Source: Eledone cirrhosa (lineage: Eukaryota). From it: 64,000 bases of DNA. The stretch spans positions 220,782,001 through 220,846,000 of the forward strand of contig OZ024741.1 in the NCBI GenBank assembly GCA_964016885.1, read 5' to 3'. The position numbers and the translations under genes are program-made. Below are positions 1-64,000 of the stretch, piece by piece. The notes under the pieces were generated by a model, which worked only from the letters and a program-made list of their open reading frames with translations, was not told the DNA's origin and made no database searches. Numbering within the stretch: position 1 is the first letter of the stretch; each line of letters begins with the position of its first letter.

Positions 1-1423
1 CACCAATGTTTGGAATACTCAATTGGACGATAGACGAAATCCGAGCAGTTGACGTTGGAACTCGAAAAATACTGAACAACACCGGAAACTTCCACATCAA
101 CACTGACATAGACCGCCTTTACTTGAAACGTAGGCAGGGAGGCAGCGGCCTAACATCATTCCAGACAACATTTGAATGTCGCATCATATCTCTCCTACAA
201 CATCTACGAACCTCGAGCGTAGGAGCCCGCTTCTCGAGCAAGTCTATCTGCATGAAACAGATAAGATCATGAGAGTTGGGAAGGAACTCCTTGAGAGATA
301 TTCCCTGTGTGATAATCAAAAACTCACACCCAGGGATGTCGCTCAGCAGTATCGCAGTGAATCCATGGATGAAAAACTGCATGCCTATCAGCAAAAAATC
401 ATGCATGGTTATGTTGCCAGGAAGCTCCAGATTGAGAGTAATATAGATAAGGAAAGTAGTATATCTTGGACCAACAACCGCTATATTGGCTCCCACCTTG
501 AAGGATACGCTTTTGCAATCCAAGAACAGGAGATTAGCACGAAATACCTGATTCACAAAAGAGATAAGGATGCAGGCAAAACACCTAGATGTGATAACAA
601 GTGCAGACTCTGCAGAACTAACATCGAAAATATCACCCATGTCATCAGCAGCTGCCCAAAGATGTCATAGCGGTACTATCTACCTATGAGGCATGATGTA
701 GTGGCCAAAGCACTGTACAATGCAGTTCGTATAAAAGATAGCCCCGATGATAAACACATTAAAAGCTACAACAATGTGGAAGACATCCATGTACATAATA
801 TGAAAGAGTACTGGTGGAATGTTCCAGTAAAAACCCCAATAAAATGCAGGCATAACAGACCAGATATTATGATATAGGACAGGGAGAAGAAAACATGCAC
901 AGTAGTGGAAATTAGCTGCCCAGCAGATGCCAATATAATATCAAAGATTAGTGAAAAGGAGATTATTTATGCAGAACTGATGAGAAATCTGCAGATACTC
1001 CACCCTGATTACACCTTCAGATTTAAACCTGTGATTATTGGGGCACTGGGATATGTTAGTAACTGCCTCAATACAAATCTTGAGAAGCTAGGCATCACAG
1101 GAACAGAAAGAACACAACTAGTTAGGAAATTAAAAGTACAATCTATTAATGGAACAGTAAAAATATGTAAAACATTCCAAATATTTTGCATCTAATAACT
1201 GCATATACACATGTACAGATACAAAGCATATACACATGCACACATACAACTCAAAACATCCACATCCACACATACAATAACATCCATATCTACACATGCA
1301 TGCATGCAGACATACATACATATCTACCTAGTTGATGTGTAAATTCCTATTGAGAGAGTCTTGTGTCTATGTTAGAAACCGACTCTCTATTGGTAAAACT
1401 TTGTGAAATTATAAAACCAGAAA
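1..1423 (+). mobile_element. 3' part of an R4/Dong-clade RLE non-LTR retrotransposon (decayed)
   Basis: Consecutive ORF pieces give the RT thumb region (DIDRLYLKRRQGGSGL), AIQEQ, a CCHC knuckle (CRLC..ENITHVISSC), RHD, HNRPDI..D, EISCP, K..Y and PVIIGALG, i.e. a restriction-like endonuclease. There is a frameshift near 200-260 and stops at 668 and 875. The 3' UTR runs into (TACA)n at about 1424. Confidence 0.85.
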
Positions 1424-1440
1424 AACATACATACATACAT

Positions 1441-2063
1441 GATGGCTGCCCCCTCGTTATCGAGTATGGCCATTGCACGATATACCATTATTAATAATTA
1501 TTAATTAATGCTATCGTGCAATGCCTGTGCGTGAAGATATTTTTTAAAGTGAGGAAAGACTGTGCACTGAGCCAATCCCACTCTCTGAATGACAGTAGCT
1601 ATAACCCGAAAAGAAAAAAAGATCAACATCATCAGTAACTACTGAGCCGTAGGTTTTATGTTGGAGTTATCCCAGTTTACTGAGTTGCCTTCTCCTAGAA
1701 GCATGCTCTGACAAAGGCTAGGGGTCTTTCACTTCCAGTGGTATAACCGCGCAATCGGGTATCCAGCCCGACTATTTCTATGTCCCCGCGCATATACATA
1801 CACATGCACCCATGTATATACACATGTACATACACATACAAATATACATGTGGATATACATATTTACATACTTTTGGATGGCCGTTGACCCTTATGAGGT
1901 CTTCCGCTCTTTGTCAGGTTTTGTTTTTTGTCCTGCAGGGTGTCCAAAATCACCTCCTCACCAAGTAAACATGGTGGGGTTGCCGGTTTAGTCCCGGCGA
2001 CCCCACCATGCAACAGGTTGCACTGGGTTACATGTTACCAGTAGCACTCAAGAGTGACCCGAC
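1441..2063 (-). mobile_element. Non-autonomous RTE-like element in a (TACA)n array, copy 1
   Basis: Colinear with the diverged copy at 2090-2689. The minus strand carries an RTE 5'-UTR-like motif (agcctttgtc...ctaggagaaggcaactc). Both ends abut TACA-type repeats. Confidence 0.5.
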
Positions 2064-2089
2064 ATACACACATACATACATACATACAT

Positions 2090-2689
2090 GGTGGCTGCCA
2101 ACTCGTTTTCGAGTACGGCCACTACTTTATATCCATGCAGGAGAACCCTTACCGATGCGCTGAACGAGTGTGACTTTTAGTCCAGCCAACGACTTGAAAA
2201 CTCTGGTACAAACACTACACTTGTGACAATTATTGTCACATAATGCTGGGCCCATGGTACCATGTGACGACAAGTGCAGAGAGATCTCCAGATATAAAGC
2301 AATGCCTGTGCCCTGAAGCTTTTATAGTGAGCAAAGGCACTGCACAAAGCCAGTCCCACTCTCTTAACCAAGATGATATTTACCAAAAAGAAGAACATGT
2401 CAACATCATTGGATACCATCAGGGTTGCAGGTGTTATATCAGAGTTTTCCTTCTCCTAGAATTCTGCCTTGACAAAGGCTAAGGGCTCATCTCTCCCGGT
2501 GGATGGCCATTGACTCTTAAGAGCTCCTTTGCCCTTTGACAGGTTTTGTTTATAGTCCTGCAGGATGTCCAAAGTCACCCTCCTCACTAAGAAACCTTGG
2601 TGGGGTTGCCAGTTTAGTCGCCAACGACCCGACCATGAGACAGGTTGTACTGGGATACATGTACCAGTAGCAGCAACTGATGACCTGAC
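2090..2689 (-). mobile_element. Non-autonomous RTE-like element in a (TACA)n array, copy 2
   Basis: Same termini as 1441-2063 (gtggctgcc...gagtacggcc; ccagtagca...tgacctgaca). The minus strand reads agcctttgtcaaggcagaattctaggagaaggaaaactc. Confidence 0.5.
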
Positions 2690-2861
2690 ATACATACATA
2701 CATACATACATACATACATACATACATACATACATACATACATACATGCAGCCACCCACCCATCCGTCCATACATACATACACACATACATACACACAGA
2801 TACATACATACATACATACATACATACATACATACATACATACATACATACATACATACAT
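2689..2861. repeat. (TACA)n microsatellite
   Basis: Seen directly. Confidence 0.95.
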
Positions 2862-3278
2862 AACTACCACAGCAATCACAAGTAATAGAAACCTATAAAT
2901 AATTTTTAATTTTCACTGGTCCACACAATATCAACTAAATAAAATCAATGTCCAAGCACAGATTTAATTCAAACTACCATTTAAAAAGTGTTACTGCAGC
3001 AAATAATAGTTGAGTTTAATGGCTTCCAGTTTTCAGTTGTACAATGGTGCCATAATTGAGTTTCAGTGACTGATTCAATTTCCGGTCGACTGTGTCACGT
3101 TCATTAACATCCAGCCTCGTTCTATTTCCATAGAATATATTGCTTATGGCAGTAAAAAACTGCTTTCAGAATTCAAGGCTGGAAAAAAGATTATTACTGA
3201 TTCAACCAGCTTAAAAGTTTTTGACTTTGTGTCAGCAATTAGCATACGAGCGTTGTCTGAAAACGTTAATACGTTGAC

Positions 3279-3650
3279 TATGGAGGAGTGAAAAATAAAC
3301 CTCATTTCGTCATTACATGAGAGTATCTTGGTCAGTCTATGAAGGAGTGATGTTAGCGCTGTGAAATCTTCCATGCATTTATTTCAAATCCTCTTATTAA
3401 TAACTGCATTGTTTCTTTCCAAGGACTATGTTGAAAAATAAACCTCGTTTGGTCATTCCATGAGAGTATCTTTGTCAGTCTATGAAGGAGTGATGCTAGA
3501 GCTGTGAAATCTTGCATGCAGTAATTTCAACTCTTTTTATCAATAACTGCAGTTTCTCTTTCTAGGGAATATTTTGAAAAATAAACCTCATTTGCTCATT
3601 TCATGAGAGTATCTTGGTCAGCCTATGGATTTTTCAGCCGATCCTCCTGC
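3279..3650. mobile_element. Mariner-type MITE with a tandemly amplified ~143-bp internal unit
   Basis: ctatgaaggagtgatg recurs at 3337 and 3480. The right end ttttcagccgatcctc matches the TIR of the intact MITE at 47306-47507. Confidence 0.7.
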
Positions 3651-3889
3651 ATCCCACAAATCTTTCATCGCAATTTTGTCTGGCTATTAATCTAGTAGTT
3701 GCTCTATAGTTATAGAATCTACACAACAATTGGTTTGGAGTTTCATAAGTCAGTGTAAAAAAATAGTTAAACCTAATGGAGTCGTAGTGGTGTCTGTTGG
3801 GTATTTTAAACCTGACAGAGCCTATCCCTCTACAGGTCAGAACAAAACCGATTTCTTTCAAAAGAAGAAAAGAAAATAGAGAGTAAAAG

Positions 3890-4152
3890 AACCAACCCTT
3901 GTACTAGGAGGGAAATCTGTCTATCGATCCCGAAAGGATAAAAGTCTAAGATGACCGCTGTAGAATTTGAACCCAGGCTGCAGTGAACTGTGACAAATAA
4001 CTGTTTCTACTTTTGGCACAAGGCCAGCAAATACCCAGTGCATTACTGGTACTTCATTTTATCGACCCTGTAAGGATCAATGGCAAAATTAACCTCGGCT
4101 GGATTTGAACTCAGAATGGAAAAAGCCGTAACTCTATGCGTCAAAGCATGGT
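3890..4152 (-). mobile_element. OK-type tRNA-derived SINE, two partial copies
   Basis: Reverse complement of the SINE core (tttctacttttggcacaaggcc...actggtact...tatcgaccc...ggatttgaactcaga). Confidence 0.8.
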
Positions 4153-4394
4153 GTCCGACCTTCTACCGATACGACAAATAATGAGTTATCTTTAATCGGA
4201 CACCCAAACGATGCTGCCAATTCACCGTTTAATTCAATGTACCAATATGGAATTTTACTACTTGGAACACTCTGAAATTAGTCTTTAAAATATTCATATA
4301 AGCCAGTCTTAAGTTCTAAGCCGTCTTCGATACAATCCTCCATTGGGTAACTATGTACTAAGTTCTTGAGAAGAATAAGGTCAGGTTTAGTTGC

Positions 4395-4586
4395 ATTCTT
4401 TCTTTCTCGTTCATTTTTCCTTTTTTTTCCTTTTTCTTTCATTTTTCTTGTCTTTCTTTTCTTTCTTTTTCTTCTTTTTTTCTTTTTTTCTTTTTTTCTT
4501 TCTTTTTTCTTTTTTTTCTTTCTTTAATTTTTCTTTCTTTCCTTTTTCTTTTTTCTTTCTTTCTTGTTTCTTCTTTCTTTATTTCT

Positions 4587-4626
<40 letters not shown>

Positions 4627-4652
4627 TATTTCTTTATTTATTTATTTATTTC
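4395..4652. repeat. T-rich (TTTC)n low-complexity tract
   Basis: Seen directly. Confidence 0.9.
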
Positions 4653-4842
4653 TTACAAAATCATCCTACCAATAAAACAATATTATTTATAAAACCTCAA
4701 TTTTGACAACCATTCACAAAATTAGATTCTTGTCTTTGGGGTATTAGATTTAATTCATTGAATCACTTCAAAATATCACTTTTATAAACAGAAGAAAAAC
4801 TTTCCTTTCATTAGTTAACAATTAATTTGAACTTGCTTGATT

Positions 4843-5513
4843 CAGAATCGGTAGAGCGTCGGTCAACATGCTTAGCGACATAGAGTTACGGTCCTTTAAG
4901 TTCTGGGTTCAAATCCCGCCAAGGTTGGTTTTGCCTTTCATCCTTACGGGGTCGATAAATAAAGAACCAGTAATGCACTGGGATCGATATAATCGACTTT
5001 CTCCTCACAAAATTGCTGGCCTTGTGCCAAAATGTAGAAACAATTATTATTATTATTATGTATTGCTGTAGGGCGGTGGATTCGCAGTATCGGTAGAGAG
5101 TCTGACACCATGCTTTACAGCATAGAGTTACTGTCCTTTACGATCTGAGTTCTAATTCCGCCGAGGTTAACTTTGCCTTTCATCCTTACTGCGTCGATAA
5201 AATAAAGTACCAGTAACCTACTGGGGTCGATTTAATCGACTTCCCCCCAAAAAATTACTGGCCTTGTGCCTATACTAGAAATCATTAGGATTAGCAGTAT
5301 CGGTAGAGGGTCGGACGCCATGCTGTGACGCATAGAGTTACGGCACTTTATGGTCTGAGTTCAAATCCCGCCAAGGTTAACTTTGCCTTTCATCCTTACG
5401 GGATCGATAAAATAAAGTACCAGTAATGTACTGGTAAATTGCTGGCCTTGTGCCAAAAGTAGAAACAATTATTTTGTAATACTGGCCTTGTGCCAAAAGT
5501 ATAAATAATTATC
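4843..5513 (+). mobile_element. Three head-to-tail OK-type SINEs plus a duplicated 3' tail
   Basis: Each copy has a tRNA-like head (cagtatcggtagag...gagttcaaatcccgcc), the Meta-like domain tttgcctttcatccttacggggtcgataaaataaagtaccag and the tail ggccttgtgccaaaagtagaaacaattatt. Confidence 0.88.
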
Positions 5514-6021
5514 ATTCTTTTGTATTTGGTCCATTCAAAGATGACTTGAACTATGAAATAAAAACACTAAGGGTATTTATTCTACCGAGGCCATTCCCTA
5601 TGGAAAGTCAACGTTCTTCTGTATGTCGTAACAAGGTCTTAATTTCCTCATCATTAGAAAATTATTTTGAAAATCCTGTCTTTAAAATCCTTAGCTTTGA
5701 TAATATTAATTACTGAATTGCTGAGACTGTCACCCAGGAGCTTTGCCGAACGATATTGTCTGAAACTAATGCAGTGTACAGTTTTTTTTCAATCTTATTA
5801 TATAATATTTTTGTTTGCTAATCATTTCTCCAGAGTCATCTAAACTAAATTGAATCCAAATTCTCAGTACAATGTGCTTATATCCAGGTACTGTTTCACC
5901 TAATTTAAAATAGTTTGTGAAGTCTTGTCGCAAACCTTTCAAGAATAGCTACTCTTCTCGACAAATTCTCTTTTATATAAACCGAACAACGTAATAGCTT
6001 GTATGTGATATCGATAAAATA

Positions 6022-6517
6022 GTATAATTGTCTATAGTATGAGGGGCTTCCGTTGGTTGCGACGATAACCATACTAGTTATTATATCAACGGTAATAGCT
6101 TGCCTGGATAATTGTTTACAATACGAGGGGCTTCCGTCTGTTGCGAATATAACCATTCTAGTTATATCAACGGTAATAGCTTGCTTGGATAATTGTATAC
6201 AATACGAGGGGCTTCTGTCAGTTGCGACGATGACCGTTCTAGTTATTAGATAAACGGTAATAGTTTGCTTGGATAAGTGTATACACTACGAGGGGCTTCC
6301 GTCGGTTGCGACGATGACTGTTACAGTTATTAGAGCAACGAGAATAACTTGCTTGGATAATTGTATACACTACGAGGGGCTTCCGTCGGTTGCGACGATG
6401 ACCGTTCTAGTTATTAGATCAATGGTAATAGCTTGCTTGGATAATTGTCTACAATACGAGGGGCTTCCGTTGGTTGCGACTCTGACCGTTCCAGTTATTA
6501 GATCAACGAGAATAATT
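6022..6517. repeat. ~84-bp minisatellite, ~6 copies, derived from a SINE body segment
   Basis: ggataa recurs at 6106, 6187, 6271, 6355 and 6439. The unit (ggcttccgtcggttgcgacgatgaccgttctagtt...gatcaacgg) resembles 13685-13740. Confidence 0.85.
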
Positions 6518-6706
6518 TGATTGTGAAATCGATAAAATACGATAATTGATAATTGGGTCTAGTAATATCGACGATAGAAAACATCATCGATAATGAACGA
6601 GTAACAACAACAACAATATTAGCAGCAATGGAAGAACAACAACTTCAACACTAAAAAAGCAACAACATCATCATCTACAATGAACATCAGCGGTTAAAAA
6701 TAATCC

Positions 6707-6707
<1 letters not shown>

Positions 6708-6783
<76 letters not shown>

Positions 6784-6785
6784 AC

Positions 6786-6846
<61 letters not shown>
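6708..6846. repeat. (AGT)n microsatellite
   Basis: Seen directly. Confidence 0.95.
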
Positions 6847-7379
6847 TCTTTAATTTGTGACAAGAATTTCATTCTCTAAAATCTCTATCAACTCTCCACA
6901 GATTCTTCAGTTTGTGTTCGTTTAAGAAATCTTTCTTGAAAATGGAATTGGGTTTCAGACGAAACACAATTTTCTTCTAATGTTCTGCACATTCAAGTAT
7001 TCCAAGCATTAGAAGTGTCTTGCCAATAAACTAAAGAACACCTGCTTTAATAATAAATTCTTAGTCAAAATAATTCGGCAGGAGTATTTTAGTGTGTGTG
7101 GCTTTAACGATTTTAAACAAATCATCGAATTATCTTTAGATATTTTTTCTTAAAATGATCTTTATATTTTCTAACAAATCCATGTCCTCACCTTATGACT
7201 TCAGCCAAAATAGAATCAATAATAAATCTCTACGTACGTTTGTTGCTCATTACCTTGCCTAGATTCTGAACATCAATAACAGAGTCTCTTGGTTATGACA
7301 TCTCGATAAGAGTCCTTGCGACCTCTTTGACTTTTGATAAATGTTGGTTTCCAAAGCACTAAATGCGTGATGTCAATGG

Positions 7380-7985
7380 CCTGAAAATCTCTCCCCTTTC
7401 CTTTGCACAGAGTTTGTTGAAGCTAAAATCTCTGAATGCAAACAGCATCATATAATTACGTCACATGCTGATGATTAGGCTTTAGTAAACGAAAAAAGGG
7501 GTAGGACAGAAAGTTCTCCCCGACCCCACATCATCAAAGCAAGCTTTCTGCAAGCACGCAAAGGAAACTGGATCACCACTTTAAATAATTGTCTGGGGAG
7601 CCATCTCTTGTCAAAAATGACCTCCAACTAATAACAGTGTCACCTCTATTAGACATCTCATCAGCACATTTTCCTTTAAGTGAAATCAATTTGTAATCAA
7701 ATTCCTTGAGAACAAGAAATCTCCAGGTCTTCACACTATTCCTAATATGATTGGGAAAGATGCTCACCTGGCCTTAATTCTGTCTATATTTAATGAGACC
7801 TTAGGCACACTTTATCTACTTTCAAGTTTCTTTAAAGGGGGCATAATTCCCATTCCTATGAAGGGTGACCCCTCTTCTTCCCTAAAATACAAGGGAATCT
7901 CATTGAGCCAATTGCTGCCAAAGTTTACAACTAACTAAATTTAATCGAATATCTGTCTATATGTAATCTTGCTCTACAATCTATA
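7380..7985 (+). pseudogene. Decayed RTE-clade reverse transcriptase N-terminal fragment
   Basis: GIIPIPMKGDPSSSLKYKGISL followed, after a frameshift, by AAKVYN..LNRI. This matches RT domain 1-2 of RTE-like LINEs. Confidence 0.65.
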
Positions 7986-8001
7986 CAAATAACCTCTCTC
8001 T

Positions 8002-8641
8002 CACCCACATGTTAGAAGTCCCCCAATAGAAAGTCATCATTCACCTTCTTGCCATCTTCCTTTCTTTCACCCACATGTTAGAAGTCCCCCAATAGAAAGT
8101 CATCCTTCACCTTCTTGCCATCTTCCTTTCTTTCACCCACATGTTAGAAGTCCCCCAATAGAAAGTCATCCTTCACCTTCTTGCCATCTTCCTTTCTTTC
8201 ACCCACATGTTAGAAGTCCCCCAATAGAAAGTCATCCTTCACCTTCTTGCCATCTCCATCTCTTTCACCCACATGTTAGAAGTCCCCCAATAGAAAGTCA
8301 TCCTTCACCTTCTTGCCATCTCCATCTCTTTCACCCACATGTTAGAAGTCACCAATAGAAATTCCTATTTCATCTTTCTTGCCTTCTCCATCTCTTTCAC
8401 CCACATGTTAGTCACCCAATAGAAAGTCACCCTTCATCTGTCTTGCCATCTTTCTTTCACCCACATGTTAGAAGTCTCCCAATAGAAAGTCATCCTTCAC
8501 CTTCTTGCCATCTTCCTCTATTTTACCCATATGCTAGAGGTCACCCAATAGAAAGTCACCCTTCAACCTTCTTGACATCTCCATCTCTCTCACCCACATG
8601 TTAGAAGTCACCCAATAGAAAGTCAACCTTCAGCTTTCTTG
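8002..8641. repeat. 66-bp minisatellite, ~10 copies
   Basis: cacccacatgttagaagtc recurs at 8002, 8068, 8134, 8200 and onward. Later copies are more diverged. Confidence 0.93.
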
Positions 8642-9204
8642 TTACCACTTTTGATTTCTTTCTAAATACCAGTTATGTTTGAAGGGTAAATATATCAAAT
8701 TAACAAATTAATTACAAATAAATCAAACCTGATAAATGTGTTATCAATAGGCATACAAATGTTTTCTTAAACATAGAAATATCGCCGTAACCCCTGCAAA
8801 TTGTGTACGGACTATTTTATTGAGACTATTGCATTAAACGTCTTTTTTAGTTAATTTCTTCTAAATTCCGATGGAAGAAATATAAATTGACATGAAACTT
8901 CAGTATCTTGATTCCACATTGAATCTGTTATGGAATTACAAGACAATTCTTGAAACAATAGAACACCTCTTCTTTGTTTGCATATTTGAAATAAAATCAT
9001 TCTAGTATTTTCATAGAAAAAACAATTGTACTTAGTTTAAGTAAGAGATCATATCTGACGTAACTAAAATTACACGACATAATTAATTGTTAAATAATAA
9101 ACGTGCCCCTAAAACATTCAACATGGGAGACGAGTTATGTAAGTACTTTCAGAGTAATCTCGCTCGGATTAAAGTAACAGTTTTCCCTTTCCTATATATT
9201 GGGT

Positions 9205-9414
9205 TCTGATCTAGGCACATGGCCAGCAATTTCGAGTGAGGAGAAAGTCGATTAAATCGACCCCAGTGCGTGACTGGTACTTATTTTATCGACCTCGTAA
9301 GGATAAAAGGCAACGCTAAATTCAGTGGGATTTGAACTCAGATCGTAAAGAGCCATAACCCTATGCCATAAAGCATGCTGTCCGACGCTCTACTGATACT
9401 GCCAATCCAACGCC
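9205..9414 (-). mobile_element. OK-type SINE, near full length
   Basis: Reverse complement of head, core and tail. Confidence 0.85.
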
Positions 9415-9753
9415 ATTTCTATATAGCATGTCTACGGTTGTAACATTAAGAGTTTTAGACAAGTATGAGCGGAATCTAGCCCGTGTCATTCGTTTTTAGC
9501 AATTGGCCTTAGAGAACGGCTTTCAAAGCCCGTTTACTTAACCTGTAACCCGTGAAAAGCTGACCAAACGTACATATACTTGGTATTTGAATGATTAATG
9601 TGTCTATGTAGTTACATTATAGACACAGTTATATAAACTCTGTATGAATATACGCCATTGCGTAGAGATGTATCGCTACGCTCTAATATACAGCGATATC
9701 TATTTTTACATATGGTATTTATACATATATTTATACATATGGTATTTATATAT

Positions 9754-9844
<91 letters not shown>

Positions 9845-9889
9845 AATATAAATATGTGTGTTTGTGTAAATAGAGGACATAGAAAATAT

Positions 9890-9950
<61 letters not shown>

Positions 9951-9962
9951 ATATATATATAC

Positions 9963-10018
<56 letters not shown>

Positions 10019-10802
10019 CCTTTCATATACACATATTCCCCTTTCAGCTTCAAAGGTATATATTATAAAAGAAACCATCTTTTGTTCCATTGCCAAAACT
10101 GATATTATTCATCAAACGGAGTTATATTACTCTCTATCCCACTTTCCCCCCTCTCCCCCTCTCTCCCTCTCTCTCCCTCTCTCCCACCACTCTCTCTTTC
10201 TATATTCCATTCTGCGGCCACTCTCTCTCTATCTCTCCCACTCTCCCACCACACACATTCTCTCTCATATTCTCTGTCTGCCTCTTTGTCCCTCTCCATG
10301 TCTCTTTCTGTCTCTCTTTGTCCCTGTCTCTCCCACTCCCTCTGCCTGCCTCTTTGTCTCTCTCTCTCTCTCCCTTTCTGTCTGTCTCTGTCTTTCTTTC
10401 TATCTCTCTTTCTATCTCTCCCTCTCTCTGTGTATGTCTCCCCCTCCTTTCTCTCTCTCTCCTGATTTATAGCTTCAGACACATCTAAGAAACGGTACAA
10501 ACATGACCAAAGCTCAAAATGTTGAAATATTACTATGTAATAAATCAGACATTACCAGGTGCTGACTTCGATATACACTGGAATATCGTGAAATATCCAC
10601 ATAGCAATATGGATAATAATTAGATCATTGGATAGATCATTGGATTCATATTTAATGAAGGGAAAAAGCTGTTTTAATACACCCAGATTTAAGTGTATTA
10701 AAATTAACCTAGATACTATAATCAGGCAGATTGTGTCTCTGAATTATTTAGTTTCTACATATTTCTGTTGCTTTCTACCACTCAATGTACAATCTTTTGG
10801 TT

Positions 10803-11385
10803 TATAGCTTGACCAAGATACTCTCATGGAATGGCCAGATGAGATTTATTTTTCAACATAGTTCCTCGAAAGAAACAATGCAGTTATTAATAAGAAGAGT
10901 TGAAATTAATGCATGCAACATTTCACAGCTCTAACGTAACTCCTTCATAGCCTGACCAAGATACTCTCATGGAATGACCAAATGAAGTTTATTTTTCAAT
11001 ATAGTTCCTGAAAAGAAACAATGCTGTTATTACGAGGGTCGAATGAATAGTTCATAGACTGACCATGATACTCTCATGGAATGACCAAATGAGGTTTATT
11101 TTTCAACATATTCCCTGGAAAAAATACTGCAGTTATTAAGAGTTGAAATTAATGCATGCAAGATTTCACAGCTCTAACATCACTCCTTCATAGCCTGATC
11201 AAGATACTCTCATGGAATGACCAAATGAGGTTTATTTGACAACATAGTCCCTGGAAAGAAACAATGCAATTATTAATAAGAATAATTGAATTTGATGCAA
11301 GATGTTAAACCCCGAGAAACACTCCATAGTCAGCCTATGAATATTTCAGTCCTCTTCACCAAGTACGAGGGGTGGCTAAAATTCT
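10803..11385. mobile_element. Cluster of mariner-type MITE internal units with TACGAGGG TIR ends
   Basis: gaccaagatactctcatggaatgaccaaatgag is repeated about four times. TIR-like tacgagggtcgaatgaatagttcatag at 11031 and tacgaggggtggctaaa at 11364. Confidence 0.7.
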
Positions 11386-11412
11386 AACTAGGAGACCGAA
11401 TGAATCTCCGCT

Positions 11413-11465
<53 letters not shown>

Positions 11466-11622
11466 CTGTTGGATAAATCTATATCCTGATTCCTTTTGAA
11501 TTGAGTCTGAATTATTTTTCCCATATCTTATGTTAACTATTTTCCCATTTTGACGCTATAGTCACATATATGTTATGGAATACTGTTAGCTTCTCGCTAC
11601 AACAATTTCTATACTTTTCATT

Positions 11623-11664
<42 letters not shown>

Positions 11665-11694
11665 CTTTTTGTTACAATGTTTTCTATACCTTTC

Positions 11695-11835
<141 letters not shown>

Positions 11836-11864
11836 CACATGTATATATATACATATATATATAT

Positions 11865-12706
11865 AGAAGGTGAGTAATATTGTAGAACAATAAAACTATG
11901 CATATTTCAGATAAGTACCACTCAACAGTTGGTAGAACTGGAGTATATATAATAAAGGTGAAATAAAAGAAGACAAAAACATAGATTACGAAATTTCTTG
12001 TCGTAAAATCCACAACGCATCTCCATACTCCAATGCTTCCATATCTAGTGTTTGCAATTTATGTCTAGTTGAAAAATTTACCATTATCTCGAATTTCAAC
12101 ACAATAGTAAATCGAAGAACCGATTTATTTGGACTTTGTAATCATAAATCCTACAAGACTCTTCATAAAGTATATAGCTGATGTCCTATAACATATTCCA
12201 CGAGTCACTGTTATCTTTACACATCTTTCATTATATTCTACAATGTATTATTTTGGTTTTCTTATTATATATTCAGCCTTTGATCTTCTTTTCTATAGCC
12301 TTAGATTTTCGCTCAAACCTTCGTAGATTTTGTAAACAAATGATGACGTCATATTATAATTAGATTTTCTCTACGTTTTTTCTACGTTTATAAATCATTC
12401 TAGCAATTTCCTTTATTTACTTAAAATTAAATAGTATACCTCACATATATATTTTTACTAGAAATTATTAATTTTGACATATATAATTTTATAAAAATCT
12501 TTTTATATTTATTTTATTAATACATTTTTACACTTCGTAATCCAATTTTTAGTATTTAAACCCAATATAAAATAATATACCCAGTTTCTATATTTAGACC
12601 TCTAATATTTGAATACCTTCTATAATATTCGCACATACACCTCATCAATTTATTTTTTAACCGTTATTTACAGCTGTTTTCATTTTGACAGAGTTCCTGA
12701 TCAAAA

Positions 12707-12769
<63 letters not shown>

Positions 12770-13055
12770 TTCTTCCTTCTTTTTTTCTTTCTTCTCTTTC
12801 TTTTTCCTTTTTCTCTTCTTCTTTCCTTTTCTTCTATTTTCCTCTCTATTTCTTACTATAGTATTAACACATATATTTCTGTCATATGTAGACTTAGCAC
12901 TTTCCTATAAACAAGTTGCTATTATGCCTCATATCATTGTACCTTATTTTTTATCTGAAGAGAACACAATATCTGTCCCAGCATGGTTTTGTATTCGAAA
13001 TACGTATAATAAAATATATGGAACTCTTATAACCATCTTTTATTTCATCTTTATT
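11865..13055 (+). mobile_element. 5'-truncated Naiad-type Penelope-like element (family C') with an inverted tail piece at its 5' end
   Basis: 11972-12181 translates to [10 protein letters not shown]...ASPYS...[12 protein letters not shown]...VNRRTDLFGLCNH*, a GIY-YIG C-terminus. Hammerhead at 12949-13014. 11865-11960 is an inverted homolog of the family C tail. Flanked by (TA)n. Confidence 0.8.
12949..13014 (+). ncRNA. Type I hammerhead ribozyme (family C')
   Basis: TTTTAT-CTGAAGA-[GAACACAA...TTGTATTC]-GAAA-TACGTA-TA-ATAAAA. Stem I pairs and stem III is palindromic. Confidence 0.8.
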
Positions 13056-13679
13056 ATATATATATACATATATATTTAGAGATAGAATGTGTGTGTGGGC
13101 GGGGGGGGGGGGGACATGTATAGATAACGAAAAACGAAAGAGTGTAATGGGATATGTGGAAGAGAGAGCACAACAGAAAACCATACATTGCACAGTTGAT
13201 AATTGACTATCACGTAGATGACTTTATTTTAAATCAGTAATAAAATTATTATCATTATCTATATTATTATTATTATTACAGTTGCATTTATTATTATTAT
13301 TATTATTATTACTATTATTATCATTATCATTATTATTTGAATCAGTAAAGAAATGCTTCATTTCCGGTCTATTATTAATCCATACATCCTTTCCCGTCAT
13401 GCTTGCTTCAACGAAAATTTTAATGTCATCTCACTTTCTGACACCTCTACCGCACGTCTAGAAAGTCTATTTGATGTATCCATAAGATTCTGTCACTTTC
13501 TGTATTTTATACACATTATTTTTCAATACATCTTTCCTCCATATTTGTGGTCTGCGTCCTTCCTACAATCCGGCATTTCCGGTTTGACTTTATTTCAGTC
13601 ATGTCAAAGAAAGAGATGATTTCATTTCTCCTGTTTTACACATTTCTAGGAAAAGAAAGAAATGTCATTCGCATTTCAT

Positions 13680-14305
13680 ATGAGTGGATCTCCGTTGGTT
13701 GAGACGATGAATGTTCTAGTTCTAGTCATTCAATCGACGGAAAAACAGCATCGTCTGTTCCTGATATGGACGTGTAAGTGGCTAAACATTCCACAGACAC
13801 GAGTACCCTTAACATAATACGCAGAGAGATTCAACATGATTTTTTTTCCGTGACAAGTTTGATCCTTTTAATTACAGGAGTTATCCATACGTCGGGCTTC
13901 CAAACAGTTTCCGTCTACACAATTTCACTCACAAGGCATGGGGCAACAGAGGTCTGTAAAACATTACACTTGTCCAAGACACCACGCAGTGAGATCGAAC
14001 CCGCAACTTAATGACTGTGGATCGAGCATCTTAACTATCCAGCGAGGCTACATCCACTTCTGTCATAAGTCTTCATGTAAAATATAAATATAATTGAAAA
14101 AAAAAAACAGTGCGACTTCTGAAGATTTTGGTGTTGTACAGTTATGTTAGACTTCCATCGCTTTCGACGATGAATATTCCAGTTCTTCAGCACACGGACT
14201 AGCCTGCTCAGGAAGTTAATGTACAAATGAGGGGGGGGGGTCAATTCACATAGACGTGTATCCTTTAACGTAAAATTCAGGAATATTTAACGTGACACAG
14301 AGTGC
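13680..14305. mobile_element. Decayed cephalopod SINE fragments (two body fragments on +, one tRNA head on - at ~13890-14050)
   Basis: Two copies of ...cacagacacg.gtacccttaac...ttcaac.tgac..., and a reverse B-box gatcgaaccc near 13993. Confidence 0.6.
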
Positions 14306-14335
14306 AGATTATTATAGAGAAATTACATTATACTA

Positions 14336-14527
14336 GGGTGGTGGATTGGCAGTGTTGGTAGAGGGTCAGACGCCATGCTTTGCAGCAAAGAGTTACGCCC
14401 CTTTACGGTCTGAGTTCAAATCCCGCCGAGGTTAACTTTACCTTTCATCCTTACGGGGTCAATAAAATAAAGTACCAGTCATGCACTGGAATAATTGCTG
14501 GCCTTGTACCAAAAGTAGAAACAATTA
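14336..14527 (+). mobile_element. OK-type SINE
   Basis: Head, core and tail as in the other copies. Confidence 0.88.
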
Positions 14528-14749
14528 CACTATGGCTGCAGCCTGATGAAATCTGTCACCGCCATACCAGTAATTGGTGTAGCTCTGTGGCTGCTTTACC
14601 GAACGGTCGGGGACCTGATTTAGAAAGGGGTGTGTGGTTAATCTTCCTTCCTTGAATGGTTTTGGTCTGGTGAGTTATGTCGAATGTTGTATGGAATATA
14701 TTTGCTTGACTACGTGGATTGCTTTGGTTTGATTTGGGTGTGTTTACAT

Positions 14750-14818
<69 letters not shown>

Positions 14819-14915
14819 CATGCACACACGCACACACACACACGCGCACACACACACACACACACGCACGCACACACACACCACACACACACACTCGCGC
14901 ACACACACACACACA

Positions 14916-14947
<32 letters not shown>
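14750..14947. repeat. (CA)n microsatellite
   Basis: Seen directly. Confidence 0.95.
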
Positions 14948-14950
<3 letters not shown>

Positions 14951-15598
14951 CTGGCTGAATGAACAAACACGTGATTTTTCTCGAAATGTATCTGTTCCTT
15001 CTTCTCACTCTCTATTTTTATATTTCATCTTTTATTTCACATTGCTTCTATGACGAAGAACTAGTGTCCGAAACGTCAAGATTATTTTCCTTCGATACCA
15101 AGTGTTAAACTAATATATGTCTCCATTGTGCTGAGTACTTTTTGTATACATCCGTACACACACATGCATGCACACACACGTGTGTTTGTTTGTATATCTA
15201 GCATGTGTTTGTTTGTATATCTAGCGATAAACGGTATGTTTATGAATAAACATTTTGAAAGCCTTCAGCTATGAATGTGGGAACTGACAGGGTACCGCCA
15301 TCTAGTGGGTTCCAGCAGAATCTAAGGGTAGATAACTAGCGACAGTGACGTCATGGTTTCTGACTCTGCCGCAACGGTTGAACTCTTGCTGTTTCGACAG
15401 CATATTCCATGTGGAATTTGTTGTCAGAACGTCAGCTGTCGAAGCGCAAGAGCTCAGCCGTCGGGCTTCGACTGTAATATATTTACCCTCTACTATGCTA
15501 AGTATGAAGTATTCTGCTGAATAATGGCTCTGCAAGATTAAAACTGGTAAAATTCTGATTTATATATTTATATATTTTCATATCTTTTATCTATAACA

Positions 15599-15668
15599 TC
15601 TCTGTCTGACGACCGATCTAGACGTATATTATTATCGTCTGTGATCCAGAAACCTTTGGTAATGGAGA
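15599..15668 (+). ncRNA. Type I hammerhead ribozyme (family G-related pLTR, element ~15240-15762)
   Basis: TCTCTGT-CTGACGA-[GATCTAGACG...CGTCTGTGATC]-GAAA-CC TTT GG-TA-ATGGAGA. The downstream gctctg...tagagcactcttc is shared with 61376-61403. Confidence 0.78.
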
Positions 15669-15760
15669 AGTTATAATTTGTGTTACTCACTTTCTAATTA
15701 AATAGCTCTGTTCTATATATAGAGCACTCTTCTTTCTTTTGCTTTTCCTTCGGAATTACC

Positions 15761-15877
<117 letters not shown>

Positions 15878-15977
15878 TTATTCAGTTTATTGGAGCCGCA
15901 GCTAATGTAGTCAATGAGGTGTTACACTACAAGTTACCTCCCACATCATCACATCATTTAACATCCACTCTCATTAT

Positions 15978-16352
15978 TTGGCAGTATCGGTAGAGGGTCG
16001 GACGCCATGCTTTGACTCATAGAGTTACGGTCCTTTCCATTCTGAGTTCAAATGCCGCCGAGGTTTACTTTGCCTTTCATCCTTACGGGGTCGATAAAAT
16101 AAAGTACCAGTAATGCACTGGGTAATTGCTGGCCTTGTGCCAAAAGTAGAAACAATTATTTTGTACTTGGCAGTATCGGTAGAGGGTCTGACGCCATGCT
16201 TTCCAGCATAGTTACGTCCCTTTACGATCTGAGTTCAAATCCCGCCGAGGTTGACTTTGCCTTTCATCCTTACGGGGTCGATAAAATAAGGTACCAGTAA
16301 TGCACTGGGGATATTTGCTGGCCTTGTGCCAAAAGTAGAAACAATTATTTTG
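15978..16352 (+). mobile_element. Two tandem OK-type SINEs
   Basis: Two head-core-tail units. Confidence 0.88.
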
Positions 16353-16616
16353 TATTTAGTAATTGATTTGACAAGGTAGCTAATTGTGCTCTCTCTCTCT
16401 CAGCATAGGTATCAATGCTATGACCGGTTGCATCTCAGTGTACTCAATAGGTAATGTAAAATACACTCCCAGAGTATACACATAGTTATTCGCTTCAATA
16501 CAACACACGTAAAAAAATATATAAATATATATATAAAAATATAAAAATAAAATATAATATAAATATATATATATATATATATAAAAATATATAATATATA
16601 TATATATAAATATATA

Positions 16617-16667
<51 letters not shown>

Positions 16668-16730
16668 TATATATAAAATAAATATAAATATAATATATAT
16701 AATATAATATATATATATATAAAATATAAA

Positions 16731-16935
16731 TAGGAACGAGTAGGACCCCGACGGCTGAGCTCAAGCCGTTTCAGGGCTAATTCTGGACTAAATTTAGTCC
16801 AGAATTATCCGTCGAAACGGCTTGAGCTCAGCCGTCGCGGTCCTACTCGTTCCTATGACCCACTCTACTACCCTAAGTATTGAGTACTCTGGTGCGTTAT
16901 AGTCCACCTGGTTCCTTGCCACATTTCCTTCGTTA
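16731..16935. mobile_element. Family A fold-back PLE terminus in (TA)n
   Basis: Arm 16731-16793 is the reverse complement of ~16794-16856. It contains the 3' half of the family A hammerhead (GAAA CGGCT TGAGCTC AGCCG TC). Confidence 0.8.
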
Positions 16936-16937
16936 TA

Positions 16938-17021
<84 letters not shown>

Positions 17022-17179
17022 GAATATAAAATGAAAGTGCTTTTATAAAGGAATTTATTAGGTATTGACATATGTTTCTGTAACAGACGGAATACCTATG
17101 TATCGCTGCTTGCGTAATCATATAATGTTAGCAAGTATTCGATAGCAAATGTATAAACAGTTGTCACTTCTTCAGAGAT

Positions 17180-17228
<49 letters not shown>

Positions 17229-17232
<4 letters not shown>

Positions 17233-17384
17233 ATTTAAAACTGCACTATCCACAAGTGTTTTTTAGCCTTCATATCATGTCCTCCTGTTTTATCTGATGA
17301 AAACACAAATATTATTGCATGATGATGTTTGTTTTTGAAATGCGCATAATAAAATACATGGAACTCCTTTAACCATCTTTTGAT

Positions 17385-17390
<6 letters not shown>
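17229..17390 (+). mobile_element. Family C PLE terminus in (TA)n with a hammerhead at 17288-17354
   Basis: TTTTAT-CTGATGA-[AAACACAAATATTAT...ATGATGTTTGTTTTT]-GAAA-TGCGCA-TA-ATAAAA. Near-identical to 25966-26130 and 58100-58265. Confidence 0.85.
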
Positions 17391-17437
<47 letters not shown>

Positions 17438-18457
17438 CACATATACGTAGCCAGAAATCAGAAGAATATGGCTAACTAGATATAAGGCTGCCAATCCAAT
17501 TCTGCAAGCTATCTGTCTAACTGTCTGTCTACTTTTCTGTCTGTGTGTCTGTCTCTCTACCTGCGTGTCTACTTGTTTGTTTGTCTGTGTGTCTGTCGAC
17601 CTATTTGTATGTTCTTTTCAACTTCATTGACCAATTTAACAGTTGTGTTTGTCACTCGCTGCGTTCGATCGTTTTGTTCACAAGCCACTTTCACTTTTAC
17701 ACTTAACTCGGCGTTCAGAAAAAGACATAAAGTGTGAAGCAAGCAACTTAACTGACCAAAAATGGACACAAAAACTGGATGGAAGAGAATTATTGGTACA
17801 GTTAGCGAAAAGGTTGCATGATCGAACATTTAACAACTTGTTGGCTGCCAGCCTGACAAATCAATCAGGCTGATGCCGATAGAAACTAGATTGTGTATGT
17901 GTGAAAAAGTGAGAGTGAGGGACGGAGAGAGAGAGAGAGAGAGAGAGAGAGGGTGAAAGAGAAGGTAAGAGGGGAGGAAAGAGAGGGGAAAACGAACAGA
18001 GGAAAATGGACTATAGAATTAAATATGAAAGAGCAGACGACAACGCTTTTGATATGAGTGGAAATATGTGTGAGAGAAAATAATATGGCCATTTATATGG
18101 AACAGTGAATAACCGAACGAACACCGATGTGTATGTATATATGTCTGAATATATCAGTGTGTGTATGTATCTGTGTGTCTATGTATATGTCTATATGTAT
18201 GCATATAAATATATGTTTATGTATAAATGCATGAATATATGTGTATATATGTATGCATATAAGTGTGGATGTATATAAGTGAAGGTATATATGTGTATAT
18301 ATATATGTGTTTATATATATATGTGTGTATGTATATATGTGTATATATGCTGTGTTTTCAGTACGTCCTAGTCAGATAAAATACATGAATTGATGTATGA
18401 AATACCTCAACTGTCTTGATGGTTCAATTCCAGTATTGGCAGTCTCTATATATATAT

Positions 18458-18755
18458 AGGAACAAGTAAGACCCCGACGGCTGAGCTCAAGCCGTTTCGA
18501 CGGCTAATTCTGGACTGAATGAAAATTTATTCTGGTATTTAAATAGCCGAGCTTATCAATATATGAAATTACCCCTTGATAAGCTCGGCTATTTAAATAC
18601 CAGAATAAATTTTCATTCAGTCCAGAATTAGCCGTCGAAACGGCTTGAGCTCAGCCGTCGGGGTCTTACTTGTTCCTATTACCCACTCTACTACCCTAAA
18701 TATTGTGTACTTTGGTGCGTTATGGTCCACCTGGTTCCTTACCACATTTCCTTCG

Positions 18756-18760
<5 letters not shown>
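18458..18760. mobile_element. Family A fold-back PLE terminus in (TA)n
   Basis: 18458-18559 is the reverse complement of 18576-18678, followed by a tail ending ttcgttata(TA)n. Confidence 0.85.
18571..18664 (+). ncRNA. Type I hammerhead ribozyme with U3-A8 variant core (family A)
   Basis: ACCCC-TTGATAA-[G..CGGCTA...TAGCCG.C]-GAAA-CGGCT TGAGCTC AGCCG-TC-GGGGT. GUC site at 18657-18659. Confidence 0.75.
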
Positions 18761-18809
<49 letters not shown>

Positions 18810-19223
18810 AATGAAACAGTTCTAGTCCTGTAGAATCTCATCTATATTAAAACTTTTATACTCTGCAATGTATTGAGTAAAAGTTTTAATATAGATGAGA
18901 TTCTACAGGACTAGAACTGTTTCATTCTTTAGAAATCATCAGGAATCTGGGTATCAAAAAATAAGTATGGTATGGTTATGTGAGTACCTCTTACCTATCT
19001 GCATTTTCTGCCTGTAGAGCTGTTTTTATGTGCCTGTGTATATGCGTATATTTATTGAGTACTTATTTATTTGTATGTGTATATATTTGTGTGTATGTGT
19101 GTATATGTATGTGTATGTATATGTATGTGTATGTATGAGTATGTGTGCACATGTATGTGTGTATGTGTGTGTATATATATATATATATGTATGTGTATAT
19201 GTATATATATACATATATATATA

Positions 19224-19262
<39 letters not shown>

Positions 19263-19333
19263 ATGGATGTATGTATATGTATATATATGTGTTTATATGT
19301 GTATATGTATATATATGTATATATGTGTGTGTA

Positions 19334-19405
<72 letters not shown>

Positions 19406-19443
19406 TGTGTATTTGTGTGTATGTGTGTGTGTATATGTGTATA

Positions 19444-19484
<41 letters not shown>

Positions 19485-19497
19485 GTGTGTATTTGTA

Positions 19498-19536
<39 letters not shown>

Positions 19537-19804
19537 GTGTATATATATATATATATATATACTTTATATATATATATATATATGTGTGTATATATATATG
19601 TGTGTATATGTGTATATGTAGGTGTATGTATGTACGTGTGTGTGTGTATATATATATGTATATATATATATATGTATTTGTGTATGTATACGTATGTGTG
19701 TATGTGTGTACGTATGTGTGTGTATATTTGTGTGTATGTGTATATATGTATATGTATATGTATGTATGTGTATGTATATGTATATATATATATATATATA
19801 TGTA

Positions 19805-19836
<32 letters not shown>

Positions 19837-19925
19837 TAAATATATATATATATATATAGTAATAATATATGTGTGTGTGTGTATATATATGTGTGTGTGT
19901 ATATATATGTATGTATGTGTATATT

Positions 19926-20041
<116 letters not shown>

Positions 20042-20387
20042 TGTGTGTGTATGTGTGTATGTATATGTGTGTGTGTATATGTATATATATATGTGTGTAT
20101 ATGTGTATATATATATATATACACACATTGAGCAGTTGAAGTATAAGGACGTGTTTTTACTTCTCTCCCCGAGTAAGCAGCAAGTCACACAGCCACAAAA
20201 CAAAACCACAAAACAAAACAAAACCAAACAAACAAAAATTGACCGGTTAATACATTTACATACATCTATATTATTATATATTTGAAACCTGGTGTTTTCC
20301 AACTTGTGAGTACATTTTCCTTTAACTACAAATTATTATTATATACTTTCGTCTTTTCATTAATTTAATTAATTTCAAATAACCAGA

Positions 20388-20420
<33 letters not shown>

Positions 20421-20543
20421 CTCATATTTATATATATACTCTTCTCACTCACACACAAGAAAAACAAAAAACAAAAATAAATTAAAAAAATATATATATA
20501 TATATTGAAATACTTAACTAAAACACACACACTCAAAACTAGA

Positions 20544-21712
20544 ATGGCTAACCAGCAAAAATCCAAACAGAACTGGTCTGATAATGAAATCGACATTCTA
20601 ATAAACACATGGCATTGCCTTACCCAAACAGAAGACATAGATGCTTCATGTCTGAACGACATTGCTAAACGTACAGTTCAACTTTTGAAAACTCGATCTG
20701 AACAACAGATTCAAAATAAATTAAAGCAAATCGAAATTGCTTTTAAATTAATCAATAAACATTTGGATAAACTACGGTGTGTTTTTTCTTCGAATACTGT
20801 CCAGCAGCAGCAACAACAACAACAGCAGCTACAACGGCAACAATAACAACAGCTACAACAGCAACAACAACATCAACAACAGCAACAACAACAACGACAA
20901 CAACAACAACAGTGTGAACCACTCCTTGATTCATCAACAATGGCCGATCTACTAAATGAAACTATTGACCTCCCAGTAGCCTCTGTCTCACAGCAGGAAA
21001 CGCCACATCCTTCTCTGGCCCAGCAGTCCAATCATCACCACTGCCAACATCTTCTCTGCCTACTACTACTACTACTACTACTACTACAACATCTTTGGCT
21101 ACTGCTATTTCAAGGAATTTACCTTCTAATACCAGAACAAGAACTCTCCCTCCCACAGTCCACAAAGGTCGTCAAATCCTACTCAAACCATCATCTACAC
21201 CTCTCACAACACACACACCCACATACCCACCCACTCGAAACCCCATTATTTGCCGCTACTCTCTACGCTATAGAATATGTACGGATAGTGGCTGCAAATT
21301 CACCCATTTACCTAGGACAAAACGATCTATCCCCACAAACAGCGACCACCATAATACATACTCTAATTTAACACCAACACAACCACCAATAACTCAAACA
21401 AGGAATCCACAAATCTGCCGCTTTTCCCTGCGAGAGAGATTGTGTTTAGACCGGGATTGTCCCTTTACCCATATCCCGGGGACCCGTCGGACAAATGAAA
21501 ATAAAATTAAAAATAAAAGCAAAAACAAAAACCATAACCTACATAAAAATAACCACTACCACAGTCACCAACAGTCTTCTAAACAGGAAACTTCTTCCTC
21601 TTTTTTAGCCATAATGAATCTGGCAAAAGAACTGGAAAAAAACATTCGAGCTATCACCCAGCACCACCCTCCACTATCACCCCACTGCACAAACTCCCAT
21701 TGCTGCCATTAA
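20544..21712 (+). pseudogene. LINE ORF1 remnant: Myb/SANT-like N-terminus and two CCCH zinc fingers
   Basis: MANQQ...NWSDNEIDILINTW...RSEQQIQNKL; CRYSLRYRICTDSGCKFTH and CRFSLRERLCLDRDCPFTH. Broken by stops and frameshifts in CAA/CTA repeats. Confidence 0.7.
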
Positions 21713-24700
21713 CAAACAAACAAATTAACAACACACCAAAACAATTAAAACCACCCACTCTCGCCTCTACATTTTTGCTTAACGCCCAAGGCATCAGCCC
21801 TTCCACCAATACTCAAAAATGGAAGATCAAATTCCTGGAGGACTGGATTGATGTCCATCCAAACCACATCCCTTTCTTCGTCCTCACTGAAACCCATCTC
21901 AGTAACCTCCACTTGGAAGCCGAGGTGAAAGTGAAAAATTTCAAAGCCATCCGTGCTGATCGCGCTGGCAGAAGAAAGGGCGGGACTGCCATTTATGTCC
22001 ATAATTCTTTCTCAACAGAGGCTATGAACATATTCACTAATGGATACTGTGAAGTAGTCACTGTATTCAGTCAAACCAACAACCTAATAGTAGTTGGGCT
22101 CTATAGGCCACCCCAAACGCCTGTACCATGCTTCAAGGAATGCCTCAACAGCATAAAGTGTTTCATCCAAGAGTGTCACCCTGACAACATCTTAATGCTG
22201 GGGGACTTCAACCTCCCCGGAGTTGACTGGTCCACAAACAGCCTGCCACCAGGTTCTTCTGCCTCAACCTCTGACAGGGAAGCAGTGGAATCGCTTCTTG
22301 ACTTCATGGATGATTTCTTCCTATCCCAACTGGTGCTCGAACCAACGAGGTGCCACAAAAACGTCCTAGACTTAATTTTCAGCAATCACACTGACAATAT
22401 CAACAATATTGCAGTGGAGAAAATTCTACTCTCTGATCATGACATGGTTCTCTGTGATCTGAGATTCCACCGTCCAATATACAAACCCAATGTCATCTCT
22501 CCTGTCCATCCGTTTGACGCTATGGATTTCCACAATGCAAACTGGGAAGCGATCAGTCATGATCTTGCACATGTCGACTGGTCCTTCACGCACACTCATA
22601 CACCCACTAACATCAAAATGTCCTGGCAGACATTTGGGGACACTGTTACAAACATATGTGCAACACACACCCCATTAAGAACTATAAACAAATCTAAGAG
22701 CAGAATCCCTAGAAATAGAAAAACACACATCAGAAAAATTAAGAGAACGAACAAAAAAATCAACAAGCTGAAATACTGTCAGCAGCAACACATCAACTTG
22801 ACTGCCATTTCATCACTAGAGATTAAAAAACATAACCTCCAAAACAACATAATGTCCCTCATCAACAATCAGAGAAGAGCTGAAGAGGCCTGGGCCATTG
22901 AGAAGATCAAACTCAATCCCAAAGTGTTCTTTTCATTTGCAAAAAAACACAAAATCACTGGTTCTACTGTTGGCCCTCTAATTGATGAAAATGGCACTCT
23001 TCAAGACAATGCTAAAACCATGGGTGAGATACTGCAGAAACAATACTGCTCTGTTTTCAGCAATCCTGATATGGCCGATCTGGGCTGTATCGGCGATGTT
23101 ACTCCCCATTACACCTTATCGGACATAACGTTTTGGCGCCCCTGATGTCTTAGCGGCAATAAAGGAAATCAAGCATAATTCAGCAGTAGGTCCCGATAGG
23201 TTCCCTGCTTGTGTCTTGAAGGCGTGTCAACACCAACTTGCATCTCCTCTTGCCAATCTGTGGCGGAACTCACTGGATGCTGGATATGTGCCAGAAAACC
23301 TTCTATCCCAGTCTGTTGTCCCAGTTTTCAAAAAGGGAAACAAATCCCTTGCCGTGAATTACCGTCCAATCTCACTCACCTCTCATATCATTAAGGTATT
23401 TGAGAGAGTGGTGAGATCGCGAATGACCCACTTCCTTGAGAGTAACAATATGCTGAACTCCAACCAGCATGGATTCCGTAATGGAAGGGATTGCCTGACG
23501 CAGCTACTGCATCACTTTGATGACATTTTGAGAGCCTTGGGAGAGGGTTCCAACACTGATGTTATCTACCTTGATTTCAGCAAGGCCTTTGACAGGGTTG
23601 ATCATAACATTCTACTGAAAAAGCTATCCAATATTGGTGTCACTGGAAAGCTGCTGCAGTGGATCAAGAGCTTCCTGTCAAATAGAACCCAAGATGTTGT
23701 AGTTGAAGGAGTCAAATCCAGCCCAGCCAAAGTCAGTAGTGGGGTCCCACAAGGCACTGTGTTGGGCCCACTTCTCTTCATCATCTATATTAATGACATC
23801 ACTGACATCATCAAACACAGCAACATTAAAATTTTCGCTGATGATTCCAAGCTCCAAAAGGTCATCAATGGCGTGGATGACCGGATAAGCCTTCAGTCAG
23901 ACCTACTGGCTGTTACCCAATGGGCGGAAAAGAACAACATGTTACTGAACGAAGACAAATTCGAACTGATCCACTTTGGAAAAGAGGATGCTCTGAAACT
24001 CCCGTACTCCCTTCCCTCCGGGGAAACTCTCGTGGCATCTAACAACATCAGAGACTTGAGAGTAACCGTGGACAGCAACATAAGCTGGGCCACGCATATA
24101 AGCAGCAAAGTTGACATGGCCCGCAGAATGTGTTCCTGGATCCTCAGAACCTTCCAGTCGAGAGATTCCCACACCATTATCCTTCTCTTCTCTACTTTTG
24201 CCCGACCACACCTTGAATACTGTTGTCCACTGTGGTCTCCCCACACGAAACAAAGTATCATGAAACTTGAAGCTCCTCAAAGGGCAATCACGAAAAAGAT
24301 AGATGGCATGTCAGACCTTGACTACTGGGGTCGACTAGAAAACCTGAAACTTTACTCACTCCAACGTCGCCGTGAGCGTTATATTATCTGCATGATGTGG
24401 AAAATGTTCCATCATCACTGCCCAAATGATGTTGGCATCGCCTTCAAGATACACCCAAGGCTTGGGCCCCGTGCTGTCCGTCCCATTCAAAAATCTAAAT
24501 CGCAACTCATAACAACAATACGGCACAATTATTTCACCTCAATCGGCCCTGCTCTCTTCAACATCACACCAGGACACGTCAAAACAGAAACTGACCACAC
24601 AAAATTCAAGAAGTCTTTGGACAAATTCCTCCAAGTAATCCCGGACAAACCACCCACACCCGGATATGTCTTCGCAAACAGTAATTCTCTTCTCGAATGG

Positions 24701-24721
24701 GCCATGGTGCCCAAATCCTGA
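21700..24721 (+). pseudogene. LINE ORF2, apurinic endonuclease plus reverse transcriptase, with one frameshift near 23133
   Basis: APE motifs LTETHL, GGTAIYV, YRPP, GDFN, LDLIF and SDHD. RT motifs NYRPISLTS, QHGFR, YLDFSKAFD, GVPQGTVLGPLLF and FADDSK. Confidence 0.93.
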
Positions 24722-24940
24722 ATTGAAAGACTTCGCCAGGTGGTGCTATTAAGTTAGACATGGCCTGGGCCAATACTGGCCAAAACATTTCAAAGTTATT
24801 CAAAGTTATATATATATATATGTATATGTGTGTGTATATGTGTGTGTGTGTGTGTTTATATATATATATGTGTGTATATGTGTATATGTATGTGTATATA
24901 TATATTTATATATATATGTGTGTGTATATGTGTGTGTGTG

Positions 24941-24995
<55 letters not shown>

Positions 24996-25091
24996 ATATA
25001 TATATATATAAATATATGTATGTATGGTGTATGTGTGTATATATATGTGTGTGTATGTGTGTATATATGTATATATGTATATATGTGTATA

Positions 25092-25127
<36 letters not shown>

Positions 25128-25151
25128 CATATGTGTGTATGTATGTGTGTG

Positions 25152-25195
<44 letters not shown>

Positions 25196-25768
25196 TATAC
25201 ATATATATTTATATGTGTGTGTGTATATATGTGTATATGTGTATGTGTGTGTGTTTATTGGTTCGCGCGAGTGTGTCAGTGAGTGTGTTTTGTGAATGTG
25301 TCTGTTGAAATTTGAAGATAATTGTAAGATATGCACTCAATATTTTGAATTTGTCTACAGAATTCTCTAAACCTTTGTCACTTAGTAGAACCTTAAAGAA
25401 TTTTGCTTTTAAAGAATCTCCCTTTCCTTTAAATCTATCTACCATGACTGACCCCACTGATCTTATAGTCACCTGTTAGCTTAAGAGAAACTTAAAAATA
25501 AGGAGTGGCACCCCATCCTGAACCTGTTTATAGAATTCTTTCTGCCTTTGTTACTCTAAAAATAAAAATAAAATATAGCTTTGTAGAATTAGCTTTTAAT
25601 GAATTCCCTTTTCTATCAACCATTGACCTCTACCCATCCCACTCCCCACCCTCTCCTACCACTTGTAGAGACCTATAAATACCATACTTATTTTTTGATA
25701 CCCAGATTCCTGATGCTTTCTAAAGAATGAAACAGTTCTAGTCCTATAGAATCTCATCTATATTAAAA

Positions 25769-25819
<51 letters not shown>

Positions 25820-25822
<3 letters not shown>

Positions 25823-26125
25823 GGAGGTGAGTTTTATTGTAGTACAATAAAGCAATGCAGATATCGGATAAGAAGCACTCTACAGTTTGTAGGACTGGAG
25901 TATACATAATATAAGATCAAAAGATGGTTAAAGGAGTTCCATGTATTTTATTATGTTGATTTTATATGTTGATTTAAAACTGCACTATCCACAAGTGTTT
26001 TTTAGCCTTCATATCATGTTCTCCTGTTTTATCTGATGAAAACACAAATATTATTGCATGATGATGTTTGTTTTTGAAATGCGCATAATAACTTACATGG
26101 AACTCCTTTAACCATCTTTTGATCT

Positions 26126-26130
<5 letters not shown>
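25820..26130. mobile_element. Family C fold-back PLE terminus in (TA)n (hammerhead 26027-26093)
   Basis: Inverted tail 25820-25955 joined to a forward pLTR with CTGATGA...GAAA TGCGCA TA. Confidence 0.83.
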
Positions 26131-26191
<61 letters not shown>

Positions 26192-26958
26192 TTAGTTTAT
26201 AGTTTTAATATAGATGAGATTCTACAGGACTAGAACTGTTTCATTTTTAGAAATCATCAGGAATCTGGGAATCAAAAAGTAAATATGGTATTTATAGGTC
26301 TCTTCAGTTGGTAGGCGAGGGTAGGGAGTGGGATGGGTAGAGGTCAATGGTTGATAGAAAAGGGAATTCATTAAAAGCTAATTCTTTAAAGCTATAATTT
26401 ATATTTAGATTAACAAAGGCAGAAAGAATTCTATAAACAAGTTCAGGATGTGGTGCCACTCCTTATTTTTAAGCTTCTCTTAAGCTAACAATGCCTATAT
26501 TTCATGGTCAGTCATGGTTGATGGATTTAAAGAAAAGGGAAATTCATTAAAAGCTAATTCTTAAAGGTTCTACTTAGAGTGACAAAGGCCTAGAGAATTC
26601 TATAGACCATTCAAAGTATTGAGTGCCTATCATACCATTATCTTCAAGTTTCTCTTAAGCTATATTCCAAATGTCAACAGACACATTCACAAACAGACGT
26701 ACACTCACACACACGCGCACCCACACATACACACACACACATACATATATACACATACATACATATATATATATATATATACATACACACACATACATAT
26801 ATATATACATATATACATATATATATATGTACATATATATATATATATATTCAAATATATATACATATATATATACATATACATATACCTACACACATAC
26901 ACACATACACACATACACACATATACATACATACACACACACACATAATCACATATAT

Positions 26959-27029
<71 letters not shown>

Positions 27030-27046
27030 CACAGACATACACACAG

Positions 27047-27132
<86 letters not shown>

Positions 27133-27736
27133 TTGGAAATTTAGTAAAATCGAATCTCTGGCGGTTTGCAAGCAAATTCGGCCTACTTATATGAAATGAT
27201 GAGTTAGCAAAGCACTCGATAAGTCAGGTCCTTAGAGTAATAACATACGTTTAAATAGCTTGACAAATCGAACATTGTGGTAGGCAAAATCTAACACATA
27301 ATAATATACCAAAGTAACGATAGGACTAACAGGTTGAGAAAAATACACCTGGACAAATCAAACGATTATACGTTTAAAGTGTTTCTTTGAAGCCGAAATC
27401 AAATACCAGACTTACTTGACTGGCAAGCTCGTGGTATTCATGATCGAATGGAGGATTCAGTTTTTCAACAGGCTTTTCGTTCTACCCGGAAGAGGGGTCA
27501 TAGGCTACATGTTGCTGCTAAATGCAATCGTATACATATATATCTAAAAACATATACATATATATACATATACATATACATATATATACATATACATATA
27601 CATATACATATATATATATATATATATATACATACACACACATACATACACGCATACATATACATACATATATATACATATACACGCACATATACACACA
27701 CACATATATATACATATATACACATATATATATATA

Positions 27737-28112
27737 ACTTTCACCGTATTTTTTTTTACTAAAGAAATTTTATTCTGATAATGGGGTTTAGAACCCTCAG
27801 ATAAATGGAAAAAGATGAGTATTGATGTACATGGTGGTCGAACCCACATCTTTGGTTATCCGGACCACTGTGCTACCATTACCCTAACACATCACCCATA
27901 CATAAATGTGGGTGATGTGTTGGTGTAATGGTAGCACAGTGGTCCGGATAACCAAAGATGTGGGTTCGACTCCCATGTACATCAATACTCTTTTCCCCTT
28001 TATCTGAGGGTTCTAAACCCCATTATCAGACTAAAATTTCTTTAGTGAAAAAAAAATACGGTGAAAGCTATTCTATTTCTAATTTCAAACCTGCTCACTA
28101 TTTCAAAACATA
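27737..28112. mobile_element. Family D fold-back element containing two inverted tRNA-like cassettes
   Basis: 27737-27900 is the reverse complement of ~27907-28068. The tail is shared with 38760-38975 and 54545-54833. Confidence 0.82.
27914..27984 (+). tRNA. tRNA-like cloverleaf (anticodon-position GGA, probably non-decoding); inverted copy at 27823-27893
   Basis: Acceptor GATGTGT/GTACATC+A, D arm GTGT-AATGGTA-GCAC, anticodon arm TGGT-CCGGATA-ACCA, T arm GTGGG-TTCGACT-CCCAT. A-box TGGTGTAATGG, B-box GGTTCGACTCC, and a T-run about 6-10 nt downstream. Confidence 0.72.
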
Positions 28113-28129
28113 CCCAACTACACCTCTCA

Positions 28130-28508
28130 AAGTCAATGACACACGACCGTGACTTCTGGCGTCACGCAGTAATACAGGGTACCCGACCTCCCATGGGTAC
28201 ATGCTGAAGCATATAAACAATATGCCCCCCCCCCCCACCGCAAGGTGGTCGTGGAGGTGCCACGGCAAAAAAGCACCCAGCCCACACTGTAAAGTGGACG
28301 TGTAGGCGCCACGAAAAAGCACCCAGCACTCACTGTAAATGAGGTTGGTGTTAGGAAGGGCATCCAGCTGTAGAAATCAAGCCAGATCAGTTCCTGTATG
28401 AGCAAGGCATGGTCAGCCGACCAGACACTGCCCACAACAGGACAACCCGTCTAACCCATGCTAGCGTGGAAGAACGGACGTAAAACGGTGATGATGATGA
28501 TGATGATG

Positions 28509-28510
<2 letters not shown>
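28130..28510 (+). mobile_element. Cephalopod SINE body with an RTE-type 3' tail ending (GAT)n
   Basis: gttaggaagggcatccagctgtagaaa...aacccatgctagcgtggaagaacggacgtaaaacg(gat)n. The tail is shared with 63520-63630 (-). Confidence 0.75.
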
Positions 28511-28543
<33 letters not shown>

Positions 28544-28576
28544 CACATATATATACATATATATATACATACACAT

Positions 28577-28615
<39 letters not shown>

Positions 28616-28682
28616 TATACACACATACACACATACATATACACATATACATACATATACATATATATATTTATACACACAC

Positions 28683-28728
<46 letters not shown>

Positions 28729-28783
28729 ACACATACACACACACGTACATACATATACACATATATCAACACATAGACACACA

Positions 28784-28833
<50 letters not shown>

Positions 28834-28860
28834 TATATATATATATACACATATATATAC

Positions 28861-28897
<37 letters not shown>

Positions 28898-28920
28898 CAC
28901 ATACACATACATATACACAT

Positions 28921-28963
<43 letters not shown>

Positions 28964-29092
28964 TACAAATATACACACACACAGGCACATATATATATAT
29001 ACATATACACATACATATACATATACATACACATACATATATACACTCTTATATACACACACATATATATATATATACACATATATACACAC

Positions 29093-29130
<38 letters not shown>

Positions 29131-29359
29131 ATATGCACATATATACACATACACACACACATATATACACACACACATATACACAAACATACACATACAT
29201 ACATATTACATAAATATATATACAGATATATAGACACACATATATACACATATATATATATATATATAAATATATATATAAAAATAAATAAATACATACA
29301 CAGATATATACATATATACATACATACACATACATACATATACACATACACATATACAT

Positions 29360-29456
<97 letters not shown>

Positions 29457-29520
29457 CACACATACACACATATACACATGTATACACACATACATATATA
29501 TATATATACACACACACACG

Positions 29521-29552
<32 letters not shown>

Positions 29553-29555
<3 letters not shown>

Positions 29556-29870
29556 AAGGCGGGTAAAATTCCCGAGATCCATGGACGAGTTCTCTCCAGC
29601 GGTCTCTGTCCCTCATCATCGCTGCCATGTCTTGCGTCTCTAACGAGAACATTGAGGATGGCTCTGAACATTAATCAGTATACACTGAGGATGAAAAACT
29701 CAGAGCTGTATGGGAGCATCCCAAAAGTCAGCTCAAAAGTGACACAGAGGAGACTGAGGTTAGCTGGACGTGCTCAACGACATCCAGAGTTGACATTGCA
29801 CTCAGTGCTCCTGTGGGAGCCCCTATATGGACACACTAGAAGAGGAAGACCAAGGTTAACGCATGTTGAT
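29553..29870. mobile_element. RTE LINE 3' fragment with 5' inversion, in (TA)n
   Basis: 29640-29870 (+) encodes TRTLRMALN...[14 protein letters not shown]...[21 protein letters not shown]. 29645 to 29553 (-) encodes the extreme C-terminus [29 protein letters not shown]. Confidence 0.8.
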
Positions 29871-29879
29871 ATATATATA

Positions 29880-29946
<67 letters not shown>

Positions 29947-30352
29947 AAATATGAAAATAAACGTGCTGCGGCGTTGCTAATGGGTTACATATGAATAAAG
30001 TTACTCCTTCATCAGTGATCTTCCAACCATCATTGGTATTTCATCGCTTTAATGACCATATACCTCCGGTTGGTGCGAGCAACGGCTAAAGAAAGTCGTT
30101 GGGACATGTAAATAAAGGGAACAGCGAGAGTGTAAACAAACAAAGATAGTGAAGCAACGAAAAGTGAGGAAGAAGAAGTCAAGTCCAAAAATTTCTATGA
30201 ATATAATTTCGTTGAAATCGTGAACGAGAGAGAATAAAGACCATCAAACCCGGTTGAAATGCGAGCAAGGAAGGAATTTCGCACAGGTCTAACGGGAGGA
30301 AGAAGGGGTCTAGTCTGTGAATTCGGTAAACATAAGTTCTGTGAAATCGTAG

Positions 30353-30452
<100 letters not shown>

Positions 30453-31022
30453 CATACATATACACACATATACACACATTTACACACACGTATATATATA
30501 TATATATATACAAATAAGTACTCATAAATATACGCATATACACAGGCACATAAAAACAGCTCTACAGGCAGAAAATGCAGATAGGTAAGAGGTACTCACA
30601 TAACAATAGTGCTGTATTTCAGGTTGAGGAGGGGTGGGTGGGATGGGAAGGAGGTAGTGGGGCTAAAAGGGGGAAGTTGTTTTTAGCCATCGGGCATTAA
30701 CACTGGCTTAAGGTATTTGAATGTTGCAAAGTTCTTGTGCATGCAGTTCGGGCAGTGTTCAGAGAGTTTGTTCAGTAGCGGGCCCTTGGCGAATAAAATT
30801 TCATAGCTCTCTGAGATACAAAGGTCGCAGCCCTTGTGTCCTCCGTTGTAAGAGCGCGCTTTCTGGAGTATATTGTTACTCTAAATATAAATTATAGCTT
30901 TAAAGAATTAGCTTTTAATGAATTCCCTTTTCTATCAACCATTGACCTCTACCCATCCCACTCCCCACCCTCTCCTACCACCTGAAGAGACATATAAATA
31001 CCATATTTATTTTTTGATACCC

Positions 31023-31073
31023 AGATTCCTGATGATTTCTAAAGAATGAAACAGTTCTAGTCCTGTAGAATCT
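31023..31073 (+). ncRNA. Type I hammerhead ribozyme (family B)
   Basis: AGATTC-CTGATGA-[TTTC TAAA GAAT]-GAAA-CAG TTCTAGTC CTG-TA-GAATCT. Confidence 0.82.
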
Positions 31074-31171
31074 CATCTATATTAAAACTGTTATACTCTG
31101 CTATGTATTGAGTACCTTACTTACTGTGGTTACCTCCAATTCAACCCGTAATAACGCACGTATATATATAT

Positions 31172-31500
31172 AGTGCTTCGAACCTGTTATAAATAAATTT
31201 GTTGAATAACCAACAAATTAAATATCTCTTTGCTTCGAAGCCCACTACAGGTTTTCTGGAGTATAATATCAACGATATTAATAAATGGAAACTATATTTA
31301 TAAAACCATATTTATTTTATTATATATATTTCAAGGGTACCAACAATTTCGTACCCTCTAATCAGATAAAATACAAAATTTGTTTTATAAATGTTGATAT
31401 ACCCAAGAAACCAGACCTTATCGGTTCAGGTTCAGCTTAAAAGCTGAGTAAACGCATGGAAACACATATTCGGTATTTTCACATGTCTATGTACACAAAT
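31172..31500. mobile_element. Family E PLE terminus (forward tail piece plus inverted pLTR with a decayed hammerhead at ~31313-31375, - strand)
   Basis: Homologous to 53470-53722. The core is mutated to CTGATTA. Confidence 0.75.
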
Positions 31501-31557
31501 GTATAAATTTATACACACCTTTACGCACCCTGTATATATATATATCTATTCCGTTTA

Positions 31558-31656
<99 letters not shown>

Positions 31657-31810
31657 TGACTGTCAATACTGGAATTGAACCATCAAGACAGTTGAGGCAT
31701 GTCATACATAATTCATGTATTTTATCTGACTAGGACGTACTGAAAAAACAGCACAGTACGTCCGAAATATATATTTTCATTATGTGAACGTCTTCATTTA
31801 TTAATATTTT
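31657..31810 (+). mobile_element. Family F PLE-like terminus with a hammerhead-like motif (31717-31775); inverted partial copy at 18349-18445
   Basis: GTATTTTAT-CTGACTA-GGACGTACTG...CAGTACGTCC-GAAA-TATATA. Perfect 10-bp stem II, but the 3' strand of stem I does not match. Confidence 0.6.
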
Positions 31811-31916
31811 GAATAATATATATATATTATATATATATATAATATAATATATATATATATATATATAGAAAAATCGAAGCTTTAGCTGTGAGCAAGCAAA
31901 GTCGACCTACAATAGG

Positions 31917-31939
<23 letters not shown>

Positions 31940-31947
<8 letters not shown>

Positions 31948-32026
31948 TTCAAAGGTACAATGCTTTTTAAGTACGTTTTCATCAGACAAAATATAAGGTT
32001 TTGATTATTCAATTCCAGTATTGGTT
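31940..32026 (-). ncRNA. Hammerhead motif (family F-related) running directly into (TA)n
   Basis: Minus strand: tattttgt-CTGATGA-AAACGTAC...GTACCTTT-GAAA-TATATA... Upstream caatactggaattgaa is shared with family F. Confidence 0.6.
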
Positions 32027-32408
32027 ATATATATATATACAGAGAGAGGGGGGGAGACAGAGAGAGAAGTCTATGATATAATTCGGCTGCTTAACGCCCA
32101 AATTCCCATATATCGTAACTACTAACATGATTCTTTGCTAATTAATATCCGTGTCTATGACATTTCCGATAGAATTCCCAGACAATGAGATAACATTTTC
32201 AATAAAATTCCTAGACAATTCCAACAGGATTCTAAGACAGTATTTATAGGTGATCTCTATAAAAAATATTTGAGAAAGTAATTACCAGGTATATTTTACT
32301 CGAATTTTTCATCGTTCATTTATAATCATCGTTGATTATTATACTTATTTACGTTGTGATGACTACATTTCAAATATATAAGTACGCAATATTTCTTAAG
32401 TTAACCGG

Positions 32409-32451
<43 letters not shown>

Positions 32452-32732
32452 TATATATATATATATATATATTTCGTTTCTGAAACAAAATGGCGTAGGA
32501 CAGAACAAAGGAGAGGCACAAAAACAAAGAAAGGAATCCCCAGTCACTGAAGAGGTTACAGAGTGTGTGACGAAAGAACTATGATAATATATAAACAACT
32601 ATCTGGTTGTGGAACCAACCAACCAACCAGAAATTTATAAATTTATAAATTTATTATAAATTTATTATAATAAATTGAAGTGAAAGCAACTGGTGCGTGT
32701 GTTTCTTATTGGCAACATGACCCTCCCAAAGT

Positions 32733-32766
<34 letters not shown>

Positions 32767-32773
<7 letters not shown>

Positions 32774-32973
32774 AGAAAAAAAAGAGAATCAGTGTTGCGA
32801 CAAATGGAATTTATTGGACATATTACGATCGTTACGATTGTAATATGTCCAATAAATTCCATTCGTTGCAACACTGATTCTCTTTTTTTCTGTGATATCA
32901 TACTCTGCTCTATAAGAGTATCGAGTGCTCATACGGCCTACCGCATACGGACGCTTTAAGCATCCAACACCAA

Positions 32974-32977
<4 letters not shown>
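32767..32977. mobile_element. Family J fold-back element in (TA)n
   Basis: ~65-bp arms (atatcacagaaaaaaaagagaatcagtgttgc... / ...gcaacactgattctctttttttctgtgatat) plus a unique tail. Confidence 0.7.
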
Positions 32978-33053
<76 letters not shown>

Positions 33054-33134
33054 GAAGTACTTCCATAAGAAGGAGACTGCTCTATGTAAGCTTCAGAGAT
33101 ATTTAATTATGTAATAAACAACATAAGACAATTA

Positions 33135-33207
33135 TTCCATTTACCAAAGGTTTCACGAAGACAGACGAGCTCAACAGAGACATCTGAAGTCGCTCATCAG
33201 AATGAAA
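33135..33207 (-). ncRNA. Type I hammerhead ribozyme (family G-related; element ~33053-33247)
   Basis: Minus strand: TTTCATT-CTGATGA-[GCGA...CAGATG...CGTCTG...TCGT]-GAAA-CC TTT GG-TA-AATGGAA. Confidence 0.8.
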
Positions 33208-33389
33208 ATTTAATCAGATTATGTCTTATGTTGTTTATTACATAATTATATATATATATGTGTGTGAGTGTGTATATGTGTTTATGTGTATATATATGTA
33301 TGTATATATATGTATATGTATATATATATATACAGTATTTACGTATCGAGAGAGAGAAAAAAAAGGGGGAAGATAGGTGATACATATAG

Positions 33390-35320
33390 TTATTTGCCAA
33401 GTAGCGTATGCCAAAGGTACTCGATACTAGTGCCGGCAGTATTAAATATTCGAAGTGTTAATATTTAGTGGGCTAGAGAATTAGCAGAGCGTAAGCACGT
33501 GGGAAAGTAAGAAATCGGAGAATAGACCGTTAAAACATATTTATTTAAAACAGCACCTACGTACGTTTCGCCCGGTTGGTCTTCTCAGGGGCATAAATAA
33601 TCAAAAGTGTTCCTTACGTTGCTCGGAAAGAGTTTTTCGGGTTAAATCTACGTCAAGGTTCATTGCTCGCAAAAATAGCCTGTTTTGATTTTGCAGCAGG
33701 TCAAGGGAGGTAACTCTGGCCGGTGTTAGGGCAGTCTTTCCCGGACACATTTTTTTTATCCGCTACGAGATTAGGTTACAACCTTACCATTGTCGATACG
33801 CATGTAATCAACGCTTATTTTGAGAGTTTGTTTTGCTGCATCTGTTTGTCTGAGTCGTTTGAGGCTGGGTCTGATATGCAAGGATAGTTTCCTGGGTGTT
33901 CTTTTGCAGCACCTGCCCGCCGGGGTGTTAAGACTTGTTGCAGGGAGATCCGGTGCACGGTTTCACTCCTCATCCTTAACCCATCTGAAGAAGGATATTT
34001 TTAAGCGATGTGTACAACTTATCGCTGTTTCAGCTCTGCTGTTGATTAGCTCGTGGGGTGCAGTTATGATGTGGTAGAGCTCCATGAGGCAAAGATCGCA
34101 TTTCCTCTTGAAGTTGTACGGTGCAGCCCTGCCGACAATATTCCAGTGCGTGGAGAAGCTGATGTTTAAGACCTTTAGTGATGTGATGTAATCCGCGAGC
34201 GAAGTGGAGTCTCTTGTTTTTTATTTGTGAAAGAGTGGAGCTGTGTTCGAAACCTAATTTTGAACGGGCCGGAGGTAGCCCCTATATAATGTTTAACGCT
34301 ATTGTGGCTAGTTATAGTGCATCTATATATAACCCTATCAGTCAAGCAGTATCCTCTAAGGGGGCAGCGTCCTCTGTCACGGTTCCGTCTATTTCCCACG
34401 GTAAGGCTATCATTGTTACTGCCTACGTTGTTACCCACGCTACCGCAGCTGTCGTTAGCACCATTACAACCCACAGCACGCGGGGTGGTGCGATTGTTAT
34501 TCCACACGTCATGTCCTGTATGTTCGCCAGTCATTTCGCGGTTATGCTGGTTACGTCTGCGGATGCCGTTGCCAACACTATTGGATGCTGCCAGGGAGTT
34601 GTTAAGACACTCCACTTCGCTCGTGGACTACATCACATCGCTAAAGGACTTAAACATCAGCTTCTCCACGCACTGGGATATTGTCGGCAGGGCTGCACCG
34701 TACAACTTCAAGAGGAAATGCGATCTTTGCCTCATGGAGCTCTACCACATCATAACTGCACCCCATGAGCTCATCAACAGAAGAGCTGAAACAGCGATAA
34801 ATTGTACACATCGCTTAAAAATATCCTTCTTCAGATGGGTTAAGGATGAGGAGTGAAACCGTGCACCGGATCTCCCTGCAACAAGTCTTAACACCCCGGC
34901 GGGCAGGCGCTGCAAAAGAACACCCAGGAAACTATCCTTGCATACCAGACCCAGCCTCAAACGACTCAGACAAACAGATGCAGCAAAACAAACTCTCAAA
35001 ATAAGCGTTGATTACATTCGTATCGACAATGATAAGGTTGTAACCTCATCTCCTGGCGGATAAAAAAAATTTGTCCGTGAAAGACTGCCCTAACACCGGC
35101 CAGAGTTATCTCCCTTGACCTGCTGCAAAATCAAAACAAGCTATTTTTGCGAGCAATGAACCTTGACGTAGATTTAACCCAAAAACTCTTTCCGAGCAAT
35201 GTAAGGAACACTTTGGATTATTTATGCCCTCGAGAAGCCCAACTGGGCGAAACGTACGTAGGTGCTGTTTTAAATAAACATGTTTTAACGGTCTATTCTC
35301 CGATTTCTTACTTTCCCACG
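33390..35320 (-). mobile_element. Family H Naiad-type Penelope-like element: GIY-YIG region plus pLTR, with a ~710-bp inverted duplicate
   Basis: The minus ORF has CPLRGYCLTDRVIYRCTI...HYIGATSGPFKIRF. The inverted copy 34608-35320 encodes TSLVDYI...HWDIVGRAAPY...CDLCLMELYHII...LINRRAE...CTH. 33500-34212 is the reverse complement of 34608-35320. Hammerheads at 33553-33592 (-) and 35226-35265 (+). Confidence 0.88.
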
Positions 35321-35365
35321 TATATATATATATATGTATGTATATATATATATATCAATATGTGA

Positions 35366-35543
35366 ATTGGCAGTATCGGTAGAGGGTTGGACGCCATGCT
35401 TTCTAGCATAGTTACGTCCCTTTACAGTCTGAGTTCAAATCCCGCCGAGGTTAACTTTGCCTTTCATCCTTACGGGGTCGATAAAATAAAGTACCAGTAA
35501 TGTACTGGGTAGTTGCTGGCCTTGTGCCTAAAGTAGAAACAAT
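35366..35543 (+). mobile_element. OK-type SINE in (TA)n
   Basis: Head, core and tail. Confidence 0.88.
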
Positions 35544-35578
35544 ATATATATATATATTTATATATATATATATATATT

Positions 35579-35727
<149 letters not shown>

Positions 35728-35829
35728 GCGTGCGTGCGTGTGTTGGAAAGTAACTGAATAATCAACACAGCAAAAGGATACATATAGTATAATGAATATA
35801 TATATATATATATATATAAAATTAAATAT

Positions 35830-37127
35830 GATCATAGTATTGAAAACCCGACCCCTATACAGAGGGTATCAAAAGAGTTAAATCTCACCACAGCAATAAT
35901 CCTAAAAAAAAACACAGAAAGAAAAATATAGATAAGAAGATACCACACACTAAACAGTAATATGAATAAGAACCATAAGAAGAATAGAAGTAATACATTT
36001 TTAATTCTCCGTTCAACTTAAATGTCACAACAAACATACCTAACGATTTCTTCTCTATCCTAGACAAAAACTTCCCAACTAACCATAAATACCACAACCT
36101 ATTTAACAAAAATGCCATTAAAATCTCCTACTCCACCACACCTAGCATAGCAGACCATATAACCAGCACCAACAAGAAAAAGATTAAAAAGTACTTCAGA
36201 TTACACCAAAGTAATAATGTCCCGCATAGAAATAACCTGAACAATACGACAGTAGAGGACCATACAGCAAGTCATACTAATAATACCAATAATAATAATA
36301 CTTACCATAATCATAATACTAGAAGTAGAAACAGAAACAACCACTCAAATGCATACCCCCTTAACCAGTATACTAATTACCAAAACAATTATAATTGTAG
36401 ACCTAAAAAGACATGCCCATTAAATAAGAACTGCCTTATTAAACACATTATCTACCCCGATACTGTAACCGCTAATCACATCTCGAAAGTATATATAAGC
36501 TCAACATCGGATAGCTTTAAGACCAGATATAATTCACACCTTCATTCGTTCAGACACCCTAAACTTAGCAACGTAACCTCACTATCCACATACATACACT
36601 CATTACAATCAAGTAATATACCATACACCTTAAAATGGGAAGTGATAGCTAAGGCCCCTTCATATAGACCACCTTACAAATTTTGTAACCTTTGCATCCT
36701 CGAGTCTATAAATATTATTCACTCTAATCTTAGCCTGCTAAATAGGAAATCAGAGATCCTCTCCACGTGTCCACATTACCATAGATTCTCTTTCCACTAC
36801 TTCAAACCTAGTAACTAATAATAAAAATAATAAAAATAAAAACCAATGTCGGAGATAACACTAGACTACCACCTTTTAATTTATCCAATTAGACCTTCAT
36901 AAATATGGGACTACACGTTAATTAAAAGACCACACTAACCTATATACTGTCAATAAACCCCTTGTTGGATCTCTTACCTTATACAATTAAAATAATTAAA
37001 TAATATAGACACTCTAACATACTCTCAATATACAACACCAACTAAATAGCAGACAACTGTGTATATAACACCAATTAATCCAGTATATATTATGCAACTC
37101 ACTATCCTGTCGCAAAACTCTCTGTGC

Positions 37128-37214
<87 letters not shown>

Positions 37215-38200
37215 TGTGCAGAGAGAGTCTGTATACATATATGTATGTACGTGTACATACTTATATATATATATATATACACATTATATTAGATATACAT
37301 ATACTAACTATATAAAAACTATCTAGTTATAGTAATTTAAAGAGAATGTGTCTAACTCCCTCCACACAAGTTTAAAAGATAACAATTATATAACCAATAA
37401 TATTTGATATACTCTATAAAGATTAATTTATAACACTACTACAATAATAATAAAACAAACCTTAATTTATCAACAACTTTAATTACCTCCCTGTGTTATT
37501 AACCCACTTTACAACTTCCTGTATAAACTCATAAAATTAAGCAACCTAACGGTTTACCAACAGCTTAATAACGGTTAATACAAACCCTAGAAAGGATAAT
37601 TTGTAGATAAAAAATGCATAAGATAATATATCTACAATAACAACATGGCCAGTAATTTGGTGGAATTACTGGCCATGTTGTTATCACCTATCCAACTCTA
37701 TCACGTGCTTTGCATTACACCTCACATAACAAATACCTACATTATCACCACATGCCTCTCTAATAAATTGCACGCCATCTTAAACATTTATAACAATTAT
37801 AACATGCTTTAACACCCCACACAAAATATGTTTATTTCAATTGCACTATAACTCTTTCCGCATACATGCCTTATTGACTGTATTGACTCCTGAATTGTAC
37901 ACCACTTTTCCTTGCTTGTTACTTGTTTGCCTGTACATTTTGCTTATACCTCTTACACTTTCAACAAGTGCTGCCTGTAATTGTGTTCTCTCAAGCATAA
38001 CATCTTTTTAACTCCTGACTCTCCACACGATGCCTTTGACACTAAAAACAATTATGTACCCTAAATGTTCTGAATGACTAGGATTTTAGTCACATGTTTC
38101 GACATTCCCTATGCTCCGATGATACCAGACTTCCCTCTGGAAGAAACAATTGTCAACAAATAAATGTTCTAAACTAAAATTTGATCGTTTTAACACTTTG
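35830..38200 (+). mobile_element. Family K 5'-truncated Naiad-type Penelope-like element with a long 3' UTR
   Basis: Coding remnant at 35994-36818 and a hammerhead-like motif at 38110-38160 (CCGATGA..CCAGA/TCTGG..GAAA CAATTG TC). Ends in (TA)n. Confidence 0.78.
35994..36818 (+). pseudogene. PLE linker plus GIY-YIG endonuclease; stop-free 275-codon frame without ATG, not in the ORF track
   Basis: Hand translation: YIFNSPFNLNVTTNI...LFNKNAIKISYST...YNCRPKKTCPLNKNCLIKHIIY...VYISSTSDSFKTRYNSHLHSF...TSLSTYIH...KWEVIAKAPSY...CNLCILE...LLNRKSEILSTCPH. Confidence 0.85.
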
Positions 38201-38206
38201 TATATA

Positions 38207-38258
<52 letters not shown>

Positions 38259-38463
38259 TATATGTGAGAAAATCCACAGACCCTCCATCTCAACTCTACT
38301 TTTGAAAGCAGAAGAACTGTGAAACCGGTAAAGGAACCAAATAAATAAATTTTTTTTTTTTAAATAAGACTCCAGTTGCATTTTCGATTTCATTTTCTTT
38401 CCTTTATACTTTCACTCGTGTAGGACACCTCGGTTATTTTTCATTTTGTAAGAAAAACCTCAC

Positions 38464-38537
<74 letters not shown>

Positions 38538-38540
<3 letters not shown>

Positions 38541-38720
38541 AAAAAGTATGACCCCCGACGGCTGTTTCTGGACTGAAATAGCCGTCCAGAAATAGCCGTC
38601 GAAACGGCTTGAGCTCTGCCGTCGGGGTCATACTTTTTCCTATTTCCCACTCTACTACTCTAAGTATTGAGTACTCTGGTGTGTTATGGTCCATCTGGTT
38701 CCTTACCACATTTCATTTGT

Positions 38721-38723
<3 letters not shown>
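38538..38723. mobile_element. Family A-variant fold-back terminus in (TA)n
   Basis: aggaaaaagtatgaccccgacggc / gccgtcggggtcatactttttcct arms, GAAA CGGC...GCCG TC, and the same tail as the other A copies. Confidence 0.8.
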
Positions 38724-38759
<36 letters not shown>

Positions 38760-38762
<3 letters not shown>

Positions 38763-38972
38763 TAAATATGTTTTGAAACAGTGAACAGGTTTGAAATTAG
38801 AAAATAGAATAGCTTTCACCGTATTTTTTTACTAAAGAAATTTTAGTCTGATAATGGGGTTTGGAACCCTCAGATAAATGGAAAAAGATGAGTATTGACG
38901 TATGTCAATACTCATCTTTTTCCATTTATCTGAGGGTTCTAAACCCCATTATCAGATTAAAATTTCTTTAGT

Positions 38973-38975
<3 letters not shown>
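38760..38975. mobile_element. Family D fold-back element in (TA)n
   Basis: Arms centred on gagtattgac-gtat-gtcaatactc. Confidence 0.82.
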
Positions 38976-39020
<45 letters not shown>

Positions 39021-39029
39021 TAACGTTTG

Positions 39030-39067
39030 TTTTTGTACGTTTCGGGTGTTAGCCCTTCATCAGAAAA
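39030..39067 (-). ncRNA. Minimal hammerhead motif at the end of a repeat abutting (TA)n
   Basis: Minus strand: tttt-CTGATGA-AGGG CTAACA CCC-GAAA-CG-TA-caaaa. Confidence 0.6.
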
Positions 39068-40244
39068 TAGCATGATAATTATGAGAATAAGAAAGATTAG
39101 CGAGAGTGAAAAGAGGAAGATACGGAAAAATATTTTTTGTCGGGAGAGAAATCACGTGTATGTGTATGTTTAGTTAGAAATGTATGTTTAGAGATGGGTG
39201 AGTGTATATATATGTGTGCGTGTGTGTCTGTGTGTGTTTAGAGATATGTGAGTGTATGTATATATCTGTGTGTATGTGTGTGTTTGCAAAATCATTGTTG
39301 CAGCATACGAAAATAGTTAAGTTAGAAAATATATCATTGTGAGACGTTAATCGATTGTCGTGCCGTTACACATCAATAAAGTGAAACAGATTTGACTGGA
39401 TGACACATAAGTTAATTATGTATACACAAAACATATTGTAGATACAATAAATAAATGTTTTATTCTTCTTTTATTATACAATCCATATATATGCCATTAG
39501 CCACAACAACTTGTTACTGGCAAAGTATTGAAATCTCTAAAATCTCTCGTTTATTTTATGAATTCTGATAATTGAATATTTCGGTTATTTGCATAATAAT
39601 TTTAATCACACGGGATTCACATTTAAGAGGAATTAAATTAGTTGCTAGTTGTTTGTGTTATACTTGTTGATGGTGTTTAACCCAAATCATTCCTGGTTTA
39701 GCAGACCTAAATCCACACTATTTCATACATTTTCATCAGATTAATAAAAATAATCGTATGCTCATGTGCAGAGATGCTATAAAATAGTTTATAAAATAGC
39801 GTGAGGTCCCTTAAAGACAGGAAAAGAAGTTTCTATCGGCCGCTATGAGGAATCGAACCTTGTATCTCTTGGCTATCAGCTGTCTATTTCCAATTCGTAA
39901 GGAACGAAGGGCTACATCAGCTAACATTAGTGGAGACTTGACAGCTGTTTCTAACAAATCGATCCATCACACGGATGACTCCTCTTTCGGACGTGTGAAT
40001 GTAGTATATTTGTAGTAGTAGTAGTTATAATTCATGATGTTATTTAACAGAAATCAGCCTCGAGGGAGATTCTGTTGTTATTTATAGGAGGTCGAGCTAC
40101 CATGAAGAGGCTCCATTAAGTTCGTATATGCCGCTCACGAGCAGTAGGTATACTAGGTGATCTTACAAGTTTTTAAATGTGGTACTTATGAGAGATAGGC
40201 GGGAAAAGTAAAGTAATTTTGGATCATTAGAACATCTGACTGAT

Positions 40245-40600
40245 AAAATAACAAGTCAGTCAATCATATTGGTGGCCTCCCCACAGCCCCGGTGGACAGA
40301 ATGGAGAAAGTGTTTCCCCGGGGGACGGCAAGGGAGACGCGCTGGAAAAGCCTTTTTCAGCTCGCGTGGCTCACACCTGTGGCTGGCCAGCTCAGTGCCT
40401 ATGGTGGTGAGTAGGGAGGTAGCCCTAAAACCGAGGACACCAGAAATCTCCACTGCGAAGGGTACGACCGCAAACCTGTCGGAGAGCGACCAGTACTTGG
40501 AGAGTTTGGCCTCCTCAGCCCGACGTGCAGAAGAACCTGGGTTAGTCGCAGACTGCACCAGGTTGCGGCTGGAGAAATGTGATTGTCGCAGCATACCATT
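40245..40600 (-). pseudogene. CRE-clade-like RLE non-LTR retrotransposon 3' fragment
   Basis: GSSARRAEEAKLSKY...FAVVPFAVEISGVLGFRATSLL fits the AxxAExxKxxKY...PxAxExxGxxG RLE tail. Confidence 0.68.
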
Positions 40601-40613
40601 TCTCCTCCTTACA

Positions 40614-41115
40614 ATACAGGGTGACTTAAAGGAAACTCTTTATTTAAAATAGTTAATAATTTATTAATTATTGGTCGACTTTTATAAAACATTTTGAACA
40701 GTATAATGGTAGAAGTACAGTATAGTATTAAAATTGTACATAGGCACCAATGTTTTCCACCTGTGTTTGTAATCGAATGGATGTATCCTCGACTGACTTC
40801 ATTAGGAACTCAGGTGGTATGTTGGTCAGAGTATGACGAATGCGTTCCTCCAATTGAGTCAAAGAATTGTTTTGAACTATATACTTCTTCCTTCGCCCAG
40901 CCCCACAGCAAAAGATCTCCTGGCATTAAGTCAGGGCTTCTTGCTGTCCATTCATGTGGACCTAGATGACTCAACCGATGTCCAGGAAATTGGACACCAA
41001 GGCACTTATGGACAGTGCGTGCCAAATGAGGCCATTGATGTTGTTCTATGTGGTCACAGTAAACGAAACGTTATAAGTAATTTTCAATAGGAAGTTTCTT
41101 TCCAGCCACCCTGTA
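40614..41115 (-). mobile_element. Internally deleted Tc1/mariner-superfamily transposon
   Basis: TA-flanked TIRs tacagggtgacttaaaggaaact / agtttctttccagccaccctgta. Transposase remnant WTARSPDLMPGDLLLWGWAKEEVY. Confidence 0.8.
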
Positions 41116-41250
41116 TATGTTGCCGCATGAATTTTAACGATGTTGGTTGATGCAAGGTACAGTGTGACATGATGGTGATGGTGATGGTGATGGTAATGGT
41201 GATAGTTTTTAATGGTAACTAGAAGAAGGATTGGGCGTAGGAGGAGGGGT

Positions 41251-41467
41251 GAAGAAGAAGAAGAAGAAGAAGAAGAAGAAGAAGAAGAAGAAGAAGAAGA
41301 AGAAGAAGAAGAAGAAGAAGAAGAAGAAGAAGAAGAAGAAGAAGAAGAAGAAGAAGAAGAAGAAGAAGGAGGAGGAGGAGGAGGAGGAGGAGGAGGAGGA
41401 GAAGAAGAAGAAGAAGAAGAAGAAGAAGAAGAAGAAGAAGAAGAAGAAGAAGAAGAAGAAGAAGAAG
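41251..41467. repeat. (GAA)n-(GGA)n-(GAA)n compound triplet repeat
   Basis: Seen directly. Confidence 0.95.
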
Positions 41468-42180
41468 GGTGGGGGAGCTATTTTAAGCAATCGAAATGTT
41501 TGTTATCTTGATATAAAATTTGTCCAGTTTTCCTGGACGAACCGATCAATTCAAATACAAAAATACAACTAAGAAAATAAAATAATTATAAAACAAAGAC
41601 ATAAAAATATATTTAAACGAAATTAAGAACCCCAAAAGATCCAAAAAAACAACAACGACAGAAAAAAATTATAACGATTTTCAACTAATCAAACGACATC
41701 AATCAAGAAATCCACCATTAAAAATTCTTTCCCGAATCTAGATGGTTCTTGTGACAGGAAAACTGGCAAGTCAAAAATTCAATTTCGGCGTCGTTTTCGA
41801 TCGTTTAAAACGGAAAATGACGTCCATTTTCGATTCTGGGAATATTTTTTTTTATATTTTTCTATCATTTTTTAGTACAGTATATTGATTATTTGACAGG
41901 GGGTGGGGTTGTTAATTTTTTATATATATTATATATCGGTATTTTTCATTTATTTTCTGTAATGTATGGCGTATATAAATGTATACATATATACATATAT
42001 ATATATATAATATACATGTGTATATATATGTATATATATTTATGTTCTTGTATATGTATAAAATTATCTATCTATATATATGCATACATATATATATATA
42101 TATTTATATATATATGTATATATGTACATATATGTACATATATATATGTATATATAAAGGAGCATATATATATGTGTCTG

Positions 42181-42265
<85 letters not shown>

Positions 42266-42479
42266 ATATATATATATGTACATGTACATGTGTATATATA
42301 TATATATATATATAGATATATAGATATATATATACACATGTACAGATACATCTATATATACACATATGTGCATATAGATATATACATATATCTATATACA
42401 TATATATATATATACACACATATAAATACATATATATATATATTCATATATATATACATATATATATATATATATGTAC

Positions 42480-42570
<91 letters not shown>

Positions 42571-42819
42571 GTACATGTACATATGTGTGTATATATGTAT
42601 ATGTACATATGTATATATATATATGTATATGCATATATATATGTATATGTGTATATATATGAGTGTGTGTGTATATATATGTGTATATATGTATGCGTAT
42701 ATATATGTGTGTGTATATAAATGTTTATATATATATATATATATATATATGGGTGTGTGTGTATATGTGTATACACATATATATACACACACACACATAT
42801 ATATATATATATTTATCTT

Positions 42820-42850
<31 letters not shown>

Positions 42851-42902
42851 GTGTGTGTGTGTGCGTGTGTGTCTACATATATGTGTATACATATATATAT
42901 AT

Positions 42903-42976
<74 letters not shown>

Positions 42977-43155
42977 GGCATTCCTGTTGACGTATTATTA
43001 TGATTTTATATTTTTTACTAATTTTTTTCTCGTGTCTGTTTGTTGTTGTTTTTCCTTAAAATTTTTATTTTACGTTCGCTTGAAGCAAAATTTCAAGAAA
43101 GAACTCAATTAAAGTGACAAATCGAATAGAGTATTTCACAGAATCTATCTCACTT

Positions 43156-43191
<36 letters not shown>

Positions 43192-43211
43192 TCTCTGACT
43201 CTCTCTCTCTT

Positions 43212-43247
<36 letters not shown>

Positions 43248-43257
43248 TCTCTCGCGC

Positions 43258-43379
<122 letters not shown>

Positions 43380-43400
43380 TATCTGTATATGTCTATTTAC

Positions 43401-43447
<47 letters not shown>

Positions 43448-43485
43448 CATCAGGCTCTCTCTCTCTCTTTCTTTCCTTCTTTCTC

Positions 43486-43566
<81 letters not shown>

Positions 43567-43595
43567 ATATATATATATATATATACCCATTCAGG

Positions 43596-43634
<39 letters not shown>

Positions 43635-43711
43635 TTATTTATATATAAGCCTGAATGGGTATATATATATATATATATATATAATAATGGAGCTGCGGCG
43701 TTGCAAATGGG

Positions 43712-43784
<73 letters not shown>

Positions 43785-43840
43785 CCTGAATGGGTATATA
43801 TATAAATATATATATATATATTTATATATAAGCCTAAATG

Positions 43841-43888
<48 letters not shown>

Positions 43889-43954
43889 AATATATATATA
43901 TGTGTGTTTTTATATACATCTGTGAGTGTATGTATATGCATCTGTGTGCACGTG

Positions 43955-43987
<33 letters not shown>

Positions 43988-44078
43988 AAAGTCATTTTTA
44001 CATCTCTACCGATTCAGAATCTAACAATTCATTGAAATGAAATTGTCTTCTGACATAACACATTACTTTACTGACTTC

Positions 44079-44862
44079 TGGTGGTGGTGGTGGTGGTGGT
44101 GGTGGTGGTGGTGGTTGTGGTGGTGGTGGTGTAGATAGTAGGGTGGTGGTGGTGGGAGATAGTAGTGTGGTGGTGGTTGTGGTGGTGGTGGTAGGAGATA
44201 GTAGGGTGATGATGGTGGTGGTGGGAGATAGTAGGGTGGTGGTGGTGGCGGTTGTGGTGGTGGTGGTGGGAGATAGTAGGGTGATGATGGTGGTGGTGGG
44301 AGATAGAAGGGTGGTGGTGGTGGCGGTTGTGGTGGTGGGAGATAGTAGGGTGATGATGGTGGTGGTGGGAGATAGTAGGGTGATGATTGTGGTGGTGGGA
44401 GATAGAAGGGTGGTGGTGGTGGCGGTTGTGGTGGTGGTGGTGGGAGATAGTAGGGTGATGATGGTGGTGGTGGGAGATAGTAGGGTGATGATGGTGGTGG
44501 TGGGAGATAGTAGGGTGGTGGTGGTGGCGGTTGTGGTGGTGGTGGTGGGAGATAGTAGGGTGATGATGGTGGTGGTGGGAGATAGAAGGGTGGTGGTGGT
44601 GGCGGTTGTGGTGGTGGTGGTGGGAGATAGTAGGGTGATGATGGTGGTGGTGGGAGATAGTAGGGTGATGATGGTGGTGGTGGGAGATAGTAGGGTGGTG
44701 TTGGTGGTGGTGGGAGATAGTAGGGTGATGATGGTGGTGGTGGGAGATAGTAGGGTGGTGTTGGTGGTGGTGGGAGATAGTAGGGTGATGTTGGTGGTGG
44801 TGGGAGATAGTAGGGTGGTGGTGGTGGGTGATAGTAGGGTGGTGGTGGTTGTGGTGGTGGTT
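44079..44862. repeat. GGT-rich minisatellite, ~30-45-bp variants of ggtggtggtgggagatagtagggtgatgat
   Basis: Seen directly. Confidence 0.92.
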
Positions 44863-45109
44863 GTGTTAATCTTACTGCGGCCAATAACGTTAAATTAATG
44901 TTGAAACCAAGACTCATTTTAAACAATGGATGACATCATACACACACACACATACATACACACATGAAACACATACATACACTCATGAAACACATACATC
45001 ACATTAAACACACATATGCACATGTATTGCGTATATATTGATTACTTAAAATCTCTGCTTGTAGATCTAGAAGCACACACACACATGTATACGTATATAT
45101 ATTATATAT

Positions 45110-45165
<56 letters not shown>

Positions 45166-45208
45166 TGTGTGCGTGTGTGGATATGTATGTATGTTTATTT
45201 GTTTGGTA

Positions 45209-45378
45209 TACAGTGAAATTCCATTATAACAAAATTCACAGGGTCTAAAAAAAATTCGTTGTAACGAAAAATTCTTTATAACGAGATCGACCGGAACAAA
45301 TTTGTTTGTTATTACACCCGGGATTGCAAAAACATTTCGTTGTACTGAAAAATTCGTTATAACAGAATTTTACCTGTA
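45209..45378. mobile_element. pogo/Tigger-like MITE
   Basis: TA-flanked imperfect TIRs tacagtgaaattccattataac / gttataacagaattttacctgta, with internal repeats of aaaattcgtt.taac. Confidence 0.65.
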
Positions 45379-45954
45379 TTCAAAACAGCATGTAGCTATA
45401 CGAAACGCCACACGGCGCCCAATATAGCAATGTAACCATTTGTGCCTTGGAGAGCCTTTATACGGCGCCCAATACAGCAACATATAACGTGCCTAAGAAA
45501 GGCACCATACGACGCCCCATATAGCAACATAAATAAGTGTGCCTAAGAAAGCCCCATACGGTGCCGAATATAGCAACATAACTTAGTCTCTCATCGTGAC
45601 GAAATTCATAAAACCAAGTACCAGTCAAATATTGGGGGTCGAATTAATCGAATTCTTAGTAGTAATCAAAATCTTAGTAGTGTTCCTTATTGAAAATAGG
45701 TTAATTTTGGTCTAAGCTTCACCTGCGACTCACAAAACTAAACTAAAGTTTCCGTCCCTCCACCTGCTCATACTTATGGAAGTAAATCTATTCCACATTC
45801 CACCAATATAAATGAAACTTAAGGGTCAGTCCGGCCATTGGTCCTGGATGACACGATGGATAAGACATTGTACCTGGGGGACGGTGAGGGAGACGCCATG
45901 CTTATGGAAGTAAATTTATTCCATTTCTACCACCATAAAGGAAACTTAATATAA

Positions 45955-46137
45955 TAATAATTGTTTCTAGTTTTGGCACAAGGCCAGAAATTATCCCAGT
46001 ACATTACTGGTACTTTATTTTATCGACCTCGTAAGGATGAAAGGCAAAGTTAACCACAGCGGGATTTGAACTCAGACCATAAAGGGCCGTAACTCTTTGC
46101 TGCAATGCATGGCGTCCGACCCTCTACTGATACTGCA
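45955..46137 (-). mobile_element. OK-type SINE
   Basis: Reverse-complement head, core and tail. Confidence 0.87.
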
Positions 46138-46362
46138 ACAATGAAAATTGTGTAGAGTGCTCAGGTGCACTACAACTCATCAAAGGTGCATGTATAGTAC
46201 CAAGAATAATGTTCAAATGTCAGAAAAATGAACACTGTATGAGTCATGAAATACACACAGGTACATGCATGCGTGTGTATAGAGGGGGAATATCAGGTGT
46301 AGTGTTGGCGAATTTCGGGAAGCTTGGAGGCTTTGAAGGATGCAGTGTCCCGACAGCTAACA
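46138..46362 (-). mobile_element. CR1-like LINE 3' end fragment
   Basis: The minus strand ends VSCRDTASFKASKLPEIRQHYT*, followed by a short UTR. Confidence 0.5.
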
Positions 46363-46834
46363 AGGGTCAGTCCGTCTCCTAGGGCCGACCGACAGTATCT
46401 ATTTATTAATTTAGTTGAGAAATTAGTTATATCGCTTTATGTTCTAATTTCACACCCCGCCTTCATCAACTGGACATTTCATCTTTCTAAGGTCGTGGGT
46501 CGATATAAACAACCCCGTCCCCCTCTCCACGCCATAAAAAAGAATGTGTCACTCGGACTCTATGCTACAAATCGTTAATATATTTTGATGTTAGTTTAAA
46601 TCTCTAATAATTAATCTCAGATGTCTGACCGTAATCGATTAATCAATATCACATATAGAAAACTAGATGGTCTTCTAGGGCTCACACTCCTCCCAAGTTC
46701 TTCGTTTACATATAATCTGTAGGGACAGTTCGCAGTTGAAATATACTTCACTGATGATGACCTGTACGTGGTCGTTTAGTCTGTTAAAAATAGCAACCAG
46801 GTCTCCCTCAGTTATTATTATTTTGGGGGATCTT

Positions 46835-47105
46835 TAAAATAAAGCACCAGTAATACACTGGAATCGATTTAATCGACTTTCCCCTCTCCCCAAACTTCTG
46901 GCCTTGTGCCTATAGTAGAAACCATTATATTATTATTATTAGGGCGGTGGATTGGCAGTAGCGGTAGAGCGTCAGATACCATGCTTTGTGGCATAGAGTT
47001 ACGGCCCTTTACATTCTGACTTCAAATCCCACCGAGGTTAGCTTTGCCTTTCATGCTTACGGAGTCGATAAAATAAAGTACCAGTAACACACTGGGCTCG
47101 ATTCA
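46835..47105 (+). mobile_element. OK-type SINE tail followed by a second copy
   Basis: Tail at 46835-46935; head gggcggtggattggcagtagcggtagag at 46942. Confidence 0.83.
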
Positions 47106-47305
47106 ATTCGGAGAAGTAGTGGCTCTATCTGGAATGACTTTCTGATTTCCAAGCTGTGCACACTATTGAGTAAAGTTAACCCTGTATAGTGTTTATATCT
47201 GGTCTATCAAGTGAATCCATATTTTGGAGAGGACTTTAAGGTGAAATTTTCGTCTTATAGGCCGACACATAGCATAAACCTTTTTGTACCGTATTTCTAA
47301 TGTAA

Positions 47306-47507
47306 TACGTATGTCGGCGGAAAGGTTCATAGGTTGACTGTGAAGGAATGATGTTAGAGCTGGGAAATCTTGCATGCATTAATTTCAACTAGTCTTATTA
47401 GTAACTGCATTGTTTCTTTCTAGGGACTATATTGAAAAATAAACCTCATTTGGTCATTCCATGAGAGTATCTTGGTCAGCATATGAACCTTTCAGCCGAC
47501 CCTCATA
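47306..47507. mobile_element. Intact ~200-bp mariner-type MITE
   Basis: TIRs tacgtatgtcggcggaaaggttcataggttgac / gtcagcatatgaacctttcagccgaccctcata. The interior matches the units at 3.3-3.6 kb and 10.8-11.3 kb. Confidence 0.78.
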
Positions 47508-47671
47508 CACTGCCTGTGTTTCAATTAGTTTTGAAAATAATCAAATATTTGGAGAGGAATTTAATAAAATAACCAACTCTTTCATAATGAAGATGATATT
47601 CAAAACATTTCTTAACAAACATTTCATAAATAAGATTATAATGGAAAGATTTAATATAAGTATAAGCATGA

Positions 47672-47788
47672 AGGCGCTTGGCTTAGTGGTTAGAGAGTTC
47701 GATTAGCAACCGTGAGGCGGCGAGTTCAATTCTCGGACCGCGTGATGCGTTGTGTCCGTGAGCAAGACACTTTATTTCACGTTCCTCC
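47672..47788 (+). mobile_element. tRNA-derived SINE head with CORE-like segment
   Basis: A-box tggcttagtgg, B-box gagttcaattc, then gtgtccgtgagcaagacacttt. Confidence 0.7.
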
Positions 47789-48578
47789 TTCTGTCAGGAG
47801 TTGCGACCGGTAGATAGTATCAGCAATGGAAAGACTAATGGAAACATTGTTTCTTTGGTTTGACTTGATGAGTTCCACTCAACTCGTTAAGTGAATAAGT
47901 TGTGAGATCTTGTCTATCGCTTCCTTTAATTATCTTGATCTGTCAGGAGTTGTAACCTGTAGATAGTACCAACAATAGAAAGAGCAATGGAAAAATTGTT
48001 CCTTGGTTCGATTTGACGAGTTCCTGACCACAAACAAATGAGGTTTGGGATCTTGTCGATCGATTGATCGACACAACTGAAGAGTCCTCTCAAACAATTT
48101 TGGCCTGATTTCCACAGCTGTATGCATCTATCGACACTGTAAGGATGAAAGGCAAAGCTAAGCTGGCGGAATTTAAACTCAAAACGTAAATATATGTAAC
48201 TATACGGCACATTGTCACAGCTTCTCACAACTCTACTGGCTTTTACACTTACAACTCTACGAATCCGTCTGAGTATCCACGTACTTCTTATGAAACCACA
48301 ATACACAGACGATGACAAAATGTTTAAACTGCTGACCACTTAGAAGTTTGCTGAGATCGATTCAGTCGTTGTGATATCGATACTATCTTTATGCTGAAAT
48401 CAATGCGACCATAGATTTTTTTTATCGATCAAAATATTCTTTTGGTCTAAATCAGGCAGATATTATTGGAACATTGATTAAAGTACGTTGACCATTAGCA
48501 GTATTGGTGATACAGTCCCTCGTTAGTCATCCAGTAGCCGTGATGTATATTGGCTACTACTGTAGGGTCGACAACGAC

Positions 48579-48579
<1 letters not shown>

Positions 48580-48625
<46 letters not shown>

Positions 48626-48756
48626 GGTGGTGGTGGTGGTGGTGGTGTTGATGATGATGAGGATGGTGGTGGTGGTGGTGGTGGTAGTGGTGGTGGTGGT
48701 GGTGTTGGTGGTGATGAGGATGGTGGTGGTGGTGGTGGTGGTGGTGGTGGTAGTGT

Positions 48757-48787
<31 letters not shown>

Positions 48788-49855
48788 GTTGATGATGATG
48801 AGGATGGTGGTGGTGGTGGTGGTGGTGGTGGTAGTGGTGGTGGTGGTGGTGTTGGTGGTGATGAGGATGGTGGTGGTGGTGGTGGTGGTGGTGGTGGTGG
48901 TGTTGATGATGATGAGGATGGTGGTGGTGGTGGTGGTGGTGGTGTTGATGATGATGAGGATGGTGGTGGTGGTGGTGGTGGTGGTGGTGGTGGTGGTGGT
49001 GATGATGAGGATGGTGGTGGTGGTGGTGGTGGTGGTGGTGGTGGTGGTGGTGGTGGTGGTGGTGATGATGAGGATGGTGGTGGTGGTGGTGGTGGTGGTG
49101 GTGGCCGTGGCGGTGGTGGTCGCGTCGTCGTCACGATTGTGCTACTGCTGGTGTTGATGCTGTTACTGATTATGATGATGGTTCTGCTGGTGGTGGTGGT
49201 GGTGGTGGTGGTGGTGCTGCTGTTAATGATGTTGGTCATGGTGGTGGTGCTGCTGCTGCTGTTGGTGCTGATGGTGATAATGCTACTGCTGCTTCTGCTG
49301 CTGATGGTGATGGTCATGATTACCATGACGAAGAGAGAAACGATAATGTATGTTTTATGTTTTATCTCAATGACGATAACAAGCATAATGAAGGGCGTGA
49401 TGATGATGATGGTGGTGGTGGTGGTGGTGGTGATGGTGGTGGTGGTGGTGGTGGTGATGATGATGATGGTGGTGGTGGTGGTGGTGGTGATGAGGATGAT
49501 GGTGGTGGCTGTGATGGTGGTGATGATGATGGTGGTGGTGGTGGTGGTGGTTGTGTTGATGATGATGGTGGTTGTGGTGGTGATAGCGATGATGATGGTG
49601 GTGGCTGTGATGGTGGTGATGATGACGGTGGTGGCGGTGGTTGTGGTGGCGGTGATGATTATGATGATGGTGGTGGTACTGGTGGTGGTGGTGGTGGGGA
49701 TCATGATGATGGTGGTGGTGGTGGTGGTGGTGGTGGTGGTGGTGGTGGTGGTGGTGGTGGTGGTGGTTGTGGTGATGATGGCGATGGCGGCGATGGCGAT
49801 GGGGTGGTGATGATTATGATGATGATGATGATGGTGGCGGTGGCGGTGGCGGCGG
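48580..49855. repeat. (GGT)n/(GAT)n compound triplet repeat
   Basis: Seen directly. Confidence 0.93.
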
Positions 49856-50202
49856 AAGCAGCAGCATTTAATGTCCATCGTACTACACAGTAGAGGTACC
49901 ATTTCCTGAAGTAGTTTCTAAAACTACATCACAGCAAAGCCATAGAACAGTTGATTTAAATTACCGTGTCTGTCTGACTGTCTGTCTGTCTGTCGGTCCT
50001 ATTTATTGGTTCTTACTACCACCACTCTCTCTCTCTCTTCACATATATATATATATATGAGACACGCTAGGTTCTGATGCCATGTGCGTTATTTTATATA
50101 AATATAAAATTGCGAAACAGCATTACCAAAAGCTGTCTGGGTGTTAGGGAGTTGCCCGTATTTGGTTTGTATTTCTTTTTTTTAATTTATTATTTTAAAT
50201 TG

Positions 50203-50313
50203 AGTCTCGCCGAGGTTGACTTTGCCTTTTATCCTTACGGAGTCGATAAAATAAAGTACCAGTAATGCACTGGTTAATTGCTGGCCTTGTGCCTAAAGTA
50301 GAAACAATTATTT
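50203..50313 (+). mobile_element. OK-type SINE, 5'-truncated
   Basis: Core and tail only. Confidence 0.8.
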
Positions 50314-50511
50314 TAAATTGAATCTAGCAAACCCTATTATTCATAGTATTTTTTTCACCCTAGCGAATCTGGTCCCATACGATTTGAACACATATATGTT
50401 TATATCTGTGTTTATCCTTCTTTTATATTCCACGGCTCAGAAAAACCTCTTTCTTTGAGCTATTTAATTGTAAGGGACTATTTTGAGTTTCTAACTCAAT
50501 ATATACCTTTG

Positions 50512-50579
<68 letters not shown>

Positions 50580-51931
50580 ATATATATATTTATATATATA
50601 TATATGAGGCATAATAAAATATCGTTATAGGTAATCCAGTTAAAGGTTGTGCATACTTCGTATTATGGTACGCCCTCATCAGATAAAATACAAAGTTTGT
50701 TTTATAAATAGTGATATACCCGATAAACCAGACCTTATCGGTTCAGGTTCCATTTGGAAAAATTTCAAATCATTTAGGATGGATATGCAAATGAAGTAAA
50801 AGCGTAGACTGAAAGAATCGTTATATTTAGACGCTAGGTAAATTTAAATAATTATTAGGATACTTTATAAAAGAAGATGAAGAAGAAGGAAGAAAGATAG
50901 ACTAATATTATTATTAGGGTGCAAGTAGATTTAAAAATTAAAAATTAAAAATGTGTTGAAGCGGTAGAATACTAATCCAAAAATGTTTAAATATATAACC
51001 AAATCATGAGTTATAATATTATATATAAAGTATATAATTAGATTTTATGAGGAATTAAGGTTGTAAGTACACTTTAGCTTATTATATTACAACCAGTCAA
51101 TTATATACATATTTATATAGATAGATAAAAATATAAATATTATTGGTGATTATACATGCTATTATTAATTCAAATATAATTTAAGGGTTCCGAAGGATAT
51201 TTTGTTTACATTTTCAATATATAGTTAAGAAAAGGACATAGTTCGAATGTTATTATAGAAAAACTTTTTGTACCTTCAAATAGTTCAATCAAGATAGAAA
51301 ACATTAAGTCAACGAAAATTATATTTATGTTGTTAAGAAGAGAAGATGCTTTATGCGTGCTAGATCATAAAAGAGCATAAAAGAAAAGGAAAAGGAAAAA
51401 GAAAAGGAAAAGATAACTCTAATGTTTATTAGTTACACTCTTTACGTTAGATTTGTCATTTATTTTAGAATTTACTTAAAATGTATACTCTTTTACCTGT
51501 TTCAGCCATCCGGCTGAGGCCATGCTGGGGAAAATTTTATATATTATTTTATGTATGATTATAAGGTATTTTATATTACATGTTTTCAAAGGTGAGAATT
51601 TCTTTTATATATGTATTTAGATATTATCTATATAGTCAATTAGGAAGAACATATTATTAGAGACCTCATGAGTGTATTTAGAAAACTATCACGAAAAAGG
51701 ATATATTTCAATATATCAATTAAGAAATATCAATTAAAAAAATATAAAAAAATATAAAAAATATCAATTAAGAAACCTAAGAAGTATATCAATTGGAAAA
51801 GAATATCATTTGTAAAAATAATTTGTAAAAATATTACATAAAAAGAAAAATATAATTTAAAAATCACATTAAAATCACATCGACAGAAGAATAGTGAAGA
51901 CATATAGAATGAGAATAAGTGAATTATATAC

Positions 51932-53340
51932 TATAGATTATAAATACTTCGGAAAGTCAATTTTTGGCGATGTCTGCAGGAACTAAATATTTCTTTTTTT
52001 AGGTTGATAGAGTGAGTATATAAAAAATGTCTTCAATACACAAATGACAGATTCTTGAGAGAGCCATATTTCGGTATGCGGGTGCTTTCGAAATCGTTCC
52101 CCAAGAGATTGAATAGTCAATATTATTGTCTTTTAAGTGCCAAATTAGATGTGAAAGTGATATAGAAAGTTTTTATCAGACCTATTAAATGTATGGTTAT
52201 GATTATACCAGCGGTCTTTAAATTTTGTAGAAGTGGCTCCTATATAGTTATTTTATTTTATGTCTAGTTTTAACTGTGCATTTGTATACTAAGTTTTTAT
52301 CTAGGCAATTATTCTGTAAAGGGCGATTAGGTTCATTTCTACAGTTACATTTACGAGAGTTAGTGTTACTAGGAACGGTTCTATTATTACTAGTATTAAT
52401 AGTGTTGTTAGTAATATTAATATTGTTATCTTGGTTTAATTGGTTTAGGTTTAAATTTAAGTTTCTATTAGTAATTCTATTTATATTTTGTGCTTTCATG
52501 GTAGTAGAGTAAGATAGTTTTATAGTATGTCTGATAAAAATAGAGTGATATCTGTGGGATTTAGGAAAACATTTATCTAATGCTTTGAAAAATAGTTTTG
52601 CTACAGGTCTTTTAACCCCTAATGAGAATAGGGGAGAGTACCATATAATATGGTTCTTTTGTTTGGTTTACTATTTAAGTTAAATTGTTTATTACTATTA
52701 TTATAGTGAATTTTAGGAAGATTTTGCATGTTATTGTTATATATGTATTTAATGTTATTCATATAGCCAGCTCTATGTAAAGCATCATTGTAATATTCTG
52801 TCTTCTTATCAAAAATATTTTTATTAGCTGAAATGCGTGAAATTCGTTGCTAGACACTATTGACAATAGTATTTTTTATATTACTAGGATGGTTAGAATG
52901 GAAGCTTACGTAATTTAGGTTTTCATTAATTTTATGGAAAGGATAATATAGTCCTGAGCTAAGGTTTAAAGTTACATCTAAGAAGTTAACAGTTTTATTA
53001 TTATTCTCGATTTCTAATTTAAGGTTGTAATTATTGAAAAATTCTATGATAGATTTCTTTTTCCTGTTAAGTTCACTACTGCTATGGTTTTCGAATAAAA
53101 GTAACAGATCGTTGTGATATAAACATCCGGTCATTTCTGGCATTTTCCTGTGTAGTACATTAAGAATAAATAATCCAACGAGGTCTGTTACTTGAGCTGA
53201 GTTCGATGATCCCATAGTGATATAAAAGTTATTCTGTCTATCAGCCCTTGTCCAGAGGTGGTTATTAAATTCGATTAGGGTTTCACGTGCTGTTAGAATT
53301 ATATTTATTTCATCACTAGATAGGTCTGTATATTTATAAA
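51932..53340 (-). pseudogene. PLE reverse transcriptase plus GIY-YIG endonuclease (frameshifted)
   Basis: MGSSNSAQVTDLVGL, YHNDLL (decayed YxDD), VNFLDVTL, SNHP, CNCRNEPNRPLQNNCL (CxCx5Cx5C-type linker), LVYKCTV, YIGATSTKFKDRWYNH, CHLCIE, SSCRH. Confidence 0.88.
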
Positions 53341-53524
53341 GTATCCTAATAATTATTTATATTTACCTAGCGTCTAAATATAACGATTCTTTCAGTCTAC
53401 GCTTCTACTTCATTTGCATATCCATCCTAAAGATTTGAAATTGTTCTCTTTTTCTTTCACTATCCTTATGGAACCGATAAGGTCTGGTTTATCGGGTATA
53501 TCACTATTTATAAAACAAATTTTG

Positions 53525-53587
53525 TATTTTATCTGATGAGAGCGTACCAAAGTTTTTTGGTACCCTTGAAATATATATAATAAAATA
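53525..53587 (+). ncRNA. Type I hammerhead ribozyme (family E)
   Basis: TATTTTAT-CTGATGA-[GAGCGTACCAAA..TTTGGTACCCTT]-GAAA-TATATA-TA-ATAAAATA. Perfect 8-bp stem I. Confidence 0.85.
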
Positions 53588-53866
53588 AATGTGGTTTTAT
53601 AAATATAGTTTCCATTTATTAATATCATTGATATTATACTCCAGCAAACCTGTACAGTGCTTCGAATCTGTTATAATAAATCATTTTGTTGAATTACCAG
53701 CAAATTAAATATCTCTTTGCTTATATATATATATATACATAGAGAGGGAAAGATAGGTAGCATCCCGACCACGGCACCAAATGGTCGGTATTTTAACTAT
53801 CTCTATGCCTACTCTACATCATTCCATGCATTGAGTACTACCATGATTATTGTCCTTCCCGGTCCC

Positions 53867-53897
<31 letters not shown>

Positions 53898-53911
53898 TAC
53901 ATATATAAATA

Positions 53912-53964
<53 letters not shown>

Positions 53965-53966
<2 letters not shown>

Positions 53967-54500
53967 CGGAGGAAATGTGGTAAGGAACCAGGTGGACCAT
54001 AACGCACCAAAGTACTCAATACTTAGGGTAGTAGAGTGGGTAATAGGAACGAGTAGGACCCCGACGGCTGAGCTCAAGCTGTTTCGACGGCTAATTCTGG
54101 ACTAAATGAAAATTTTTATCCTGGTATTTGAATAGCCGAGCTTCTCAAGGGGTAATTCCATATATGGTAAAAGTGATTGTCACAAGGATTGGTAAAAAGT
54201 TTGTTGTTGAGACATAATAATTCTATCATGGCAATTTGTGGAGGGAGGGGGTAGCTGAACCTGCCAGTAGATGAAGGTGGGAGAGGGGGTGGAGGAGACC
54301 CAGTCATGCGTTGATAGTGCCAACTTCAGCTGGGCAGAGGTCAAAGAAGATACTAGGGAGGGGGGGAAGTATCACTTTTACCATATATGGAATTACCCCT
54401 TGAGAAGCTCGGCTATTCAAATACCAGGATAAAAATTTTCATTTAGTCCAGAATTAGCCGTCGAAACGGCTTGAGCTCAGCTGTCGGGGTCCTACTCGTT

Positions 54501-54505
<5 letters not shown>
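53965..54505. mobile_element. Family A fold-back PLE terminus, longest copy, with two hammerheads (54058-54153 -, 54395-54490 +)
   Basis: ~135-bp arms (54043-54177 vs 54371-54505). Core ACCCC-TTGAGAA-G...GAAA...GTC-GGGGT. Confidence 0.85.
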
Positions 54506-54544
<39 letters not shown>

Positions 54545-54550
<6 letters not shown>

Positions 54551-54827
54551 AAATATGTTTTGAAACAGTGAGCAGGTTTGAAATTAAAAAAATAGAATAG
54601 CTTTCACCGTATTTTCTTTACTAAAGAAATGTTAGTCTGATAATGGGGTTTAGAACCCTCAGATAAATGGAAAAAGATGAGTATTGTACGTCAATACTCA
54701 TCTTTTTCCATTTATCTGAGGGTTCTAAACCCCATTATCAGACTAACATTTCTTTAGTAAAGAAAATACGGTGAAAGCTATTCTATTTTTTTAATTTCAA
54801 ACCTGCTCACTGTTTCAAAACATATTT

Positions 54828-54833
<6 letters not shown>
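54545..54833. mobile_element. Family D near-perfect ~290-bp palindrome in (TA)n
   Basis: Arms appear identical by eye around the centre gagtattg-tacgt-caatactc. Confidence 0.88.
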
Positions 54834-54867
<34 letters not shown>

Positions 54868-55026
54868 GAGAAAGAGTTATATATTATTGGGGGCAGATGT
54901 AGGAGTTGTGGTGGATATATGATAGGTCTCTGACATTGGATTAACGTTCCAATGTCAATCGATAATGTATATATATATATATATATTCATGTATGCGTGT
55001 TTCTGTGTATGTATAATGTATGTATG

Positions 55027-55115
<89 letters not shown>

Positions 55116-55209
55116 GTACGTATATTAAAAGAAAAAAATAAGCCTGCCGCGTCTGAACTTGACATATGAGACGCAGAAATCAAAACATAATAACTCTATA
55201 CAGTTACTC

Positions 55210-57310
55210 CATTCCCTTCCATCCCCTTCGCTTCCCTTCCCTTACCATTTCAACTTCTTCCATCCCCATCCCTTCCCTACCATCGCAACCTCTTCCCTTC
55301 CCCTCCTTACCATTCCATCCCCTTCCCCACCATTCCAACATCTTCCCTTCTTTACCATCTCCTCCCCTTCCCTTCCTTACCATTCCCTTCCTTACCATTC
55401 CAACATCTTCCTTTCCTTACCATTCCAACCTCTTCCCTTCCTTACCATCCCCTTCCCTTCCCTACCATTCCAACCTCATCCCTTCCTTACCATCCTCTTC
55501 CCTTCCTTACCATTCCAACATCTTCCCTTCCTTACCATTCCAACATCTTCTCTTCCTTACCATTCCAGCCTCTTCCCTTCCTTACCATCCCCTTCCCTTC
55601 CCTACCATACCAACCTCATCCCTTCCTTACCATCCCCTCCCCTTCCTTACCATTCCAACCACTTCCCTTCCTTACCATTCCAACATCTTCTCTTCCTTAC
55701 CATCCCAACCTCTTCCCTTCCTTACCAGCCCCTCCCCTTCCTTACCATTCCAGCCTCTTCCCTTCCTTACCATTCCAGCCTCTTCCCTTCCTTACCATTC
55801 CAGCCTCTTCCCTTCCTTACCATCCCCTTCCCTTCCCTACCATTCCAACCTCATCCCTTCCTTACCATCCTCTTCCCTTCCTTACCATTCCAACCTCTTC
55901 CCTTCCTTACCATTCCAACATCTTCCCTTCCTTACCATTCCAACATCTTCTCTTCCTTACCATTCCAGCCTCTTCCCTTCCTTACCATCCCCTTCCCTTC
56001 CCTACCATACCAACCTCATCCCTTCCTTACCATCCCCTCCCCTTCCTTACCATTCCAACCACTTCCCTTCCTTACCATTCCAACATCTTCTCTTCCTTAC
56101 CATCCCAACCTCTTCCCTTCCTTACCAGCCCCTCCCCTTCCTTACCATTCCAGCCTCTTCCCTTCCTTACCATTCCAGCCTCTTCCCTTCCTTACCATTC
56201 CAGCCTCTTCCCTTCCTTACCATCCCCTTCCCTTCCCTACCATTCCAACCTCATCCCTTCCTTACCATCCTCTTCCCTTCCTTACCATTCCAACCTCTTC
56301 CCTTCCTTACCATTCCAACATCTTCTCTTCCTTACCATTCCAGCCTCTTCCCTTCCTTACCATCCCCTTCCCTTCCCTACCATACCAACCTCATCCCTTC
56401 CTTACCATCCCCTCCCCTTCCTTACCATTCCAACCACTTCCCTTCCTTACCATTCCAACATCTTCTCTTCCTTACCATCCCAACCTCTTCCCTTCCTTAC
56501 CAGCCCCTCCCCTTCCTTACCATTCCAGCCTCTTCCCTTCCTTACCATTCCAGCCTCTTCCCTTCCTTACCATCCCCTTCCCTTCCCTACCATTCCAACC
56601 TCATCCCTTCCTTACCATCCTCTTCCCTTCCTTACCATTCCAACCTCTTCCCTTCCTTACCATTCCAGCCTCTTCCCTTCCTTACCATTCCAACATCTTC
56701 TCTTCCTTACCATTCCAGCCTCTTCTCTTCCTTACCATTCCAGCCTCTTCCCTTCCTTACCATTCCAACATCTTCTCTTCCTTACCATTCCAGCCTCTTC
56801 CCTTCCTTACCATTCCAGCCTCTTCCCTTCCTTACCATTCCAGCCTCTTCCCTTCCTTACCATTCCAACATCTTCCCTTCCTTACCATTCCAACATCTTC
56901 CCTTCCTTACCATTCCAACATCTTCTCTTCCTTACCATTCCAGCCTCTTCCCTTCCTTACCATTCCAACCTCTTCCCTTCCTTACCATCCCATTCCCTCC
57001 TCTTTCTCACCATTCCAACCTCTTCCCTTCCCCACCATTCCAACCTCTTCCCTTCCCCACCATTCCAACCTCTTCCCTTCCCCACCATTCCAACCTCTTC
57101 CCTTCCCTACCATTCCATCCCCTTCCCCTCCCTACCATTCCGTCATCTTCCCTTCCCTACCATTCCATCCCCTTACCCTCCCCACCATTCCAACCTATTC
57201 CCTTCCCCACCATTCCAACCCCTTCCCCTCCCTACCATTCCGTCATCTTCCCTTCCCTTCCCACCATTCTCTTCCCCTCCCTACCATTCCAGCCGCCTCC
57301 CAACCATTCC
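55210..57310. repeat. Pyrimidine-rich ~25/20-bp minisatellite with a ~375-400-bp higher-order repeat
   Basis: Unit ccttccttaccattccaacctcttc. The rare variant cctaccataccaacc recurs at 55601, 56001 and 56376. Confidence 0.92.
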
Positions 57311-57629
57311 GTCCACCACCATTCAGCCCTGCAAGCTATCAGTATCTCTCTGTTGACAGTTGGATCAATTACATATTAATATATAATATATACGTTCATC
57401 ACAATCCCCTTACAAGTTCCACTTCTAACCTCGCCATTTAAAGAAAAAGAGAAAAATATAAACGATGGATGTACAAAATACAGTTACTTACATACTTATT
57501 TCTTTTTCTTTTATCTCTCCCCCCCCCCTCTCTATATCTCTTTCTCTCTCTTTCTTTCGCTCTTTCTTTCGCTCTTTCTTTCTCTCTTCCCCTCTCTTCC
57601 CCTCTCTCCCCTCTCCCTCTATACACATA

Positions 57630-57676
<47 letters not shown>

Positions 57677-57788
57677 TAATATACATATTTATATATGTAG
57701 GAATATATAAATAAGTATATGTATATATATATGATATACACATTTATATATATATAGATATATAATATACACATTTATATATATATAG

Positions 57789-57849
<61 letters not shown>

Positions 57850-57853
<4 letters not shown>

Positions 57854-58259
57854 GGAGGTGAGTTTTATTGTAGTACAATAAAGCAATGCAGATATCGGAT
57901 AAGAAGCACTCTACAGTTTGTAGGACTGGAGTATACATAATATAAGATCAAAAGATGGTTAAAGGAGTTCCATGTATTTTATTATGCGCATTTCAAAAAC
58001 AAACATCATCATGCAATAATATTTGTGTTTTCATCAGATAAAACAGGAGAACATGATATGAAGGCTAAAAAACACTTGTGGATAGTGCAGTTTAAAGATA
58101 TGTTGATTTAAAACTGCACTATCCACAAGTGTTTTTTAGCCTTCATATCATGTTCTCCTGTTTTATCTGATGAAAACACAAATATTATTGCATGATGATG
58201 TTTGTTTTTGAAATGCGCATAATAAAATACATGGAACTCCTTTAACCATCTTTTGATCT

Positions 58260-58265
<6 letters not shown>
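57850..58265. mobile_element. Family C fold-back PLE terminus with two intact hammerheads (57977-58043 -, 58161-58227 +)
   Basis: ~160-bp arms plus a tail, flanked by (TA)n. Confidence 0.88.
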
Positions 58266-58357
<92 letters not shown>

Positions 58358-58360
58358 TTA

Positions 58361-61520
<3,160 letters not shown>

Positions 61521-61839
61521 AGGAATATATATATAGGAATATATATATATAATCATTTATTTACTGTTGGTTTCTGTGTTATTCAATTCTATTTATCTCC
61601 TTAAGAAATTATCGAGTTGTTTATTATCTCATTACCTTAGTCGAGTGCATGTCACTCTCCATCTACAAACATTCAGTCACGTGGTTCATATAAAACCTAT
61701 CTCTCTCTTTCATGTTCCCTATACATAGTTCTAGGTTGTACGGAGGCTGAGAACTGACAGAGTCGTTTGAGCGTCAGATAGAATGTTTTGTACTCTGGAT
61801 TGAAGTCACGCTGGGTTCACATATATTGGAAATTGTAGG

Positions 61840-61923
61840 GAGAAGAGTGTGGACCTATGAAGGTGGAGGGAGTGGACTAGTGAGGGAGGGAGAAGAGAGG
61901 TGAGTGGACTAATGAGGGAGGGG

Positions 61924-61959
<36 letters not shown>

Positions 61960-62466
61960 TCAGTGAGGGAGCGAGTAGAGAGGGAGCGACAGGAGTGGAC
62001 CAGTGAGGGAGGGGGGTAGTGAGGTGAGTGGACCAATGAGAGAGGGAGTAGAGAGAGAGGAGAAATGACGGAGGAAGAGAGAGTGGACCAATAAGGGAGG
62101 GAGTATCACAGTATCTGCTAGTAACTGGAATAAATCAATGAGAGAGAGGTAGTGGACCAATGAGGGAGGGGGAGAGAGAGAGGTTGAACAATGAGAGAGA
62201 GGTAGTGGACCAATGAGGGGGTAAGAGAGAGAGAGAGAGCGAGAGGTAGTAGACCAATAAGAGAGGAAGTATAACAGTATCTGCTAGTAGAATAAATCAA
62301 TGAGAGAGAGAGTTGACCAATGAGGGAGGAAGTAGAGAGAGGGAGGTAGTGGACCAATGAGGGGGAAGTGAGAGATAGTGGACCAATAAGGGAGGGAGTG
62401 AGAGAGATAGTGGTTCAATAAGGGAGGGAGTATCTCAGTATCTGCTAGTGGAATAAATCAATGAGA
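61840..62466. repeat. Purine-rich degenerate tandem repeat (gtggaccaatgagggag motif)
   Basis: The motif recurs more than 10 times, separated by (GA)n. Confidence 0.85.
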
Positions 62467-62557
62467 TATTGTAATAATTACTGATTCCAGAAATACTGAG
62501 ACTTGATTACAAATATTGAACCTACTGGAAAATCAATGTTATAATAGTGGTTATATA

Positions 62558-63180
62558 GTGGTAGGGTGGTGGTGGTGGTGGTGGTGGTGGTGGTGGTGGT
62601 GGTGGTGGTGGTGGTGGTGGGGTAGTGGTGGTGGTGGTGGTCTAATGGTGGTGGTGGTGGTGGTGGTGGTGGTGTAGTGGTGGTGGTGGTGGTAATGGTA
62701 GTGGTAGTGGTGGTGGTGTAGTGGTGGTGGTGGTGGTGGTGGTGGTGGTGGTGGTGGTGGTGTAATGGTGGTGTTGGTGGTGGTGGTGGTGTAGTGGTGG
62801 TGGTGGTGGTGGTGGTAATGGTAGTGGTAGTGGTAGTGGTGGTGGTGGTGGTGGTGGTGTAGTGGTGGTGGTGGTAGTGGTGGTGGTAGTGGTAGTGGTA
62901 GTGGTAGTGGTGGTGGTGGTGGTATACTGTGATGTAAAGGTGGAGATGCTGGTGTATTGTGGTATAGCTGTGGTGGTGGTGGTGGTGGTGGTGGTGTATG
63001 CACTGATATAGTGATGGTGGTGGTGGTAGTGTATACACTGAAAGGGTGGAGGTGGTATACACTGATATAGTGTTGATGGTGGTGTATACATTGACATAGA
63101 GGTGGTGGTATACCGTGGTATATTGGAGGTGGTGGTATACTGTGGTATATTGGAGGTGGTTGTGATGTTGGGTAAGGTGG
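62558..63180. repeat. (GGT)n/(AGTGGT)n repeat
   Basis: Seen directly. Confidence 0.9.
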
Positions 63181-63480
63181 AGATTCATAATTAAATATAG
63201 GTGTATGTATGTCTGTGTGTGTACATGTTTGTCTATATGTGTTCGTGTCAGTGTGTGTGCGTGTGTGTGTGTGTATGTATGCCTGTGTCTGTCTGCATGT
63301 GTGTGTCCGTGTGGGCTTCTGTCTGAGTACGTTCGTGCTTTTTGTGTATGTGTGTCTTTGAATCTAAGTGTTTCTGCAGACATTATTGTTCATATAAATA
63401 TGTATAATTACAACATACACACAGAAACGAACATGAATACATATATATACACATGCGGGCGCGCACACACATACGCACGC

Positions 63481-63519
<39 letters not shown>

Positions 63520-63520
<1 letters not shown>

Positions 63521-63632
63521 TAGCGTTTTTACGTCCTCTTTTCCATGCTAGCATGGGTTGGAGGGTCCTCTTCAGCATAGCATCGTTTCAGTTTTCGCGT
63601 TCATTCGTCATCTCCTCTCTGAGCTTCAACAA
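63520..63632 (-). mobile_element. RTE-like LINE extreme 3' end
   Basis: Minus strand LKLREEMTNEREN*NDAMLKRT, then ccaacccatgctagcatggaaaagaggacgtaaaaacg, the same tail as the SINE at 28130-28510. Confidence 0.55.
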
Positions 63633-64000
63633 TAGAAGAGGGCTTATGAACACATACCTGTTCATTGAATTCCTCACTGAATTCCTTTACTACCGTCTCT
63701 TTACTAACAGCTCCACTTTACATAGCATGCACTGCTCACACAAACCATTATTCAACCCTAATTTTTTAAGGACAGCCAGATGACAGCTAGAAATAGCTGT
63801 TAAAGTGTTTTTCTAGATCAACAAAATTTTAATATAGTGGCTTAATTTTGGCCAAGAAATTCTCTTGTAGTTATCTCACTACAAAGATGGCGTGTGCATA
63901 CTTCTCTGAGACAGAAAACTGAACTACATCTCACTTAATTTGACTCATTTTCTAATAAGATGGGCTGTAACCGCCACTTTTACAACTTGGTCCATTAATT

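Follow-up and report, generated by a model that had tools for sequence, protein, structure and literature searches.

The window is the whole stretch of DNA analysed here, 64,000 nucleotides from Eledone cirrhosa. It contains three copies of a fold-back repeat, family D. Unit coordinates are those of a natural period at another locus (L022:1246-1505) and count the first base of a tRNA-like head as position 1. All three copies align to this single unit, which bears out the common layout proposed in the initial annotation. The unit span visible in them is -6 to about 206 only.

The longest copy begins with an inverted arm on the minus strand (about 27734/27737..27899). This arm aligns to the unit from 157 back to -6 and has its left end in (TA)n. 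It contains a decayed inverted cloverleaf (~27823-27893, minus strand). A 9-nt filler forms the apex between the arms (27900..27908). The right arm, on the plus strand, aligns to unit -5 to 200. It starts with 5 nt of leader (27909..27913, unit -5 to -1), and its 5' end lies within the head-proximal cluster described below. The tRNA-like head follows, with A and B boxes (27914..27984, unit 1-71), and is called by ARAGORN and Rfam. Next come a trailer with a T run (27985..28002), which in tandem copies is predicted to supply the 3' strand of a 19-bp helix formed with the leader, and the tail (28003..28113, unit about 93-200). Two short hairpins lie in the tail, as do the AT/TA sites at which most copies terminate. 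At its right end the copy adjoins another element, not (TA)n. That element (28114-28510) ends in (GAT)n, and its tail looks, by eye, like the tail beside an RTE-like RT frame at a further locus (L421).

The second copy lies at about 38761..38977. It consists of head-to-head arms from unit 205-65 and 64-141, with the apex at the T-stem/acceptor hot spot. The third copy lies at about 54547..54831, with arms from unit 206-66 and 63-206 and the apex at the same hot spot. It is a perfect palindrome, with an arm identity of 284/284. Both copies are flanked by (TA)n on both sides. They contain no head because the apex sits at unit 63-66.

The assembly searched was 3.0 Gb. The family D unit is 260 bp long, or 290 bp in one subfamily. 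It contains the tRNA-like head, a T5 run and a tail that runs back into the next head. The unit is self-closing: position 260 is followed by position 1, with an exact 260-bp period in the reference locus, and there is no internal segment. This junction is exact in every array. Exact-pattern searches of the genome gave 322 matches to a 34-mer, 1,678 to a tail 20-mer and 1,166 to a head 23-mer. A 28-mer of the 290-bp subfamily had 834 exact matches, and a spacer 22-mer had 325 with one mismatch allowed. These counts are lower bounds, and the reversed-pattern controls all gave 0. Family D is thus a genome-wide family, with thousands of pieces in TA microsatellites. A relative of the tail (unit 72-145) with 70% identity, probably older and with no head visible, occurs at L194:2795-2864.

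The unit contains no ORF. It had been suggested that D might be the pLTR of an autonomous element. The unit is self-closing, and no common ORF-bearing extension was found in 60 pattern matches: 30 of 30 tail-selected and 30 of 30 spacer-selected matches stay within the closed unit. The pLTR suggestion is thus not supported.

Tandem arrays have 2-29 units. Three long, satellite-like ones were found (L218, L338 and L339), with about 26, 17 and 29 units. Within an array the units resemble one another at ~85%; dimers and trimers are duplicated locally, and the 3' ends are those usual for the family. We rejected the idea that the arrays are copies of one master, as they are not mutually collinear and their units are ~85% alike. 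They are read as old insertions enlarged by unequal exchange. Matches to the head pattern are skewed between strands (446 versus 720), which suggests one more large array. tRNA finders would list the three arrays as tRNA-Ser clusters.

Insertions were described from 111 loci, found with two patterns and followed in genome order. These gave 107 distinct insertions, or 105 after two segmental duplicates were removed. There were 62 head-to-head insertions, 39 single arms and 4 complex forms. Most copies are without the head. The 3' ends fall at a few internal AT/TA-like microhomology sites about 50 nt apart. By BLAST position they are at 216 (61 ends), 162 (16), 170 (15), 204 (13) and 157 (11), where position 216 represents a true end at ~210 plus a TA microhomology. 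Among these insertions 131 of 163 3' ends adjoin TA, in line with the initial report of (TA)n at most junctions; in the window the exception is the right end of the longest copy. Target site duplications are not readable in (TA)n flanks. The arms of one insertion share rare alleles above the level of random pairs (15 shared and 218 unshared, versus 45 and 7,671).

These features bear on whether D is an ordinary LINE-dependent tRNA SINE with secondary tandem and palindromic forms. The head is tRNA-derived and carries A and B boxes, and bivalve SINEs are known in tandem and palindromic structures, although PMC11481361 puts the share of bivalve SINEs in such structures at ~3% or less. The insertion signature largely refutes this reading already. 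In the 105 insertions we saw neither a fixed 3' end nor a tail of poly(A) or simple repeats. The 3' ends are several and internal, no LINE-type tail was seen, single arms make up only 39 of 105 insertions, and most copies are headless. That D is an ordinary SINE is highly improbable. The cloverleaf is also no one-off insertion; 174 heads or arms of the family were scored.

The search for a hammerhead agreed with the initial annotation. Core descriptors match at most 28 of 263 D units, none with a GAAA closing stem II. The same core descriptor does find the hammerhead of an autonomous Penelope-like element (PLE) of this genome. An Rfam hammerhead search of D was negative; Rfam also missed the hammerhead of the autonomous PLE, so it is blind to minimal forms here. 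A minus-strand near-core at unit ~119-85 (U3-A8 form, 13 of 34 D1b arms) was rejected, with no GAAA after stem II.

A PLE fragment joined directly to one D copy led to the young autonomous family. The chimeric locus could be a nested insertion and is a lead only. The autonomous family is very abundant, with 119 scored matches at 88-100% identity. It is represented by L320-L325, for example L320:3021-6791 on the minus strand. Its open frames of 1,070-1,257 codons contain RT motifs, a DKSG motif, a CX4CxxC linker plus a GIY-YIG-like region at the C terminus. The terminal repeat carries a hammerhead core. Its insertions have 5' inversions and two 3' ends, with TA following in 37 of 43. Pfam does not recognise the full frames and gives a sub-threshold RVT_1 match on one fragment, so assignment of the element as Neptune-type rests on motifs, as described in PMC8557442, and on layout. 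A Neptune-type partner for D appears likelier than a Naiad, because Naiads are reported in PMC8557442 as old remnants in cephalopods. In the window there are two large inverted repeats, at 58545-61367 (2.8 kb, 87%) and 33498-35320 (718-bp arms, 96%), the second of which holds GIY-YIG-like fragments. An APE/RT LINE at 21583-24721 has two long frames and a single break.

The TA targeting, head-to-head arms, partial tandems and internal 3' ends of D match those of the autonomous PLE. The initial proposal of a PLE-mobilised, tRNA-headed element is supported on these grounds, and D is very probably mobilised in trans by a PLE. Published work on PLEs describes how they insert into (TA)n in tandem and inverted form, gives MRC1 as an example of their non-autonomous head-to-tail derivatives, and reports Naiads and most Chlamys as lacking a hammerhead (PMC8557442). 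In vitro, PLE RT primes internally and extends both strands, and hammerhead cleavage is dispensable (PMC11167929). No significant sequence is common to D and the one PLE family compared. In 752 kb of flanking DNA, no D-matching sequence was found beyond two D-like fragments. Three D motifs were absent from one supplementary file of PMC8557442, and two from one file of PMC13282606.

The head of the longest copy was called as tRNA-Ser(GGA) by ARAGORN (27913-27985). It scored 48 bits against Rfam RF00005 (gathering score 29, E 3.5e-7). The A box, B box, short variable loop and CCGGATA anticodon loop reported earlier are all present in the sequence, as is the downstream T run (T4 at 27991-27994). 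The earlier claim of a 71-nt cloverleaf with four paired arms stands as far as the ARAGORN and Rfam calls go; several of its pairs are G-U, and the top pair of the anticodon stem is G-A, as in 160 of 173 heads. Folded alone, the 72-mer gives no MFE cloverleaf, and its stability does not exceed that of shuffles (z -0.36). Nor does the cloverleaf show covariation, with changes on both sides in 2 of 3,648 pair cells. C33, seen here in the CCGGATA loop, occurs in 4 of 174 heads and is a sporadic mutation. Most heads have CTGGATA, and one subfamily has CGCGATA.

We split 174 arms into six subfamilies by diagnostic letters. The T arm differs at 0 of 17 positions across them; the D arm served as search anchor and is unscorable. 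Two positions of the anticodon loop, four in the acceptor ends and 24 of 120 in the tail differ. The anticodon loop is altered in one subfamily, and the acceptor ends are altered without compensation in another. This pattern of conservation suits a promoter or an elbow, not a decoding tRNA. Traits of functional tRNAs are missing: one subfamily has G33, position 37 is T, and a Ser anticodon sits on a short variable loop. The D head is no working tRNA. ARAGORN nevertheless called 138 distinct D heads in the fetched loci as tRNA, mostly Ser(GGA), and D heads inflate tRNA gene counts.

The head matches tRNA-Gln of the same genome at 46-49 of 71 positions, against 38-44 of 71 for the few other isotypes retrieved. 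The comparison took in Gln, Thr, Ile and repeat-borne heads only, and the Gln search was aimed, so the assignment of tRNA-Gln as closest relative is weak. A tRNA-Gln-like gene with a CTA anticodon lies within a tRNA-Gln cluster at L412:991-1062. Ten of the 16 Rfam tRNA matches returned for the genome belong to a separate AT-rich repeat, which is dispersed and holds an internal tRNA that is mostly called as Ala-GGC. In this repeat (L093, L095-L103, around 1500 in each) the tRNA lies ~330 bp from a hairpin end, which often adjoins TA. It may be a rolling-circle derivative that has captured a tRNA.

Unit 242-260 is complementary to 74-92, forming the predicted 19-bp helix of leader and trailer with 15 Watson-Crick and 4 G-U pairs. 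The helix has z -3.0 in D1 and z -2.6 in D2, and whole-unit circular folds have z -3.0, -2.2 and -1.0. It would bury the T5 run and extend the acceptor stem, and a monomer of 1-260 would have its 3' end beside its 5' end. The helix probably began as a fold-back duplication. ADAR editing was considered as the origin of its G-U pairs and rejected, as there is no A-to-G excess (9 of 1,100, versus 18 of 1,540 for T-to-C, in 110 arms).

The four G-U pairs form on the tRNA-sense strand only. They bear on the reading of D as a DNA-level element with a captured tRNA gene, either a rolling-circle Helitron/Helentron derivative or a MITE. Exact head-to-tail multimers and TA flanks, both seen in D, occur in rolling-circle and Tc1-type elements too. 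However, D has no fixed termini or terminal inverted repeats, and the arms of its palindromes are of unequal length and stop at several sites inside the unit. Pairing of the long helix on a single strand points to RNA. We consider a DNA-level element very unlikely.

A T5 or longer run is kept in 154 of 174 arms, and the longest window copy has T4 after a 3-nt deletion. Genuine tRNA genes of this genome end in T4-T12. T5 is therefore a normal terminator length here, and most Pol III transcription should end short of the priming sites, which is the chief objection to a pure Pol III template.

The 5' ends were scored on the further-reaching arm of 101 insertions. Forty-five stop at unit 61-63 (2.3 expected), which is the 3' strand of the T stem. 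Twelve are at unit 1-8 (2.1 expected) and four at unit 32. A modified base, m1A58, was considered as the exact stop; it would lie at unit 57, and only 2 of the 101 ends fall at 55-58. The T-arm stop is unchanged for arms primed at 216, 204, 170 and 162, and for TA joins and arm-to-arm joins. In D2 it is looser, with 12 of 26 ends spread over 56-68. It accounts for 90 of 126 first passes in the tail-selected sample; over all loci the figures are 107 of 310 first passes and 7 of 54 later ones. This drop speaks against a tRNA-specific roadblock.

Near the head, 211 arms were scored. There are 24 ends at -8..-4, 14 at -3..-1, 10 at +1..+3 and 12 at +4..+9, with 5 at -12..-9, 0 at -20..-13 and a mode of -6. 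The ends range from -11 to +8, and their upstream edge is sharp. Pol III transcripts have short, purine-initiated leaders. A Pol III start at purine -6 fits the head-proximal ends better than a +1 cut does. An AT microhomology at -6/-5, or aborted jumps across a +1 cut, could mimic the -6 pattern. In 120 of the 211 head-bearing arms the sequence continues upstream of the head for 56 nt or more, so that a Pol III monomer would be shorter than many of the templates.

A 5' hot spot also occurs where no tRNA is present. A TA-targeted control family of tRNA-free PLE termini lies in the window at 16728-16935, 18459-18756, 38540-38722 and 53966-54502. It has 10,256 exact matches and two 3' ends 77 nt apart, and only the 3' half of a hammerhead-like core is visible. 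Its 5' hot spot is sharp, with 33 of 43 arm ends inside 14 nt, so a 5' hot spot needs no tRNA. The tRNA part of D may thus be a passenger on Pol II read-through templates mobilised by a PLE, with generic early RT stalling and AT microhomology producing the hot spots. In keeping with this, both hot spots of D fall on AT dinucleotides (unit 62-63, 2-3 and -6/-5), stops are biased to the first pass, and T5 speaks against Pol III templates. Yet no stops occur at many other AT/TA sites and 4-mer palindromes. The stop also keeps its RNA position irrespective of the 3' end and is found again in D2, and the T arm and boxes are constant across subfamilies while the tail diverges. We regard a passenger tRNA as rather improbable.

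The tRNA mimic may instead act in place of a ribozyme, as the initial annotation had proposed. The element would be PLE-mobilised, and host RNase P would cut multimers at the mimic. The unit RNA ends would then adjoin, giving circle ligation or an in-register template jump. The predicted helix, which would extend the acceptor stem as the leader-trailer stem of MALAT1 does, is the main remaining support for processing of RNA ends. First-pass stops fall near the head in 16 of 28 cases. In D2, where the first two acceptor pairs are broken and the boxes are the same, 2 of 30 ends are near the head. The exact 260-to-1 junction of all arrays also agrees with such cutting. Against it, the ends at -8..-4 lie past a +1 cut and outnumber those at +1..+3, with the peak at -6. 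No RNase Z-site signal was found, as read indirectly from DNA copies (2 of 101 5' ends at 69-75, 7.3 expected), and no acceptor-stem covariation. MALAT1 requires a bulge located 5' of the cut (PMC8457004), but the D1 helix has its bulge on the 3' side. The helix may also be left over from an ancient fold-back duplication. In favour of the earlier proposal are the excess of 5' ends near the head, which is real, and the helix. That a tRNA mimic takes the place of a ribozyme, with RNase P cutting multimers, is in our judgement possible but unlikely. A stronger form is equally doubtful: D would be a ribozyme-free retrozyme in which mimic and helix recruit RNase P and nicked-circle unit RNAs are copied by the Penelope RT round the junction, and the 5' truncation map would record tRNA-type folding or modification of the germ-line template.

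On balance we favour a reading of D as a non-coding, hammerhead-free, non-autonomous retroposon that is probably copied by a TA-targeting PLE RT/GIY-YIG protein and would use its head as an internal Pol III promoter. Against this reading, no sequence is shared with the tested PLE, T5 is kept, many templates exceed a Pol III monomer, D2 has few ends near the head despite the same boxes, a tRNA-free terminus has a hot spot of its own, and the T-arm stop is weaker on later passes. RNA would be made from ~6 nt upstream of the head by Pol III leaking past T5, or by read-through of tandem arrays. The PLE endonuclease would nick (TA)n, and the RT would prime internally in the tail, at about unit 155-215. 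On the first pass the RT would usually stall in the T arm, or reach the RNA start near -6, or enter the upstream unit. The second target end would be joined by short microhomology, or would prime a second, inverted arm to give a head-to-head copy. Some insertions would later expand by unequal exchange to arrays of 17-29 units.

Family D is real and abundant, and very probably a non-autonomous, Penelope-dependent retroposon of an unusual sort with a tRNA-derived head. In the literature searched, with Repbase, Dfam and subscription papers outside the search, no account of a tRNA-headed, hammerhead-free element mobilised by a PLE came to light. Repeat libraries may list D as an unclassified SINE. 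Its 260-nt template, on which hundreds of 3' priming sites and 5' stops can be read, is a compact substrate for asking how PLEs generate tandem and inverted insertions and what is recognised by their RT.

Several known systems resemble D in part. The non-autonomous PLEs described in PMC8557442 (MRC1 and other non-autonomous Chlamys) are likewise non-coding and hammerhead-free. They form head-to-tail multicopy, pseudo-LTR-like tandems and have microsatellite targets. D differs from the non-autonomous Chlamys families in its complete tRNA-like head and in having no 3' similarity to the one autonomous family tested. Neptune-type PLEs and Naiads, in the same account, share with D the (TA)n targeting, inverted 5' copies and alternative 3' ends in the tail; they encode RT and GIY-YIG, whereas D encodes nothing.

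The schistosome Sm-alpha element has a tRNA-Gln-related head, tandem organisation and thousands of copies, as does D, and its transcription by Pol III is reported (PMC6765202, PMC2770079). Sm-alpha is described there as having an active hammerhead, while D has none, targets (TA)n and is mostly head-to-head. Metazoan non-LTR retrozymes are small, non-autonomous, self-closing tandem units like D. According to PMC7229834 they are defined by a type I hammerhead and circular RNAs shown experimentally; D is without a hammerhead.

MALAT1 mascRNA resembles D in having a tRNA-like fold on a leader-trailer stem, with a purine-rich leader and a U-rich trailer. Its leader-trailer stem promotes RNase P cleavage, and cleavage by RNase P and Z has been demonstrated (PMC8457004). 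The copies of D give no RNase Z signal and an ambiguous RNase P signal. Helenus TRIMs, like D, carry a tRNA-like sequence, read as a Pol III promoter, in a non-autonomous retroelement that is not a SINE. As described in PMC10886601, Helenus has two LTRs, a PBS, a PPT and 4-5 bp target site duplications. D has no LTRs, PBS or PPT, and has variable ends and no internal segment. SINEs are by definition parasites of LINEs, and with Helenus tRNA-bearing parasites of LTR elements have recently been described. D looks like the counterpart in a third class, a tRNA-headed parasite of Penelope-like elements.
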